64,000 nt of DNA, taken from contig LYOR01000002.1 of the NCBI GenBank assembly GCA_001766825.1, positions 129,924 to 193,923 of the forward strand, given 5' to 3'. This stretch comes from Candidatus Syntropharchaeum butanivorans (GTDB lineage Archaea; Halobacteriota; Syntropharchaeia; Syntropharchaeales; Syntropharchaeaceae). The notes below the pieces were generated by a model. The model saw only the letters and a program-made list of their open reading frames with translations. It searched no databases and was not told where the DNA came from. Positions 1 to 64,000 of the stretch are shown in pieces; positions within the stretch are counted from its first letter, which is position 1, and each line of letters starts with the position of its first letter. The position numbers were made by a program, and so were the translations under genes.

Positions 1-3000
1 TTGACGAGAAGATAGAAGTCATTCTCATTTGGTGGTATCTTCACACTTATATCCGGGCCCATCTCTATCCCTTTTGCATTATTCCCCTCATCTGACTCTG
101 ATATATCATTCTCTGGATCACAGACGACGGTCAGATTATACACCTCATTCACAGCATCAAACGGCACAGCCCATCCCTTCACCTCACCTGCACTGAGGTT
201 TCCAAGTTTCTCATCGATCCCATACTCATACCTGTCGATGATAAAATATGCAGAACTCCAGTCAAGCCTGGTGCAGTTTCCCGTAATCCACGGGCTCCAG
301 AAATCTCTCCTGTCATAATCATATTCAAGATCCCCGACCTTGAGATAGCCATTGTATCCTTCTGTCACATTCAGCTCTTTAACATGCACCCGCATACACT
401 CCGCATCAGCCTCCTGAATGAGATAATCCTCCAGGCTCGTACCGCTCCTCTCAAGGAAATATTCGCGATCACGCAGGAAGCGTACCGTGACGTTCGAGGC
501 ATTCCCTATACCCACATTCTCGATCTTTGCAACCGTATCGGTTCCATTGTACTCAATCCCTGAGACCGTGAGATCTGGTCCATGGACCCAGAGCACCTTC
601 TCCCGCTCATTATTCTCCTCATTAACCTCATAGAGGATGTTATCCCGGTCAACAGATACATAGACCTTATAGGATGAGGTGCGGTTTCCAAGTGTGAGGT
701 TGTAAAGCTCTCCTGTGATATTACAGGATCCATTCGGGGGAAGTGTTAAATTTGTGCGGTTCAGGATGTACCTGTATCCGAGTCTATCGATCTTGAAGCC
801 GTAAACACCAACGTGATGAAATTCATCCTTCATCGTCTTTATCCTGATCTTATCATCACAGGCCCATGTCCATATATCACCCCCCTCAAAGAAGGTGAAG
901 TACCCGATCCGTCTGTCCTCTCCGTCATCAACAAATAGCGTGCGATAATGGTCGGGTTCCGCGGTGTCAATCCGCTTGAAGTGAGCGCCGATCCAGTCCG
1001 CATCCTGATAGCTCTTATTTACCTCCCATTCAAAGTACCCCTTCGGAAATTCATCTCCATGCCCTGATTCAATCGTATAATCCTCGATTAGCTCAGCCCA
1101 CATCTCTACCGTGAAGGTTGCATTCTCACATCCACTGTTTCTTATCGTTGCGCTTATCAGGACGTCATCTCCTTCAACCGGATTTGCTGGATTGAATGAT
1201 ATATCAAGAACCTCGGGGTCCCTTACCGGGGTTAGGTTCAGCACCTTCTCCATCCCATTGTTCATCTCATCGATCTCACCGACCACCCCATCAGGATCTG
1301 CAATAACCTTTACAGTTGGATTCCAGCTCACATTCCAGCTTGTATTGATATACCCTGTCGTATTTACAGGTAAATACAGGCTTGAACGGTTTACGAACCT
1401 GTACTGGTATCGGTCGATCACCGGGTTGATCCTACCATAAGGGTAATCCTGCCCGCTACCCAGCCTCTCAGCCCTGTAGATATAGATTTTATCGGTATCA
1501 AACCATGGTGTTGTGAGATCTGATGCACCGCCGTGGCATCGGCTCCAGAGTAGATGCCCATCATCATCCCTTGCTTCAACACACCCCCCATATCCAAGCG
1601 CAAGTTCATCGAGGTGAATCCTGATCCCATCACAACCTGGATGCGCTATAACGAGGGCGTATCCGGATGGTGTCAGGACCCATCCGGGTGTGATGTTTAT
1701 CCATTCACTCTCATATATTATATCAAAATCACAGGTTCCATCCCTTATTCCCTGATTTCTCACAGACGCACTGATAGTTACCCGTTCCCCATCTTCTATC
1801 GTATCATTCGCCCCTATCGCTCTCCCGTTTTTGATGAAGATGATCTCACCAACCGTAAAATCCCTGGAAGGTTCAACAGCCATCGTGGATTCTGCATAGT
1901 TGTTCTCCCTATCATTCTCAGGTATCCGCTCCTCAGGATCCACAAGGACCATGACCGTATGGTTACCTGTTGATACCGGCTGGATCATCGAGAGGTTTAT
2001 GGACTGGTTGGCATCAAGGCTCAGGCTCTCATATCGCTTAAAATTACCTGCATAGAATTCCATCCCGATACCAACCCCGCTAACTTTGTTGAAATAAACG
2101 TTTGCCTCATCTCCAAAGACAGTGATCCAGCCATCCCTGGAAGGTGCTGCAACACACACACCATCTTTATCAAAGACCATGACGTTTCCATCGATATTCC
2201 TGGAATAATATATCCTTAAGATTACACATCCTGCTCCCTCAAGGCTTCTATTTATCCAGATCCATCCAGATCCAACCGTCCCGTCTGCCTTGTTATACTC
2301 ACCCAGATCCTCGATCTCGTAGAATATAATGGCAGAGAAGTTATCTGCTCTATTCACCCCCTGATTCTCGATTCTGGCAGTTATATTCACGTCATCTCCA
2401 TCGAAAGGTTCTGTAAAGCTTATACCAGAGACATTAAGATCTGCTGCATCGACCCAGATCTCCCTTATCGCGATGTTATTCTCCTCATCTGTCTCTGTAA
2501 TCGCATCATCAGAATCTGCTATCACCTCTACTGTGTGGTTACCTGTAGCTGCCTTCCATGTGACAGAAATGTTTAACGATCTGGCTGGCGCTAAGGTTAA
2601 ATTATCCCGACTTAAAAGCGGAAAATCATCCACCAAGATCTCAAGACTGAAGTTTGATGCATCAAAGACACCGATGTTCCGGATCGTGGCTGTTATATTA
2701 ACATCTTCCCCGTGCCTGATCGCATCGGTCACAAGAGATACATCAGCCGCAAGGTCTGCCCCGCGCACAAGTATCTCTCTCCATTCAACGTTGTTTACCT
2801 CGTGCTGCTCTATGATCTCATCCTCCGGATCAAGTGCGATCCCGATAAGATGAACGCCGGCACGAGCTGTGATATTACAGGTTATATTCCTGACCTCGCC
2901 CTGAGAGAGGTTTAATTCCCCTCTCCAAACCTCATCACCCTCAAGCCATTCACACGTTGATGCACCCACCCCACCCCAGCTATGACCCTCTGCCTTCTGG

Positions 3001-5660
3001 AGCACACCCTTTATCGAATCACCCCATATCCATGGAGTCCATCCAACGAAGCTCTCGTTGTAGCTTATTACAAGGTTCCCCCTCTTATCATAGATGCGGA
3101 GTGTAGAATTATCATGAAGCTCGGAAGATATGTAGAGCCTTATCGCTACCGCACCATCTTTCTCCATCACCTCGCTATCCATGCTCCATTCAGGATCGTA
3201 CCAGCCACGAAACATGGAAAGATATGCTCCGTTCTCGGATCTCTTTCTGCAATCATAAACCGCTAAGTTCGCATTATAAACCCCCATATCCCCCCTATTC
3301 TCAATCGTTGCGTTGATCTGGATCGTATCTCCTGCATCAACCCTGGATGGAACGGTCAGATTATCCACAGCAAGATCAGATGCGTTTATGTAGATCCACT
3401 CGGTGAGTTCATTATTGCTCTCATCACGCTCGAATACCCTGTTATCAAAATCAGCCTTAACGGTTAAACGATGCCCACCTCCAGCATCAACCCTCCATGG
3501 AATCTCCACGACCTCTGTATCATCTGCATCGATTAAGATCGTGGTATTGTTGAGTGGCAGATCATACCCATCAAGAAATAGACCCAGATCAACCAGTCCC
3601 CCTCTCACACCCTGATTTTTCACTGTTATCCTGAAGACTGCATCCTCTCCTACTCCAAGAGGAGGAATCGTTACGTTTTCTACATGAAAATCCCTGGAAG
3701 GATTCACGGTGACAGATCTCATTATCTCATTATTCGTGAGATCGGACTCGGGGTTATCACCCGGGTCAATCAAAACCCTTATCGTATGGTTCAGGCTATG
3801 TTTCTCACCATCCCATGTTCTCGCGTTCCAGGTGGCATTGACGATAATGCTATGATTCGCATCAAGCCCGGTGATGTTCTGGATATGGAAGGGTTCAGCC
3901 CCTGAATCATTGAAGAAGAGCACAGAGAAAGCATCTGCATCTTTTATTCCTAAATTCGCTATTCTGGTTGTGATCTTCAATGCATCAGAATCCCATACCT
4001 CACCCTCCATCAGGATTTCATCCACAGCAAGATCCGTGCCCCCCGTGATGAGACCCCTCCCAATCGTCCGGTTATTTACCTCAGCCCAGATCGTGTGCTC
4101 ACCCCTTTCTGTCTTCCATCTGATCGTTGTACCCTCGATCATGCCCGGGAGGACGGAGATTCTCTTCTCGGCGAGAGGTGTTCTGTATCCCAGCGTGATT
4201 CCATCATATCGCTTCCATCGGATCATGATATTCTCCCCTTCATACCATCCTGTCCATAGATCCTCAAGCCTCCCGCTATACTCCTCTACCAATCTCCCCT
4301 CTCCATCATAGACCCTGAGATAGTCCCCCGGATAGTACTGGCTCACATTTGCACTCTCGATATGAACCTGAATCGCAGATGCACCTGGAGATGATACGTT
4401 AATCACACCGATACTGGCACATGGGGCATAATGACTGCTATTCTTCCCTAAATAAAACCAGACAGTGCAGTTTTCACTCCTGTTTCCAGTATTCTTAACC
4501 ATGGCGGTTATATTCACCTCCTCACCAACCTCTGGATGTGCTGGTAGCATGGTGAGGTTGAGAAGATCAAGATCCGATGAGAGTTTAACCTTTATCGCTC
4601 TGGAAAGGGAGTTGTTCATCTCATCACACTCCGGGATATCATTATCAGGATCAAGCTCAACCGTTATTGTGTGGGTTGCACCTCTATTGAAGAAGTTCGT
4701 CCATGCACCCCACGCCGCAGAAGCATATCCTGTGCCATTGATGGTGACATTCTTTCGCTCAAAGGGGATACCATCGACCCTGAACTCAACGGCAACATCC
4801 CCTTTTCCATCCGCACCCCCTTCTGTGCATCTTATCGTTGCATTTACAAGAACATTCTCTCCTTCCAGGGGGTCTTCAGGTACAAAGCTTATATCTGTAA
4901 CCGCAAAGTCGAGCGCCCCCTTAACATGTATTCCTTCTGTCAATTCGTTGTTATCCTCGTTTATCTCCTCTACAGCATCATCCGGGTCAGCAATCACGGT
5001 TATATTGTGCTTACCCCGCATCACCTCAATGCTGAGTGTCTCATTCTGAATTTGAAGAGGTGTTGCGTTCCAGGTGACCGTGATAGGCATCGTCTCGTTC
5101 GCGTCAAGGGATATGTTCTCATCTGCGATCACAGCCTCATACCGTGTGTTCCAGTATGCAACATAACCGGACGTCGACCCAACAAAAGCGTGCACCCTGA
5201 TCGTATCCCCCTCAACCCATCTGCTCCAGGTATCAGACGGATTGGTTTCATCGATCCTCTCAACGAGGTTGCCTTTTCCATCGTAGATTTCAATGTAGGA
5301 ATATGTGCCTATGGATATACCATTCTCGAAAAATATTCTTATTCTACGAGCACCCGGATAGATGAAGGTGTCATCTGAGGTTGAACCATAGCCTGTAAGA
5401 TATCTCCACCCCCATACCTCTGAGATATTCTTCTCATCCCGAAACTCGAGATCGCAGGATGCGCTTCCATTCCCGATATTTGAGATATAAGCAGTTATCC
5501 TGTTTGTGTGATTTTCCATCGGATATGGCGGATCAAACACGATATCTGTTACTGTGAGATCGGCTCTTTCGGTCAGGCTCTCTCCAAATGCAACTCCAGT
5601 ATTTGCCATCTGAAGCGAGAGAGATAAAACCATCCAGAGTGCAAGTAGCTTGAGGTTCAT
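1..5660 (-). CDS. Very large secreted cell-surface protein with multiple CARDB-like repeats (N-terminal >1880 aa; ORF continues past the left edge)
   Basis: The minus frame is open from ATG at 5660-5658 to position 1. I hand-translated both ends. It is not in the ORF track because its stop is outside the window. The N-terminus MNLKLLALWMVLSLSLQMANTGVAFG looks like a signal peptide. CARDB-type end motifs recur, e.g. VIADPDDAVEEINEDNNEL (~4940-5000), VELDPDNDIPECDEMNN (~4600-4660), EVIADSDDAITETDEENNIA (~2461-2530) and VDPEERIPENDRENNYA (~1890-1940). The listed + strand ORFs here are low-complexity antisense shadows. Confidence 0.8.
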   Translation of the reverse strand, partial: MNLKLLALWMVLSLSLQMANTGVAFGESLTERADLTVTDIVFDPPYPMENHTNRITAYISNIGNGSASCDLEFRDEKNISEVWGWRYLTGYGSTSDDTFIYPGARRIRIFFENGISIGTYSYIEIYDGKGNLVERIDETNPSDTWSRWVEGDTIRVHAFVGSTSGYVAYWNTRYEAVIADENISLDANETMPITVTWNATPLQIQNETLSIEVMRGKHNITVIADPDDAVEEINEDNNELTEGIHVKGALDFAVTDISFVPEDPLEGENVLVNATIRCTEGGADGKGDVAVEFRVDGIPFERKNVTINGTGYASAAWGAWTNFFNRGATHTITVELDPDNDIPECDEMNNSLSRAIKVKLSSDLDLLNLTMLPAHPEVGEEVNITAMVKNTGNRSENCTVWFYLGKNSSHYAPCASIGVINVSSPGASAIQVHIESANVSQYYPGDYLRVYDGEGRLVEEYSGRLEDLWTGWYEGENIMIRWKRYDGITLGYRTPLAEKRISVLPGMIEGTTIRWKTERGEHTIWAEVNNRTIGRGLITGGTDLAVDEILMEGEVWDSDALKITTRIANLGIKDADAFSVLFFNDSGAEPFHIQNITGLDANHSIIVNATWNARTWDGEKHSLNHTIRVLIDPGDNPESDLTNNEIMRSVTVNPSRDFHVENVTIPPLGVGEDAVFRITVKNQGVRGGLVDLGLFLDGYDLPLNNTTILIDADDTEVVEIPWRVDAGGGHRLTVKADFDNRVFERDESNNELTEWIYINASDLAVDNLTVPSRVDAGDTIQINATIENRGDMGVYNANLAVYDCRKRSENGAYLSMFRGWYDPEWSMDSEVMEKDGAVAIRLYISSELHDNSTLRIYDKRGNLVISYNESFVGWTPWIWGDSIKGVLQKAEGHSWGGVGASTCEWLEGDEVWRGELNLSQGEVRNITCNITARAGVHLIGIALDPEDEIIEQHEVNNVEWREILVRGADLAADVSLVTDAIRHGEDVNITATIRNIGVFDASNFSLEILVDDFPLLSRDNLTLAPARSLNISVTWKAATGNHTVEVIADSDDAITETDEENNIAIREIWVDAADLNVSGISFTEPFDGDDVNITARIENQGVNRADNFSAIIFYEIEDLGEYNKADGTVGSGWIWINRSLEGAGCVILRIYYSRNIDGNVMVFDKDGVCVAAPSRDGWITVFGDEANVYFNKVSGVGIGMEFYAGNFKRYESLSLDANQSINLSMIQPVSTGNHTVMVLVDPEERIPENDRENNYAESTMAVEPSRDFTVGEIIFIKNGRAIGANDTIEDGERVTISASVRNQGIRDGTCDFDIIYESEWINITPGWVLTPSGYALVIAHPGCDGIRIHLDELALGYGGCVEARDDDGHLLWSRCHGGASDLTTPWFDTDKIYIYRAERLGSGQDYPYGRINPVIDRYQYRFVNRSSLYLPVNTTGYINTSWNVSWNPTVKVIADPDGVVGEIDEMNNGMEKVLNLTPVRDPEVLDISFNPANPVEGDDVLISATIRNSGCENATFTVEMWAELIEDYTIESGHGDEFPKGYFEWEVNKSYQDADWIGAHFKRIDTAEPDHYRTLFVDDGEDRRIGYFTFFEGGDIWTWACDDKIRIKTMKDEFHHVGVYGFKIDRLGYRYILNRTNLTLPPNGSCNITGELYNLTLGNRTSSYKVYVSVDRDNILYEVNEENNEREKVLWVHGPDLTVSGIEYNGTDTVAKIENVGIGNASNVTVRFLRDREYFLERSGTSLEDYLIQEADAECMRVHVKELNVTEGYNGYLKVGDLEYDYDRRDFWSPWITGNCTRLDWSSAYFIIDRYEYGIDEKLGNLSAGEVKGWAVPFDAVNEVYNLTVVCDPENDISESDEGNNAKGIEMGPDISVKIPPNENDFYLLV

Positions 5661-5779
5661 TTTGCATCGTAATACGAAATAAGTTATATTTAAAATTTTA
5701 GATTTTTAAAACCAAAAAACTTATTACTAAAGAATATTAAAATTGGACATCTGACGAATTATAAAGAATGAGGTGAGAG
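5661..5779. promoter_or_regulatory. AT-rich divergent intergenic region with TATA-like boxes
   Basis: A 119-bp gap between divergently oriented genes is strongly A/T-rich (aagttatatttaaaattttagatttttaaaacc...). A GAGGTGA Shine-Dalgarno-like motif sits just before ATG 5780. Confidence 0.4.
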
Positions 5780-6331
5780 ATGGCTGGAAAAGATAAAAAA
5801 TGGATTAGAGGTATAGCGATAATAATATTACTTATTGGATCTGTATTGCCCGCATCAGGTGTAGACATCTCCCGAACGCTCTCGACAACAGCGCCACTTC
5901 CGGGCGAAGAGGTTGATGTCGTACTTCTTATCGATGGGATTGAGATAGGAGGAATCGTTGAGACGATACCGGAGGGGTTTGTATTTCTTGGTACAGCACA
6001 CCCCCAGGATCAGGTAAACGTATCAGGAAACAGGATTATCTTTTCTGTTATAAACGAGAGCAGGATAGAGTACAAGGTAAGAGCACCAGCACAGGGATCT
6101 GGGACCTTCAGCGGTGTGTGGATTGATGCCCTAAATAAGACAGAGGGAGTGATAGGGGATACAGTGGTTTCTGTGAGAGGAAGTGCACCCACTCAGGAAG
6201 CCACATCTGCAAAAACGACTGCACCGACCCCATCCAAAACATCAACACCAGAAACCGGGGGATTTATGATATCATCAACGATCCTTGCGTTTCTGACTGT
6301 GTACATTTTGGTAAGAGTAAGAGAGGTATAA
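5780..6331 (+). CDS. Small secreted Ig-like protein with Thr/Ser/Pro linker and C-terminal PGF-CTERM-like membrane anchor
   Basis: It has an N-terminal signal/TM segment (IRGIAIIILLIGSVLPASG). The C-terminus is APTQEATSAKTTAPTPSKTSTPE-TGGF-MISSTILAFLTVYILV-RVR. That is a T/S/P linker, a GF motif, a TM helix and a basic tail, as in archaeosortase-type sorting signals. An SD precedes the ATG. Confidence 0.6.
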   Translation: MAGKDKKWIRGIAIIILLIGSVLPASGVDISRTLSTTAPLPGEEVDVVLLIDGIEIGGIVETIPEGFVFLGTAHPQDQVNVSGNRIIFSVINESRIEYKVRAPAQGSGTFSGVWIDALNKTEGVIGDTVVSVRGSAPTQEATSAKTTAPTPSKTSTPETGGFMISSTILAFLTVYILVRVREV

Positions 6332-6333
6332 CC

Positions 6334-7116
6334 ATGAAGATCCTGATATGTGGTAAGGGCGGCAGTGGAAAGAGCACAATAGCTGCATTGCTCGCAAAAT
6401 CAATGGCAAAGAGGGGATATCAGGTTCTTGTAATGGACAGTGACGAGTCGAACTTTGGATTGCATCGCCAGTTGGGCGTGAAGCTGCCGGAGGGCTTCAT
6501 GAACTACTTTGGCGGAAAAAAGACGATGATTGAGAGGATGTTTGCATCGATGCAGAAGGGTGAAGGAGGCACGGTTAAAATCTTTGATAAAAGGTGGACG
6601 TTCAGTGATATTCCAGAGGAATACTTGATGGAAAAGAATGGAATAAAACTGCTTGCTATCGGGAAAATTCATGATTTCAGAGAGGGATGTGCCTGCCCGA
6701 TGGGTGCACTCTCGCGTGAGTTTCTCAAAAACCTTGAGCTTGAAGATGATGAGGTTGTGATCGTTGACACCGATGCCGGGATCGAGCATTTTGGGAGGGG
6801 TGTGGAGGATGGGTGTGACCTGATCATCGCTGTTGTGGATCCATCCTATGAATCGCTTATGCTCTCAAAGAAAATCAACGAATTAGGGGATAGCATTGAA
6901 AAACCCGTTTATTTCGTGCTCAACAAAGTTGACAATGAAAGTAAGCGAGTTATGCTTGCATCTCTGGAGAAAAACAAAATTGCGGGGATTATTCCTGCGA
7001 ATGATGAGGTTTTCAAGGCTTGCTTGGCCGGGGATGAGCTTGATTTAGAGTTGGTAGAGATCGAAGAACTTACTGAGTTTTTAGAAGGTGTTAAAAATGA
7101 TATTAGAGCCAAATAA
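6334..7116 (+). CDS. CooC-family (SIMIBI/MinD-type) P-loop NTPase, putative metallochaperone
   Basis: P-loop GKGGSGKST. It carries a CxC motif (EGCACPMG) and DTDAGIEHFGRG, both shared with the bona fide CooC at 46492-47244. It starts 2 nt after the upstream stop. Confidence 0.75.
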   Translation: MKILICGKGGSGKSTIAALLAKSMAKRGYQVLVMDSDESNFGLHRQLGVKLPEGFMNYFGGKKTMIERMFASMQKGEGGTVKIFDKRWTFSDIPEEYLMEKNGIKLLAIGKIHDFREGCACPMGALSREFLKNLELEDDEVVIVDTDAGIEHFGRGVEDGCDLIIAVVDPSYESLMLSKKINELGDSIEKPVYFVLNKVDNESKRVMLASLEKNKIAGIIPANDEVFKACLAGDELDLELVEIEELTEFLEGVKNDIRAK

Positions 7117-7179
7117 AAGGGAACAGGTTAAAAGGGGTAATCGGAAATACGCTGAGATGTTTATAAGGGGGTGTAAAGA

Positions 7180-8370
7180 ATGAGAAAGGTACTGATGCTC
7201 GTTTTCATCATCCTGATCGTATCGATCGTATCGGCAATTCCAGCAACGGCTCGTGAGATTCCCTTTGATACCAACGGAGACAGGATCATCTCAAAGGCAG
7301 AGCTATCAGGTGCGATCATATCCTATCTCAGGGCAGAATATCTTGGTGAAACCCTTGAAGCTCCGGATATCGATGGATTGAAGGAGATCGCATGGACATA
7401 CCTCCACTATCCCCGTACAGTCATGGACAGTGCTGGAAGAAATGTTACGGTCTATGCACCTGTTAAGCGGATCGTTGTTCTCAATGGTGACTGTGCAGAA
7501 GCTGTCAAGATACTTGGAGCAGATGAGAGGATCGTCGGGGTTGTGAAAGGCATAAAAACGAAGAAAGGGTATTACTTTCCAGAGCTGAATACCACACCAT
7601 CTGTTGGTAAATGGAATCGGCCAGATATAGAAGCAATCGTATCGCTTGATCCTGATCTTGTGATCGGCTATGTGAAATGGCCTGGCGCAGAGCTCGATGA
7701 GAAACTCGAAAAATTTGATATCCCCACTCTGAGGCTTGACTTTACAAATCAGAGGAAGTTGAAGGAGGAGGTTGAGAAACTGGGGTATCTCCTCGAGGAG
7801 GAGGAAAAAGCTGAGGAGTATATTGGATGGTATAGAGGATATGAAGAAGTTGTGAAGGAATTTGTTGAGAAACAGGATAAGAGACCCAGGGTCTTTCTTG
7901 AGCAGTCAAAAGATGTGGCAGATCTCAACGAGATAGGGACGTACGGTCCTGGTTCTGCATCAGATGAGTTATGCATGCTTGCAGGAGGAATCAATATCGC
8001 TCACAACCTATCAACAACCTTTCCACATGTTGAGGCAGAATGGGTACTCAAAGAGCATCCTGATATTGTTATAAAGCACAGGTATGTGGGCTGGGGCTGG
8101 AACAATACCGATGAACCCCGGGGGATCAAAGATGAGATCTTGAGCCGTCCCGGATGGAAAGACGTAATAGGTGAGGAAAACGTCTATGTCACAAGTTGTG
8201 AACCCCTCTATGGGCTGGATTCGGTGGTTGGACTCATATACTGGACAAAGATATTCCATCCAGCCTTTGATCTTGATCCAGAGGGTGTTTACAGGGAGTA
8301 CCTCGAGCGCTTCCTGGGCATAGAATATCCGGAAGGTCTGGTGGTCGTCTATCCACCTGTGGGGAGCTAA
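7180..8370 (+). CDS. ABC transporter substrate-binding protein, FecB/BtuF (siderophore/corrinoid) type, with N-terminal EF-hand-like extension
   Basis: Signal peptide is present. The core motif VKRIVVLNGDCAEAVKILGADERIVGV is typical of periplasmic binding protein class 8. The N-terminal DTNGDRIISKAE fits a DxNxDxxxxxxE Ca-loop. Confidence 0.75.
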   Translation: MRKVLMLVFIILIVSIVSAIPATAREIPFDTNGDRIISKAELSGAIISYLRAEYLGETLEAPDIDGLKEIAWTYLHYPRTVMDSAGRNVTVYAPVKRIVVLNGDCAEAVKILGADERIVGVVKGIKTKKGYYFPELNTTPSVGKWNRPDIEAIVSLDPDLVIGYVKWPGAELDEKLEKFDIPTLRLDFTNQRKLKEEVEKLGYLLEEEEKAEEYIGWYRGYEEVVKEFVEKQDKRPRVFLEQSKDVADLNEIGTYGPGSASDELCMLAGGINIAHNLSTTFPHVEAEWVLKEHPDIVIKHRYVGWGWNNTDEPRGIKDEILSRPGWKDVIGEENVYVTSCEPLYGLDSVVGLIYWTKIFHPAFDLDPEGVYREYLERFLGIEYPEGLVVVYPPVGS

Positions 8371-8395
8371 CCCCATCTTCTCTCGGTATTTGTTG

Positions 8396-9505
8396 ATGTC
8401 ACCAGAAACCATACCCAAAAAAGAAGCAGTAAAGGAAGAATACCGCAGGTTCATCAAAAAGAGAGCCGTATTCATAATTGCTCTCCTCATAATCACCCCC
8501 CTTCTCATAGGCTACTCTGCAACCCTTGGATCTGCAGACATCTCAGTAAAGGCTGCGTATGATGCGATTCTCCATAAGTTCTTCCCTGATCATTTCAATC
8601 CGGCTCCAACCTCGAAGCTTGATTCAGGTCAGATCGTAACAATTCTCTGGACACTGAGACTTCCCCGCATCGTTCTTGGGATCGTGGCAGGATGTGGACT
8701 TGCGATAGCAGGCGCGGTGATGCAGGCGATACTGAAGAACCCCCTGGCATCCCCATACACACTGGGTATCGCATCAGCTGCATCCTTTGGTGCATCACTT
8801 GCGATAATACTTGGGGTGGGGGTGGTTGGAGGGGAGCATCTCATCATCGCAAACGCCTTCGTATTCTCGATGATCGCAGCATCGCTCATCTATCTACTCT
8901 CAATAAGAAAGACGTCCCCTGAGACGATGGTGCTTGCAGGGATTGCGATCATGTACCTGTTTTCCGCGATGACATCGCTTCTCCAGTATGTGGGCGAGGC
9001 AGAGGAGGTTCAGGAGGTTGTTTACTGGATGTTTGGGTCACTTGGGAGGGCAAAGTGGAGCTCTGAGTTTCCATATGGAAATATAGGGATTGTTGGGATG
9101 ATACTTCTGATCACGATCCCCTATCTACTTTCAAAGTCATGGGACCTCAATGCGATGGGAAGCGGGGATGAGGCTGCTAAGAGCCTTGGTGTAAAGGTTG
9201 AACAGGTCAGGATCTCCTGCATGTTTGTTGCATCGCTTATAACAGCCTCGATCATATGCTTCACCGGCACAATCGGCTTCATAGGACTTGTCTGTCCACA
9301 TATCACAAGGATGGTGATCGGATCTGATCACAGGTTCCTTCTGCCCGGGACATGTCTGACCGGTGCGGTGCTTCTTCTTGCCGCAGATACACTTGCAAGA
9401 ACGATTGTTGCTCCGGTGATACTCCCTGTTGGAATCGTGACCGCTTTTATGGGTGTTCCATTGTTTGTGTATCTTTTGATGAGACAGAGGGGTGGTTACT
9501 GGTGA
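8396..9505 (+). CDS. ABC transporter permease, FecCD/BtuC family
   Basis: LRLPRIVLGIVAGCGLAIAGAVMQAILKNPLASPYTLGI is a FecCD signature, and the protein is polytopic. I chose the ATG at 8396; the track starts at TTG 8390. Confidence 0.85.
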   Translation: MSPETIPKKEAVKEEYRRFIKKRAVFIIALLIITPLLIGYSATLGSADISVKAAYDAILHKFFPDHFNPAPTSKLDSGQIVTILWTLRLPRIVLGIVAGCGLAIAGAVMQAILKNPLASPYTLGIASAASFGASLAIILGVGVVGGEHLIIANAFVFSMIAASLIYLLSIRKTSPETMVLAGIAIMYLFSAMTSLLQYVGEAEEVQEVVYWMFGSLGRAKWSSEFPYGNIGIVGMILLITIPYLLSKSWDLNAMGSGDEAAKSLGVKVEQVRISCMFVASLITASIICFTGTIGFIGLVCPHITRMVIGSDHRFLLPGTCLTGAVLLLAADTLARTIVAPVILPVGIVTAFMGVPLFVYLLMRQRGGYW

Positions 9506-10281
9506 AGCTTAGAATAAAGGATCTCACATTCAGCTATCCAAGCCGGGCAATCCTTGATGGCATCACGATCGAGATCGAGCCTTCAGAGTTCTTCGGCGTC
9601 CTGGGCCCAAATGGGACCGGTAAGACCACACTCATCAAGTGTATCGATACGATCCTGAAGCCCTATGGAGGATGCATCATGCTTGATGGGAAGGAGGTGA
9701 GGGAGTTTGATAAAAGAGAGCTTGCAAGAAGAATCGGGTATGTTCCGCAGAGTGCACCAAAGGGATTTCCAGCCACGGTCTTTGATACGATCCTCCTTGG
9801 TAGACGCCCTTACATCGGATGGAAGGTTACAGAGAGGGATATCGATAAGGTCCTTGAGATTGTGGAGCTTCTTCGGATAGAGGAGCTATCACTTCGTCCA
9901 TTCGATGAACTCAGTGGTGGGGAGAGGCAGAAGGTGCTTATTGCAAGGGCACTTGCCCAGGATCCTGAGGTACTCCTATTGGATGAACCCACCTCAAACC
10001 TTGATATAAAGCATCAGCTCGAGGTGATGGAGGTGATAAAGAGGATCACAAAGGACCATGGGATTCTTGCGATAATGGCAATACATGACCTTAATCTCGC
10101 GTCTCGCTATGCTGACCGGGTCGCAATGATGTACAGGGGAAGGATTGAAGCGGTTGGAGCTCCTGAGGAGGTGCTTACACCAGAAAATATAAGATCGGTC
10201 TATGGTGTTGAGGTCTCTGTGATGAACAATGGGGGAAGGCCCTACGTTCTTCCCCTAAGACCGGTGGAGGTTGAGGGATGA
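9502..10281 (+). CDS. ABC transporter ATP-binding protein (FepC/BtuD type)
   Basis: Walker A GPNGTGKTT, signature LSGGERQ and Walker B LLLDEP. The start is reassigned to GTG 9502, giving a GTGA overlap with the permease stop. The track's upstream extension (9352-9501) overlaps the permease and looks non-coding. Confidence 0.85.
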   Translation: MKLRIKDLTFSYPSRAILDGITIEIEPSEFFGVLGPNGTGKTTLIKCIDTILKPYGGCIMLDGKEVREFDKRELARRIGYVPQSAPKGFPATVFDTILLGRRPYIGWKVTERDIDKVLEIVELLRIEELSLRPFDELSGGERQKVLIARALAQDPEVLLLDEPTSNLDIKHQLEVMEVIKRITKDHGILAIMAIHDLNLASRYADRVAMMYRGRIEAVGAPEEVLTPENIRSVYGVEVSVMNNGGRPYVLPLRPVEVEG

Positions 10282-13200
10282 AGATTGGGTGTGTGATGTG
10301 GAGCGGATATATTGAGAGTATGGCAGAGGCAGCCTCTCAACTTGATTTTCTTGAGATGAACCTTAAATCCCTCAGGGATCTTGAGGATGAGCAAAAGAGA
10401 GAGGAGTTTCTTGATTATCTCAAGAGGGAGGCTGATGCGATTCTTGTGCTTCACTCAGGCTTTAATGGAACGCTTGATGAGATACTATCTCAGGTGAGAG
10501 ATAAACTCATAATAAGCTTTGGCTACACAGCCCCATTTCTCTCTCCCAGGATAAGCCCTGAGCAGGCAAGTACAGTCTATCGCTATCTCCGGCTTGGTGG
10601 GGTTGAGAATCTTAAAAATGCACTTCTTTACATAGCAAGGGAGTTTTTCGGTATTGATATAGAGGTTGAGCCTCCAGCAGAGACTCCATGGGAGGGGATA
10701 TACCATCCCAATAGCCCCACACCGTTCTACTCGATTGAGGATTACATCGAGTGGTATGGAAAAGAAAGGATAGAGAAAGCTCCCACGGTTGGGATAATCT
10801 TCTACAAGACGCACCTTGTTATAGACGATCTTGAGGTTGAGGATGCACTTATTGAGGCCTTAGAGGGGCGAGGGCTTGGAGTTATCCCGGTATTCTCATG
10901 GGGTTTTCCAAACAGGGAGTTTGAGATTGAGGGAAACGATGCAGTTATAGAGAAGTTCTTTATGAGGGATGGTAAGCCCCTTATAGATCTATTAATCGAT
11001 CTTCAGTCATCTTTTCTCATACATACAGGTGATAGGAGCATTCTCAGCAGGATGGACGTTCCGATCATAAAGGGAGTGATAGCATACCACAGATCAGAGG
11101 ATGAATGGCGAGAAGATGAGCATGGGCTTGGTGGGGAGCTTGTATGGTCTGTTGTCATGCCTGAGTTTGAGGGGATAATAGAGCCACTTGTTGCAGGTGC
11201 GAGGGTCAGGGAGAGAATAGAAGGTGCTACATCTGAGCGTTTCTCTCCAATCCCTGAAAGAATCTCTCATCTTGCAGATAGAGTTCTAAAATGGGTGAAT
11301 CTCAGGAAAAAACCGAAAAATAAGCGTAAAATCGTCTTTATACTCCACAACAACCCATGTGCCGGGGTTGAGGCGAATGTTGGTGCAGGATCGAACCTTG
11401 ATACGCTTGAAAGCCTTGCAAGGGTTCTCAAGCGGATGAGAGAGGAAGGCTACTCGATAGAAGATCTACCATCTGATGGAAAAGACCTTATAGACCGGAT
11501 AATGGATAAAAAAGCGATATCTGACTTCAGATGGACATCTGTTGATGAGATTGTGAGAAAAGGCGGTGCAATTTGCCTTGTTGATGAAAAAGAGTACAGG
11601 TCATGGTTTGATGAGCTTCCAGATGATGTAAGGGAGAGAATGATAGAGAGCTGGGGAGATCCTCCCGGAGATGCGATGGTGCACCAGGGCAGGATCGTTG
11701 TGACAGGGATCGATCTGGGGAATGTGATTGTATCTGTCCAGCCAAAGCGAGGGTGCGCTGGGGCAAGGTGTGATGGATCGGTCTGTAAGATCCTCCATGA
11801 TCCAGATATACCCCCAACGCATCAGTATATCGCATCATACAGGTTTTTTGAGAGAATATGGAAGGCAGATGCGATTGTGCATGTGGGAACCCATGGAAAC
11901 CTTGAGTTTCTGCCAGGAAAGTCTGTTGGGTTGTCTGAAGCTTGCTATCCAGATATAGCACTTGGAACCCTACCGAATCTCTACATCTACTCAGTTGACA
12001 ACCCATCTGAAGGTATCGTTGCAAAGAGAAGGTCGTATGCAGCTCTTGTGGATCACATGTTACCTGTAATGACTGCAAGCGGTACCTATGGAAGGCTAAA
12101 CGAGCTTGAACGACTTCTTGGAGAGTATGATCTTGCAAAGGTAGCAGATCACGCAAGAGCACATGCACTGGAGCATCTTATTCTCGAGGCGATCGATGAG
12201 GCGAATCTTGGGAAAGACATTGGACTCACAGAAGATATGACGTTTGACGAGGTTGTGAAGAGGGTGCATGACGTGATCTCGAGGATGAAGGGGTCTCTTA
12301 TAAATAAAGGGCTTCATATACTCGGAGAGGTCCCTGAAGGAGATAAAAGGGTTGAGCTCATAACCTCGATGATACGCTTCGATGAGGATGTAAAGAGGGC
12401 TTTTTCTGGAGACTGGGATCGCCTCAAGGCTTATGTTAGAGACGTTCTCGAGGGCAGGTGTGAAAATGATGAGATCACTCTCAAGGTTAAGGATCTCTCA
12501 GAAAGGATAGATCTCTGCAAGAATGAAATTGAGAGCCTTCTTCATGGATTTGATGGTGGATACATCGAGCCAGGTCCATCCGGGCTTCCAACCCGGGGTC
12601 GATGGGATGTGCTTCCCACAGGTAGAAACTTCTATACACTTGATCCAACAAGAATCCCGACCCGTGCTGCATGGAGAGTTGGCAGAAAGCTTGCAACAGA
12701 TCTTATAGAAAAATACGAACGTGAAACTGGTAGAATTCCTGAAAACTGCGGGATGATACTCTTCTCAACCGATATAACATGGGCAGATGGAGAAGAGCTT
12801 TCACAGATGCTTTACCTGATAGGGGTTGAACCTCGCTGGGATGAGGCCGGAAGGGTTAATGGATTCAGGATAATACCGCTTCATGAGCTTAAAAGACCAA
12901 GAATTGACATTACAGTGCGAATTAGTGGAATAATGAGAGATTCATTTATGGAGATAATCGAGCTTCTGGATGATGCGATAAGGGCAGTAGCTCAGCTTGA
13001 TGAACCACCTGAGATGAACTTCATAAGAAAGCATGCCTTGGAGCAGGTCAGTGAGGGATCGGACTGGGCAAGTGCTGCAACCCGGATATTTGGGTCAAAG
13101 CCTGGGACATACGGTGCCGGGGTTAACCTTGCAGTCTATGCATCGGCGTGGAAGGATGAGCACGATCTCTCAGATGTATTCGTTTATTGGAGCGGTTATG

Positions 13201-13907
13201 CATATGGAAAAGGGATTAAAGGAAAGGAATCACATGAAGAACTTCTGAATCAACTTAAGACTCTTGATCTATCCTTCAGATCCAATCCAACGGATGAGCA
13301 CGATCTCTTTGGATGCTGTTGCTACTTTGCATACCATGGCGGGATGACCGCTGCTGCACGCGCGCTTTCAGGAAGAGATGTCAGGGCTTACCACGGGGAT
13401 ACGAGAGATCCGGAGGATGTGCGAGTTACGGATCTTAAAGATGAGATAAGAAGGGTCGTGAGGACCAAGCTATTGAATCCAAAGTGGATCGAGGGGATGA
13501 AGGAACATGGATACAGAGGGGCATCTGAGATCTCAAAGCGAGTTACGAGGGTGTACGGTTGGCAGGCAACAACCCGGGAGGTTGATGACTGGATATTCGA
13601 TGATATAGCCAAGACATATATCCTTGATGATGATATGAGGGAGTTCTTTGAGGATAACAACCCATGGGCACTTGAGGAGATGGGAAGAAGGTTGCTTGAA
13701 GCCTGTGAGAGAGGATTGTGGGATCCTGATCCTGAGGTCCTTGATGAACTCAAGAAGCACTATCTTGAGATTGAGGGATGGATGGAGGAACGGATGGAGG
13801 GAATTGAGGGGGTTCAGGGTGGATCGATCGATATCTTTACGATGGAGGATGTTAAGGAGTGGAGGGAGAGGATGGAGAAGGTCAGGGGTAAGAGAAAAGA
13901 TTCATAA
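10278..13907 (+). CDS. cobN: CobN/ChlH-family chelatase large subunit
   Basis: 1209 aa. It contains VHVGTHGNLEFLPGK and overall CobN-like length and architecture. ATGA overlap with the ABC ATPase stop. Confidence 0.85.
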   Translation: MKIGCVMWSGYIESMAEAASQLDFLEMNLKSLRDLEDEQKREEFLDYLKREADAILVLHSGFNGTLDEILSQVRDKLIISFGYTAPFLSPRISPEQASTVYRYLRLGGVENLKNALLYIAREFFGIDIEVEPPAETPWEGIYHPNSPTPFYSIEDYIEWYGKERIEKAPTVGIIFYKTHLVIDDLEVEDALIEALEGRGLGVIPVFSWGFPNREFEIEGNDAVIEKFFMRDGKPLIDLLIDLQSSFLIHTGDRSILSRMDVPIIKGVIAYHRSEDEWREDEHGLGGELVWSVVMPEFEGIIEPLVAGARVRERIEGATSERFSPIPERISHLADRVLKWVNLRKKPKNKRKIVFILHNNPCAGVEANVGAGSNLDTLESLARVLKRMREEGYSIEDLPSDGKDLIDRIMDKKAISDFRWTSVDEIVRKGGAICLVDEKEYRSWFDELPDDVRERMIESWGDPPGDAMVHQGRIVVTGIDLGNVIVSVQPKRGCAGARCDGSVCKILHDPDIPPTHQYIASYRFFERIWKADAIVHVGTHGNLEFLPGKSVGLSEACYPDIALGTLPNLYIYSVDNPSEGIVAKRRSYAALVDHMLPVMTASGTYGRLNELERLLGEYDLAKVADHARAHALEHLILEAIDEANLGKDIGLTEDMTFDEVVKRVHDVISRMKGSLINKGLHILGEVPEGDKRVELITSMIRFDEDVKRAFSGDWDRLKAYVRDVLEGRCENDEITLKVKDLSERIDLCKNEIESLLHGFDGGYIEPGPSGLPTRGRWDVLPTGRNFYTLDPTRIPTRAAWRVGRKLATDLIEKYERETGRIPENCGMILFSTDITWADGEELSQMLYLIGVEPRWDEAGRVNGFRIIPLHELKRPRIDITVRISGIMRDSFMEIIELLDDAIRAVAQLDEPPEMNFIRKHALEQVSEGSDWASAATRIFGSKPGTYGAGVNLAVYASAWKDEHDLSDVFVYWSGYAYGKGIKGKESHEELLNQLKTLDLSFRSNPTDEHDLFGCCCYFAYHGGMTAAARALSGRDVRAYHGDTRDPEDVRVTDLKDEIRRVVRTKLLNPKWIEGMKEHGYRGASEISKRVTRVYGWQATTREVDDWIFDDIAKTYILDDDMREFFEDNNPWALEEMGRRLLEACERGLWDPDPEVLDELKKHYLEIEGWMEERMEGIEGVQGGSIDIFTMEDVKEWRERMEKVRGKRKDS

Positions 13908-14214
13908 TCTGGTTGGGGTTAACACAGGAGATTACTGGGATAAAACAGCCAGATATTACGGAGAAAAGCTCAGACAAGACAAAAAGATGGTTTTACTGCT
14001 CCTGTATCATGGTCTTGATCCACAATTGCTGTATAGAGCATATCACACTTTCTTCAAGGATGAAAAAGATACATGGGACTGCTGGCGTGCCATTGAGGTG
14101 TACTGGAATGCTGGAGGTTGCCTGGGTTATAACGAGGATCCAGATTATATCGTAACGAGTTGCAACCTGTGTATAGTCCCAAAAAATTTGACCTTAAATA
14201 CCCTCAACCAACTG

Positions 14215-14886
14215 ATGGGTTACGGCAGACTGACAGAGAAGAAGATAAGGTACATCGTGAGGCACAAGCAGAAGGGAAAGAGCTAAGCGAAAAGGAGAAG
14301 GAAATAATCAGGGAGGCCAAAGCCAGGTACAGGCTGGGAGCGAGAAGGCTTGAAAAGGTGATAGAACAGGTTTACGGCATCCACATCCCTCACAATCGCA
14401 TTCACAAATACTTGCTTGAAGAAGGATTGGCAAAGGAAGAACCAAGGAAGAAGAGAAGAAGGAAGCCATACATAAGGTATGAAAGGGAGTGTTCGATCTC
14501 AGCAGGGCATATTGACTGGTTCGATAAGGATGGGATAAAGTTCTGTGCCATTCTGGATGATGCTTCAAGGAAGATCCTTGCAGCAGGAGAATTCAAGAAT
14601 GCCAACACTGAAAACAGCATAGCTTTGGTAGATAAGCTTGTTGAGGATTACTGGGGCATCATGCCTTTAGAAGAGCTGATCTCAGACAACGGAAGTGAGT
14701 TCGGAGCTCACAGAAAGAATGGTAAAAAGGAATGGGACAGCAGATTCAAGCGTCACATTGGATCCCTGGGTATAAAGCTGATAACATCCAGGATAAAGCA
14801 TCCCCTAGACGAATGGTAAGATAGAGAAGCTCTTTGACTGCTACAACAGGTATAGAGATGATTTTGAGAGCTTACGCCTTTTATAA
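14215..14886 (+). mobile_element. Degraded IS transposase (rve/DDE integrase-core type) with at least two frameshifts
   Basis: Three frame pieces join. Piece 1 is MGYGRLTEKKIRYIVRHKQKGK (14215-14286). Piece 2 is ELSEKEKEIIREAK...SDNGSEF...IKHP (to 14819). Piece 3 is (Q)TNGKIEKLFDCYNRYRDDFESLRLL (14806-14886). The canonical HPQTNGK motif is broken by a 1-nt insertion (catcccc[t]agacgaatggtaag). Confidence 0.6.
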
Positions 14887-15040
14887 AAGGCGTTGCCAAA
14901 ATGTCCTGCCAAAGCTGGAAGACTCGCTCGAAAAGTGTAGTCCTACTGCAGGTAGGACGCAGGGGTAGAGGGGATGCAATCCCCCTTATGAGGCGGATGC
15001 GCCTCATTCTGGAGCAGGTTGCCTGTAGAAGCAAGGTTAG

Positions 15041-16392
15041 GTGTTGCATTCAAGCTTTTTGATGAGGTGGTTGGGAATGAGAGGTAGGGTTTATAAGGTC
15101 AAAAATTTCAGGACTATACACCATGATATCGAGGATGAAACGAATGATAGCGAGATAGTTCTTCATCTCATAGAGGAGTTGCATGAGGGATATGAAGGAG
15201 ATCTTCTCAAGGCCGTGCAATCAGCTCTAAATGTGATAAATGGGATGTACGTCTTTGCGGTCACCGATGGCAAAGAGATCTTTATCGCAAGGGATCCATT
15301 TGGCATAAAGCCGGTCTACTATGTAAGTGATGGTGAAACAAATTATTTTTCATCGGAGAAAAGAGCCATATCTCATATAGGAGAGGTAGAACGCTGCTGC
15401 CGGGCAGAATTCTGAAGATTGCTCGTGATGAATTCAAGATCTATACTGGTATTAGCATAGAGCGGCCCCCGATCGATGTTATGAGCTTTGATGAGGCTGT
15501 AAATCTTTACAAGGATGCTTTGATAAAGTCTGTTAAAAGGAGAGTCAGGGGTTTGAGAGAGAGTCAGGTAGGTGTGATATTTTCCGGTGGGGTTGATTCT
15601 GTTTTAATTGCAAAGATACTACAGGACATCGGCTTTGATCCTTTATGTTACTGCGTTGGGCACAAGGACTCGAAAGATGTCGAGAGTGCTTTAAGAGTGG
15701 CTCGTGATCTGAATCTCAAATTGAAGGTCACGGAAATCGATAAGAAAACCGTAAGAGATCTCTTACCTGAGATTATAGATACGATCGAGATGGAAGGACT
15801 CCTTCAGATAGAAGTAGCCGTTCCAATGTATCTTGCTGCCAGGAGTGCAAAAGAAGACGGGGTCAGAGTAATCTTCACAGGTCAGGGTGCAGATGAGCTT
15901 TTTGGAGGTTACTGGTGGTACAATGATGTGGTCGGTAAAGAAGGCTATCTAAAGCTTTATGATAAGTTATGGGAGGATCTCAACCTTTTGTATGATGATA
16001 CGCTTGAGAGAGAAGATAAGGTTACGATGACACATTCTGTTGAGATGAGGGTTCCATATCTTGATAGGGATGTAGTAAGAGTAGCAATGAGGATCTCCCC
16101 ACACTTGAAGATCAAAAATAAGAATGATTCGATGAGAAAGTGGGTTCATAGACGGGTTGCCAGTATCATTGGACTACCTGATTACATCGCCTATCGTGAT
16201 AAGGATCCGGCACAGTCTGGATGTGGCATCCATGAGATGATAGAGGAGATAGCAGAGGATTACTTTGAAGGAAAAAAGGTTGAAGAGGTTGAACTGGATG
16301 ACAAAGGCTCATTGTATCGTTATCTGGATGAAGATTATGGAACACCAGCCGCGTTGGCATATATCGAAGAGGTTGCCAAGAGCCTTGATTAA
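15041..16392 (+). pseudogene. Asparagine synthase (glutamine-hydrolysing)-like gene, 5'-truncated and frameshifted
   Basis: The 15041-15415 piece carries the end of a class-II glutamine amidotransferase domain (SEIVLHL, ARDPFGIKPVYY, FSSEKRAI) but lacks the N-terminal Cys region. The reading frame switches around 15385-15395 (...GEVE | LLPGRILKIARDEF...). The 15481-16392 piece has the PP-loop SGGVDS and an asparagine synthase C-domain. Confidence 0.6.
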
Positions 16393-16536
16393 GTAAAGTG
16401 ATAGAGTTGATACAAATAGAGGAATTTAAGTGGCTATCCACCACTGAAACAGAGGATATGAGATTCTCAGAGGTCTGATGAGGAAGAGATGATACCGAGT
16501 CTTTCAGACGATATAGAAGAATCTGGAGGATGATAG

Positions 16537-17337
16537 ATGAAGATAAATATTGCACAGATTGAGTATGATCCGATAGATATCGAGAAGCTCAAAGGTGTAT
16601 TGAGCGGATTGGATGGCATAACCTGTTTTCCGGAGTGTTTTGCACTCGGTAGGAGCGGCATTGAAACACTCCAGTATCTAAATAAGATCAGTCATGAATC
16701 TAAAACTATTATAGAAGAGATCAAAAAGACAGGGAAAACAGTTATACTCCCATTGATTGAGAGGCATCCTGTGATGCGAAACAGGTTTTATAACACCACT
16801 TATATAATCCATGACAAGGACCTGATAGGTTCATACCGAAGAGTGGTTGTGCACCCCATGGAAAGGGCATTCATCCAATCTGGAAAGGATTTTCCAGTAT
16901 TTGAGATCGACGATGTCACGTTTGGTCTACTTATATGTTTTGAGATTGCCTTTCCAGAACTTACACGGATCATTGCACTTAAAGGTGCCTCAATCATATT
17001 TGTACCAGCAAGCACACCAGAAGAGGCGGATTATTTATGGGAGGTGAGACTGAAAGCAAGAGCGATAGATAACCAGCTTTTTGTGGTGGGTGTAAATCGA
17101 TGTGGAAAGGTTGGGAATGAGACATATATTGGAAGGAGCATGGTTGTGTCGCCTTCAGGAGATATCATATATGAATGTAACGATAACGAAGAGATTAAGA
17201 CTATCGAGATAGATCTTGCTGAAATTATGAAAGAAAGGAGCAGAGAACCCACGTTCAGTGAGTTTGAAATTGAGGTTTATGATAAATTTTTAGAGCGTTT
17301 TGGAGATAGTAGTATCCAAAATATCAACAGATCATAA
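16537..17337 (+). CDS. Carbon-nitrogen hydrolase (nitrilase superfamily) protein
   Basis: It has the Glu motif (FPECFALG) and the Cys motif (LLICFEIAFPE). Arg sits where the catalytic Lys is expected (SYRRVVVH versus YRKIHLF). Confidence 0.75.
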   Translation: MKINIAQIEYDPIDIEKLKGVLSGLDGITCFPECFALGRSGIETLQYLNKISHESKTIIEEIKKTGKTVILPLIERHPVMRNRFYNTTYIIHDKDLIGSYRRVVVHPMERAFIQSGKDFPVFEIDDVTFGLLICFEIAFPELTRIIALKGASIIFVPASTPEEADYLWEVRLKARAIDNQLFVVGVNRCGKVGNETYIGRSMVVSPSGDIIYECNDNEEIKTIEIDLAEIMKERSREPTFSEFEIEVYDKFLERFGDSSIQNINRS

Positions 17338-17411
17338 GAAAGATAAGGCACAATAATATGAAACAAAAGCCGGGATTCGTATGGTTAAAAGCCTTATGTT
17401 TCCGGAGAAGT

Positions 17412-18239
17412 ATGAAGAAGATTTTGATTGCAGGCACACGGGAGAAAGATGCCGGTAAGACAACAATTGCATGTGGGTTGCTATCGTATCTCAAAGAGAT
17501 AGGGATTGGAGCATGTGGATTTAAACCAAGGGCTGGAAACAGTATCTGGTATGATTTTGAGATTATTTATGAGGCTTTCAGTGAGAGGCGGTGCTACGGG
17601 AAGGATGCCCGGTTGTTAAGGTTGCACTCCGGAGTTGATTTACAGGAGGAGATAATAAACCCGGTACATCGACTCTGGGCAGAGCCACCATCTTTCATTG
17701 ATCATTTACAGCTTCCCCCGTTCATCTGTGATAGAGTGCGAACACCAGAGGGGGAGGATGTTTTCATAGTGAACGCGACACTACCATTTGCCCATGGAGC
17801 TGAAGACCTGCTAAGAAGGGTGGATAAGAAAATATACGTCTCACAGATGGGCGAGTTTAATCAGATAATATCACAGCTTTATGACCGTGCAACACATGCA
17901 GCGCACGAGACTATCTCAAATGTATCGGATGTGATCGTATATGAGAGCTATAGCGATATTGCACTGCCGTGGAAGGGTATCAAGGATCTCGATTTAGTTC
18001 TTGTGGTTGAACCCGGCCACATCTCGACATACGATCCGGAGCGATATCTTACTGCAGTACGTCTTGTAAATCGGAGAGAAATATCCACAAGAAGTGTTGT
18101 TGAGCTTTTAAAGCCGATTGAGACGGTGAGGATCCCACCATCCAGATCCAGGGAGATGATAAAGGTTGTCCAGGATAGGATCGATCTCTTACTGAAGAAG
18201 ACAGAGAGAAAATTGGATGATTGTGTAACTTTAACTTGA
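17412..18239 (+). CDS. P-loop NTPase, dethiobiotin-synthetase/CobQ-N-like (uncharacterised)
   Basis: MKKILIAGTREKDAGKTTIACGLL has a DTBS-like P-loop. The start is moved to the ATG at 17412. Confidence 0.45.
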   Translation: MKKILIAGTREKDAGKTTIACGLLSYLKEIGIGACGFKPRAGNSIWYDFEIIYEAFSERRCYGKDARLLRLHSGVDLQEEIINPVHRLWAEPPSFIDHLQLPPFICDRVRTPEGEDVFIVNATLPFAHGAEDLLRRVDKKIYVSQMGEFNQIISQLYDRATHAAHETISNVSDVIVYESYSDIALPWKGIKDLDLVLVVEPGHISTYDPERYLTAVRLVNRREISTRSVVELLKPIETVRIPPSRSREMIKVVQDRIDLLLKKTERKLDDCVTLT

Positions 18240-18370
18240 CTGATGGAATCAAATGAAGAATGCAAATCTTTCAAGGGCTTTGAGATAAAGGCCACAATCA
18301 TATTGATAAACCTGATTCATCCTTTATAACCCCCCTCACTTACCATTCACCAATCCTCTGTAGCCCCTCC

Positions 18371-18779
18371 TTTGAGTTAACCCGGCGAAACAACCATCCC
18401 TGCCAGAAGTAAATGCAGACAGACGAATTTTTTGACTGAATCCACGATTATGCTCAAGAATCGGTAGATATCCTTCGCTTCTGGAATTTCTACCAGTTTT
18501 GCAGACCTCTTCAGTTCTTCTCTCTTTTGCAATTCGCTCACCTCCCTGAGTGATATACGCTGCTCTGACATTTCCTGCTTGACTCTCCGTGAACTGACAA
18601 TACTGAGTATTTTTCCCTAACAGCACCCATTTTGGGTCTTTCTCATTTCGGCTGGAATTGAATTTTATAGATTTTTTATGGTGTACTTTTAAAATTTGAG
18701 AGAAGAATGAGCGAAATACGCAAAATGCCAGTTCAGGTTTGTATAGTATAAGTCTGGTTAAGGAGGGGGTTAACTCAAA
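18371..18779. mobile_element. MITE-like / IS remnant bounded by 13-bp perfect inverted repeats
   Basis: TTTGAGTTAACCC at 18371-18383 is the exact reverse complement of GGGTTAACTCAAA at 18767-18779. The element lies in a 550-bp gap between convergent genes. The interior holds only short overlapping ORFs (64 and 96 aa). Confidence 0.45.
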
Positions 18780-18788
18780 ATACCCCCA

Positions 18789-19649
18789 TTATACCCCCAA
18801 ACCCGATCTTATCCCATCAAAGACTGCCAGAAACTGCTCGCGCCATTCATCAATTACTTTGACAAATGGAACACCCCGGGAGTAACTTATGGCAATCTCC
18901 TTCATGTACGGGATCTCAAGAAGGATCTCAATCCCCTCATCTTTGCAGTAATCATAAACCCCTCTGTCACCCATACCGGACCGGTTCACAACAACCCCAA
19001 AGGGGATTCCAAGCTCCCTCATCACCCCAACAGCAAGCTTAAGATCGTACAACCCAAAAGGTGTTGGCTCTGTGACAAGGATGCAGTAATTGCTACCATA
19101 CACAGAATGGATTACAGGACATGAAACACCAGGCGGAGCGTCGATTATGACCGTTTTATCACCATTTAACTCTCTCTTAACAGCCTTTATCAGAAGACTT
19201 GGCATTGGCTCACCGATTGCAAGCTCCCCATAGACCAGATCAATCTCACCACACCGCCCCTTTATAATCCTCCCTATCTCCTTCTCACCCTCCCTGATTG
19301 CACCCTCAGGACATACAAGCACACATCCACCGCATCCATGACAGAGATTGGGAAACAGGATCGTATCACCCTTAAGCCCCTTCTCTGGATGGGGGCCTAT
19401 CACAAAAAGTGCATTGTACGCACAGAACTCGGCACATTTTCTACAGAAGCTGCATCTGCCCTTCTCAATCAGAGGTATCATCGATGAGACGCTCTTTATC
19501 TCTTTTATATCTGGTTTGAGGAAGATATGAGCATCCGGCTCCTCAACATCACAGTCAAGAAGCTGGGCATCTTCGATTGAGAGTGCAAGGTTGACTGCAA
19601 CCGTCGTCTTCCCGGTTCCCCCTTTCCCGGATGCAACAGAGATTATCAT
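18789..19649 (-). CDS. MinD/Mrp-type P-loop ATPase with inserted 2x[4Fe-4S] ferredoxin domain
   Basis: P-loop SGKGGTGKTT. Two cysteine clusters are present: CSFCRKCAEFC and CHGCGGCVLVCP. Confidence 0.8.
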   Translation of the reverse strand: MIISVASGKGGTGKTTVAVNLALSIEDAQLLDCDVEEPDAHIFLKPDIKEIKSVSSMIPLIEKGRCSFCRKCAEFCAYNALFVIGPHPEKGLKGDTILFPNLCHGCGGCVLVCPEGAIREGEKEIGRIIKGRCGEIDLVYGELAIGEPMPSLLIKAVKRELNGDKTVIIDAPPGVSCPVIHSVYGSNYCILVTEPTPFGLYDLKLAVGVMRELGIPFGVVVNRSGMGDRGVYDYCKDEGIEILLEIPYMKEIAISYSRGVPFVKVIDEWREQFLAVFDGIRSGLGV

Positions 19650-19652
19650 GGT

Positions 19653-20198
19653 CTAAAATAGTGGATGAATCTCGTAATATGCATCATCCATACCCGGCCT
19701 TATCCAGGGGCTTATGAGCCCTGCACCCTTGAGCTCTGCGATAAGCGCGCCTGCATCCCTGATCCCAAAACCAGACGCGATATCAGCGATCCTGCTTGCA
19801 GATATCTTTCCCGAGTCAGCAGATCTTCTGATCCTATCGAAAAGAGCGGGCATTATCCCGGACAGAGGATCTTCTATCATTCTGAAGTACTCCCTTATCG
19901 CATACTCCCTATCCCACACACCTGTCTCTACTGCCCTCATCAGAGCAATCCTCACAACATTGGGGATGCTGTATCTACCCCCAAATGAGCGTTCACCACT
20001 CTTCCACGAGAGGCTTTCACCATCAGCCACGATGAGCCTTAAACCCTCTGCCTCGAGTATAACCTCATCTGTCTCCTCCCCAAAGATCTGCTCTATCTCC
20101 TCATGGGTGATTCCGTCCTCTATCGAGTGAAGAAGTGCAGAAATCTCCCTGAAGGACGCTGTAAATCCCCTTAATGCATCTTCAAGTCTGCCTGTCAT
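19653..20198 (-). CDS. Hypothetical protein (~181 aa), operon member
   Basis: The ORF is co-directional and its stop lies 3 nt before the MinD-Fd start. The start is uncertain: ATG at 20198, 20228 or 20273. I recognise no family. Confidence 0.4.
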   Translation of the reverse strand: MTGRLEDALRGFTASFREISALLHSIEDGITHEEIEQIFGEETDEVILEAEGLRLIVADGESLSWKSGERSFGGRYSIPNVVRIALMRAVETGVWDREYAIREYFRMIEDPLSGIMPALFDRIRRSADSGKISASRIADIASGFGIRDAGALIAELKGAGLISPWIRPGMDDAYYEIHPLF

Positions 20199-20469
20199 CA
20201 ATCCCCATCCTGACCCTGTATCCACCATCCTCACTGAAGCTGAGAATGAGGTATGCGCTCCTCCCTCTCCCAATCTCGTCTTCTATCATACTTCGGTATG
20301 CAGGAAGGTTCTCATCCTCAAGAAATCTAAGAAGAATCTCTATCTCCTCTTCTGACTCCCTATCTTCACACCCTGATACCATATACCTATCAACAGCCTT
20401 CCAGTACCGCCTTCTGGCAACAGTCTCGACACACAGGCCTCGTTCTGGCTTTATGATAAGTTCTTTCAT
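20182..20469 (-). CDS. Hypothetical protein (95 aa), operon member
   Basis: ATGA overlap with the upstream NifX-like stop (20466-20469). I recognise no family. Confidence 0.4.
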   Translation of the reverse strand: MKELIIKPERGLCVETVARRRYWKAVDRYMVSGCEDRESEEEIEILLRFLEDENLPAYRSMIEDEIGRGRSAYLILSFSEDGGYRVRMGIDDRQT

Positions 20470-20834
20470 ATCATACCGTGCCTGTGTTCCCTGCAGGCGT
20501 ACTCATAGCTTGCCGGCATGAGCCGCCCTTCCTGCCATGATCTTATCGCATCTCTCACTCTTCCAGACGCGCCGATATAGACCTCAATCCCAAACCTCTC
20601 AAACATACCTATCGCCCTTGGACCAAGCCCTGAACAGAGCATAACTTCAACCCCCTCTTTCGAGAGCATCTCTGGGGGATATCCGACACCTCCGAAGTGC
20701 TCGCTTGTATTTGATACCACCTTAACCTCTCCGCTCTCAAGATCAAGAATCGTGAACGTCGGCGCACGTCCAAAGTGCTCACATACTATATCATCCAGTC
20801 CGGCATCCCCATAGGTAGGCACACACACCTTCAT
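20466..20834 (-). CDS. NifX/NifB-C-terminal-like (dinitrogenase FeMo-cofactor biosynthesis fold) protein
   Basis: MKVCVPTYGDAGLDDIVCEHFGRAPTFTILDLESGEV...GVEVMLCSGLGPRAIGMFERFGIEVY matches the family pattern. A GGAGGTGA SD precedes the ATG at 20834. Confidence 0.75.
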   Translation of the reverse strand: MKVCVPTYGDAGLDDIVCEHFGRAPTFTILDLESGEVKVVSNTSEHFGGVGYPPEMLSKEGVEVMLCSGLGPRAIGMFERFGIEVYIGASGRVRDAIRSWQEGRLMPASYEYACREHRHGMI

Positions 20835-20839
20835 CAAGC

Positions 20840-21277
20840 TCACCTCCCAATCCTTCCTTCTAACCATCCGATCTTGACATCATCCACACCATCAAACGCA
20901 GGCACAAACGGCTTTATATCAATGAGTGGTGTTCCATCAACGAGATCTAACCCTCTAACCTTAAGTACATTATCCATCCTCTCAAGAAGCCTCACGATGG
21001 AGAGGCCTATGGGGTTTGGTCGATGTGGGGATCTTGTCGCAAAGACCCCATGCGGCCTTGCGTCCCATGGCGTTCTCACCATAAGTTTATACCCATCCGA
21101 TCTATCCAGCCAACAGAGAAGGATCAGATGCGAGAATCCCTCAACATCGGTTAACCCTTCCTCAAACTCCCTGAAGACCTCAACCTCACCTACCGTATCT
21201 GTGCCTGCACCCTGACGTGGACACTCAAGAACTGTCTTATAAGGGGTGTGGATTGTCCCGATCGGTTCAACCTCCAC
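20840..21277 (-). CDS. TsaA/TrmO-like (UPF0066) SAM-dependent methyltransferase-fold protein
   Basis: IGTIHTPYK...CPRQG...GFSHLILLCW...GVFATRSPHRPNPIGLSIVRLL...LDLVDGTPLIDIKP. Confidence 0.75.
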   Translation of the reverse strand: MEVEPIGTIHTPYKTVLECPRQGAGTDTVGEVEVFREFEEGLTDVEGFSHLILLCWLDRSDGYKLMVRTPWDARPHGVFATRSPHRPNPIGLSIVRLLERMDNVLKVRGLDLVDGTPLIDIKPFVPAFDGVDDVKIGWLEGRIGR

Positions 21278-21713
21278 CCTTTCTCCTCCTGTAATCTGCT
21301 ATCGCCTCTTTGAGTGTGTTTACCGCAAGCACAGGGCAGTGGAGATGTTCTTCTGGGAGATCACCAAGAACCGAGAGTATCTCCTCATCGTTGAGCCGGG
21401 ATGCCTCCTCGACCGTCTTACCCCTGATGAGCTCAGTCAGCACAGAGCCACATGCAATCGTGGGTCCACACCCATCTGTGAGAAACCTGGCCTCGATGAT
21501 CCTCTCATCCTCAATCTTGAGGTATATCTCCATCGTATCACCGCATGGACCTGTTATCCGCGAAGCCCCATCCGGATCTTCGATCATCCCCACATTCTTC
21601 GGGTTCAAAGCCTCCTCAACCACCCGTTCACTGAAAATCTCCAGCGCATCTCGGATTATTGCCTGCTGAATATCATCCACAAGCTCATCGAGAGTTGAGA
21701 CTTTCTCGGCCAT
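21267..21713 (-). CDS. NifU-N/IscU-like Fe-S cluster scaffold protein
   Basis: Conserved cysteines in GPCGD, GCGPTIACGS and HLHCPVLA. I chose the ATG at 21713 (MAEKVSTLDEL); the track starts at TTG 21752. Confidence 0.75.
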   Translation of the reverse strand: MAEKVSTLDELVDDIQQAIIRDALEIFSERVVEEALNPKNVGMIEDPDGASRITGPCGDTMEIYLKIEDERIIEARFLTDGCGPTIACGSVLTELIRGKTVEEASRLNDEEILSVLGDLPEEHLHCPVLAVNTLKEAIADYRRRKGGG

Positions 21714-21741
21714 CGCAACACCACGTGAAAGCTTCAACTCC

Positions 21742-22101
21742 CTACTTTCCAAGCTCCTCCAGCCGCTTTTTTATCTCTGCAAGCCGTTGCTCTATCATCC
21801 TCGCCTCTGCTTCGAGCATCTGGATCTCCTGCCCCTCTGTGAAAGTACCCGGGCCAAAGAACGGCGCAGAGAAAGCACCAAAACGAGGTCTAAAGTCCCT
21901 GCATGCCTCACTCATGGGATCTACCTCTTTATCCTTGAGAGAGCATCTGTTGGGTGGGACAAAGTATGCACAGGCACCGTGTGTGGCAGGAGGTACCTGT
22001 ACTCCTGGAGATACCCCTCCCCAGCCGGGAGAGTAACCAAATCTCATCCAGCCTGGGAGCCCTGTCATGTAGTACATATTTCTCCATCTGTATCCTGCCA
22101 T
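21742..22101 (-). CDS. DUF5320-like small protein, paralog a (aromatic/Gly/Pro-rich N-half, coiled-coil tail)
   Basis: MAGYRWRNMYYMTGLPGWMRFGYSPGW... and ...EIQMLEAEARMIEQRLAEIKKRLEEL. A GGAGGTGATGAGAAG SD is identical to that of paralog b. Confidence 0.7.
   Translation of the reverse strand: MAGYRWRNMYYMTGLPGWMRFGYSPGWGGVSPGVQVPPATHGACAYFVPPNRCSLKDKEVDPMSEACRDFRPRFGAFSAPFFGPGTFTEGQEIQMLEAEARMIEQRLAEIKKRLEELGK
21751..21832. repeat. 82-bp direct repeat copy A (coiled-coil coding tail)
   Basis: Identical to 22556-22637 except for one mismatch (21811 t versus 22616 c). Confidence 0.9.
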
Positions 22102-22117
22102 CTTCTCATCACCTCCT
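22074..22117. repeat. 44-bp direct repeat (SD + first 9 codons) copy A
   Basis: acatatttctccatctgtatcctgccatcttctcatcacctcct is identical to 22825-22868. Confidence 0.9.
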
Positions 22118-22123
22118 TTTTCT

Positions 22124-22291
22124 TTACGGTCTTACCATCCTTGATCCACACTTCGGACAGATCTCTTCATAGCACGGTACACCACGCTTGTGTGGAACGG
22201 TGGTTCCACAGCTTGGACACTTACACTCACCCCCGGGTCCAAGCCCTCTTCCACCCATTCTCCCCCGTCCTCCTCTACCCATTCCTGCCAT
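22124..22291 (-). CDS. Small (55 aa) Gly/Arg-rich zinc-ribbon protein, not in ORF track
   Basis: Hand translation codon by codon gives MAGMGRGGRGRMGGRGLGPGGECKCPSCGTTVPHKRGVPCYEEICPKCGSRMVRP*. It has two CxxC pairs. Its ATG (22291-22289) directly abuts the TGA (22294-22292) of the upstream ORF in the same frame. Its stop is 22 nt before the paralog a start. Confidence 0.65.
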   Translation of the reverse strand: MAGMGRGGRGRMGGRGLGPGGECKCPSCGTTVPHKRGVPCYEEICPKCGSRMVRP

Positions 22292-22468
22292 TCAGTACCA
22301 CCACCTGTACCAGTACAGGTGCCAGTATGGCAGGGGCATACCATACCAGGTGGTGCCGAACCCATAACCTCTCCACCACCACCTGGGAAGCCAGGGGAAT
22401 ACCCTGCAGAATGGATAGGGGTTGCCCCTCCACCCTCTTGCAGGCCACCAGAATCCTCTTCCAAACAC
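22292..22468 (-). CDS. Trp/Tyr/Arg/Gly/Pro-rich small protein (58 aa)
   Basis: VFGRGFWWPARGWRGNPYPFCRVFPWLPRWWWRGYGFGTTWYGMPLPYWHLYWYRWWY has 12 Trp in 58 residues. A GGAGGTGA SD lies 5 nt before GTG 22468. An alternative +1 frame (22132-22464) is also open, so the frame call is tentative. Confidence 0.4.
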   Translation of the reverse strand: MFGRGFWWPARGWRGNPYPFCRVFPWLPRWWWRGYGFGTTWYGMPLPYWHLYWYRWWY

Positions 22469-22546
22469 TTTTATCACCTCCTCAATCTACCAATACCAAA
22501 CCTCGTGTCAACCTCTCAGGATCGCCGGCCACCGCCGGAGAGATTC

Positions 22547-22852
22547 TCATCCTTTAAGCTCCTCCAGCCGCTTTTTTATCTCTGCAAGCCGTTGCTCTAT
22601 CATCCTCGCCTCTGCCTCGAGCATCTGGATCTCCTGCTCCTTTGTCACCCCTGCAGGCGCCATTGGTACCGCTGGTGGAGCCCACCCTGGAGCCTGCTGC
22701 TGCATCCACGCCATAAACCCGGGAATCTGCCCGGTCTGGCTCAGATACTGAGCCGCTGGAGGTAACCCTCCCCAGCCTGGAGAATAACCAAACCTCACCC
22801 ATCCAGGCAATCCTGTAAGGTAATACATATTTCTCCATCTGTATCCTGCCAT
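22547..22852 (-). CDS. DUF5320-like small protein, paralog b
   Basis: MAGYRWRNMYYLTGLPGWVRFGYSPGW...EIQMLEAEARMIEQRLAEIKKRLEELKG. Its 5' 44 nt and 3' 82 nt are (near-)identical to paralog a. Confidence 0.7.
   Translation of the reverse strand: MAGYRWRNMYYLTGLPGWVRFGYSPGWGGLPPAAQYLSQTGQIPGFMAWMQQQAPGWAPPAVPMAPAGVTKEQEIQMLEAEARMIEQRLAEIKKRLEELKG
22556..22637. repeat. 82-bp direct repeat copy B
   Basis: See copy A. Its first 28 nt recur at 23375-23402. Confidence 0.9.
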
Positions 22853-22868
22853 CTTCTCATCACCTCCT
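22825..22868. repeat. 44-bp direct repeat copy B
   Basis: Identical to 22074-22117. Confidence 0.9.
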
Positions 22869-23369
22869 GATCCTCTTTTTTATATCCTCAAGCTCATCTT
22901 CAAGCCTCTTTACCCGTTCAAGCAGATCATCCACATCTCTGCTTGCCATAGATGCCTGCTGCTCGATGTTAACCCTTCTACCCATCCCGCGCGTTCCAGG
23001 AGAGGTCCCCATCCCGAAGTGCCCCGGGACTGTTGCACCACCGGTCTCAAGAAGCTCCCCACGCTTATACATGTCGATTGCATCCCTGACCGTACCGTAG
23101 GCACCTGTTACAACCTTCACACCCGCAGCAGATAGTGTCTGGAACGCATTTGGTCCGATGTTCCCAGAGATGAGCACGTCCACACCTTTATTGACGATTG
23201 TCTGCGCTGCCTGAATCCCTGCACCACTTGCAGCCCCCACACTCTCATTGGGAACTGCCTCAAACGCCATGGTATCCGGATCAACGATCACAAAGTACCC
23301 GCATCTTCCAAACCTCGGGTCAACCTCTGCGTCAAGATCGCCGGCCACCGCGGTCACACATATCTTCAT
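22860..23369 (-). CDS. NifX/NifB-C-like protein fused to a Gly/Arg linker and DUF5320-like coiled-coil tail
   Basis: The N-terminal ~115 aa is MKICVTAVAGDLDAEVDPRFGRCGYFVIVD...GVDVLISGNIGPNAFQTLSAAGVKVV. The tail is GHFGMGTSPGTRGMGRR...DVDDLLERVKRLEDELEDIKKRIRR. ATGA overlap with the upstream stop. Confidence 0.75.
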   Translation of the reverse strand: MKICVTAVAGDLDAEVDPRFGRCGYFVIVDPDTMAFEAVPNESVGAASGAGIQAAQTIVNKGVDVLISGNIGPNAFQTLSAAGVKVVTGAYGTVRDAIDMYKRGELLETGGATVPGHFGMGTSPGTRGMGRRVNIEQQASMASRDVDDLLERVKRLEDELEDIKKRIRR

Positions 23370-23602
23370 CCTTTAAGCTCCTCCAGCCGCTTTTTTATCT
23401 CTCCAACCCGCTCTTCAAGGACCTTAAGCTCTCTCTCAAGAGCCTCTCTCTCATCCGACGGGCTTGGCCAGCCATATGGATATGGCATCACCTCATAGGG
23501 TTCTGGTATCCAGAGCCATGCATGAGGGCCAAACCCACACCTGCAAGGACCTCTTACCCAGACCACCCACATCACCTCAAGTGAATATACATTCATAATC
23601 AC
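23366..23602 (-). CDS. DUF5320-like small protein, paralog c (divergent aromatic N-half, same coiled-coil tail)
   Basis: ...MWVVWVRGPCRCGFGPHAWLWIPEPYEVMPYPYGWPSPSDEREALERELKVLEERVGEIKKRLEELKG. The last 28 nt of coding sequence are identical to paralogs a and b. The start may be the ATG at 23572 rather than 23602. Confidence 0.55.
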   Translation of the reverse strand: MIMNVYSLEVMWVVWVRGPCRCGFGPHAWLWIPEPYEVMPYPYGWPSPSDEREALERELKVLEERVGEIKKRLEELKG

Positions 23603-24010
23603 TTAAACCTTTCGGTGGGGTGGGCCTCTTCCCCCCTCCCGGGCCACGGAGGATACGCTTATACCACCACATATGGGACACCTCTCAAGAGGAGCTCCCC
23701 ACTCACTTCTGCAGTCATAACAGAGGTTTCTGAATCTGTAGTCCCCTCCACTCACCCGTATAGCCTTTCCATCAACAAGGGCCTCTGCTACCTTTCTTCG
23801 GGCCTCTTTCAGGATCCTGTGAAACGTCGGCTGGGAGATATCCATCAGCTTAGCTGCCTCGATCTGATCGAGTTGGAGAAGGTCCTTGAGCCTCAGACTC
23901 TCAAGCTCCTCTATCTTAAGCACGATCTCCCCCTTTGCCCTCCCCCCTGGCCTGAAGTACCTGAAATCAGGATGAAAGCCCACCCGTCTGCATCGCCTCG
24001 GTCTCGGCAT
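23603..24010 (-). CDS. DUF134 (UPF0251) putative DNA-binding protein with C-terminal zinc ribbon
   Basis: MPRPRRCRRVGFHPDFRYFRPGG is a DUF134 signature. An HTH-like segment is QIEAAKLMDISQPTFHRILKEARRKV. The C-terminus has CYDC...CPICGG. I chose the ATG at 24010. Confidence 0.75.
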   Translation of the reverse strand: MPRPRRCRRVGFHPDFRYFRPGGRAKGEIVLKIEELESLRLKDLLQLDQIEAAKLMDISQPTFHRILKEARRKVAEALVDGKAIRVSGGDYRFRNLCYDCRSEWGAPLERCPICGGISVSSVAREGGRGPPHRKV

Positions 24011-24133
24011 ATATGAATTTATATCCATAATAGCATTAAAGCTTGTCCCGGGTCTCTTCAGAAGCGTGTTTCAGGGTGAAGCCAGTAAACTTCTTAGGCT
24101 ACCATGCAGTAAGAAGATGGGGAGAGCTGGTCC
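24011..24133. promoter_or_regulatory. Divergent promoter region between the DUF134 operon and the PurM-like gene
   Basis: 123-bp gap. On the minus strand a TATA-like ttaatgctattat lies ~25-35 nt upstream of ATG 24010, which would give a short-leader or leaderless mRNA. Confidence 0.3.
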
Positions 24134-25474
24134 ATGGATCTTGAAGGGTATGCTAAAAGGATGCTCAGAGAGGGTATTGACCGGGAGGTTATCAAAGAAA
24201 AGCTTTTTCAGCGGGTTATTGAGGTAAAAAGAGATCGTATAGGTGAAGAAGAGGCGATAAATCTTGTTGAGGCCGTGATCAGGGAGGCATCCCTGACACT
24301 TGAACCCGGAGATGACCTGCTGAAATTCCCGGTCTCAGGCGTTACGATGGGGGAGCTTGGGGTTGGGTCAAGAGGCAGTGGAGATTTTTACTTCCATGAG
24401 AAGATAGGAGAGCTTCTGGGGGAGGGAGGGGCACTTATCGATTCGAGCATGCTTGATGATTCAGGTGTTGTTAAAGCCCGAGGTGAGCTGATTGTTCTCA
24501 CCGTTGATGGAATACACTCACGGCTCAGCGATTTTCCATTTATCGCAGGCTTTCACGTGGCCCGTGCAGCGCTCAGAGACATCTATGCTATGGGAGGGGT
24601 GCCGGTCGCTCTTGCATCAGATATACATCTCGCAGATGATGGTGATATCGGAAAGGTACTCGATCATATAGGGGGTATCGCGGCGGTATCAGAGCTTACG
24701 GGGGTCCCGCTCATAACAGGGAGTACGCTCAGAATCGGTGGTGATATGGTCATAGGAGATCGGATGACAGGTGCGGTTACAGCAGTCGGTATTGCAGATG
24801 TGATTACACCGAGAAAAGAGGCCAGAATCGGGGATCTGATCCTGATGAGTGAGGGTGCGGGTGGGGGGACGATTTCCACAGCGGCTCTCTACCATGGGGA
24901 GGAGGAGGTTGTCTGGGAGACGATGAATGTGAAGTTTATCGATGCATGCAGAACGCTCATCGATCATGGGCTTCTCAGTGAGATTCATTCGATGACCGAT
25001 GTTACAAATGGCGGAATAAGAGGGGATGCTGCTGAGATCGCAAAGGTTGCAGGGGTTAAGCTCCGCTTCTATGAGGATAAAATCAGATCGCTCGTAAACC
25101 CACGCGTTCTCAAACTTCTTGAAAAGTACGAGATAGACTATCTTGGGGTATCTCTTGATGCACTTCTTGTGATATGCCCTGAGGATGTTGCAGATCGCGT
25201 GCTTGGGACTGTGCGGGCTGCAGGTGTTAGAATGGACATTGTCGGAGAGGTTATCGAGGGCAAGGGATCAAGAATCGTTATAGACGGTGAGGAGCGGGAT
25301 TTTTCCCCAAAATTCAGGGAATCTGCCTACACACCCATCAAGAAGGTCGTTGGGGAAAGGGCATCTCGTGACTTTGAAGAGATGAAACGGAGTGTTGATC
25401 GGGTGGCAGGAGAAGTAAGAAGGAAGAAGGATTGGGTTGTTCGCAGGATCAGGGAGGCGAAAAATGGTTTATGA
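24134..25474 (+). CDS. AIR synthase-related protein (PurM/HypE/ThiL/SelD superfamily)
   Basis: LDDSGVV...DGIHS..., DIYAMGGVPVALASDI and MTDVTNGGIRGD are PurM-superfamily N- and C-domain motifs. Confidence 0.7.
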   Translation: MDLEGYAKRMLREGIDREVIKEKLFQRVIEVKRDRIGEEEAINLVEAVIREASLTLEPGDDLLKFPVSGVTMGELGVGSRGSGDFYFHEKIGELLGEGGALIDSSMLDDSGVVKARGELIVLTVDGIHSRLSDFPFIAGFHVARAALRDIYAMGGVPVALASDIHLADDGDIGKVLDHIGGIAAVSELTGVPLITGSTLRIGGDMVIGDRMTGAVTAVGIADVITPRKEARIGDLILMSEGAGGGTISTAALYHGEEEVVWETMNVKFIDACRTLIDHGLLSEIHSMTDVTNGGIRGDAAEIAKVAGVKLRFYEDKIRSLVNPRVLKLLEKYEIDYLGVSLDALLVICPEDVADRVLGTVRAAGVRMDIVGEVIEGKGSRIVIDGEERDFSPKFRESAYTPIKKVVGERASRDFEEMKRSVDRVAGEVRRKKDWVVRRIREAKNGL

Positions 25475-26374
25475 CCCCCTCATGGTCCCGAGAAATGCAG
25501 CCTCGCTGTCATGGTATTTAAATCTGGTCAGGGCCAGGCTTTTATTTGCATTTGCATAGCAGTAGATGCAGCCATGGGGGCATGTATCATAGGCACCTAT
25601 ATCCGTGCTCTCAGCACACCCGCATCCATCTCTTGTCGGCTTTATCCGGTACACAAATCCCCCTTCCCTGTAGAAGAGCTCTTTTATAATCTCACCGTCG
25701 ATACAATGCGCCTTCCTGATCCTCGAGCTCACAAGATAATCCCCACAGCATGTAAAAAGATCGATCCCATAACAATCTGCAATCCTTGCAAGCTCATCTG
25801 CAAGCTTTATCTTTAGCCTCTTATCCGGATCAAAGACGCTTATGCCACAATCCTCTTCAAGCTTCTCAAAGCGCCTTCTCACCTTCCCATACCATACAGC
25901 ATAGCTGAAGTAGCATCGCCTCACGTACCCTTCAAGCCGGGAGGCTATATCCTCGAAGTTTTCGATGTGAAAATCATAATCTGTGATCTCAGAGATGATG
26001 ATCGGGTCGTACCTCCAGTTTATATGCTCCGGTGACCAGATCGTACTCAGCTCTTTCAGCGTATCGATCGCAGCATCCTTGCTGATAACCCTTGGCTCAA
26101 AGACGCGTGGAAGGCCTGTTATGGTAAAGTTGAAGTAGAACCTGTAGCCCATCCTCTCCATATCCTCAAGCTTCTCGATGAATGGCCGGAAGTTCTTTGA
26201 CCAGAATACAAAGCATGTAACGTCATCCGGTCTCAGGGATACGATGTACCTCTGCCCACCAAATGGATTGATATAACCTGCAAACCCCTCCTCCAGCCTC
26301 TTCATGAACCAATCTCCGTAAAAGGCAGGGATATCAGTTCTACGAGATGCCGAGATGATCCGCGCCATGAACAA
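25469..26374 (-). CDS. DUF1848-family protein
   Basis: The N-terminus is IISASRRTDIPAFYGDWFMKRL. A C-terminal Cys cluster is DGCGCAES...CPHGCIYCYAN. Confidence 0.6.
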   Translation of the reverse strand: MFMARIISASRRTDIPAFYGDWFMKRLEEGFAGYINPFGGQRYIVSLRPDDVTCFVFWSKNFRPFIEKLEDMERMGYRFYFNFTITGLPRVFEPRVISKDAAIDTLKELSTIWSPEHINWRYDPIIISEITDYDFHIENFEDIASRLEGYVRRCYFSYAVWYGKVRRRFEKLEEDCGISVFDPDKRLKIKLADELARIADCYGIDLFTCCGDYLVSSRIRKAHCIDGEIIKELFYREGGFVYRIKPTRDGCGCAESTDIGAYDTCPHGCIYCYANANKSLALTRFKYHDSEAAFLGTMRGS

Positions 26375-26453
26375 TTGATATAACCCCTGAAGATATATGA
26401 GGCTTGCCTTCCATTGGGTATCTTTATGAAGGTTGGTGTGATATTAGGGGCGG

Positions 26454-26969
26454 ATGAGGGTGATCTATACACTCCCTGAGGAGCTTCGATCCAGGCTCAA
26501 AGAACCGTTCGGGATGCTGTACAGGGGGGAGGGGCTTGAGTGCATCGAGAATATAGCCCGGGATCTTGACCTTGAGTCCTCGTTTCTGATCACAGTTGGG
26601 GATGTTGTGACACATTACGTACTGGAGTTCGGGGTGCAACCACATCTTATCATCGTTGATGACAGGACAAAGAGGGGGAGGCTCTCCCCCGAGATTACGA
26701 CAGGTAAGGGAGACTTCAGGGAGGTTGAGGTTGAAAACCCGGCCGGGGTTATAACCGAGGAGCTTGATGAGGCGATAAAGGAGGCGATAGATGGAGAGCC
26801 CCCGGTCAGGCTTTGGGTCAATGGTGAAGAGGACCTTGCCACGCTTCCTGTTATAAAGTATGCACCCATATCCTCTATCGTTCTATATGGGCAGCCTGAT
26901 GAGGGGGTGGTTGCGGTTATCGTTGATGAGAAGACCAAGGAGATGGTGGGGGAGATATATGGGGTCTGA
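26454..26969 (+). CDS. GTP-dependent dephospho-CoA kinase (archaeal DUF359 family)
   Basis: LKEPFG...ITVGDVVT...IVDDRTKR...NPAGVIT...GEEDLATLP pattern, ~170 aa. Confidence 0.65.
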   Translation: MRVIYTLPEELRSRLKEPFGMLYRGEGLECIENIARDLDLESSFLITVGDVVTHYVLEFGVQPHLIIVDDRTKRGRLSPEITTGKGDFREVEVENPAGVITEELDEAIKEAIDGEPPVRLWVNGEEDLATLPVIKYAPISSIVLYGQPDEGVVAVIVDEKTKEMVGEIYGV

Positions 26970-27972
26970 TATTGGAGCGCTATTTCAGCGTGAGGAGGTT
27001 GCACTGAGTGAGCTTCGTGGGATGAGGATCGCAATTGACGGAAACAACATGATCTACCAGTTTCTCTCCAATATAAGGCAGGCTGATGGGACACCGCTCA
27101 TGGATCGTAACGGAAAGATCACCTCCCACCTTACAGGCCTGATCTACAGGCTGACCAATCTCATCGAGATCGGGATCAGGCCGATATTTGTATTTGATGG
27201 AAAACCTCCCGCTCTCAAAGCAAGAACGATCGAGAAGCGGAGAGAGATTCGAGAGGTTGCAGAGGAGAAGTGGGAGGATGCAAAGCTCAGGGGTGATAAG
27301 GAGGCAGCGATGAAATATGCAAAGGCATCTGCAAGGATCACGCCAGAGATCATCGCAGACTCGAAGAGACTGCTTGATATAATGGGTATCCCTTACATCG
27401 ATGCCCCATCAGAGGGTGAGGCTCAGGCTGCTTTTCTGATCAAAAATGGTGATGCAGACCTTGTCGGATCCCAGGACTTTGATTCACTCCTATTTGGAGC
27501 AGATCGACTTGTTAGAAACCTTGCGATCACTGGAAAACGGAAGGTGCCAGGGAAGAAGATTTATCTCGATGTCTCACCGGAGATAATTGATCTTGAGAGG
27601 AATCTTGAGAGACTGGGGATTACACATGAGCAGCTGATTGATATCGCGATACTCGTTGGGACGGACTTCAATGAGGGTGTGAAGGGGATCGGAGCAAAGA
27701 CCGCTCTGAAGCTGATAAAGAGGGAAGGGAGAATTGAAAAGGTTTTAGAGTCACTGAACCTTGAGATAGAGGGTCTTGAGGCTGTTAAATCGATATTCAT
27801 GAGGCCTGAGGTGAGAGATGACTACACGATTGGGTGGCGTGAGATGGACGAAGAGGCGCTGCTTCACTTCCTGTGTGATCTCCATGACTTCTCAGAGGAT
27901 CGGATAAAAAAGGCAATTTCAAGGCTTAAAAGCGCTGACCAGGGCCAGATGAGGCTTGATAAATGGTTCTGA
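26959..27972 (+). CDS. fen: Flap endonuclease 1
   Basis: MGSDIGALF...IAIDGNNMIYQFLS...FVFDGKPP...APSEGEAQAA...QDFDSLLFGA. The start is moved to the ATG at 26959; the track's 5' extension overlaps the upstream gene. Confidence 0.9.
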   Translation: MGSDIGALFQREEVALSELRGMRIAIDGNNMIYQFLSNIRQADGTPLMDRNGKITSHLTGLIYRLTNLIEIGIRPIFVFDGKPPALKARTIEKRREIREVAEEKWEDAKLRGDKEAAMKYAKASARITPEIIADSKRLLDIMGIPYIDAPSEGEAQAAFLIKNGDADLVGSQDFDSLLFGADRLVRNLAITGKRKVPGKKIYLDVSPEIIDLERNLERLGITHEQLIDIAILVGTDFNEGVKGIGAKTALKLIKREGRIEKVLESLNLEIEGLEAVKSIFMRPEVRDDYTIGWREMDEEALLHFLCDLHDFSEDRIKKAISRLKSADQGQMRLDKWF

Positions 27973-28604
27973 TGATTCCACTTCTGTTTGACCTCTCAGG
28001 CAGAAAGGTTCTGATATTCGGTGGTGGAAGGGTGGGGGAGCGTAAGGCAAGACTATTCTCAAGATACGGGGATGTTGAAGTTGTAAGCAGGGGATTCACA
28101 CCTTATCTTGAAGAGATGGCAGATCGGGGTGAGATCAGACTCAGACGGGCCGACCTTGCCGATGATACAATCGATCTTCATCGACTGATGCGCGATGCTT
28201 TCATCGTAATCCCTGCAACCGATAATGAAACGATAAACTCAAGGATCATCGAGGTTGCAGAAAGATCCGGAGTGCTTGTGAACCGTACGGATGATATTCC
28301 AGGGGACGTTATCGTCCCATCCATCATAAAAAGGGGGGATATCACGGTTTCAATCTCAACAGGAGGGATAAGCCCTGCAATGAGCAAGCTACTTCGGGAG
28401 CGGCTCGAGAATGAGATCACAGAGCTTGACGCTAAGATGGTCAGACTTCAGCAGAGACTTCGGGGGATACTCAAGAAAAGCATCCCTGATCAGCGGGAAA
28501 GGGAGAGTATCCTCTGGCGTGTTCTCAGGGATCGTGAAATCTGGGATCTGCTATCAGAGGATGAGGAGAAGGCCCTCAAACTTGCCTTAGAAAAGATTAG
28601 ATGA
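27963..28604 (+). CDS. Precorrin-2 dehydrogenase / sirohydrochlorin ferrochelatase (siroheme synthase N-domain type)
   Basis: Rossmann motif VLIFGGGRVGERKA and STGGISPAMSKLLRERL. Confidence 0.75.
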   Translation: MVLMIPLLFDLSGRKVLIFGGGRVGERKARLFSRYGDVEVVSRGFTPYLEEMADRGEIRLRRADLADDTIDLHRLMRDAFIVIPATDNETINSRIIEVAERSGVLVNRTDDIPGDVIVPSIIKRGDITVSISTGGISPAMSKLLRERLENEITELDAKMVRLQQRLRGILKKSIPDQRERESILWRVLRDREIWDLLSEDEEKALKLALEKIR

Positions 28605-29791
28605 AGGGGTGGGTGATGAGAGCGCGCGAGAATGAGGGGCTATTTTTTACCGTCCTCCTCTTTTCAATCGCGATATTTCTCTTCTGCCTCGCACAGGGGG
28701 CTGTGTCTGCTGTTTATCCATCCTACCTGAAGTCGTTCGTCCTGAAAGCGCACCTTGTAGGCCTTCTTGCAGCACTTGTGTACATCATCCAGCTGCCGGT
28801 GAGTGGACCGGTAGGCGCGCTCTCTGATACAACCGGGAGAAAAAAGCTTTTGATCGTGAGTTTAAGCGCATTTGCTGGCGTTGAAGTCCTTTACTTTATC
28901 AACCATCACCTTATCGCTCTGATCCTGCTGCAGCTTTTAGTTGGTCTCCTGATGGTCACAGTCTTTGTCAGCTCAGAAGCTTTTATACGAGATATCTCTC
29001 CTCCTGAAAAGAGGGGAGAGATTAGATCCTTCTTCGGAACATGGGTTACGGCAGGATACCTGATTGGTCCCGTGATTGGGGGATGGATCGGAAATACATA
29101 CTCTATCAGGATACCGTTCCTTTTATCAGCAGCTTTCATGCTCCTCTCACTGCTTCTTCTATCAGGCCTGCGGGATGATAGAAGCCATGGGAATAAAGCG
29201 TCGATGAGAGACAGGGTATCACTCCTGGGTCCGGTCAGGCGTTTTTTCTCACTGGGTGAGGAGATATGCTATCTCTCATTGAGTGCAATCGTGCTCTACT
29301 TCTGGTATGCGACAAAGTGGATATATGCCCCTCTTTACCTGCTTCATCTCGGATATGACCTCAGCATCGTTGGGATCTGGCTCGGTGCATCACTTCTCCC
29401 GCTTATCATCTTGCAGATACCCGCAGGGATACTCGGTGATCGAATCGGGAAGGATCGGGTAATAATGGGTGGAATTATCATCTCTTCGATCTTTATAGCA
29501 CCGCTTGGGTTTATATCAAGCCTTAATGGTCTCATACTGGCCATTCTCATCATTTCATCCGGATCTGCCATGATAGAACCGCTCATAAATGCCAGGATAA
29601 CCGATATTATCCCAAAGGAGAGTTATGGTGAGTATTCGGGCGTATTTGAGGGGACAAAGATCCTGGGGTGTATCCTGGGACCGGTTGTAACAGGATTTAT
29701 CGTGGAACTTGCGGGATTCAGATACGCATTTGTGCCCTCTGCCATCCTCTTCTTCCTACTGATCATGGGAAGAGGAAGAATCCGGGCTTAA
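28601..29791 (+). CDS. MFS transporter
   Basis: ~12 TM segments. It has MFS loop motifs (GALSDTTGRKK, GILGDRIGKDR). Confidence 0.75.
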   Translation: MKGWVMRARENEGLFFTVLLFSIAIFLFCLAQGAVSAVYPSYLKSFVLKAHLVGLLAALVYIIQLPVSGPVGALSDTTGRKKLLIVSLSAFAGVEVLYFINHHLIALILLQLLVGLLMVTVFVSSEAFIRDISPPEKRGEIRSFFGTWVTAGYLIGPVIGGWIGNTYSIRIPFLLSAAFMLLSLLLLSGLRDDRSHGNKASMRDRVSLLGPVRRFFSLGEEICYLSLSAIVLYFWYATKWIYAPLYLLHLGYDLSIVGIWLGASLLPLIILQIPAGILGDRIGKDRVIMGGIIISSIFIAPLGFISSLNGLILAILIISSGSAMIEPLINARITDIIPKESYGEYSGVFEGTKILGCILGPVVTGFIVELAGFRYAFVPSAILFFLLIMGRGRIRA

Positions 29792-30343
29792 AAGCTCTTT
29801 GATCGCGGCATCTGTCAGTGCTACCCGATAGTGAAGGCCACCAGAGCTACTTTCAAGCATCCTCTCCCGGATCTCCCCACATAGCTCATCGAGTGTGACC
29901 CATCTTGCATCCTCGATCTCCCTTCTATCCTTGGGATCAAGCTCCCCTGATACCCACCGCGTTTGAAAAACATGGGATATCCAGCGCTGATGATCATCAT
30001 TTGATGTGAAACACGCCTCGACCCTGAGGAGGTATCTCACAATCTCAATCCTCAGACCGGTCTCCTCATACGCCTCCCTGATGATACCCGCCTCAATCTC
30101 CTCCCCGGGTTCAACCCCACCACTCGGTATACGATATACCCCGGGTGGATGCATCGGCTTCCTGATCACGGCAATCTTGTCTCCTTTCTCGATGATAAAT
30201 GTCACATCATGCGCCCTGTTATGGTGCATACTCTCCCGCATGAGGTTGAACTCATCCTTATCCATCTCAAACTTAAGTTTGATGACCTTTGGGACGCCAT
30301 ACTTTCTCTCAACCTCTCTGAGAATCTCATCTGTGATGTACAT
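29756..30343 (-). CDS. NUDIX hydrolase
   Basis: Nudix box GGVEPGEEIEAGIIREAYEETGL. Confidence 0.8.
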   Translation of the reverse strand: MYITDEILREVERKYGVPKVIKLKFEMDKDEFNLMRESMHHNRAHDVTFIIEKGDKIAVIRKPMHPPGVYRIPSGGVEPGEEIEAGIIREAYEETGLRIEIVRYLLRVEACFTSNDDHQRWISHVFQTRWVSGELDPKDRREIEDARWVTLDELCGEIRERMLESSSGGLHYRVALTDAAIKELLSPDSSSSHDQ

Positions 30344-30352
30344 AGTATTTCC

Positions 30353-31945
30353 TCAAACATCTCCATAGCTATACCGATCCACAACCTCGCCTTCTCCATC
30401 AAGAAGGGTTGCGATATCCCCATCGTTATTCCATATCGGAACCCTCTCGTTCATATAAAGATCGGTCGACGTATCAGCACCACCTCCAACATGCACCCTG
30501 ACCCTGTGACCCGCCTGGAGCCTGAAACCGTCGGGGAAGACGTATGTGTGATTCTTCGCATCCATGAGTACCCATCCACCCATATCTACCCCGGATGTAC
30601 CATTGTTCAGGATCTCAACCCACTCGCCATTGAGGTTCTCACGGTCATTGCCCTCTGGATCGAAGCTGATCTCAGTTATCACAACACCGGTGGTGGGGGT
30701 TGTTTGAGCTGGTACAGGGGTTGGGTGGGGCGTGGGTACAGGTGTTAGCTCAGGGGTGTAACTATACTGGTCGATGATAACCCCCTCATCATCCAGAAGC
30801 AATGCTGTATCCCCCTCGTTGTTCCAGATCGGGGTTCTGGCCCGCATGTAAAGATCAGCTGATGTATCAGCACCCTCCCCGGTATGGACCCTGACCCTGT
30901 GACCTGGTGAGAGGAGGAAACCTTCCGGGAATGTGTACGTGTGGTTCTTCCCATCCATCAGGGTCCATCCGCCCATATAAACATCCTTCTCACCGCTATT
31001 AAATATCTCAACCCACTCGCCGTTGAGGTTCTCACGGTCATTCCCTGGCGGATCATACTCAATATCCAGAATTACGATATCAATCACGGGTACAGGTGCT
31101 GGTTCAAATGCAGGAGCTGAGATCTCTGGAGTATCTGGTGAAAAAGAGTTCCACCAGTCATAATCATCCACCAAAACCCCATCGCCTGCCTCATAGTGGT
31201 ATCTGAGAAGCTCACCGAGATCCTCAAAGCTCTGCCCACCGGGTACCACTCCATGGAGAAAGTGCCCTGAAGGATCTATCACAACCGACTCTCCACCCAC
31301 CTCAGCCCCAAGCAGCAATCCTCCATCCTCGATGAACCATGCATGTATACCGTGTGACTCAAGCCACCACTCAAGATAGGCAGAGATCTCAGCCTCACTG
31401 GATGAAGAATGATAGGTTACAATATCAGACACCTCACGCTCAACCCGGTCAGGTGATCCAATCTCATTCCATTGCTCGTATGCAGGTATCGCATCAAGCG
31501 CGGCTTTAAGCCGCAGGTAACGCTCACCCGCTGATACAGTGACAGCAGAGGAGGATGTGAGCGTAAAACCATCGCCTACAACGGTAAGCGTGAGGTTGTA
31601 CCTGCCGGGGTACGGGTATCCAAGCTCAATCCTGCTTCCATTGAGGGTCCTGCCATCTCCAAGATCCCACAGGTAGGATACAACCTTACCCGGCTCTGAT
31701 ATGTAGATCTCTCCATCAAGGGTGGAGAGGGTATCGGTTGTGAGGTTGAAAGAGGGGGGTAACATGAGATATGGGGTGTTATTCCCTTCCGCTGCTATTG
31801 GAAGAGATGCAACCACCCTGCCATCTCCTGTATCACTACCGCCAGGGGCATGAACATCCCCGGGTGAGACTGCCCGGAGACATCCTGATACCAGCAGAAG
31901 GGATAAAACAACCATAAACACGATCGAGCTTACACGCCTTTCCAT
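30353..31945 (-). CDS. Secreted/lipobox protein with one PKD-like domain and two tandem lamin-tail (LTD) domains
   Basis: Signal sequence plus LLVSGC. The PKD-like stretch is YLWDLGDGRTLNG...GRYNLTLTV. Two ~110-aa LTD units (30353-30685 and ~30746-31087) share NDRENLNGEWVEI...MGGW.LMD..NHTY.FP.GF...GHRVRVH.G.GADTS.DLYM...PIWNN.GD. Confidence 0.75.
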   Translation of the reverse strand: MERRVSSIVFMVVLSLLLVSGCLRAVSPGDVHAPGGSDTGDGRVVASLPIAAEGNNTPYLMLPPSFNLTTDTLSTLDGEIYISEPGKVVSYLWDLGDGRTLNGSRIELGYPYPGRYNLTLTVVGDGFTLTSSSAVTVSAGERYLRLKAALDAIPAYEQWNEIGSPDRVEREVSDIVTYHSSSSEAEISAYLEWWLESHGIHAWFIEDGGLLLGAEVGGESVVIDPSGHFLHGVVPGGQSFEDLGELLRYHYEAGDGVLVDDYDWWNSFSPDTPEISAPAFEPAPVPVIDIVILDIEYDPPGNDRENLNGEWVEIFNSGEKDVYMGGWTLMDGKNHTYTFPEGFLLSPGHRVRVHTGEGADTSADLYMRARTPIWNNEGDTALLLDDEGVIIDQYSYTPELTPVPTPHPTPVPAQTTPTTGVVITEISFDPEGNDRENLNGEWVEILNNGTSGVDMGGWVLMDAKNHTYVFPDGFRLQAGHRVRVHVGGGADTSTDLYMNERVPIWNNDGDIATLLDGEGEVVDRYSYGDV

Positions 31946-31974
31946 AACCCAATTCTTCTTCAAATGTATTGTAT

Positions 31975-33138
31975 TTAAATCTGCTCAATACGCCTCTTCA
32001 AATGCCCGAGCATGAGAAGCGAAACAGTGGTCAGCGCAATCCCATACACGAATGTCGCCTCAGGGCTTATCCTATCCCAGAGCAGCCCCGCGATCAGACC
32101 GCCGGGAAGGGCGGAGAGACCGATCGATGTATGGAACGCACCGAGTGCGGTTGCTTTGAGCTCCTCTGGTGCAAGATCTACGACAAATGCACGCTGCATA
32201 CCATCGATCATCGCATAGCAGACCCCATACAGGATGAATATAAGAAGTAACCCCGAAAAGTTTGAGATGAGGATCAGACCCAGTGATACCAGTCCGAATA
32301 AGAGGTATCCCCCGGCGACCAGGGGCCCTCTTCCCACCCTGTCTGATAGCGCGCCGGATGGGGTTGAGAAGATGGTGTAGACGATGTAAAAGATGAGATA
32401 CAGAAAGATTGCGGTCCCATCAGAAAGCCCGATATCCTTTGCGCGAAGGAGAAGAAATGCATACCCGAAATGTCCGAGTGCAAAGATCGAGGCCGCGATG
32501 ATGTAAAGCCTCAGGTTCCATGATAACTCCCTGAAGCTTCTCTTCATCGAGAGATTATGCTCGGGTTTTGAGGATGCTCTCTGCTCCCTGATGAGAAAGA
32601 TAACAGATACCGAGACTGCGCCCGGTAGGAGCGCGAGGAGGAATATCTCCCGGTAATGAATGCCTTTCGCAAGGAGGAGAAAAGCAAGAGCTGCCCCCAT
32701 GATCGAACCCGCACCGTCCATTGTCCGGTGAAATCCGTAGGCGATCCCTCTTGAAACTTCATCTGTTGACTCAGCAACGAGCGCATCCCTTGGTGACGTT
32801 CTGAGTCCTTTTCCAACCCTTTCAATCACCCTGATGAGAAGAACAGAGATCCATCCACCTGCAAATGCGAATAACGGCTTTGTAATCGTGGATAGAGAGT
32901 ATCCAAATAGTATGAACGGCTTGCGCCGCTTTACTTTATCAGACCAGTACCCGGATACAACCTTGAGAAGTGATGCGGTCGCCTCTGCTGCACCCTCAAC
33001 AAGCCCGACAGCAGCTGCACCTGCACCGATGACACTCGTTAAAAAAAGAGGGATGAGCGGGAAGACCATCTGACTTGAGAGGTCTGTGAAGAGGCTCACA
33101 ATCCCGAGTATGATGATGTTCCTCGTGATCCCGCGCAT
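31975..33138 (-). CDS. MFS transporter
   Basis: Polytopic, with the loop motif SGYWSDKVKRRKP. Confidence 0.7.
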   Translation of the reverse strand: MRGITRNIIILGIVSLFTDLSSQMVFPLIPLFLTSVIGAGAAAVGLVEGAAEATASLLKVVSGYWSDKVKRRKPFILFGYSLSTITKPLFAFAGGWISVLLIRVIERVGKGLRTSPRDALVAESTDEVSRGIAYGFHRTMDGAGSIMGAALAFLLLAKGIHYREIFLLALLPGAVSVSVIFLIREQRASSKPEHNLSMKRSFRELSWNLRLYIIAASIFALGHFGYAFLLLRAKDIGLSDGTAIFLYLIFYIVYTIFSTPSGALSDRVGRGPLVAGGYLLFGLVSLGLILISNFSGLLLIFILYGVCYAMIDGMQRAFVVDLAPEELKATALGAFHTSIGLSALPGGLIAGLLWDRISPEATFVYGIALTTVSLLMLGHLKRRIEQI

Positions 33139-33140
33139 GG

Positions 33141-33773
33141 TCAGATCCGGGATAGATCGATCGTATCGACACCAGGACCACGAGGCCTCAGTGACCTCAG
33201 GGCTTCAAGCACCATCTCCCTGTAGTACTCAAGGTCAATGAACTGGTAGTGATCCTTTGCCCGTTCTATATCCCTCAAAGTCTTCTCATCAAGATCTCCC
33301 GGGTATTTCATCCGCTTTATCCGTTCGAGAGTTGCCCTGGCGGTATCTATCACCCAGAGGTCCCGGGTGGTTGCATCCACCGGCTCAAGATACTCTGGTC
33401 TGAGAGAAGTATATATGGTGGTGATGCCATTGACCTCCCTCTCCCTCACACTCGGTTTTCCGATCACAGCAACCCATTTTGGCACCTCAATCGATGCAAG
33501 ACGCTCCATTGCTCTTTCCTGGTACTGCCCTGCAAAGATCGTAAAGCCCCCTGTGGGATCAACGACCCTGCCTCTCCAGAACTCAAAGTCGGTCCCTATG
33601 TCCTCCTTCTCTGTCAATGTCCCGACCACAAAGAGCCTGTTACACCTCGCTGCTGTGGGAGTCAGGAGGAACCTCGGGGCCCTCTCTCCTTCCCCCTCCC
33701 TGAATACACACGTACTATCGTTGAACTCCCTTGCATACACGCGTTCTGCTACTTCACGAAGAAGATCTGCCAT
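33141..33773 (-). CDS. Conserved archaeal OB-fold protein (RPA-associated-protein-like)
   Basis: RVYAREF...LTPTAARCNRLFVVGTLTEKE...FWRGRVVDPTGGFTIFAGQYQ. Recognised from memory only. Confidence 0.4.
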   Translation of the reverse strand: MADLLREVAERVYAREFNDSTCVFREGEGERAPRFLLTPTAARCNRLFVVGTLTEKEDIGTDFEFWRGRVVDPTGGFTIFAGQYQERAMERLASIEVPKWVAVIGKPSVREREVNGITTIYTSLRPEYLEPVDATTRDLWVIDTARATLERIKRMKYPGDLDEKTLRDIERAKDHYQFIDLEYYREMVLEALRSLRPRGPGVDTIDLSRI

Positions 33774-33799
33774 GAAGTTTAACCTCTTACTTAGCCCAC

Positions 33800-34837
33800 T
33801 TAAATGACAGCAAGCACCCCACCTGTTATCGCGATATTAAGGAGTGCAAGCGGTAGAAGCCACTTCCAGCCGATATCAAGCAGCTGATCGATCCTGAACC
33901 TTGGCAGGGTCGCACGGATCCACATAATCACCCATATCACTGCAAAGGTCTTTATCCCAAACCACAGCCATGATGGAAGCAGAGGCCCATTCCACCCCCC
34001 AAGATACAGCGTTGTGATTATACCTGCTGCAACGAATAACTCGAGGTACTCTGCAAGGAAGAAGAACGAGAACTTCATCCCTGAGTACTCAAGGTTGTAC
34101 CCTGCAACGAGCTCTGACTCTGACTCCGGGAAGTCAAACGGGATCCTCCCGAGATCTGCCAGAATCCCTATGAAGAATATCACAAACCCTAAGGGCTGGA
34201 GGATGATGTAAGGCAGCCCTCTCTGTGCCTCAACGATCCCGGGAAGGCTGAATGTTCCTGCAATGAGAACCACACCGACGGCAGCAAGTACCATCGAGAC
34301 CTCATAACTTATAATCTCTGCAGCCCTTCTCAAGCCTGCAAGAACTGCATACTTGTTATTCTGTGCCCATGAAGCCATCATGATGCCCAGCGTTGGGAGT
34401 GAGGATACAGCAAGCAGGAAGACAAGCCCTACCTTGAGATCGGTCATAACAAGCGTCCTGCCGAAGGGTACCAGCGCAAGGATCACAACAACAGGTACAA
34501 ACATCACGATCGGCGCGAGGAGGAAGACCCACCTATCGATCGCCTTTGGATGGATATCCTCCTTCACAAGGAGCTTGATACCATCCGCAATCGGTTGAAG
34601 AAGCCCATGATAACCTGTTCGCATCGGACCACATCGCTGCTGGATGTCACTCAGGACCTTCCGCTCAAGCCATGTGAGGTATGCGAGTATCAGTGAGCCT
34701 GCGGTTGCAACAAGCCCCGCGATCAGGAATATCAGGAGTATCCTGAGGAGGGGCTCTGGTATGAGCACCTGAAATGTCTGATATACCCCGAGATGCTCCA
34801 GTATCCCAACGAGTGAGTCGTACATTGTCCTCGTCAT
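33800..34837 (-). CDS. nuoH: Complex I-like subunit H (NuoH/FpoH)
   Basis: LERKVLSDIQQRCGPMRTGYHGLLQPIADGIKL, polytopic. ATGA overlap with nuoD. Confidence 0.9.
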   Translation of the reverse strand: MTRTMYDSLVGILEHLGVYQTFQVLIPEPLLRILLIFLIAGLVATAGSLILAYLTWLERKVLSDIQQRCGPMRTGYHGLLQPIADGIKLLVKEDIHPKAIDRWVFLLAPIVMFVPVVVILALVPFGRTLVMTDLKVGLVFLLAVSSLPTLGIMMASWAQNNKYAVLAGLRRAAEIISYEVSMVLAAVGVVLIAGTFSLPGIVEAQRGLPYIILQPLGFVIFFIGILADLGRIPFDFPESESELVAGYNLEYSGMKFSFFFLAEYLELFVAAGIITTLYLGGWNGPLLPSWLWFGIKTFAVIWVIMWIRATLPRFRIDQLLDIGWKWLLPLALLNIAITGGVLAVI

Positions 34838-35940
34838 CTATCCATCTCCCCCAGACATATATCTATGCTACCAACCGTTGCAACAAGATCTGCAATCTTT
34901 GCATCTTTACACATCGCAGGGAGGGCAGAAAGGTTAGAGTAAGCAGGAGAGCGAATCTTGATCCTGTATGGCTTATCTGAGCCGTCACTTATAATGAGAT
35001 ATCCAACCTCCCCCTTTGACCCCTCAACCCTGGAGTAGACAACCCCTGCGGGTGGCTTTATCTTCTTGGGAACCTTTGCCATGATATCCCCTTCCGGGAT
35101 CCCATCGAGTGCCTGCTGAACGATCCTTGTACTCTGTCTCATCTCCTCCATCCTTACAAGGTAACGTGAGTAGACATCACACCCATTCTCCACAGGTATC
35201 CTGAAGTCGAACCTATCATAGACTGAATACGGCTCAATCTTTCTGATATCATAGTTAAGCCCTGATGCTCTTGCAACAGGACCTGTAACGCCATAATCTA
35301 TCGCTTCCTCCCTGCTCAATCTGCCAATTCCGACGGTTCTTGCAAGAAAGATTTCATTCTCCGTAAGAAGCGCCTCATACTCATCGATCTTCTCCGGAAA
35401 GATGTCAAGGAACCTCTGGAGCCTTTCCGCAAACCCCTCAGGCATATCCTTCGAGACCCCTCCGATTCGCATATATGAGAATGTTATCCTCGCACCGCAT
35501 ATCATCTCAAAGAGGTTCAGGATTTCCTCTCGTTCCCTGAAGCAGTAGAAGAATGGCGCCATCGCGCCGAGATCAAGCCCCCATGCAGAGAGCCAGATGA
35601 GATGTGATGCAATCCTTGAGAGCTCTGCCATCATCACCCTCAGATACTCCGCGCGCTCTGGAACCTCAATCCCGAGAAGCTCCTCGACTCCCTTCACATA
35701 CCCATGGTTGTAGATCATGCTCCCCACATAGTCAAGCCGATCTGTGTAAGGGATGAACTGGGGGTACGTCTTTGTCTCTGCGATCTTCTCAATCCCACGG
35801 TGGAGATACCCTATCACAGGGGTGATCTCCTTCACGATCTCCCCATCAAGCTTGAGCTTTAGCCTGAGGACACCATGGGTCGCAGGATGAGCAGGACCCA
35901 TGTTGATCGGTATCTCCACAACCTTCCTTATATCTGACAT
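34834..35940 (-). CDS. nuoD: Complex I-like subunit D (NuoD/FpoD)
   Basis: NMGPAHPATHGVLRL...GYLHRGIEK... Confidence 0.9.
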   Translation of the reverse strand: MSDIRKVVEIPINMGPAHPATHGVLRLKLKLDGEIVKEITPVIGYLHRGIEKIAETKTYPQFIPYTDRLDYVGSMIYNHGYVKGVEELLGIEVPERAEYLRVMMAELSRIASHLIWLSAWGLDLGAMAPFFYCFREREEILNLFEMICGARITFSYMRIGGVSKDMPEGFAERLQRFLDIFPEKIDEYEALLTENEIFLARTVGIGRLSREEAIDYGVTGPVARASGLNYDIRKIEPYSVYDRFDFRIPVENGCDVYSRYLVRMEEMRQSTRIVQQALDGIPEGDIMAKVPKKIKPPAGVVYSRVEGSKGEVGYLIISDGSDKPYRIKIRSPAYSNLSALPAMCKDAKIADLVATVGSIDICLGEMDR

Positions 35941-36386
35941 ATCAACTCCCCTGTCTCATCCTCAAGCTTAACCTCCTGCTCCTTGTTCAACGGATAACTC
36001 TTCAGCAGGGGGTGTCCCTCCCAGGAATCTGGCAACAGGATCCGTGAGAGCTTAGGATGTCCCCTGAACTTTATGCCAAACATATCATAAGCCTCTCGCT
36101 CATGCCAGTTTGCGCCTTTCCAGACACCTGTGACCGATGGTAGCACCGGATTCTCCTTCGGGATTCGCACGGTAAGCATCAACCTCTCAGAGCTTGTGTA
36201 TGACGCGATGTTGTATATCACCTCCATCCGATCCTCGTAGTCAACCCCGGAGATCGCCTCAAGGAAATCAAACCCATTATTGCGAAGATATGAGCAGACG
36301 TCCACGATACGTTCAGGTTCAACAACTATGAGACCATCTTCCTCAGTCACTGCATCCGGGAACTTCTCAGTAAGCTTCTCTATCAT
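35928..36386 (-). CDS. nuoC: Complex I-like subunit C (NuoC/FpoC)
   Basis: [27 protein letters not shown]. The ATG at 36386 overlaps the nuoB stop. Confidence 0.85.
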
Positions 36387-37495
36387 GCCACAGCCTCCTT
36401 GCGCTTTAAGACCCACCTTTCAAACTTCTTGGTTGCAGTCCGCTCCTCCTTCACCCGCTCCTGAAGCTGGAGGAAAGCATGGAGGAGCGCCTCAGGTCTC
36501 GGAGGACAGCCAGGCACATAGATGTCAACAGGAACGATCTTGTCCACACCTTTGACAACGCTGTATGATTCAACAAAAGGTCCCCCGGTCATCGCACACG
36601 CACCCATCGCGATGACATATTTTGGCTCTGGCATCTGATCATATAATCTTCGGAGCCTCGGAGCCATCTTATGCGTGATCGTCCCGGAAACGATCATCAC
36701 ATCGGCCTGTCTGGGTGAGTTACGGAATATCATACCATATCGGTCCATATCATTGCGTGATGCAAATGTTGCCATCATCTCAGTCGCACAGCACGCGGTA
36801 CCGAACGCCATGGGCCAGAGCGAGCACCTCCTGCCCCAGTTAAAGAGCTTATCGATCGTCGTAAGGATGATGTTCTGATAGAAGTCTGGATCCACCTCCT
36901 CATCGATCTCAATCCCTGCCTCAGGCAATGAATCCTCAATCTTCCACTGCCCTCTAAAGTGTTCGTTTGAGTCTTTTATCAGAAGGTACGTCCAGTAAAT
37001 CCCGAACAGCCCAAGTGTCACGATTCCAAGCAGCACATAAGTCTTTGTCGGTCGTTCAGGAACTGTTCTCTCAATCTCCCTGCCGAGGTAGCATGAGAAG
37101 AAGCGCCGTTCCCGCTCTGCATGTCTCTCAAGATCGGTCGTAAGCCGCCACTCAATATATATACCGAGCGTGAGAATTCCCAGGACAATTCTCCAGAATG
37201 ACAGCTCCTTAAACTCCCCAGATTCATACCCTTCCCTGTGTATTCGCTTGAGATCGGCAAGCTTCTCTCTATCCTGAAGATCCTCACCCACAAGATCTAT
37301 GATCCGCTCTTCAAGATCCTTAACCCGCTTGAAGTGCTCATTTCTCCTGTGAATCAGCTTCAGATAGAGAAGAAGAAATAGAAGTCCAAGGGTGAGGATG
37401 CTGCCCAGAATCCACCAGGTTGAAACCTCCTCATCAGTGAGGATGCGCCTTCCTATCGCCCTTCTCATCCTGCTCACGATGTAATCACGATCCAT
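36383..37495 (-). CDS. nuoB: Complex I-like subunit B (NuoB/FpoB) with ~200-aa N-terminal membrane extension
   Basis: The C-terminal ~165 aa is canonical ([31 protein letters not shown]). The N-terminal ~205 aa has three hydrophobic repeats ([14 protein letters not shown]..., [17 protein letters not shown]..., [29 protein letters not shown]). The ATG overlaps the nuoA stop (TGATG). Confidence 0.85.
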
Positions 37496-37857
37496 CAACT
37501 ACCACCCACCCATTCAAGCGCGCCTATCTTCCATGCATAGGCATAGCCTGCGACAAGAATACCGATGAATAGCATCATCTCTATGAAACCAAATGCACCT
37601 AAGCTCCCAAATGATACCGCCCATGGATAGAGAAATATCGCCTCAACATCGAATATGACAAAGATTAATGCGTAAAAGTAGAACTGAATCCCGATATTCC
37701 TCCTTGCATCGCCCTCTGCGATCTCACCACACTCATAGATCGTGAACTTCTCCTCTTCCGGGATCTTTGGCCTGAAGAGCCATGAGGCTATGAACGCAAC
37801 CACAGGAAAGAGGATCCCCACGATCGTGATAAGGCATATCTCCATATAGCCGGTCAT
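37495..37857 (-). CDS. nuoA: Complex I-like subunit A (NuoA/FpoA)
   Basis: 120 aa, 3 TM, with YECGE and FDVE motifs. Confidence 0.85.
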
Positions 37858-37931
37858 CGATTACACCTCACTCAGACCAGCATTTTTTAGTATATAAAAA
37901 TTTCTAAATAAATGCCTGTGGAGGATATCCT
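37858..37931. promoter_or_regulatory. Divergent promoter region (nuoA / maoC-like) with TATA-like box
   Basis: ttttttagtatataaaaatttctaaataaa lies between divergent starts. Confidence 0.4.
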
Positions 37932-38345
37932 ATGGCTGAAGCAAAGGATGCGTATCTGCGTATAAAGGTTGGAGATCGCTATAGCTTTTCAAAGACAGTT
38001 ACAGAGGCTGATATCGTGGCGTTTGCCGGAATAACTGGAGATTTCAACCCCCTCCATATTGACGAGGTTTCTGCAGGAAAGACGCAATTTAAGGGTAGAA
38101 TCGCACATGGTATGCTCACAGCAGGATTTATATCTGCGACACTCTCAAACCTGCCGGGCATTGTTCTCTACATCTCCCAGACACTTCACTTCAGACTACC
38201 GGTTAGAATCGGTGACACAATCACAGCGATATCTGAGGTCATAGAGAAGAGGGATCGGAAGAATGAGATCCTTCTCAGTACTGTCTGCAAGAATCAGGAT
38301 GATGAGGTTGTGCTTGAGGGGGAGGCGGTCGTAAGGATCATCTGA
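37932..38345 (+). CDS. MaoC-like (R)-specific enoyl-CoA hydratase / hot-dog fold dehydratase
   Basis: FAGITGDFNPLHID...IAHGMLTAGFIS. Confidence 0.8.
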   Translation: MAEAKDAYLRIKVGDRYSFSKTVTEADIVAFAGITGDFNPLHIDEVSAGKTQFKGRIAHGMLTAGFISATLSNLPGIVLYISQTLHFRLPVRIGDTITAISEVIEKRDRKNEILLSTVCKNQDDEVVLEGEAVVRII

Positions 38346-38696
38346 TAAGGTTCTGTTGAAATGCTGGTCGCGTAACATCATTGGTTGAAAAACCCACCCA
38401 CTCTCAGATCCCATCAAATTAACAGGCAAATCAAAAATCCTATTGACCAAAACAGAGAGCTTTATTGACCTATTTTCAGCATAAAACAGCTATTTTGTTG
38501 AAAGAGGAATGTAAAATGGTTGACTTAGTGAGAGACTTGCAGAGGTGGATTCACTGTACGGACCAGAGAAGGAAAAACAGGAATAATGGATGGGGATTGA
38601 GGGAGGGGGTTTGGTTTGGCAGCTGTGGGAAGGGTAAATCAAAATGCTCGATAGTTTTATCACCAATGACTCAATTCTGATTTTGAGGTTATAGAT

Positions 38697-41196
38697 GTGG
38701 TATGGGCGCTTGAGGCTGAAAAGCTAAAGGACGATGGCATTGCAGGTTCTGTTCAGGTTGATTTCAGTAAATTATCGATGGATGAAGCTCTTAAAATCTT
38801 AAAAACCTCAAAAAAAAGGATTAACTGAGGATGAAGCACAGAAGAGAATGGCAGAGTTTGGATACAATGAGATTCCAGAAGAGAGAGTAAACCCTGTAGT
38901 AAGATTTCTCACTTACTTCTGGGGCCCAATCCCATGGATGATTGAAGCAGCAGCAGTAATTTCAGCCTTTATAAGGCACTGGGCAGATTTTGGCATTATC
39001 ATGGTGCTTCTTCTGTTGAACGGAGTTGTTGCCTTCTGGCAGGAAAATAAAGCACAGAATGTAATCGCTCTTTTAAAGCAGAAACTTGCGATAAATGCAA
39101 GAGTTCTGAGGAATGGAGCGTGGAGAACCATACCATCAAGAGAAGTTGTGCCCGGGGATATTATCAAATTGAGAATTGGAGATATAGTCCCAGCAGATGT
39201 GAAGTTCATCGATGGAGAGTACCTTTCTGCCGATGAATCTACTCTGACCGGAGAATCAATGCCAGTTGATAAAAAACCGGGGGATATCGCTTATTCTGGG
39301 TCAATTGCTGTGAAAGGAGAGATGGTAGGTGTTGTTACCGCAACTGGAATGAATACGTTTTTCGGTAAAACGGTTCAGCTTGTAGAAGAGGCTAAAACGA
39401 CAAGTTCATTCCAGAAAATGGTGATAAGAGTAGGAGATTACCTGATTTTAATGGCTTTGGCTTTAGTTTCACTGACTTTTCTGGTGGCAATTTATAGGGA
39501 GGAGAGCATTCTTGAGATGCTCAGGTTTGCTCTGGTACTAATTGTTGCTGCAATACCCGTAGCCATGCCGGCAGTTCTCGCAATAACAATGGCAATTGGG
39601 GCGTTGAATCTCGCTAAAAAAGAGGCAGTTGTTACAAAGCTCGTTGCAATTGAAGAGCTTGCAGGGGTGGATGTACTCTGTTCAGACAAGACAGGCACTT
39701 TAACAAAAAACGAGCTGACGGTAGGAGAGCCGCTACCTTTCAACAACCATGAAAAGGAGGAAGTTATATTTTATGCCGCTCTTGCCTCTGAAAGAGATGG
39801 GGATTCAATTGATAACGCGATTTTCAGTGCACTGAAAGAGGTTGCTGATAGGTTAGATGAATACAAAATTCTCGAATTCACCCCATTTGACCCTGTGATA
39901 AAAAGAGACTGAGGCTGAAGTATCAAATAATGAAACTTTTAAGGTTACCAAAGGTGCACCCCAGGTTATCCTGAGTCTTTGCAATGAGAACACCGAGGTA
40001 GAGCGGGCAGTTGAAGATCTTGCTGAGAAAGGATACAGAACTTTGGGAGTTGCGAGGACAAGGAACGATGAGTGGGAGTTTGTCGGTCTTATTCCCCTTT
40101 TTGATCCGCCAAGAGATGATGCGGTAAAAGCTGTTGAGACAATAAACCGGCTTAAAGTCAGGATTAAGATGGTAACAGGAGATAACACAGCCATCGCCAA
40201 GCATATTGCCCGTATTCTGGGGCTCGGTAATAAAATCTTCCCAATGAAGGAAGTTTTAAGGCTTGGTGGGGAGGAGGTCGGAAAGATCATAGAAGAGAGT
40301 GACGTATTCTCTGAGGTTCTTCCCGAACATAAGTACAGAATAGTTGAACACCTGTAGAAGAGGGGGCATCTGGTTGCAATGACGGGTGATGGTGTGAACG
40401 ATGCCCCGGCATTAAAAAAGCAAATTGTGGTATAGCAGTGTCATCCTCCACAGATGCTGCGAGAGCTGCTGCCGATGTGTTTTTACTCCAACCCGGCCTC
40501 TCGGTCATCGCCGATGCTATAAAAGAAGCAAGAAGGATCTTCCAGAGAATGGAGAGCTATGTGATTTACAGGATTGCTGAGACGATCAGGGTACTGTTCT
40601 TCATTGTACTATCAATTCTCATCTTCAACTTCTATCCCATAACTGCGGTCATGATTGTCCTTCTCGCTCTGCTAAACGATGCGCCCATTCTTGCAATTGC
40701 CTATGACAATGTTAGAGAGATGAAAGAACCTGCAAAATGGAACCTTGAAAGAGTCATGGTGCTATCACTCCTGCTCGGTTTTGTCGGGGTTATCAGTTCA
40801 TTTGTTATATTCTATATCGGGGATGTTGTTTTATCACTTCCTACCGGAGAATTACAGTCATTTATTTTCCTGAAACTCGCTGTTGCAGGCCATCTTACTA
40901 TTTTTGTAACGAGGGTGCCGGATAATCTTTGGAGAAGACCCTATCCGGGCAGGGTACTGTTCTGGTCTGCCGTGATGACAAAGGTTCTTGCCACGCTTGT
41001 TGTTGTATTTGGGGTTTTTGTCACCCCAGTTGGCTGGAAATTGGCCGGGATGATCTGGGCTTACGCTTTGATATGGATGTTTATCGCGGATCAGGTGAAG
41101 GTGGTGTTTTTAAGAAGATATGCTATATGGAGTGGAGATGAGATCTGGCTCACACCTCCTGTTATAATGCCCGCACCAACCCTCATATCATTATAA
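38697..41196 (+). pseudogene. P-type (plasma-membrane H+-ATPase-like, type III) ATPase, disrupted at four sites
   Basis: DKTGTLT (CSDKTGTLTKN) and TGDGVNDAPALKK are present. The lesions are: an extra A in the A8 run at 38810-38817; a frameshift near 39905-39912 (IKR|TEAEV); an in-frame TAG at 40355-40357 at a conserved Gln (EHL*KRGH); and a missing A in the A6 run at 40414-40419 (ALKKANCGIAV). Confidence 0.75.
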
Positions 41197-41253
41197 TCGG
41201 GGTGCTTTTATCACCTTTTTCATCAGGCATTCCACAACCCTTAAATACAGGCG

Positions 41254-41736
41254 GTGAGAGAATTAAGTATAGTGAGTAAATCTAACCATATAGGGGAAGT
41301 TATGAATAACGGGATTGATGATATATTAAGTAATCCGAATAGAAAAGTAATCCTTTCCATCCTTCTTCAGGATGGGAAAGGACACACAGCCTATAGTCTT
41401 GAGAAGTGTAGCGGACTCTCCATCTCGATCTCTGCGATAAGCCAGCACCTGAAGAAGATGGAGGAGTTTGGGCTTGTCTGTGGCAAGGTGCCCGAGGATA
41501 GTGTCGAGGAAGGAAGGTACAAAAAGATCTATACGATAAAGGATGAATGCAAGAAGGTACTGATGGAGCGAATAAAGGACGATATCAGGATGTTCATATC
41601 AAACATGCCACTGACTGATCGTATTTACTTCCTGAAGAGTATCGAATCGATACTGAATATACCAAGAGATCAGCTTTCACTCCATACCATGAACCGCATG
41701 TCCATAGACGATGAAGGGGGGGATGTGCATGATTGA
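41254..41736 (+). CDS. Winged-helix (ArsR-like) transcriptional regulator
   Basis: [52 protein letters not shown]. The start may be the ATG at 41302. Confidence 0.6.
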
Positions 41737-42745
41737 AGCGGATAAGAATGGAGAGGAGGAAAAGAAGGTATACAGGGCTACGACCAAGTGCCCTGAGTGT
41801 GACTCTCCACTGATAAGGCAGGACTATGAAAGGGGGGAGATCGTATGTGACTCATGTGGACTGGTCATTGAGGAGAACCTGATGGATCAGGGTGCCGAGT
41901 GGAGGGCGTTTGATTACGAGCAGATGGTCAAGCGGGCAAGGACAGGTGCACCCATGACGTACATGATCCATGACAAAGGCCTCAGTACGTTCATCGACTG
42001 GCGGGATGCAAACGTCCAGGGCAAGAGCGCATCCAACATCCAGCGGCTGAGAAAGTGGCAGAACCGGGTCAGGGTGAGTAGCTCCAGTGAGAGGAGTCTC
42101 ATATTTGCCATCTCAGAGATCGATCGAATGGGCTCTGCACTCGGGCTCTCAAAGGATGTCAGAGAAGCTGCAGCTCTCATGTACCGCAAGGCGATGGAGA
42201 AGGATCTGATCAGGGGAAGGAGTGTCGAGGGGCTTGCAACTGCAATTCTTTATGCAGTTTGCAGGCAAAAAGGTATCCCAAGGACCCTTGAAGAGGTTGG
42301 AAGTGTATCGAGGGTCAAGCAGAAGGAGATCGGGAGGACGTACCGCTTCCTCTCAAGAGAGCTCGACTTCAGGCTACAGCCCTCCTCCCCGAGCGAGTTT
42401 GTCTCGAGGTTCTGCTCACGGCTCAACCTGAAGGAAGATGTCCGTGCAAAGGCGATTGAGATCGTGAATCAGGCAGAGCAGCAGGAGCTCACCGTTGGGA
42501 AGGGGCCGATCTCAATTGCAGCGGCTGCGATATACATTGCAGCAAGACTCTGTGGGGATACAAGGACGCAGAAGGAGGTTGCGGCAGCGACAGGCGTCAC
42601 AGAGGTTACGATAAGAAACCGCTACAAGGATATCGTCGAGGCGCTTGGTATCGAGTTACCCCAGCTCCAACCCTCCTCGACCACAGCTTCAAACCTTACC
42701 TCCTCAAGTAGTCCCTTAAGTTCGGAAAAAGAGCTATCAGGATGA
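41711..42745 (+). CDS. tfb: Transcription initiation factor IIB (TFB)
   Basis: Zn ribbon CPECDS...CDSCG, a B-reader (GAEWRAF) and two cyclin folds. Alternative starts at 41723 and 41729. It overlaps the wHTH gene end. Confidence 0.9.
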
Positions 42746-43325
42746 GTGCAAGGACTAAGATGACCTTTTCAAGATCCTTACCGCCACGGCTGTCAGCTCT
42801 CTCTTCTCTCTGAGGTAGACTGAAGACCACCCGAATAACGGATCCCTTGGTGACATTATAGGACTCAAGGAGGTAGTAGTCCCCATCGCTCAGCGTTGTG
42901 AGACCTGCAGACTCAAAGTCCCCCTTATCAAGAAGTTTGATGCCCCCTCTCAACGGTACAAGCATGTTCATCGTTCCTGTATCATAAGCAACGGCTCTTG
43001 TCAGGTTCAGGACTCCAGAAGGGGGCCTGTTCAGATTGTATGAAAGCATAACCTGGTAGCTTTCATCTGGAGGTATCACAGCTGTGAGATTCTGAGGTTT
43101 GAGCTCGTACCATCCCTCAAAGGGCGATGGATCTATCGTCCCATTGAAGGTGGTATTACCGGTATTCTTCAGTATGAGAAGCTCATCCACCTGGATGTGG
43201 TCTTCTGCTGGGGTGATGAATATATGATGCATCGGGAGAAGGAGCTCACTCGCACCCAGAGATGGTGTAGCAAGAGTGGGTAAAAGCATCAGGATCAGGA
43301 GAATACATCTAACTCGCATTATCAT
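42696..43325 (-). CDS. Secreted beta-rich protein with C-terminal TM anchor, co-transcribed with ccmF
   Basis: Signal peptide ([19 protein letters not shown]) and a C-terminal TM helix ([13 protein letters not shown]). It overlaps the ccmF stop by 17 nt. Confidence 0.5.
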
Positions 43326-45231
43326 CCCTCCGCTTATCAGGTATCATCGCGACGATCGCACCAATCAGAAGCAGTATACCACCCCACCAGATGAGGCTCA
43401 CAAGCGGTATGACCCTCACCTCAAAGAGCGCATACCCCTTCTCAAAACCCTGGTAAATAATGTATAGATCCTCGGGCAGCGTTGAATGTATGTATACATG
43501 CTGGTAGGTCTCGTCGAATCTGAACGAGTAGAAGAGGTTTGGTACCCCTCGATCGATAAACCTCCCATTCTTGTAGATATCAACGATAGCACAATAATAA
43601 ATCCCATTTTCTCGCTGGATCGGCTCTGTGCCAAGATATTTGATCGTGTAATCCTCGATCTCATGGGCGGATCCAGGCTGTATCGTGAAAGTATCCCGCT
43701 TCTCATAGAGTGAGGAGCCTGCAACACCAATAACCATCACGATCAGCGCTATATGCACGATGTAACCGCCGAATCTACGATGATCACGCTCTATAGCGTG
43801 CCAGAGGTTCGAGAGGGATTTACCATCTCCGGATCCTGAGGCCTCGTAGAACTCCCTCAGGTGGGTTGTGAATGCAAGTGTACAGACGAGAATGGAGGAT
43901 ACCCCGATCGGGTCTCTGACGCCTGTAAGAAACCCAAGAATAACCGCCGTAATCGAGGCAAGCGCAGGTATCATGATCTTTCCCTTGAGCTCATCAAAGG
44001 TGTACCTCCGCCACCGTATATAGGGACAGAGACCAAGAAGCAGGAGGAGTGCGAGTGCAACAGGCACATTCAGCGTGTTGTAGTACCCAGGTTGAACCAT
44101 CTGCTGGTATCCGTGTATAAGCTCTAAAAGGAGTGGGTAAAAACTCCCAATGATGATCGTTCCCCCAGACACAAGAAGGAGAATCGCTGTGAGAAGGATC
44201 AACCCGGGTCTTGATAGCTCGATCCTGACAGGATCACCTCTGAGATAATCCCACCGCCTGATAAACAACCTGAGTGATGCTGCCATGATGAGAATCAGGA
44301 AAGAAATGAGGATACCGCCAAGCCCGGAATTTGCAAATGCGTGAACAGACTGGAGAATGCCACTTCTTGTTAGAAACGTCCCGTAGAGAACGAGCAGAAA
44401 TGTCACTGTGATGAGGATGAAGTTCCATGCCCGCATACGCCCCTCCCTCTCCTCAACCATCACCGAGTGCAGGAGTGCAGATGCTGTGAGCCATGGAAGC
44501 AGTGATGAGTTCTCAACCGGATCCCACCCCCAGTAGCCACCCCATCCAAGCACATGAAACGCCCACCATGCACCGATGATGTTTCCCATCGAAAGCGCTG
44601 CCCATGCAAAGATGAGCCATCTCCTTGCATCTCTGATCCACTCCCGCCTCATTATGACTCCTGCAATCGCAAACGCAAAGGGAACAGCCATCCCAGCGTA
44701 TCCCAGGAACAGTACAGGAGGGTGTAGAATCATCCCGGGATCTTGTAATAGTGGATTGAGCCCGTTGCCATCAAGTGGGATGAAATCAAGCCGCTTGAAC
44801 GGGTTTGAGGATGTTACAATGATGTATAGAAATCCAACTGTTATCGCACCGAGCATACCTGATGCATAAGCCATGAACTGCCCATCGTTCCCTGGCTTTT
44901 CTCCAAGAATCACCACCGAAGAAAGGATCGAGATGAGCCAGACCCACAGAAGTAGGGAACCTTCCTGACCCGCCCAGAACGCTGATATGCGATAAAACAA
45001 AGGGAGATCTCGGCTTGTGTAGCTTGCAACATAGACGTTCTGGAAATCATGCGTGATCAGGAGATAAAATAGCCGCAGTGATGCGAGCGTGATGAATACG
45101 AGGGTAAGATGAGTTGAGAGTTTCCCCCAGTCGATAAACCCCTGTTTCTTAAGCTCTGCTCCAGCTACATTGAGAAAGACGGAAGCTATCCCGGTTAGAA
45201 GGGCTGCCTGAAGTATCAGAGAGTCGTTCAT
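43309..45231 (-). CDS. ccmF: Cytochrome c-type biogenesis protein CcmF (heme lyase)
   Basis: WWD motif WGGYWGWDPVENSSLLPWL. 640 aa, polytopic. Confidence 0.9.
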   Translation of the reverse strand: MNDSLILQAALLTGIASVFLNVAGAELKKQGFIDWGKLSTHLTLVFITLASLRLFYLLITHDFQNVYVASYTSRDLPLFYRISAFWAGQEGSLLLWVWLISILSSVVILGEKPGNDGQFMAYASGMLGAITVGFLYIIVTSSNPFKRLDFIPLDGNGLNPLLQDPGMILHPPVLFLGYAGMAVPFAFAIAGVIMRREWIRDARRWLIFAWAALSMGNIIGAWWAFHVLGWGGYWGWDPVENSSLLPWLTASALLHSVMVEEREGRMRAWNFILITVTFLLVLYGTFLTRSGILQSVHAFANSGLGGILISFLILIMAASLRLFIRRWDYLRGDPVRIELSRPGLILLTAILLLVSGGTIIIGSFYPLLLELIHGYQQMVQPGYYNTLNVPVALALLLLLGLCPYIRWRRYTFDELKGKIMIPALASITAVILGFLTGVRDPIGVSSILVCTLAFTTHLREFYEASGSGDGKSLSNLWHAIERDHRRFGGYIVHIALIVMVIGVAGSSLYEKRDTFTIQPGSAHEIEDYTIKYLGTEPIQRENGIYYCAIVDIYKNGRFIDRGVPNLFYSFRFDETYQHVYIHSTLPEDLYIIYQGFEKGYALFEVRVIPLVSLIWWGGILLLIGAIVAMIPDKRRDDNAS

Positions 45232-45608
45232 TCAACCTCCCCTGCATACTTTGAGGGGCACTTGACAAGAATCTCATCAGCTTTAAACAAACCATCCTCG
45301 TACGTCCCCCCCACAACGACCATCTTACCTTCCTGGAAGTTGTTAGGTATGCTGCCATTATACGAGACATTTACCGTCTCTTTTCCATCTGTAAGCCTGA
45401 ATATCAAAAGTACATCCTTCGGATGCCATTCAACAGATCCTTCAACCACGGTTCCGTTGACCTGGATGTACTTTCCCATATAATCACCTGATTTTAGCTC
45501 ACTGACCGTGATATACGGTACAACAGAGCCCTTCAATGTCAGTCCCAGCACGAGCAGACAGACAAGGATAATACCGACCCCGATAGCAATCCGGGTTTCT
45601 TTCTTCAT
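45228..45608 (-). CDS. ccmE: Heme chaperone CcmE, variant CxxxY type
   Basis: N-terminal TM helix, an OB-like body and the C-terminus EILVKCPSKYAGE, where Cys replaces the heme-binding His. I chose the ATG at 45608. ATGA overlap with ccmF. Confidence 0.85.
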   Translation of the reverse strand: MKKETRIAIGVGIILVCLLVLGLTLKGSVVPYITVSELKSGDYMGKYIQVNGTVVEGSVEWHPKDVLLIFRLTDGKETVNVSYNGSIPNNFQEGKMVVVGGTYEDGLFKADEILVKCPSKYAGEVE

Positions 45609-45756
45609 CAATCCAAATCTTTGGGGGTTGCTTAAATAGGTTTCGTAGGACTTCCTCCCTTTGAACAGATCCTGAGGCTGACACAGTTTTTGGGGGATGG
45701 TCTCACTGATCCAGTTCTGCAAATAAGAAAAGGAGGTGTAATGGGGTTAAACCTCT

Positions 45757-46026
45757 TTAATACATCGTCAAATTGTACCGATTCTTCACCCTGATATAAC
45801 TCTCACGATCACTGATACCAAGCTTCTCAGTGAGATCTCGCATTATGTCCTCCCAACCAGCCTGCCAGACCTCAGCTGCAACCTTCAGCCTGCCAAGATC
45901 ACTGTCCCAGTATATATTCTCCTTGTGCCGCTTTAAGCACCTGATTACAGCAGCAGCACCATCTGCACCGCCCCCTTTATGCTCCATTTCCTCAAGACAT
46001 TCATCGATCATCGATCTTACCTCCAT
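45757..46026 (-). CDS. Hypothetical protein (89 aa)
   Basis: The ORF lies 35-150 nt upstream of ccmE on the same strand. I recognise no family. Confidence 0.35.
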   Translation of the reverse strand: MEVRSMIDECLEEMEHKGGGADGAAAVIRCLKRHKENIYWDSDLGRLKVAAEVWQAGWEDIMRDLTEKLGISDRESYIRVKNRYNLTMY

Positions 46027-46491
46027 TCCCTCCTTTTATCTCAACTTTTATATCTTTTTATCTTTTTTTAGACTATCAGAACACGACTGTCACAGGATGG
46101 TGAGTGCAGGGATGTAAGAAATTGATCCCGTAACAGTTGTGGTGGAAACTTTTAGGGGCAGGGATACAGCCCCACCCTCTGTGAAGCTAAATACCGACGA
46201 TGGAATACAGCAAAAAGATCCCTCTTTGTGCCATTGTTGCAATTATCTATGAGATATCAAAGCAATATCGGTTGACTCAACTTGCAAAGATGAGATACAC
46301 GTCTTCAGAAAAGTGAGCTACAAGCTCTGGGAACACAAGAGGGGAATATGTTATGGGATGAAGAAATGGGAGGAATAAGCAGGCAGGCGTATGAAGAACA
46401 GGTGGATGAGCTGGGATGTTAAGGGGGCTGAAATCTTGTAGGTCTTGTAATGAAGAATTACTGAATGGGGGTGAACGCGATGGGTGCAGAC

Positions 46492-47244
46492 CTAACCAAA
46501 CATCTCAAGAAGTTTATCCTTGATACCCTTGATTGCATCTATCGCCTCTCCTCCTGCATCAAGCGGAGACTTGCCCTCGAGGTCTGCCCTTACAAAGCTC
46601 ACATCATAGGGTATCGACCCAAGGATTGGGACTCCCATCTCTTCTATCTTCTCCCTCACCATATCATCCCCTCCAATGTCCTTGTTGATCACCACGGCGA
46701 CGTTCACAACCCCGATATCAGCCGCAAGCTTCCTGATCCGTGATAGTGTCTCAACGGATCGCATCCCCGGTTCAACAACAACGATCATCAGATCCACGTT
46801 CCTGGTTGTACCTCTCCCGAGATGCTCAATTCCTGCCTCCATATCGAGTATCACAACCCGCTCCTTGAAGATGATGTGTCGAAGAAGCGCCCGTAGAAAC
46901 GCGGATGCAGGACAGACACACCCACTCCCACCAAGTTCGATCGTTCCCATCGTGAGAAGCCTGACCCCATCCTCGTTCTTAACCCCATACTTGTCGAGGA
47001 TGTCATTCACCTTGGGGTTTAGCTTGAATATCCCCCCGGGCTCGCCTGCACGCTCTGCTATGAGATCTTCAAGCTTTGAGATTGGCGTTGGATTCTCCTT
47101 AAGGCCAAGAGCTGATGCGAGATTCATGTCAGGATCTGCATCGATCGCAACAACATCTTCTCCTTCCTGTGCAAGGAGCCTTGCAAGCGTTCCTGCCAGG
47201 GTTGTCTTACCCACTCCCCCTTTTCCGGTTATCGCGATCTTCAT
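46492..47244 (-). CDS. cooC: CooC-type nickel-insertion accessory ATPase
   Basis: GKGGVGKTT, GGSGCVCPASAFLRALL and DMEAGIEHLGRG. Confidence 0.85.
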   Translation of the reverse strand: MKIAITGKGGVGKTTLAGTLARLLAQEGEDVVAIDADPDMNLASALGLKENPTPISKLEDLIAERAGEPGGIFKLNPKVNDILDKYGVKNEDGVRLLTMGTIELGGSGCVCPASAFLRALLRHIIFKERVVILDMEAGIEHLGRGTTRNVDLMIVVVEPGMRSVETLSRIRKLAADIGVVNVAVVINKDIGGDDMVREKIEEMGVPILGSIPYDVSFVRADLEGKSPLDAGGEAIDAIKGIKDKLLEMFG

Positions 47245-47310
47245 GGGAATAGTATATGAAGGCGGATGGATAAAAAAGAGATGGTTCAGGGAGGGGAGCG
47301 AGAGATACCC

Positions 47311-47670
47311 TCACTTTACGAGAAGGGGGGTTATAACGATCTTTGCCATCATTACCATCGCACCGAGCATGCCGACATGGTGTATGATCCGCGTTGTCTC
47401 ACCTCCACCCATTGTCCCGAGTATCTGGGCGTCGATCGCGACAGATAGACAGATGAACGTCAGCCCTAAGTAGAGGAGCGTGATGTGCCTGGTCTTATCA
47501 TACGCGAGAAAACTTGCACCGACAACGACAATGCAGATTGCAAGCTCAAGCGCACTCGACCACAGCTCCCACATCGATGCTTCATCCTCTGCAGCAGATG
47601 CTACCCCTGCAAGCAGGAGCAACCCTAAAAGCACCATGGCCGGAACAATCTGTTTCCCGATCCTGATCAC
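47311..47670 (-). CDS. Small membrane protein (signal peptide + 3 TM)
   Basis: Hydrophobic profile. It starts 15 nt downstream of the 441-aa gene. Confidence 0.45.
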   Translation of the reverse strand: MIRIGKQIVPAMVLLGLLLLAGVASAAEDEASMWELWSSALELAICIVVVGASFLAYDKTRHITLLYLGLTFICLSVAIDAQILGTMGGGETTRIIHHVGMLGAMVMMAKIVITPLLVK

Positions 47671-47685
47671 CTCCTTTTAATTAGT

Positions 47686-49011
47686 TCAGAAATCAAATGC
47701 ATCCGCGAGCTTATCCTCAAATCTCTTCTTCTTTCCCTTTACCCCCATATTCATAACGACATTCAATGGGAGTGTGATCTTGATGCCATTAGAATCTAAT
47801 TCTTCTGTGATCTCCCTTTCAAGCAGGGCTGCAAGCTCAGCATCGTTCAGATGCTTGAGCTTTGAGAGAAGTCCAAATTCATACCAGACATAGACATTTA
47901 TCGCCTCATTTATCACAACAGATGTGCTCAGGATCTTGATCCGGTTCTTTTTTCCAAAGACCTGTATCTCCCGGCTTATAAGTCCACCGAGCCTCTCATG
48001 ATCATCCTCTTCTGTGTTATCCTGAGATCTTGAGGTCCCCTCCTCAACGCCGGGGGCATCAGAATCCGGCTTATCCATCAGCATGTGGCCTAAACCTTCA
48101 CTCTCAATCACATCTTTGAGCGAGTCGATATCAAGATCCAGCTTCAGATCCTGGAAGACGTCAACGATCTCAGGGGATTCATCCTCCCTCATTTCCTCTA
48201 TTTTGAACCTCTCCCGGTACTCGTGCTTGTTCTCAGATCCTATTGGGGATGCAATTACTAAAATCTCTCCTTCTCCAGGCTTTTCAGGTACAAACTCAAT
48301 TTCCTGGAACTTTCCAACCTCAATCATGCGTATAAATGATTTCTGCTCTTCACCATCGATTGAGATTTTTATGTCAAGGTCGAATATCTCACCATCATCC
48401 TCGCACTCTACCTGGATGAGAAATGAAATAACATCTCCAACAAAGCACCTGGACTCTCCGATATCTATCTTTATCCTGAACTCCTCCTCCGGGGTCTCTT
48501 CCTGCTGGACCTCATCATCTTGGGGGGTATCATCAGAGGCGGCCCTGTCATCGCGATCCCAGTCAAGGAGAAGATATGGCCTGCCTTTTGAGTCTATGGC
48601 AAGTACACCGTCCCCCCACGTATCGATGATTGTACCTTTCCCCTCCTCAAGCTCGGTTATGATACTGATCATATCTTCCATTAGGGTGAAGAGTGAGTCC
48701 TTGTTCCACTTCTTCACGAGTGACATCTCATGTGGCTGGAGTGCGCATATATCAAACCATCCCTTCTTACACCTGAGGAAGTTCTTGCATGCATCCCAGC
48801 CATTTATCGTCGAATCACTGGATTCCTCTGATGATCCAATGATTTTTCCGTTCTCTATGAGGAGGTACTTATCCACAAAACCATCATCTGCGGTGGATAT
48901 CCTCACGTAACCGGTGAAATCATCCATTATCAGGTCATAAATGATTTTTCCAAGGTCGTAATCCTCTATTCTTGCATTTTTCTTTATGAATTCACCAGTT
49001 AAAAGGTCCAA
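47686..49011 (-). CDS. 441-aa acidic protein with PATAN/DUF4388-like N-domain and Ig-like middle domain
   Basis: The N-terminus is IEDYDLGKIIYDLIMDDFTGYVRISTADDG...LLIENGKIIGS...INGWDACKNFL. This fits the pattern of PATAN domains that accompany Roadblock/MglB proteins. The TTG start lies 3 nt after the upstream stop. Confidence 0.5.
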   Translation of the reverse strand: MDLLTGEFIKKNARIEDYDLGKIIYDLIMDDFTGYVRISTADDGFVDKYLLIENGKIIGSSEESSDSTINGWDACKNFLRCKKGWFDICALQPHEMSLVKKWNKDSLFTLMEDMISIITELEEGKGTIIDTWGDGVLAIDSKGRPYLLLDWDRDDRAASDDTPQDDEVQQEETPEEEFRIKIDIGESRCFVGDVISFLIQVECEDDGEIFDLDIKISIDGEEQKSFIRMIEVGKFQEIEFVPEKPGEGEILVIASPIGSENKHEYRERFKIEEMREDESPEIVDVFQDLKLDLDIDSLKDVIESEGLGHMLMDKPDSDAPGVEEGTSRSQDNTEEDDHERLGGLISREIQVFGKKNRIKILSTSVVINEAINVYVWYEFGLLSKLKHLNDAELAALLEREITEELDSNGIKITLPLNVVMNMGVKGKKKRFEDKLADAFDF

Positions 49012-49014
49012 CGC

Positions 49015-49359
49015 TCAGCCCCCCATAAGATAGGATCTAAGCTCAGGTATTGCACCTTTCACAGCCATCCTGACCATTCCAAGATTCACATCTTTATCTG
49101 TCAGCACAGCCACACCCCCTTCCTCCAGTGGAAGGGCTATCATCTTCCTGTTGTCCATCTCAAGCATGACAAACTCACATTTTGAATTGAGCCCATCTGA
49201 TACCTTCTGTGAATAGTTTATGAGATCCTGAGCGTAGGCATACAGCTCCTCTTCATCCAGACTCGTTGACGTGAGTGTATCGATAGGGATTCCATGCAGA
49301 AAGAGCCCGCAGGCGAGAACCCCATCAATCTTTATCAGGTCCTCGAGCCTCTTGATGAT
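49015..49359 (-). CDS. Roadblock/LC7 (MglB-like) domain protein 2, no canonical start codon, not in ORF track
   Basis: Hand translation gives IIKRLEDLIKIDGVLACGLFLHGIPIDTLTSTSLDEEELYAYAQDLINYSQKVSDGLNSKCEFVMLEMDNRKMIALPLEEGGVAVLTDKDVNLGMVRMAVKGAIPELRSYLMGG*. The frame is open 49018-49365. A GAGAGGTGAT SD lies 5 nt before ATC 49359. There is no ATG, GTG or TTG until the middle of the domain. Confidence 0.6.
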   Translation of the reverse strand: MIKRLEDLIKIDGVLACGLFLHGIPIDTLTSTSLDEEELYAYAQDLINYSQKVSDGLNSKCEFVMLEMDNRKMIALPLEEGGVAVLTDKDVNLGMVRMAVKGAIPELRSYLMGG

Positions 49360-49423
49360 ATTTGATCACCTCTCTCAGCTTAAAGTAAGAGAGATGGGTA
49401 CTATCCCACCCCCTCCCATCTTT

Positions 49424-49783
49424 TTAGTGAAGCTCCTTCTGCACAAGTGGTAGTGCTTTCTTCATCTCAAGTCGGGCCTTCCCCAGGTTACCGTTCGCAG
49501 CAAGTGCAATCCCTATCCAGTACTCCTCATCAAGAGGCCTCATGAAGAAGATCGCGGCATCTGCCATCGTCATCGACTCTTTAACCTTCCCGGCACCGGC
49601 ATCCTCCATCATCTTCTTGGCATAGGTGAGACCCATTGCCGCTGAGGCAACCGACTCCTCCATCGGGAAGTTCGGGTCGGTCTGAGCTGTTGCAACCGGC
49701 ATACCGTCAAACCCTGCAACAGCGATTCCTATTGAGCCATCTACATTCTTCAGCACATCATTCAGTATTCGCTCTAAAGCCAT
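49424..49783 (-). CDS. Roadblock/LC7 (MglB-like) domain protein 1
   Basis: MALERILNDVLKNVDGSIGIAVAGFDGMPVA... The ATG at 49783 has a G-rich SD. Confidence 0.7.
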   Translation of the reverse strand: MALERILNDVLKNVDGSIGIAVAGFDGMPVATAQTDPNFPMEESVASAAMGLTYAKKMMEDAGAGKVKESMTMADAAIFFMRPLDEEYWIGIALAANGNLGKARLEMKKALPLVQKELH

Positions 49784-49936
49784 TTCAACCCCCCCCTTCC
49801 GGTTCTTGGTTGGTGTATATTTATTACTAAATTTATCTATAAAAGCCTTTTGCAAGTAGTTAAAAACCTTTAGACAACAAAAAATAACATTAAAACACTT
49901 CAAATAACATCAAATTAAAATCGAGAAAAAATTGTG

Positions 49937-50395
49937 TTAGCTCTCATCCTTGTAAGATTTACCCAGTAACCATACCTCCACGTCCCTGATCCCCGGGACC
50001 TCCATGATCAGATCATAAAGACGTCTCAGGTCCTCGTAGCTTCTGAACCTGCACTGGAGGAGGATGCGAAACGTTCCTGTGGTTACATCCCAGATATCAG
50101 ATACAATCTCTTCATCTTTAAGCCTCGTGATCAGGGTGTTGAGAGCATTGGTCGGGCATGCTATCCCTATGAATCCAAAAAACTCATATCCGAGCTTTTT
50201 CCAGTCTATTCTCGGTACATACCTCGATATAACGCCCCTCTCCTCCAGTTTGGTAACCCTCAGGTTGGCTGTGCTCCTCGGAATCCCAAGCTCATTCGCA
50301 AGCTGGGTAAGCCGTGCCCCCACACCCTTTCCCTCAAGCATCTTCTGAAGAACCTGTCTGTCAAGCTCATCGATATTGCCCTTCATCCAACCCAC
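49937..50395 (-). CDS. Lrp/AsnC-family transcriptional regulator
   Basis: HTH segment RLTQLANELGIPRSTANLRVTKLEERGVI, plus a RAM-like C-domain. Confidence 0.8.
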   Translation of the reverse strand: MGWMKGNIDELDRQVLQKMLEGKGVGARLTQLANELGIPRSTANLRVTKLEERGVISRYVPRIDWKKLGYEFFGFIGIACPTNALNTLITRLKDEEIVSDIWDVTTGTFRILLQCRFRSYEDLRRLYDLIMEVPGIRDVEVWLLGKSYKDES

Positions 50396-50430
50396 CTGTT
50401 ATTCTTCTAAAAAGTAGATGTAATCAACGT

Positions 50431-50730
50431 TTATTTACTTTTCTTATTCGAGCGCATCAGGACCGCAAGGTCCACATCAAAATCTTCAATTTTGCTTTCT
50501 ATTGTGATATCTACCATATCTCCTTTCTTGAGCTTGAGAATCTCTCTAATCTCGATCGGGATAGTGATTCTATTATTTGCGATCACGGGTTTGATGAAGG
50601 TGTGATTCTTTATCGCGCACTTTAACTTGTCATTCTGGCGTATATCAAACCTCTTGATAATATCCTTTGGTATTGTGATCTTGCCCCCCTCAAGGATCTT
50701 TTTTGTGATCACCCTATTTATCTCGATCAT
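50431..50730 (-). CDS. Tandem AbrB/SpoVT-type (looped-hinge helix) DNA-binding protein
   Basis: Two repeats: GKITIPKDIIKRFDIRQNDKL and NRITIPIEIREILKLKKGDMV. Confidence 0.6.
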   Translation of the reverse strand: MIEINRVITKKILEGGKITIPKDIIKRFDIRQNDKLKCAIKNHTFIKPVIANNRITIPIEIREILKLKKGDMVDITIESKIEDFDVDLAVLMRSNKKSK

Positions 50731-50804
50731 GATCCTACCTTCTCGCCGTGGTATATTTAAGCTTTTTGTATCATAAAGAAGGCCCCTGTTTGAAGTAGGT
50801 TATT

Positions 50805-51989
50805 CTAAACACCATACATCCTGTAGTATCCTATGTAGTCTGCAATGATTGGCATCAGATCAACACCTCGTATCCTACCAAGCCCCCCTTCACCACAGGA
50901 GACCTCATCGAAGCGTTCAACACGATCCACCCTCACCCCTTCACCATGGATTAAGACCGGTACAGGATCGCTGCTGTGGCGCCTGATTGAGACCGGGGTT
51001 GAGTGGTCTGCGGTCAGGATAATATAACCGTCAAGACCGATAAGCTTTCCGATGAGCTCCTCATCGATCCGCTCGATGAATACTTTCTTGCCCTCCCAGT
51101 CACCATCGTGTCCCCTGCTGTCAGCTGCTTTTACATGCACGAATCCAAGATCGTATCCTTCGATTCTTGAGAGTAAAGCATCTGCCTTTGCTCCGAGGTC
51201 TGTATCCACGCTGCCTGTCGCACCCTCAACCTCGATCACATCCATCCCCAAAAACTTTGCAACACCCTTATAGAGCGCGGACCCCGCCACACAGAATGAT
51301 CTGAAGCCATACCTCTCTTTCAGGGATGGAACTCTTCTGAACATGCCCGCACCCCGTGTGAGAAGGATATTTGCAGGAGTCTGGTACTCGCTCAATATCT
51401 CATAAGATCTCTTCACAAACTTATTGAGTAAATCTGCAGTCCTCCTCGCCTCCTCTGATTCATCAAGTGGTTTTGACTCAAGAACACGACCTGGTCCATG
51501 GGGATCAACATCAGATATCGCACTTGATAGTCCTCTACCACGCATGACGAGCGCGCAGCGATGCTCTGTTGTATGCTTCACGATGAACCTCACACCATCG
51601 ATCTCCATCCCAAGTGCCTCTGCAAGCTCTCGTGAACCAGACCTGCGAGCTCTTCTATCAAGGATGGTCCAGTCCCTGTCCACAGTTGCAAAGTTCGCTC
51701 TGAATGCAATATCCCCCTCCTCAAGCTCGATGCCTCCTCCAAGAGCCTCGAATGGCCCTCTACCAGGGTAATCATTATATGGATCCCCCCCAAGAATTGC
51801 AAGGTGGGCTGTATCACTCCCGGGGACCACACCAGGGGATATCGCATCCATCAGCCCACATATCCCATTTCTGGCCAGATAATCCATATTCGGTGTTTCG
51901 GCCGCTGAAAGTGGTGTTAATTTTCCCCGATCTGAGAGTCCATCACAGATTACAAGCACCGCCCTCTTATGCTCGTCCATCTCAGCCAT
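50805..51989 (-). CDS. apgM: 2,3-bisphosphoglycerate-independent phosphoglycerate mutase, archaeal type
   Basis: VLVICDGLSD..., VHVKAADSRGHDG and TADHSTP. I chose the ATG at 51989. Confidence 0.85.
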   Translation of the reverse strand: MAEMDEHKRAVLVICDGLSDRGKLTPLSAAETPNMDYLARNGICGLMDAISPGVVPGSDTAHLAILGGDPYNDYPGRGPFEALGGGIELEEGDIAFRANFATVDRDWTILDRRARRSGSRELAEALGMEIDGVRFIVKHTTEHRCALVMRGRGLSSAISDVDPHGPGRVLESKPLDESEEARRTADLLNKFVKRSYEILSEYQTPANILLTRGAGMFRRVPSLKERYGFRSFCVAGSALYKGVAKFLGMDVIEVEGATGSVDTDLGAKADALLSRIEGYDLGFVHVKAADSRGHDGDWEGKKVFIERIDEELIGKLIGLDGYIILTADHSTPVSIRRHSSDPVPVLIHGEGVRVDRVERFDEVSCGEGGLGRIRGVDLMPIIADYIGYYRMYGV

Positions 51990-52000
51990 AAAGATCACAA

Positions 52001-52074
52001 CGGGCCGGAAGGGATTTGAACCCCTGACCTACGGGTTAAGAGCCCGTCGCTCTGCCTAACTAAGCTACCGGCCC
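52001..52074 (-). tRNA. tRNA-Lys (anticodon CTT)
   Basis: The minus-strand sequence is GGGCCGGTAGCTTAGTTAGGCAGAGCGACGGGCTCTTAACCCGTAGGTCAGGGGTTCAAATCCCTTCCGGCCCG. It has a 7-bp acceptor stem, anticodon stem ACGGG/CCCGT with loop CTCTTAA, and T-loop GTTCAAATC. No CCA is encoded. A TATA-like agatatataagg lies ~35 nt upstream. Confidence 0.9.
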
Positions 52075-52147
52075 AGTTACTCCTATCAACCTCACCCCAC
52101 CTTATATATCTTGCTGTTAGCAGATAGAGTATCATCTCATTACCCGC

Positions 52148-53203
52148 TCAGGTTTTCTCCTTACTGTACCTCTCCCATGCTTCCTTCATGGGCTCTGTCA
52201 TGATCGGCTCCTCTTCAATCAACCCTTGGGGTCTGAAGAGGAGTATGAGAAGCATGAGGATCCCGAATATGATATATTCGAGCCATACGGTCTCAAATGG
52301 TAGATTGAAGAGATCCTTTATCTCGTACTTGTATGTCATAAGAAGTATCTTGATGAGGACGAAGGAGATTGTTCCGGCCACAACTCCTTTCTTGTTTCCA
52401 GCCCCGCCAAGAAGAACCATGAGAAAAGGATAGAAGGTCCACTCAACCCTGCCAAATCCAGTTGCGATAACATTCAGGGTATACAGCGAATATAAAGCTC
52501 CTGCGACCGCCGCAATCGATGAACCGAGTGCAACAGTTCTTATCCTGATCCACATTACGTCCCTCCCACATGCCCTTACAACCTCTTCATCCTCTCTCAT
52601 GGCTTTAAGGAGCCTGCCGTAAGGGGAACTCAGGATTCGATCTGTGATAAAATAGATTACAGTAGCTGTAAAGATGAGAAGAAGAGCAAAAAGAGGCTCT
52701 CTCCATTCTCCCGGTGCCCATGCAAATATATCGGGGACCGAAACCCCGTAGTACCCCCCGATTATACGAGGATTGCAGTATGAGACCATGAAAAGAACTT
52801 CACTTATCGCAAGCAGTGTTATTGCAAGATAGTCTTCAGAGAGCCTTGCGCTTGGAAGGATGAAGAGTGCACCGGTGAGAGCGCCGAGGGCTGCTGCAAG
52901 AAGGATGACAAGAAGAAAAAGGGCAACTCCGATGAGGGGGTCTTTTGATATAAGCTCATTCATGAGGCTCTTAACCTCCCCACTTGCATAAATTATATCC
53001 CCGTTTATTCCGAGCACCAGCATAATCACCCTGTTTACAAATGCACCAACTGCAATTGCCCCTACCAGAACTGCAAGTGCCCTTCCAAAGTTGGGTATAC
53101 CCCCAAACCCATACTCGATATTGAGGCTCAGGGATACGATAAGATAAAGGGCGAACCAGATGAGGATGCTTAAGGCGATATGCTCAAGCGAGATGCTACC
53201 CAC
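52148..53203 (-). CDS. livM: Branched-chain amino acid ABC transporter permease (LivM type)
   Basis: Polytopic, with LivM-like motifs. It overlaps livH by 8 nt. Confidence 0.8.
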   Translation of the reverse strand: MGSISLEHIALSILIWFALYLIVSLSLNIEYGFGGIPNFGRALAVLVGAIAVGAFVNRVIMLVLGINGDIIYASGEVKSLMNELISKDPLIGVALFLLVILLAAALGALTGALFILPSARLSEDYLAITLLAISEVLFMVSYCNPRIIGGYYGVSVPDIFAWAPGEWREPLFALLLIFTATVIYFITDRILSSPYGRLLKAMREDEEVVRACGRDVMWIRIRTVALGSSIAAVAGALYSLYTLNVIATGFGRVEWTFYPFLMVLLGGAGNKKGVVAGTISFVLIKILLMTYKYEIKDLFNLPFETVWLEYIIFGILMLLILLFRPQGLIEEEPIMTEPMKEAWERYSKEKT

Positions 53204-54119
53204 CTCCCTCCTTTACTCCCCTTGCCCTCCTCCATTTGACCCCCACAAGACCTTCTGGAGCTATAAGAAGCATTATTGTAAGGATCAGAAGTGATACAAC
53301 CTTTCCATAGAGGAGTATTCCAGATCCAAAGATCGTTGAAAGCCCGTATGTTATGAGCGATTCTGAAAGCCCGATAACATATCCACCAATGATGGCACCG
53401 AAGATGCTCGATAGGCCTCCGACGATGCTTGCTGCAAAGATCGATACAATGATTATGGCCCCTGTTGCAGGGACGATCTCCTGTCTGAATGGAAGAAGTG
53501 ACCCAGCAATGGCAGCAAGCGATCCTGAGAGTGCCCATGAGAAGGCCCTCGTGTACTCGAGGTTGATTCCCATTATCTCGGCAAGTGAGGGATTCTCCAT
53601 AGAAGCCCTGAGTGCGATCCCAAATTTTGTCCTGTAGAGAAGAATAAGGAGTGATGATATCAAAAGGAGGATAACAAGGGTAGAGGTTGCAAATATCCCG
53701 GAAATCCCGAGTACATCACGATCAAGTGGTGTGAAGATGAACTTTGATGCACCTCTTCCGCTTATACTTCCAAGAATCCCTGAGTATGCCCCAATTAGCC
53801 CGAGAAGTACAAGATCAAGGGCAAGGGTTGCGATCATGAGGATGACGGTGGTTGCACCCCTTCTTATGAGAGGTCTCAGAATAACCGCATACGTCCCAAC
53901 TCCAAGAAGAGACCCTGCCATGAAGGTGAGGGGGATTGAGTAATAAGGATGAAGCCCAGTGAGTCTCAGAAGGGTGAGAGAGATGTATGAACCAAAGACC
54001 GCAAATGTGCCCTGGGCAAAGTTTGGGACACCTGTTGTTATATAAGTAAGTGTAAGGCCGAGTGCAAGAAGGACGAGGAGGTTTGAGTAGACGAGGGCGC
54101 CTTCGACCACTGTCATCAT
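53196..54119 (-). CDS. livH: Branched-chain amino acid ABC transporter permease (LivH type)
   Basis: GVPNFAQGTFAVFGSY and a polytopic profile. Confidence 0.8.
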   Translation of the reverse strand: MMTVVEGALVYSNLLVLLALGLTLTYITTGVPNFAQGTFAVFGSYISLTLLRLTGLHPYYSIPLTFMAGSLLGVGTYAVILRPLIRRGATTVILMIATLALDLVLLGLIGAYSGILGSISGRGASKFIFTPLDRDVLGISGIFATSTLVILLLISSLLILLYRTKFGIALRASMENPSLAEIMGINLEYTRAFSWALSGSLAAIAGSLLPFRQEIVPATGAIIIVSIFAASIVGGLSSIFGAIIGGYVIGLSESLITYGLSTIFGSGILLYGKVVSLLILTIMLLIAPEGLVGVKWRRARGVKEGGG

Positions 54120-54174
54120 ACCTCTGGATATAACCTGAAAATCTTTTTAAAGCTTGGCATTATATCGAAATAAC

Positions 54175-55434
54175 ATGCAAAAAGCTGGGATTATACTGGT
54201 ATGTTTGGTGGTGATATCCGCCCTTTCTGGGTGTGTCGGTGAAGAAAAAATGGGCGAGAATGGGGCCAAGGAGATCCCGATCGGGCTTCTTGTAGACCTC
54301 TCTGGACCGCTTATGACATATGGTGAGGACATAAAGAATGCTGTTACGATCGCATCAGAGGACATAAACAGCTACTTCGAGGAGAACGGCAGACCATACC
54401 GGGTGAAGGTGTATGTCGAGGATACGAAGGTCGATCCAAAGATCGCACTTGACAAGGTTATGACCCTCCATGGAAAAGGTATCAAGCTCATAGTAGGTCC
54501 CATGGGGAGCGGTGAGGTTAAGCAGATCGCAGAGTATGTCATAGCGAACGATATCATCATCGTCTCTCCTTCGTCGACCGCAGCACCTGAGCTTCTCGGC
54601 ATCACAAAACCTGAGGAGAAGAGGTACATATTCAGGTTCGTCGCGCTCGATACATTCCAGACAAAGGCAATTGCAAAGGAGCTTGATGAGCTTGGGATAA
54701 AGGCGGTTTGCATCGTTAACATCGGAAACGGATGGGGAAAGGGGCTTAAGGATTATATTATCCCCGAGCTTGAGGGCTATGGAATAGAGGTCAAGGACAC
54801 GATCGAATATCCAGATCCCGCGCCTGCAGACTTCACACCGTACATAGCAACACTTGAGAACGATATCAGCGACCTTACAGAGAGCTATGAACTGAGCGAG
54901 ATCGGTGTTGTTGTCTTCAGCTATGAGGAGGCATACACCATGCTCTCACAGGTTAAGGACGACTCAATCCTGCTTGATGTGAGGTGGATCGGGTGTGATG
55001 GAACCGCAAAGAGCGATAAGGTGATGGATGTATGTGATAAGGCAGATGCTGTTGGCTTCTACAGTACGGTATTTGAGTCAAAGGGCGAGGCATATGATAA
55101 CCTGAATGAGACGTTCTATGAAAGATACGGGAAGACACCATACCAGTACGGTCTGAATGCCTACGATGCAACGTGGGTTCTTGCACTTGCATATGCAGAG
55201 CTTTCTGAGAGCGGCAGGGAGTACTCGGCCTCTGAGATGAGCAGAACCATAAAGGATGTTACAGAGAAGTACAGCAAAGGAGAATATGGCCAAGAGACCG
55301 TGAGCGGTTATATCACTCTCGATGAGTACAATGACAGAGCGTCCGGTGATTATGCAATCTTCAAGGTCGAGAACTGTACCTGGAAGGAGGTGGGTATCTG
55401 GAGGTATGAGACCGGCGAGATACGCTGGAAATGA
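54175..55434 (+). CDS. Branched-chain amino acid ABC transporter substrate-binding lipoprotein (LivK/LivJ type)
   Basis: Lipobox LSGCVG and a type I periplasmic binding fold pattern (IGLLVDLSGP...). I chose the ATG at 54175. Confidence 0.75.
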   Translation: MQKAGIILVCLVVISALSGCVGEEKMGENGAKEIPIGLLVDLSGPLMTYGEDIKNAVTIASEDINSYFEENGRPYRVKVYVEDTKVDPKIALDKVMTLHGKGIKLIVGPMGSGEVKQIAEYVIANDIIIVSPSSTAAPELLGITKPEEKRYIFRFVALDTFQTKAIAKELDELGIKAVCIVNIGNGWGKGLKDYIIPELEGYGIEVKDTIEYPDPAPADFTPYIATLENDISDLTESYELSEIGVVVFSYEEAYTMLSQVKDDSILLDVRWIGCDGTAKSDKVMDVCDKADAVGFYSTVFESKGEAYDNLNETFYERYGKTPYQYGLNAYDATWVLALAYAELSESGREYSASEMSRTIKDVTEKYSKGEYGQETVSGYITLDEYNDRASGDYAIFKVENCTWKEVGIWRYETGEIRWK

Positions 55435-56176
55435 GCTTCTGAAGGTTGATAAAGTCTCAAAACAGTTTGAGGGGGTCAGAGCCCTTGATGAGGTGACACT
55501 CTCGCTTAAGAGGGGTGATATCACCCTTCTCATCGGACCCAATGGGAGTGGTAAGAGCACGCTTATCGGGGTGATAACCGGGTTTCACAGGGCAGATAGC
55601 GGGAGAGTACTCTTTAGAGGGGAGGATATAACCGCTCTACCCCCTCATGCTATATATGGTCTCGGGATTGCAAGGACATTCCAGATACCAAGGCCATTGA
55701 AGAGGCTCACACTCCTTGAGAACCTCATGATAGCCAGGGCCACACCTGGTGAGGGTATCCTGAGGGGTTTTATGGGAGGGTGGTTTGAAAAGGAGGGTGA
55801 AATTGCAGAGAGGGCATTCAAGCTTCTCGAGTTTCTAAACCTGGAGCATTTATGGGACCATCCTGCTTCGGATCTCAGTGGAGGACAGCTTAAGCTTCTT
55901 GAGGTTGGAAGGGCACTTATGAGCGGTGTAGAACTTTTAATAATGGATGAACCCTTTGCAGGGGTTGCGCCAGGGCTTTCAGGTAGGCTGCTTGATCGGC
56001 TAAGAGAGCTTAAGAGACTTGGCCTCACGATTCTTCTCATTGAACACAGGCTCGATCTTGTTGTAAGCTATGTGGATAGGGTCTATGTGCTCGCTGATGG
56101 GAAGGTAATCGCAGAGGGGAGTGCAGGTGATGTACTCAAAAATCCGGATGTTGCGGAGGTGTACTTAGGTGCTTAG
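55406..56176 (+). CDS. livG: Branched-chain amino acid ABC transporter ATP-binding protein (LivG type)
   Basis: [16 protein letters not shown] and LIMDEP. The start is reassigned to the ATG at 55406. Confidence 0.85.
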
Positions 56177-56888
56177 AACGAGGTCGCTTAACGGTGGATA
56201 CGGTGAACTTCAGGTCATATTTGATATTAACGCAGCGATTAAAGCAGGAAAGATCACAGCGGTTCTTGGACCCAATGGAAGTGGTAAAAGCACGTTTTTA
56301 AAGGCGATATCAGGACTTGCAACGGTATACAGGGGAGAAATACGCTATGATGGGAGGGATATCACAAGAATGCCATCCCACAGGCGTGCAAGGCTCGGAA
56401 TCGCCTATTTACCCCAGACGGATAACCTTTTCTCCAATCTCACGGTGGCAGAGAACCTCAGGATCGCGGGTTATACGCTGGGAGAGGACAAGATAAAGGA
56501 GCGCATAGATGCGGTACTTGATATCTTCCCTGAGCTTGGAAGGTTCATGAAAAGAAAGGCGGGGAGCTTGAGTGGAGGCGAGAGACAGTTTCTTGCGATT
56601 GGATCAGCCCTTATAAGAGAAGCTAAGATGCTTTTACTCGATGAACCAACCGCACATCTCTCACCAAAGCTTTCAGAGGTTATATTCAACCGAATACTCG
56701 AGCTAAATGATAGGTATGGTCTGACGATCGCCCTCGTTGAACAGAACGTGAAAGGAGCACTTCAGATAAGTGATGAGGCATATGTCCTTGTAAATGGGCA
56801 GGTTGCCTTTGAGGGAAGGGGCGATGAACTACTTGAGGGAGGGATGGAGCGCTACTTCATCGGTTCTTTAACAGAACCGCGTTTATAA
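56169..56888 (+). CDS. livF: Branched-chain amino acid ABC transporter ATP-binding protein (LivF type)
   Basis: [16 protein letters not shown] and LLLDEP. Confidence 0.85.
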
Positions 56889-57240
56889 CTCCGTGCTGCC
56901 CTGGTCTGGCGGTTACAAGAGCCTCACCGATCTCCGTCTTGATCACTGCACCCTTTGTTATGATGTTACGCCGCACGTAGTGCTGGTTTGCCCTGTTCTC
57001 AAGAACCGTCTCGATCTTGACCTTCTGTGTTTTACCACTCTCACGGTCTGTCACATTCGCAAAGAGAGTCCTGAAAAGCTTGATCTTCTTGTTTCCACCA
57101 CGAACCCTCAGAACTTTCCTCCTCTCCTCCCCAATATGGGTCGTGGTACTGGGCCTTCCAATCTCATACTTCTTCTTACCTGAGCTACGCTTGTATCTCC
57201 CACCTGTTGGCTTTCGTCGTGATCTACCCTGCCATTTCAT
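56857..57240 (-). CDS. rps8e: 30S ribosomal protein S8e
   Basis: [17 protein letters not shown]... is the typical S8e N-terminus. Confidence 0.9.
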
Positions 57241-57293
57241 GGTAACTCTCCGTTCATATCCATTGCGATGGTATATTTAACACTTTGCTCGAT

Positions 57294-58754
57294 TCAAACC
57301 CAGACAACCTCAACCTGCCCTTTCTCAATATCACCAATATAACCCTTCCACTCCTGCTCACATGCGATTATAAACCGAACATCCGGGTTTAGCTCAATAA
57401 GACGGCGAACATTGGATCCTGCAACAACCATCGCCTCGTGATCAGGGGTTTTTGGGATCTCCGAGGGCCCCACCGGATATGTCTCGGATAACTCGACCGG
57501 ATAAGGACCAAAAGGTGGTTTCAGGAGAAATAGATGATCATGCTCGATATTAAGCTGCTTTAGCACCCTCTCTGTGGTTATGAGGACGGTTCCCCCAAGC
57601 TCAAACCGATCGAGCCGGTTTGAGTACCTTATAACCTCGGGCCTTCTGGATGATTCAGGTCCACTGTAAAAGAATGAGGTCTTTGAGATCGGGTCGAACC
57701 TCTCAATGAGATCCGCAAAACTCACGGCAGATTTGAGCCCCTCAAGAAGGCTTGGATGCGATCGCACACGCATCTGGACAAGTTCCCATAATCGTTTCTC
57801 CCTTATTGCCTCTTTTATCCGCCTGATCTCCTCAAAACTCGTGTACAGGTTGTGATCTGCGAGAAGATCCTTATCTGATCTCAGATCCTCAGGGGATCTC
57901 TCTGAACAGACAGGGCATGAGCATGGGAGGTATTCCATCTTCTCGATGAAATATGTCCCGCTGGGTGAGAGGTAGCGACCATCGCTTGCGTAAAGTGCGT
58001 ATGCCGCAGAATCAAAGAGGTCACATCCAAGTGCAACTGCAAGTGCGAAGACCATCGGATGCCCGGCACCAAAGAGGTGGATCGGTGCTGAAGGCTCAAG
58101 ATTGATCTTGGAGTGGAGGATTACCCGGACAAGATCTCCGTACCTGTATTGCTCCATGAGCGGCACGACACCGCCGATAGGATACAGATCAAACCCAATT
58201 CTGGAAGCCTCACGTGCTGCGTATTCCCTCAGATCAGGGTAAATTGATCCCTGTATCGTTCCAGCAAGTATCATCCCGTCCCGTTCATCATCTATAAGCT
58301 CTCGAGCCTCCCTGAGTCGATTGAGAGTTCTATCAAGCTCAGCCCTGGCACGGGAATGACTGATGTAGATCGATGAGGGTATATCAAGTGGAACACCTAT
58401 GTCACTCCCTATCTCCTGCTGAAAGCGCACAATCTCACTGTTTTCAACCTCGATAGCCCGATACTCATAGAGCTGATATGAACCAGAGTCTGTCATAAGT
58501 GCCCCATCCCAGCCGAGTAACCTGTGAACCCCAAGATCTCTTGCCTGATTTCTGAGTTCAGGGGATCTATATATGAGATAGGCGTTTGTTATGATGATCT
58601 GGGCACCAAACTTCCTGAGCCTTGAGGCATCCGCCCCGGGTCGCACGACCGGTAAGATCGCCGGGGTCTCAATCACCCCATGTGCGGTCTTAAGCCTTCC
58701 AATTCTACCCATCACATCCTTATCCTTGAGCTCAAAGACCTCTCGCATCCTCAA
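57294..58754 (-). CDS. tgtA: Archaeosine tRNA-guanine transglycosylase (ArcTGT), short form
   Basis: GRIGRLKTAHGVIETPAILPVV, TDSGSYQ, HLFGAGHP and the zinc site CSCPVC. At 486 aa it apparently lacks a PUA domain. Confidence 0.85.
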   Translation of the reverse strand: MRMREVFELKDKDVMGRIGRLKTAHGVIETPAILPVVRPGADASRLRKFGAQIIITNAYLIYRSPELRNQARDLGVHRLLGWDGALMTDSGSYQLYEYRAIEVENSEIVRFQQEIGSDIGVPLDIPSSIYISHSRARAELDRTLNRLREARELIDDERDGMILAGTIQGSIYPDLREYAAREASRIGFDLYPIGGVVPLMEQYRYGDLVRVILHSKINLEPSAPIHLFGAGHPMVFALAVALGCDLFDSAAYALYASDGRYLSPSGTYFIEKMEYLPCSCPVCSERSPEDLRSDKDLLADHNLYTSFEEIRRIKEAIREKRLWELVQMRVRSHPSLLEGLKSAVSFADLIERFDPISKTSFFYSGPESSRRPEVIRYSNRLDRFELGGTVLITTERVLKQLNIEHDHLFLLKPPFGPYPVELSETYPVGPSEIPKTPDHEAMVVAGSNVRRLIELNPDVRFIIACEQEWKGYIGDIEKGQVEVVWV

Positions 58755-59941
58755 TCACCTCCCAGGATCTCAGATGCCCGAAGCACATATCCGCCTGTGA
58801 AGACGTCTCCCCTCCCAACAGCCTGAACAAGCGAGGGTAAAGGGTAGACCCCGGTGGTAACACACACAAAGCCATCTCTCTTCTCGATTACCCTTTCAGA
58901 GGTGGGTCTACAACCGCCAAGAACCGCTGAAATCTCTCTTATATCTGGAAATTTCCCCTTCATGATGTATGCTGCTGCAACCCTCGCGCCAAAGTCAAGC
59001 GAATCGGCAAACGCGTCTGGATCATACCCCTCATCCCTCATCACTCCAGCCATGAATCGCTCTGTATGAACCACAACAAGCCCCGGCTCATAGAGTCCAA
59101 GAAGCTCCTGTGCTTTTTCAAAGATCGTATCTGGGTTAACATCAGGGCTGTGCATTCCTGAAAGCCCTAAAAGCTCCTCTCCGTTCATTCCCACACTCTC
59201 AAGCATCCCCCTAAACTCTTCCAGAAGCCTATGAGCCAGCCTGAAGTTCCTGAATGCACCAAGCTCACAGTGTGTGAAGAGATCAGGATTCTCCCTTTTC
59301 CATGCTTCAAGAAGCCTCGCAACCTCACTGATCTTATCCTCACATATCTCATCAGGCAGGAGGTGAAAGCCTGATATGACAGCACCCTTCATCCTCTTTG
59401 CCTCTCTGGTTGAGATCTCAGCAAATGCGGGATCTATCTCAACCTCACGCTCAAGCCCTCCATTTACGATGAACCGCTCTCTTCCACCTTTTTCTGTCTC
59501 AAACTCAAATACAAAATGGATAAGCTCATCAGAGCCTCCGCGCGTTGAAAGTGCACTCACAGGATCAAGAAGCTCTATCCCATGGGAAGACCGCAGGGGT
59601 ATCATTATCCCATCGCTGTTAAGCTGCTCCACCACCCGAGCAGATAGATGGGGGGCGTTGAGGATGACAGGGGACTCGCCAAGTGTGGCGATCGTGTTTG
59701 CAATGATACCCCCGTTTCCACCAAGCCTGAATCTCGCGTTATACGCCTCGAATACGCGCGATAGCAGGAAGATCGTCGCTTCTGATGCGGAGATCTCATG
59801 CCCCACCCCCTCATTGATTGAGCGGCAAAGATCCTCATAGATCTCACTGCCCTTGAGCTCATCCAGAAGCTCGTTGTTCACATGGACTATCGCATCTAAA
59901 TTGAGGTTAAACCCCACAATAAAGCCTTTCCGCTTTTTCAT
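58751..59941 (-). CDS. ADP-dependent sugar kinase-like (ribokinase-fold) protein
   Basis: GFNLNLDAIVHV, GGNGGIIAN, MNGEEL and GRGDVFTGGY. An alternative start is the ATG at 59965. Confidence 0.55.
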   Translation of the reverse strand: MKKRKGFIVGFNLNLDAIVHVNNELLDELKGSEIYEDLCRSINEGVGHEISASEATIFLLSRVFEAYNARFRLGGNGGIIANTIATLGESPVILNAPHLSARVVEQLNSDGIMIPLRSSHGIELLDPVSALSTRGGSDELIHFVFEFETEKGGRERFIVNGGLEREVEIDPAFAEISTREAKRMKGAVISGFHLLPDEICEDKISEVARLLEAWKRENPDLFTHCELGAFRNFRLAHRLLEEFRGMLESVGMNGEELLGLSGMHSPDVNPDTIFEKAQELLGLYEPGLVVVHTERFMAGVMRDEGYDPDAFADSLDFGARVAAAYIMKGKFPDIREISAVLGGCRPTSERVIEKRDGFVCVTTGVYPLPSLVQAVGRGDVFTGGYVLRASEILGGD

Positions 59942-59943
59942 CG

Positions 59944-61230
59944 CTATTTCTGCTTCTTCTCCCATTTATACAGCTCAATCACCTGAGATAGTGTCTTACC
60001 ACGCCTTATCTCTTCGCGCACCCGATCCTCGTTCTTCTTAACCTCCATCGCACGTCTTGCAATCTCGTAGGCCCGCTCCTTCGGTATCACCATCACCCCA
60101 TTATCATCGCCAACAATGTAATCACCTGGCCTCACCTTCACCCCGCCACATGTGATCTCTGCATTTATCTCACCAAATCCCTTCGGATCTCCTGCGTTTG
60201 GCACAATTCCGCTTGCAAAGACCGGAAATCCTATCTTTCTGATCTCATCAATGTCTCTCACAGGACCATCGATCACAAGCGCCTTTATCCCTCGATTCTG
60301 GGCACTGTGGGATGCAAGCTCGCCCCATGGTGTTATGTAATCACTGCCGTTGAATATAACGAGTATATCACCTGGATTTGCAACATCGATCGCCTCAACG
60401 GTCTTTGCCCAGTCTCCCCCGAAGGTCTGTACCGTCACCGCTCTACCCACAACCTTGATCCCCTCGAATAACGGGCGTATTCCACGCATTCCAGGCTCCC
60501 TGTGCATTGCATCTGAGATATTTGGCGTTGAAACCTGCATAAGAAGGCGTATCGTCTCTTCTTCGAGTGTTTCACGCTTTCTTTCCTTTACTTCTGCCTT
60601 ATCTATCGCTTCACGGATCAGTCTCGTCGATCCGGTCACGTCTGCCGATCGTATGATGTTTCCCCCCACGATTACGATATCAGCACCTGATGCAACTGCA
60701 CGGGCTGCGCTTTCAGCGTCAAGACCCCCTCCAACGGCAAGTGGAGTTTTAACATCCTTCACAATCGTCTCAAGAAGATCTATTGTATCGACACCCACCA
60801 TCTGTTGATCTATCCCGACATGAACACAGATATAATCAACCCCGATCTCCTCAAGCTCCTTTGACTTTGCGACAGGATCAGGGACATTCATGATATCCAC
60901 CATCAGCTCAACACCATACTCTCTTGCGGATCTCAGTGCATCCTCGATCGTTGAGTTATCTGCAACGGCAAGGATTGAAACGATATTCGCACCCGCCTTT
61001 GCCGCCATCTCAACCTCAATCGCGCCTGTGTCCATCGTCTTCATGTCTGCAACGATTTTCTGCTCAGGGAACTTCTCACGCATCGTACGGATGGCATCCA
61101 TCCCTTCACTCTTGATGAGTGGTGTTCCGACCTCTATCCAGTCAGCACCCCCCTCTAATGACTCCTTTGCTATCTGAACAGCTCGATCAAGCTCTAAGAG
61201 ATCGAGGGCAACCTGAAGTTTGGGTCTCAT
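59944..61230 (-). CDS. Bifunctional 3-hexulose-6-phosphate synthase / RraA-like (DlpA-type) fusion protein
   Basis: The N-half is [13 protein letters not shown]...ADMKTMDTG...VGGG (HPS/OMPDC fold). The C-half is SDAM...GGDWAK...[14 protein letters not shown]...DGPVRD (RraA fold). Confidence 0.75.
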
Positions 61231-61327
61231 CACTATATACTCGTGCACATTGCATTTAGAGTTTTTGGGTGATCCAATAGATATTTATGCTTCAAAAACA
61301 AGACCAAAATGAAGATGGAGGAAGTTT

Positions 61328-61738
61328 ATGAGTATACGACTTGGATTTGTTGTATCTGAGTTCAACAGGGATATAACCTATCAGATGGAACTCCTGGGGA
61401 GGGAGCATGCAAGCTTCCTGGGCGCGGAGGTCGTGGAAACGATTTACGTCCCGGGAGTCTATGACATGCCGCTTGCAGTGAAGCGACTGGCTGAGAAGGC
61501 GGATATCGACGGGGTTGTCACGATCGGGTGTGTGATCGAGGGTGCGACAGAGCATGATGAGATCGTTCTGCAGCATGCAGCACGTAAGATCATCGATATC
61601 TCGCTTGAGGTCGGAAAACCCGTGGCGCTTGGTATCTCTGGCCCCGGTATGACAAGGATGGAGGCACACGCGCGGGTTGACTATGCGAAGAGGGCGGTTG
61701 AATCTGCTGTGAAGATGGTTAAGCGGCTGAGGGAGTAG
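61328..61738 (+). CDS. ribH: 6,7-dimethyl-8-ribityllumazine synthase
   Basis: LGFVVSEFNRDIT...VPGVYDMPLA...GCVIEGATEHDEIV. Confidence 0.85.
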   Translation: MSIRLGFVVSEFNRDITYQMELLGREHASFLGAEVVETIYVPGVYDMPLAVKRLAEKADIDGVVTIGCVIEGATEHDEIVLQHAARKIIDISLEVGKPVALGISGPGMTRMEAHARVDYAKRAVESAVKMVKRLRE

Positions 61739-61741
61739 GAT

Positions 61742-61867
61742 ATGTGTGAAATAGACCAGAACAAGGTCTACTTCAAGTGCATAACCTGCGAGTATGTCTT
61801 CCAGGAGGATCCAATGATAGTCGTCCGATGCCCGATGTGCGGGAGTGAGGATGTGGTGCGAGTATAG
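61742..61867 (+). CDS. Small (41 aa) zinc-ribbon protein, not in ORF track
   Basis: MCEIDQNKVYFKCITCEYVFQEDPMIVVRCPMCGSEDVVRV*. It has CxxC...CxxC. The ATG lies 3 nt after the ribH stop. Confidence 0.5.
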   Translation: MCEIDQNKVYFKCITCEYVFQEDPMIVVRCPMCGSEDVVRV

Positions 61868-61920
61868 CTTATCTGTGGAAGTAAGACTTAAGTAGGATCG
61901 GATGTAATTTGATCAGAGAT

Positions 61921-61993
61921 AGCCCGGTGGTGTAGTGGTCAATCATGTAAGGCTCTGGACCTTACGACCGCGGTTCGAATCCGTGCCGGGCTA
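61921..61993 (+). tRNA. tRNA-Gln (anticodon CTG)
   Basis: AGCCCGGTGGTGTAGTGGTCAATCATGTAAGGCTCTGGACCTTACGACCGCGGTTCGAATCCGTGCCGGGCTA. It has a 7-bp acceptor stem, anticodon loop CTCTGGA and T-loop GTTCGAATC. Confidence 0.9.
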
Positions 61994-62028
61994 TTTTGCA
62001 GGATCATAATGTCATTGAGGAGATATTG

Positions 62029-62421
62029 ATGGTTAACTTCAGGGTCGTTGTCTCAGATCCAAAGGATGGAAAAGCATATCAGCTTGAGCTTGATGATAAA
62101 ACCTCAAGAAAGCTCTTTGGGCTGGGTATAGGTGACACCTTCGATGGGTCGATTATAGGGCTTGATGGATACCGCCTTCTCATAACAGGAGGAACGGACA
62201 GGGATGGTTTCCCCCAGCGAAGGGACCTCCCGGGAACCGGTAAGAAGAGGATCCTCCTTGCAGGTGGTGTCGGTTACAGGCCAAAGGAGCGGGGTAAACG
62301 GGTCAGGAAGATGATAAGGGGGCGGGTCATATCAGAGGAAATAAGCCAGATAAACACGAAGATCGTATCCTATGGATCAAAACCCCTTGCTGAGATCGCT
62401 GGAAAGGAAGACTCAGGATGA
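62029..62421 (+). CDS. rps6e: 30S ribosomal protein S6e
   Basis: MVNFRVVVSDPKDGKAYQLE...ITGGTDRDGFP. I chose the ATG at 62029; the track's TTG at 61996 abuts the tRNA. Confidence 0.9.
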   Translation: MVNFRVVVSDPKDGKAYQLELDDKTSRKLFGLGIGDTFDGSIIGLDGYRLLITGGTDRDGFPQRRDLPGTGKKRILLAGGVGYRPKERGKRVRKMIRGRVISEEISQINTKIVSYGSKPLAEIAGKEDSG

Positions 62422-62973
62422 GTTCAGCGCCCACTTAACCCTTCTACCTTCACACCTTGCAGATATAACAACCTCAGAGAGATCGATCTTCTTCGGAACC
62501 TCAAAGCATACCCATCCTTCTTTCGTCACATCCGGGTATATCTTATCTGTTGTAAGGGGATCGTAGTGTCTCCTTCCATCCGGAACACGCCAGCTCTTCT
62601 TCGGGCGAATCACTTCATCGAGGTAGTGGAGTCGCATATCTATGAGAAGTGGAGGGGTGGCTGGCACCTTCCCGATGTTCCTCACCTTAACATGCACGAG
62701 GAGATATGCCGCTCCCTCCTCTGCAAAGCTACTCTCAAGAAGCTCACACTCAGAGATGGTCATCTGGAGATCTCCCGTCTCAACGTACTTCCCCATCATA
62801 ACAGGTCTTGAGATGAGCGGGGATGCGAGATCTGCGAAACCATCCACAAGGAGCTTGACGTAGTATAAACCTTCCTGAATGGATGACTGAAACTGGGGGT
62901 TATCAAGATTGACATATACAATCCCGACTGTGGCAAGGATTACCAGCACAATGACAATCTTTTCAGGCTTCAT
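62413..62973 (-). CDS. Membrane-anchored DUF4352-like (Ig-fold) protein
   Basis: N-terminal TM helix; LLVHVKVRNIGKVPA...GWVCFEVPKKIDL. Confidence 0.5.
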   Translation of the reverse strand: MKPEKIVIVLVILATVGIVYVNLDNPQFQSSIQEGLYYVKLLVDGFADLASPLISRPVMMGKYVETGDLQMTISECELLESSFAEEGAAYLLVHVKVRNIGKVPATPPLLIDMRLHYLDEVIRPKKSWRVPDGRRHYDPLTTDKIYPDVTKEGWVCFEVPKKIDLSEVVISARCEGRRVKWALNSS

Positions 62974-63078
62974 ATATCTGTATCAGCTCTTATTCATATC
63001 TTTGAGGCTCATCTATCTAACATATCCACAGGGCATAACCCTCTCTCCGGTGTTATGAGTGTATTCCCCTCCAGTATG

Positions 63079-63089
63079 AAAAAATAAAA
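63079..63089 (-). terminator. Oligo-T archaeal terminator downstream of the histone gene
   Basis: The minus strand reads ttttatttttt about 17 nt after the histone stop. Confidence 0.45.
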
Positions 63090-63105
63090 GCTGGCAGGTT
63101 GAGGA

Positions 63106-63312
63106 TCACATCCTCGCTGCTGCCAGCTCGATATCCTCAACCTTCACCGTCTTTCGGCCTGCATGCTCCGCGAGTTTGATCGCCTCCTTGGCGATCTTCA
63201 TCCCTTCCTCCTCAAGGATCTTTGCGAGAGCTTCACGGGCACCTTCACTAACCCTCTCTGCTCCAGCTTCCCTCACAAGCCTATCTACAGGTGCAATTGG
63301 GAGGATTCCCAT
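63106..63312 (-). CDS. Archaeal histone (HMf family)
   Basis: [75 protein letters not shown]. Confidence 0.9.
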
Positions 63313-63549
63313 CTTCACTCACCTCCTTCATTCTTTATTGACACAGCAATGAGCCTCCATCTATCGATGATCGGATGACTTTTCATTCACCATGTCAAAT
63401 CCGATCATCATCCCCTGACCAAAACTCATTGCTGTATCGGAAGTATAGCCCCAATAGAGGCCATTTCTACGGTTTATTAGAAAACAAATCATATATATAG
63501 TTTTCGCTGGTTCTGGCTTTTTTCGCTCCTTGATATCGGCAATCAAAAC

Positions 63550-64000
63550 CTATAACTCGATGAAACTTCGTATCAATCGGTCTCCTTCAACCAATCCAAA
63601 AAAACCATTTTTGACAGCGTGTTCGTCAAAAGAAACAACGTCATCCGTTTTTTCAAAATCACGTTCCTTCGACCAGATGCAGAACGGGACAGGATCTCGC
63701 GTATGGGTTCGCACCTTGAGCGGGGTGGGATGATCCGGCATAAGAAGGATACGAAGCTGCTCTATCTCCTGAGCCTCATCCAAGACCGTGCCAAGCACCT
63801 CATGATCAAATGCCTCCACCGCCTTGAGTTTCTCCTCAAGACTGCCAGCATGCCCCGCCTCATCGGGTGCCTCGACATGCAGGAAGACGAGATCACAGCT
63901 ATCACCGCGAAGTGCCTCGATCGCGTATTCAGCCTTCCCCCTGTAGTTGGTGTCAAAGTAGCCGGTTGCACCGGGCACATCGATCAGATCAAACCCGATG
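63550..64000 (-). CDS. Second cofactor-independent phosphoglycerate mutase (ApgM-like) paralog, C-terminal part (start beyond right edge)
   Basis: FLHVEAPDEAGHAG and LLMPDHPTP. The frame is open to the window end. Confidence 0.7.
   Translation of the reverse strand, partial: IGFDLIDVPGATGYFDTNYRGKAEYAIEALRGDSCDLVFLHVEAPDEAGHAGSLEEKLKAVEAFDHEVLGTVLDEAQEIEQLRILLMPDHPTPLKVRTHTRDPVPFCIWSKERDFEKTDDVVSFDEHAVKNGFFGLVEGDRLIRSFIEL

Follow-up and report, generated by a model that had tools for sequence, protein, structure and literature searches.

In Myxococcus xanthus, the MglA/MglB/MglC/RomR module controls the polar placement of the type IV pilus motility machinery, and it includes two Roadblock-fold proteins, one of which, MglC, is an adaptor that binds the Roadblock protein MglB and RomR and not the GTPase MglA (PMC4719450). 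MglC-type proteins (MglB_orphan1) have been described only in genomes with a group-1 MglA (PMC4719450). Genes for PATAN proteins occur near mglA/mglB, orphans account for 328 of 749 MglB homologues (PMC4316618), and the association of Roadblock with PATAN has already been noted from genome context (Makarova et al., 2006; Wuichet and Sogaard-Andersen, 2014). Archaeal type IV pilus (T4P) loci often hold Roadblock (arCOG02603) and FleN/MinD (arCOG00589) genes (PMC4858521), the Roadblock association being given there in one sentence that names neither PATAN proteins nor a mechanism (Makarova, Koonin and Albers, 2016). In Haloferax volcanii, MinD2 and MinD4 affect where the motility and chemotaxis machinery is placed, and minD2 is followed by a small conserved gene (HVO_0596); Roadblock proteins are unmentioned in the MinD2 paper (PMC11588486). 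Eukaryotes use differing Roadblock-fold pairs as a membrane-tethered scaffold in Ragulator/LAMTOR, which serves Rag GTPases on lysosomes.

The locus studied here lies at positions 47311 to 49783 of the window, by which we mean the whole 64,000-nucleotide stretch that was analysed from the genome of Candidatus Syntropharchaeum butanivorans, an archaeon that oxidises butane. A first-pass annotation had described two Roadblock genes, a PATAN-like protein and a membrane protein with no GTPase beside them, and this description was confirmed; the gene order, the strand and the gaps (64, 3, 15 and 66 nt) were all reproduced on the sequence. Reading along the minus strand, the gene for Roadblock-1 (49424..49783; 119 aa, ATG start at 49783 with a strong Shine-Dalgarno) is followed by the genes for Roadblock-2 (49015..49359; 114 aa from an ATC at 49359, in a frame that stays open to 49365), an acidic multidomain protein of 441 aa (47686..49011; TTG start, 3 nt past the Roadblock-2 stop) and a 119-aa membrane protein (47311..47670; GTG start, Shine-Dalgarno AGGAGGTGA, four hydrophobic segments by hydropathy).

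All four genes are adjacent in S. caldarius, G001 and L003. L065 and L004 keep the first three together, the L065 contig breaking off within the fourth. The gene for the 119-aa membrane protein, for which we found no family match, follows the 441-aa gene in the three genus genomes and in L003, and the flanks of the cassette vary among genomes while its genes stay together. A lack of conserved synteny had been named in advance as evidence against the proposal, and what we found is that the synteny is kept. Domain fusions join the same parts in relatives and thus link them physically: a Roadblock-2-like domain is fused to an EGLSHL motif and the C-terminal domain of the 441-aa protein (P0011 in G013), a 692-aa protein of G296 combines Roadblock, PATAN and Ig repeats, and PATAN-Roadblock fusions of about 230–260 aa occur in 60+ genomes from six other families. 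We conclude that the four-gene locus is a real cassette, predicted to be co-transcribed, and that it is the form taken in Ca. Syntrophoarchaeum by a Roadblock-PATAN module that is widespread in archaea. The gap between the two Roadblock genes contains a GC-rich hairpin with a T-rich tail (49390..49413, minus strand; terminator-like scan), and since the GC stem and TTTTATTTT are also present at the equivalent site in G001, G002 and L003, it is a possible attenuator or terminator. Directly upstream of the cassette is an Lrp/AsnC regulator gene (49937..50395, minus strand; Pfam AsnC_trans_reg and HTH_24), which also precedes it in L003, G001 and L065 and is missing there in S. caldarius; it is a neighbour conserved among close relatives only and possibly a local regulator.

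Both Roadblock assignments were borne out by profile searches. Roadblock-1 scores 23.0 bits on Pfam Robl_LC7 (PF03259), which equals the cut-off, and the profile of its orthologues (A3) matches the M. xanthus MglC structure 7ct3 over the full length (E 2.3e-16), with residues 1-118 aligning to 1-120 of 7ct3 and the GFDG surface motif falling on GFDG; G24, D26 and G27 are invariant in this alignment, and weak matches to LAMTOR3/MP1 were also obtained. Roadblock-1 therefore shows the full-length similarity and the conserved Asp beside Gly (FDI surface) of the MglC subfamily (MglB_orphan1), and unlike the members of that subfamily described so far it occurs in genus genomes that carry no MglA-like GTPase. 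Roadblock-2 alone scores 21.5 bits on Robl_LC7, below the cut-off; its profile (A4) matches the Roadblock structure 7yh1 (E 6e-6), and the two profiles A3 and A4 match one another by hhalign at 96%. Compared with the M. xanthus module, the genus lacks RomR/RomX as well as an MglA-type GTPase, the host is archaeal, the predicted partner of the Roadblock proteins is a scaffold with PATAN, Ig-like and C-terminal domains, and the synteny of relatives points to a MinD ATPase. The likeness to LAMTOR is one of fold only, and here there is no GTPase to scaffold.

The 441-aa protein is strongly acidic (pI 4.4; 102 Asp+Glu vs. 52 Lys+Arg) and has no direct match in Pfam or NCBIfam. Its N-domain (residues 1-125; 48637..49011, minus strand) had been called PATAN-like, and this assignment stands at the level of profiles and not of direct Pfam matches: the PF14332 and PF09987 models gave no match to the protein or to its six close homologues with the E limit relaxed to 10, and a profile search with the N-domain recovered proteins that match DUF2226 (best E 1.5e-18) and DUF4388 (E 9e-9). 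By hhalign, the N-domain profile A5 matched profile A6 at 99.6% over 108 columns, with an E-value (3.8e-24) that is not fully independent, as A6 was picked from the matches of the query profile. Membership of the DUF2226/DUF4388 (PATAN) superfamily is thus supported as a transitive, profile-level homology. The N-domain profile had no match among PDB sequences, and a full-text literature search for DUF2226 returned no paper. As with the known PATAN (DUF4388)/DUF2226 proteins beside MglB homologues, the gene for the PATAN-superfamily domain directly follows a Roadblock gene; in contrast to them, the N-domain is missed by direct Pfam models and is combined with an Ig-like domain, an EGLGH motif and a new C-domain absent from Pfam, an arrangement found in Syntropharchaeia only. 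The protein has no attached receiver domain, in contrast to PatA-type regulators.

The middle of the protein forms an Ig-like beta-sandwich, as the first-pass annotation had proposed (residues 178-272; 48196..48480, minus strand), with acidic, disordered linkers on either side: AF2 pLDDT is 70-84 across the segment, and Foldseek matched it to MG, FN3, TRAP and arrestin-type sandwiches (best E 1.7e-5). A Foldseek search with the full-length model returned Ig-like matches only and nothing informative on the N-domain. The second acidic linker carries the motif EGLGHM (residues 305-310; 48082..48099, minus strand), a candidate docking peptide; the E, G, L and H of EGLGH[ML] are invariant across 10 divergent homologues in the alignment, and a related motif, L[ED]L[STG]HL, closes the PATAN proteins of another family. 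The C-domain (residues ~331-425; 47737..48021, minus strand) has an alpha-beta-beta-alpha-beta order, belongs to no known family and is modelled with confidence in its core (AF2 pLDDT 85-95). Foldseek against the PDB gave nothing below E 1e-3 for the C-domain, and a PDB sequence search gave no match. The idea that this domain is a truncated Roadblock was rejected (hhalign 0.2%; the best Foldseek matches, at E 8e-3, were to RbfA, OsmC and MamM-CTD folds and are not significant). The C-domain also stands alone (L016) and is fused to a Roadblock domain (P0011), and full-length homologues of the 441-aa protein occur in Syntropharchaeia only. Overall, 'scaffold' or 'adaptor' seems a better description of the 441-aa protein than 'effector'.

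In L004, G349, G164, G247, G296, G013 and G003, relatives of the 441-aa gene are arranged tail-to-tail with a MinD gene and a gene for a 61-89-aa transmembrane/coiled-coil protein, and a relative is also near MinD in G073. PilB and T2SSF genes adjoin in four of these, all Syntropharchaeia (L004, G164, G296 and G003); L004, the closest homologue outside the genus (59% identical), sits beside MinD, the small partner and PilB3/T2SSF. Another class has a co-directional operon of Roadblock, PATAN-Roadblock, 2xPATAN, a 290-aa gene, MinD and a small protein. Across 20 sampled Roadblock/PATAN loci from about 10 families, a MinD orthologue was present within about 8.5 kb in 18, and PilB with two TadC genes adjoined in 10; because the sampled genomes carry just 1-3 such MinD genes each, adjacency by chance would be about 1-3%. 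Synteny within a single class may partly mirror shared ancestry rather than function. As in the euryarchaeal T4P loci and Haloferax PilB3/PilC3, a PilB3-type ATPase, TadC/T2SSF, an archaeal MinD and Roadblock genes thus cluster with relatives of the cassette, and as at the MinD2 locus of H. volcanii the archaeal MinD gene is followed by a small conserved gene. The MinD ATPase that is among the module's conserved genomic partners has a deviant Walker A and a C-terminal membrane-targeting helix (...RSLFGG).

The same partner set (archaeal MinD, small TM/coiled-coil protein, PilB3-type ATPase and T2SSF) is encoded in the genome studied here, in a MinD operon by PilB3/T2SSF on contig C3 (L064; G000:C3:56000-74000). 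The MinD of this operon scores 331 bits on TIGR01969 (cut-off 202) and has a small partner of 64 aa, and PilB3_N, T2SSE, PilB3_C and T2SSF are all matched in the locus. Membrane-anchored proteins of 167 and 233 aa encoded upstream of MinD had looked Roadblock-like by eye (TIASxDGxLIxSS); they were set aside after hhalign gave 0.4% and no PDB or Pfam match was found. Unlike in the euryarchaeal loci, the Roadblock/PATAN cassette of the genus is detached from the MinD-PilB3-T2SSF locus: the two are on separate contigs, and not within a few kb of one another, in all three genus genomes, so that the link to MinD and pili in the genus is made by homology and by synteny elsewhere. On this comparative-genomic footing, we favour, with a probability of roughly 0.55, the reading that the cassette is a lineage-specific adaptor module of an archaeal MinD/type-IV-pilus regulatory neighbourhood. 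Its likely nucleotide-dependent partner would be the archaeal MinD ATPase and its likely target the PilB3/TadC type IV pilus motor.

The detachment from MinD and the pilus genes could also mean that the proteins form a nucleotide-independent, membrane-associated scaffold for another process in this genus, such as a lineage-specific role in the envelope, Tat export or syntrophy, unrelated to MinD or pili. Such a role would suit the genus-specific membrane protein in the cassette, the lineage-specific Ig-like and C-domains, and the TatC genes that adjoin the cassette in S. caldarius and L003. We consider it unlikely, given the direct MinD/PilB3/T2SSF neighbourhood of L004 and the spread of the Roadblock/PATAN-MinD association over many families, and the TatC neighbours, like CooC, are not conserved.

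The GTPase question was approached from several sides. Within this genome, the Ras family gave no match above the cut-off, and the small GTPase candidates, all discarded, were FeoB N-domains, IF2/EF-type factors and a universal 213-aa HSR1-type GTPase. With the L016 GTPase as query, G000, G001 and G002 returned only FeoB, IF2, EF and HSR1-type proteins. The earlier statement that no GTPase accompanies the module thus holds for the window and for three genus genomes that are 79%, 92% and 95% complete, the genome of the window being the 79% one; the cognate MglA/Arf-like GTPase that goes with an MglB was found neither nearby nor in the genome. The module is not intrinsically GTPase-free, since in G349 and G164 an operon of Roadblock, Arf-like GTPase (165-171 aa) and Roadblock adjoins the homologous gene in divergent orientation; because these two relatives keep a small-GTPase operon beside the module, GTPase-dependent ancestry is likely. 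Roadblock-1 in fact most resembles the Roadblock protein encoded after that GTPase (E 1e-4 to 1e-10), and with a genome of 79% completeness one could envisage a classical MglA/MglB-type switch here, with the Roadblock proteins acting as GAP/GEF for a GTPase that is unassembled or too divergent to be detected. We regard this as improbable: the three genus genomes offer nothing better than the candidates listed above, no GTPase16 homologue was found in 17-kb windows around the 20 Roadblock/PATAN loci of other families, and Roadblock-1 is of the MglC type, which neither binds MglA nor acts as a GAP (PMC4719450).

The CooC-type ATPase encoded 66 nt downstream of the cassette and on the same strand (46492-47244) is a SIMIBI-class P-loop ATPase, and a CooC-like gene adjoins MinD in G247, so that CooC might itself be thought to work with the Roadblock/PATAN proteins as their nucleotide-dependent partner. 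Synteny and motif led us to dismiss it: CooC is not at that position in S. caldarius (L001), L003, G001 or L004, it carries a CxC nickel-site motif (GCVCP), the genome has five CooC paralogues of which it is one, the G247 copy shares just 34% identity with it, and its minD_arch score is 66 bits (cut-off 202). A separate transcript for CooC is further suggested by a T-run and by a missing Shine-Dalgarno before the ATG. CooC is an unrelated, non-conserved neighbour, and a partnership is very improbable.

It is just as hard to believe that the cassette is a decaying remnant left after GTPase loss, with Roadblock-2 a pseudogene that has no ATG, GTG or TTG near the 5' end of its frame (49015-49365) where orthologues start with GTG, as this frame is unbroken and shares 64-71% identity with its orthologues, the ATC at 49359 is a permitted table-11 start 6 nt past the strong Shine-Dalgarno-like GAGAGGTGA, the same non-canonical arrangement recurs in an independent ENA contig (L065; 98.9% identical) with two synonymous and no non-synonymous codon differences, the next gene begins 3 nt past the Roadblock-2 stop, and none of the other genes is broken.

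How an adaptor module of the MinD/pilus neighbourhood might work can be outlined as follows. The two Roadblock proteins would assemble into a heteromeric platform, much as MglC pairs with MglB, and this platform would bind the 441-aa scaffold, a presumably cytoplasmic protein composed of the PATAN/DUF2226-like N-domain, an acidic linker, the Ig-like sandwich, the acidic linker with EGLGH[ML] and the alpha/beta C-domain. The small membrane protein may hold the Roadblock-scaffold complex at the membrane, where the complex, as adaptor or regulator, could link the nucleotide cycle of MinD to the placement or assembly of a pilus-type machine. The module thus probably helps to decide where or when the pilus machine is built, judging from gene neighbourhoods in relatives; in the genus it would do so without any Ras-like GTPase and after having moved away from the MinD/pilus locus. 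The interpretation in the first-pass annotation, a regulatory or positioning module with a non-GTPase effector, is therefore upheld in part: it gains support from the conserved cassette, from the failure to find a Ras-like GTPase in the genus and from what lies around the module in other archaea, while the GTPase operons of relatives and the scaffold-like nature of the 441-aa protein do not fit a GTPase-free module with an effector. A bolder version, which we put forward tentatively and think more doubtful than the adaptor reading itself, sees in Roadblock/PATAN complexes the long-sought regulators or adaptors of archaeal MinD in an ATPase-based polarity switch, in which the SIMIBI-class MinD would replace the Ras-like GTPase, the E-x-L-[GST]-H-[LM] peptide of the PATAN proteins would dock, type IV pilus motors would be positioned and the GTPase branch would have been lost entirely in Syntrophoarchaeum.

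None of the orphan MglB/Roadblock homologues had been characterised at the time of the 2014 survey, MglC having been studied since, and for archaeal MinD ATPases the work to date, on H. volcanii MinD2, has named no partners. The locus and its relatives name candidate partners, namely an MglC-like Roadblock protein, a second Roadblock protein, a PATAN scaffold with a peptide motif, MinD and PilB3, and the locus offers a natural GTPase-free example. If the link to MinD and pili is true, it would reveal how archaea position or regulate pilus-type machines, including in syntrophic alkane oxidisers that live in consortia with partner bacteria, and it would widen the role of Roadblock proteins from the regulation of GTPases to that of MinD/ParA-type ATPases.

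Upon re-reading the minus strand of the window between 47311 and 49783, we found gene order, strand and spacing exactly as the first-pass annotation had given them: Roadblock-1 (49424-49783; ATG start, 119 aa), Roadblock-2 (open frame 49015-49365; no ATG, GTG or TTG near its 5' end), a 441-aa scaffold protein (47686-49011; TTG start) and a 119-aa hydrophobic protein (47311-47670; GTG start), followed by a CooC-type ATPase gene (46492-47244), with intergenic gaps of 64, 3, 15 and 66 nt. The 119-aa protein contains four hydrophobic segments and matched no family in Pfam or NCBIfam. Ca. Syntrophoarchaeum caldarius, the third genome of the genus and contig L003 each have the complete four-gene cluster, and the first three genes are kept on L065, an independent ENA contig (98.9% identical) that ends inside the fourth gene, and on L004, which encodes a 59%-identical homologue of the 441-aa protein. 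The flanks of these loci differ, being occupied by TatC genes, by RuBisCO-like genes or by an Lrp/AbrB pair; the locus is real, conserved and correctly described. Between Roadblock-1 and Roadblock-2 lies a GC-rich hairpin with a T-rich tail (49390-49413, minus strand), equivalents of which are present in the other two genomes of the genus (G001, G002) and on L003; it may be an attenuator raising the level of Roadblock-1. In two relatives the Roadblock genes are separated by an additional gene of 149 aa (Pfam RdxA_C; L003, 2726-3175; G001, L054, between 9874 and 10352).

As single sequences, the Roadblock proteins gave marginal Pfam scores (Roadblock-1, 23.0 bits, equal to the cut-off; Roadblock-2, 21.5 bits, below it), and the clear assignments come from profiles built on orthologues, which bore out the annotation of both genes as Roadblock/LC7. 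The Roadblock-1 profile aligned end to end with Myxococcus xanthus MglC, as sequenced in the crystal structure 7ct3 (E = 2.3e-16), and also matched Asgard and bacterial Roadblock/MglB structures, and its GFDG motif aligned with the FDI surface of MglC, the binding face for MglB (PMC4719450). The Roadblock-2 profile matched the Roadblock structures 7yh1 (E = 6e-6) and CvnB5, and the two profiles matched each other at 96% (hhalign).

The annotation had also reported no P-loop GTPase. The two Roadblock genes are the only ones in the window's genome (79% complete), where a Ras-family search returned nothing above the cut-off. Using as query an Arf-like 165-aa GTPase that adjoins a homologous gene in a relative, we recovered from the three draft genomes of the genus (79%, 92% and 95% complete) only FeoB N-domains, translation factors, DRG-type proteins and a 213-aa HSR1-type GTPase; the last of these is encoded by all genomes examined. 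The absence therefore extends genus-wide in these drafts, but the module is not intrinsically GTPase-free, since a Roadblock-GTPase-Roadblock operon lies divergently beside it in two further archaeal genomes (G349, G164). Given the genus-wide searches, a hidden or divergent GTPase serving the cassette is a less likely explanation. Other families of the class have proteins of 392-415 aa that begin with an Arf-like small GTPase domain, in some cases as tandem copies (L017-L022; genomes G013, G010, G007, G003, G004 and G011).

With a pI of 4.4, the 441-aa protein is strongly acidic, and it has no direct match in Pfam, NCBIfam or PDB sequences. An AlphaFold2 model, together with a second model of the C-terminal part, gave a four-element architecture. 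A profile search of its family alignment against 1.8 billion representatives found only ten proteins, six of which match DUF2226 and/or DUF4388 (PATAN) in precisely the part that aligns to the N-domain (residues 1 to about 110), and profile-profile comparison of this domain with PATAN-type proteins gave 99.6% probability (E = 4e-24). At the level of the superfamily this bears out the earlier "PATAN-like" call, even though curated models give no direct match. The Ig-like middle segment is predicted as a beta-sandwich (residues 178-272) resembling MG, FN3, TRAP and arrestin-type sandwiches in Foldseek (best E = 1.7e-5), and the acidic linker proved to be two modelled, disordered ones, the second holding a motif, EGL[GS]H[LM], invariant in the homologue alignment. 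The C-domain (modelled with confidence as alpha-beta-beta-alpha-beta, pLDDT 85-95) had no significant match in Foldseek or sequence searches. Profile comparison ruled it out as a Roadblock domain. Between the window and L065, the 441-aa gene differs at 9 synonymous and 9 non-synonymous codons and both Roadblock genes show only synonymous changes, indicating that the scaffold evolves fast. PATAN-repeat proteins of another family (L061, 7592-8626; L069-L071) end in ...LL(K/E)(R/K)L(E/D)L[STG]HL plus a basic tail, resembling the Syntropharchaeia motif, and the two may represent a shared docking peptide.

Sequence and profile searches found few full-length homologues of the 441-aa protein, all of them in Syntropharchaeia. 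Three kinds of gene fusion tie the parts of the cassette together: a Roadblock-2-like domain with an EGLSHL motif and the C-domain (P0011 and G013), a 692-aa protein in which a Roadblock domain is joined to a PATAN-like one and several Ig repeats (G296), and PATAN-Roadblock proteins, about 230-260 aa long, which over 60 genomes from six other families of the phylum encode. A stand-alone gene with a near-identical EGLGHL motif and C-domain also follows directly after a 662-aa homologue (L016, 4407-4880; L050, 5002-5421). A scaffold of unrelated function is a less likely reading.

Outside the genus, genes homologous to that of the 441-aa protein are arranged tail-to-tail with genes for a MinD-type ATPase and a 61-89-aa transmembrane/coiled-coil protein (L004, G349, G164, G247, G296, G013, G003), and in L004, G164, G296 and G003 this MinD operon adjoins a T2SSF/TadC platform gene and the gene of a PilB3-type secretion ATPase. 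In a genome of another class, one co-directional operon encodes a Roadblock, a PATAN-Roadblock, a double PATAN protein (ending ...LELTHLL), a 290-aa protein, MinD and a small protein. Sampling 20 further Roadblock or PATAN-Roadblock loci from six families, we found an orthologue of this MinD within about 8.5 kb in 18, PilB and two TadC genes directly beside 10, and a small GTPase homologue in none of the 17-kb regions around these loci; with no more than one to three such MinD genes per sampled genome, chance adjacency would be about 1-3%. On contig C3 (positions 56000-74000, L064) the window's genome has this operon too, in the order T2SSF and PilB3 (both minus strand), two proteins of 167 and 233 aa with membrane anchors, a protein of 156 aa, MinD and its TM/coiled-coil partner of 64 aa. 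This MinD scored 331 bits on the archaeal MinD model TIGR01969 (cut-off 202); its Walker A motif is deviant and it ends in an amphipathic ...RSLFGG tail. A pair of KaiC-like ATPases, a PAS protein and a second PilB/T2SSF pair are encoded nearby. None of the three genomes of the genus has the cassette on the same contig as the MinD locus.

CooC, the ATPase gene adjacent to the cassette in the window, is less likely to be its partner. It follows the cassette in the window only, carries the CxC nickel motif GCVCP, belongs to a set of five CooC-like paralogues encoded in the 1.46-Mb genome and scores far below the TIGR01969 cut-off, and a T-run without a Shine-Dalgarno sequence precedes it; we therefore regard it as an unrelated neighbour. 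The upstream sequence suggests a separate, possibly leaderless transcript.

Roadblock-2 is missing from the standard ORF list because of its lack of a usual start codon. Its frame opens after a TGA at 49366-49368 and reads GAGAGGTGA-TCA-AAT-ATC-ATC-AAG (minus strand), in which ATC, a permitted table-11 start, lies 6 nt past a strong Shine-Dalgarno sequence, GAGAGGTGA; orthologues in three relatives have GTG at the equivalent position. These features suggest that translation may begin at ATC (49359-49368 region). The same arrangement in L065, with two codon differences from the window, both synonymous, makes it a reproducible feature of an intact gene and rules out an assembly error or obvious decay, so that a decaying remnant, which the unusual start might suggest, is a less likely account of the cassette.

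We infer the function of the cassette from comparative genomics. The best-supported reading is that it represents a lineage-specific, relocated form of a widespread archaeal Roadblock-PATAN adaptor module, which would act together with a MinD ATPase of the archaeal type where a type IV pilus-type machine is assembled. The first-pass proposal of a regulatory or positioning module with a non-GTPase effector holds in part, as a conserved Roadblock/PATAN module, and is sharpened to a probable adaptor acting with MinD. By analogy with MglC-MglB, the two Roadblock proteins would form a hetero-oligomer that binds the scaffold, as the gene fusions argue; the small membrane protein could tether the complex, and the EGLGH peptide or the C-domain could contact MinD, its small partner or the motor. 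Makarova et al. (2006) had noted an association of PATAN with MglB on the basis of gene neighbourhoods, as reported in PMC4316618, which counts 328 of 749 MglB homologues as "orphans", none characterised at that time. Roadblock (arCOG02603) and FleN/MinD (arCOG00589) are frequent in archaeal type IV pilus loci, according to a single sentence that offers no mechanism (PMC4858521), and in H. volcanii a small conserved gene lies downstream of the MinD2 gene, while no interaction partner of MinD2 has been confirmed (PMC11588486). New here are the Syntropharchaeia-specific scaffold architecture (PATAN-like domain, Ig segment, EGLGH motif and new C-domain), the presence of an MglC-type Roadblock in an archaeal genus that lacks any MglA in its draft genomes, the putative non-canonical start of Roadblock-2, and the physical separation of the cassette from its probable MinD/pilus partners.
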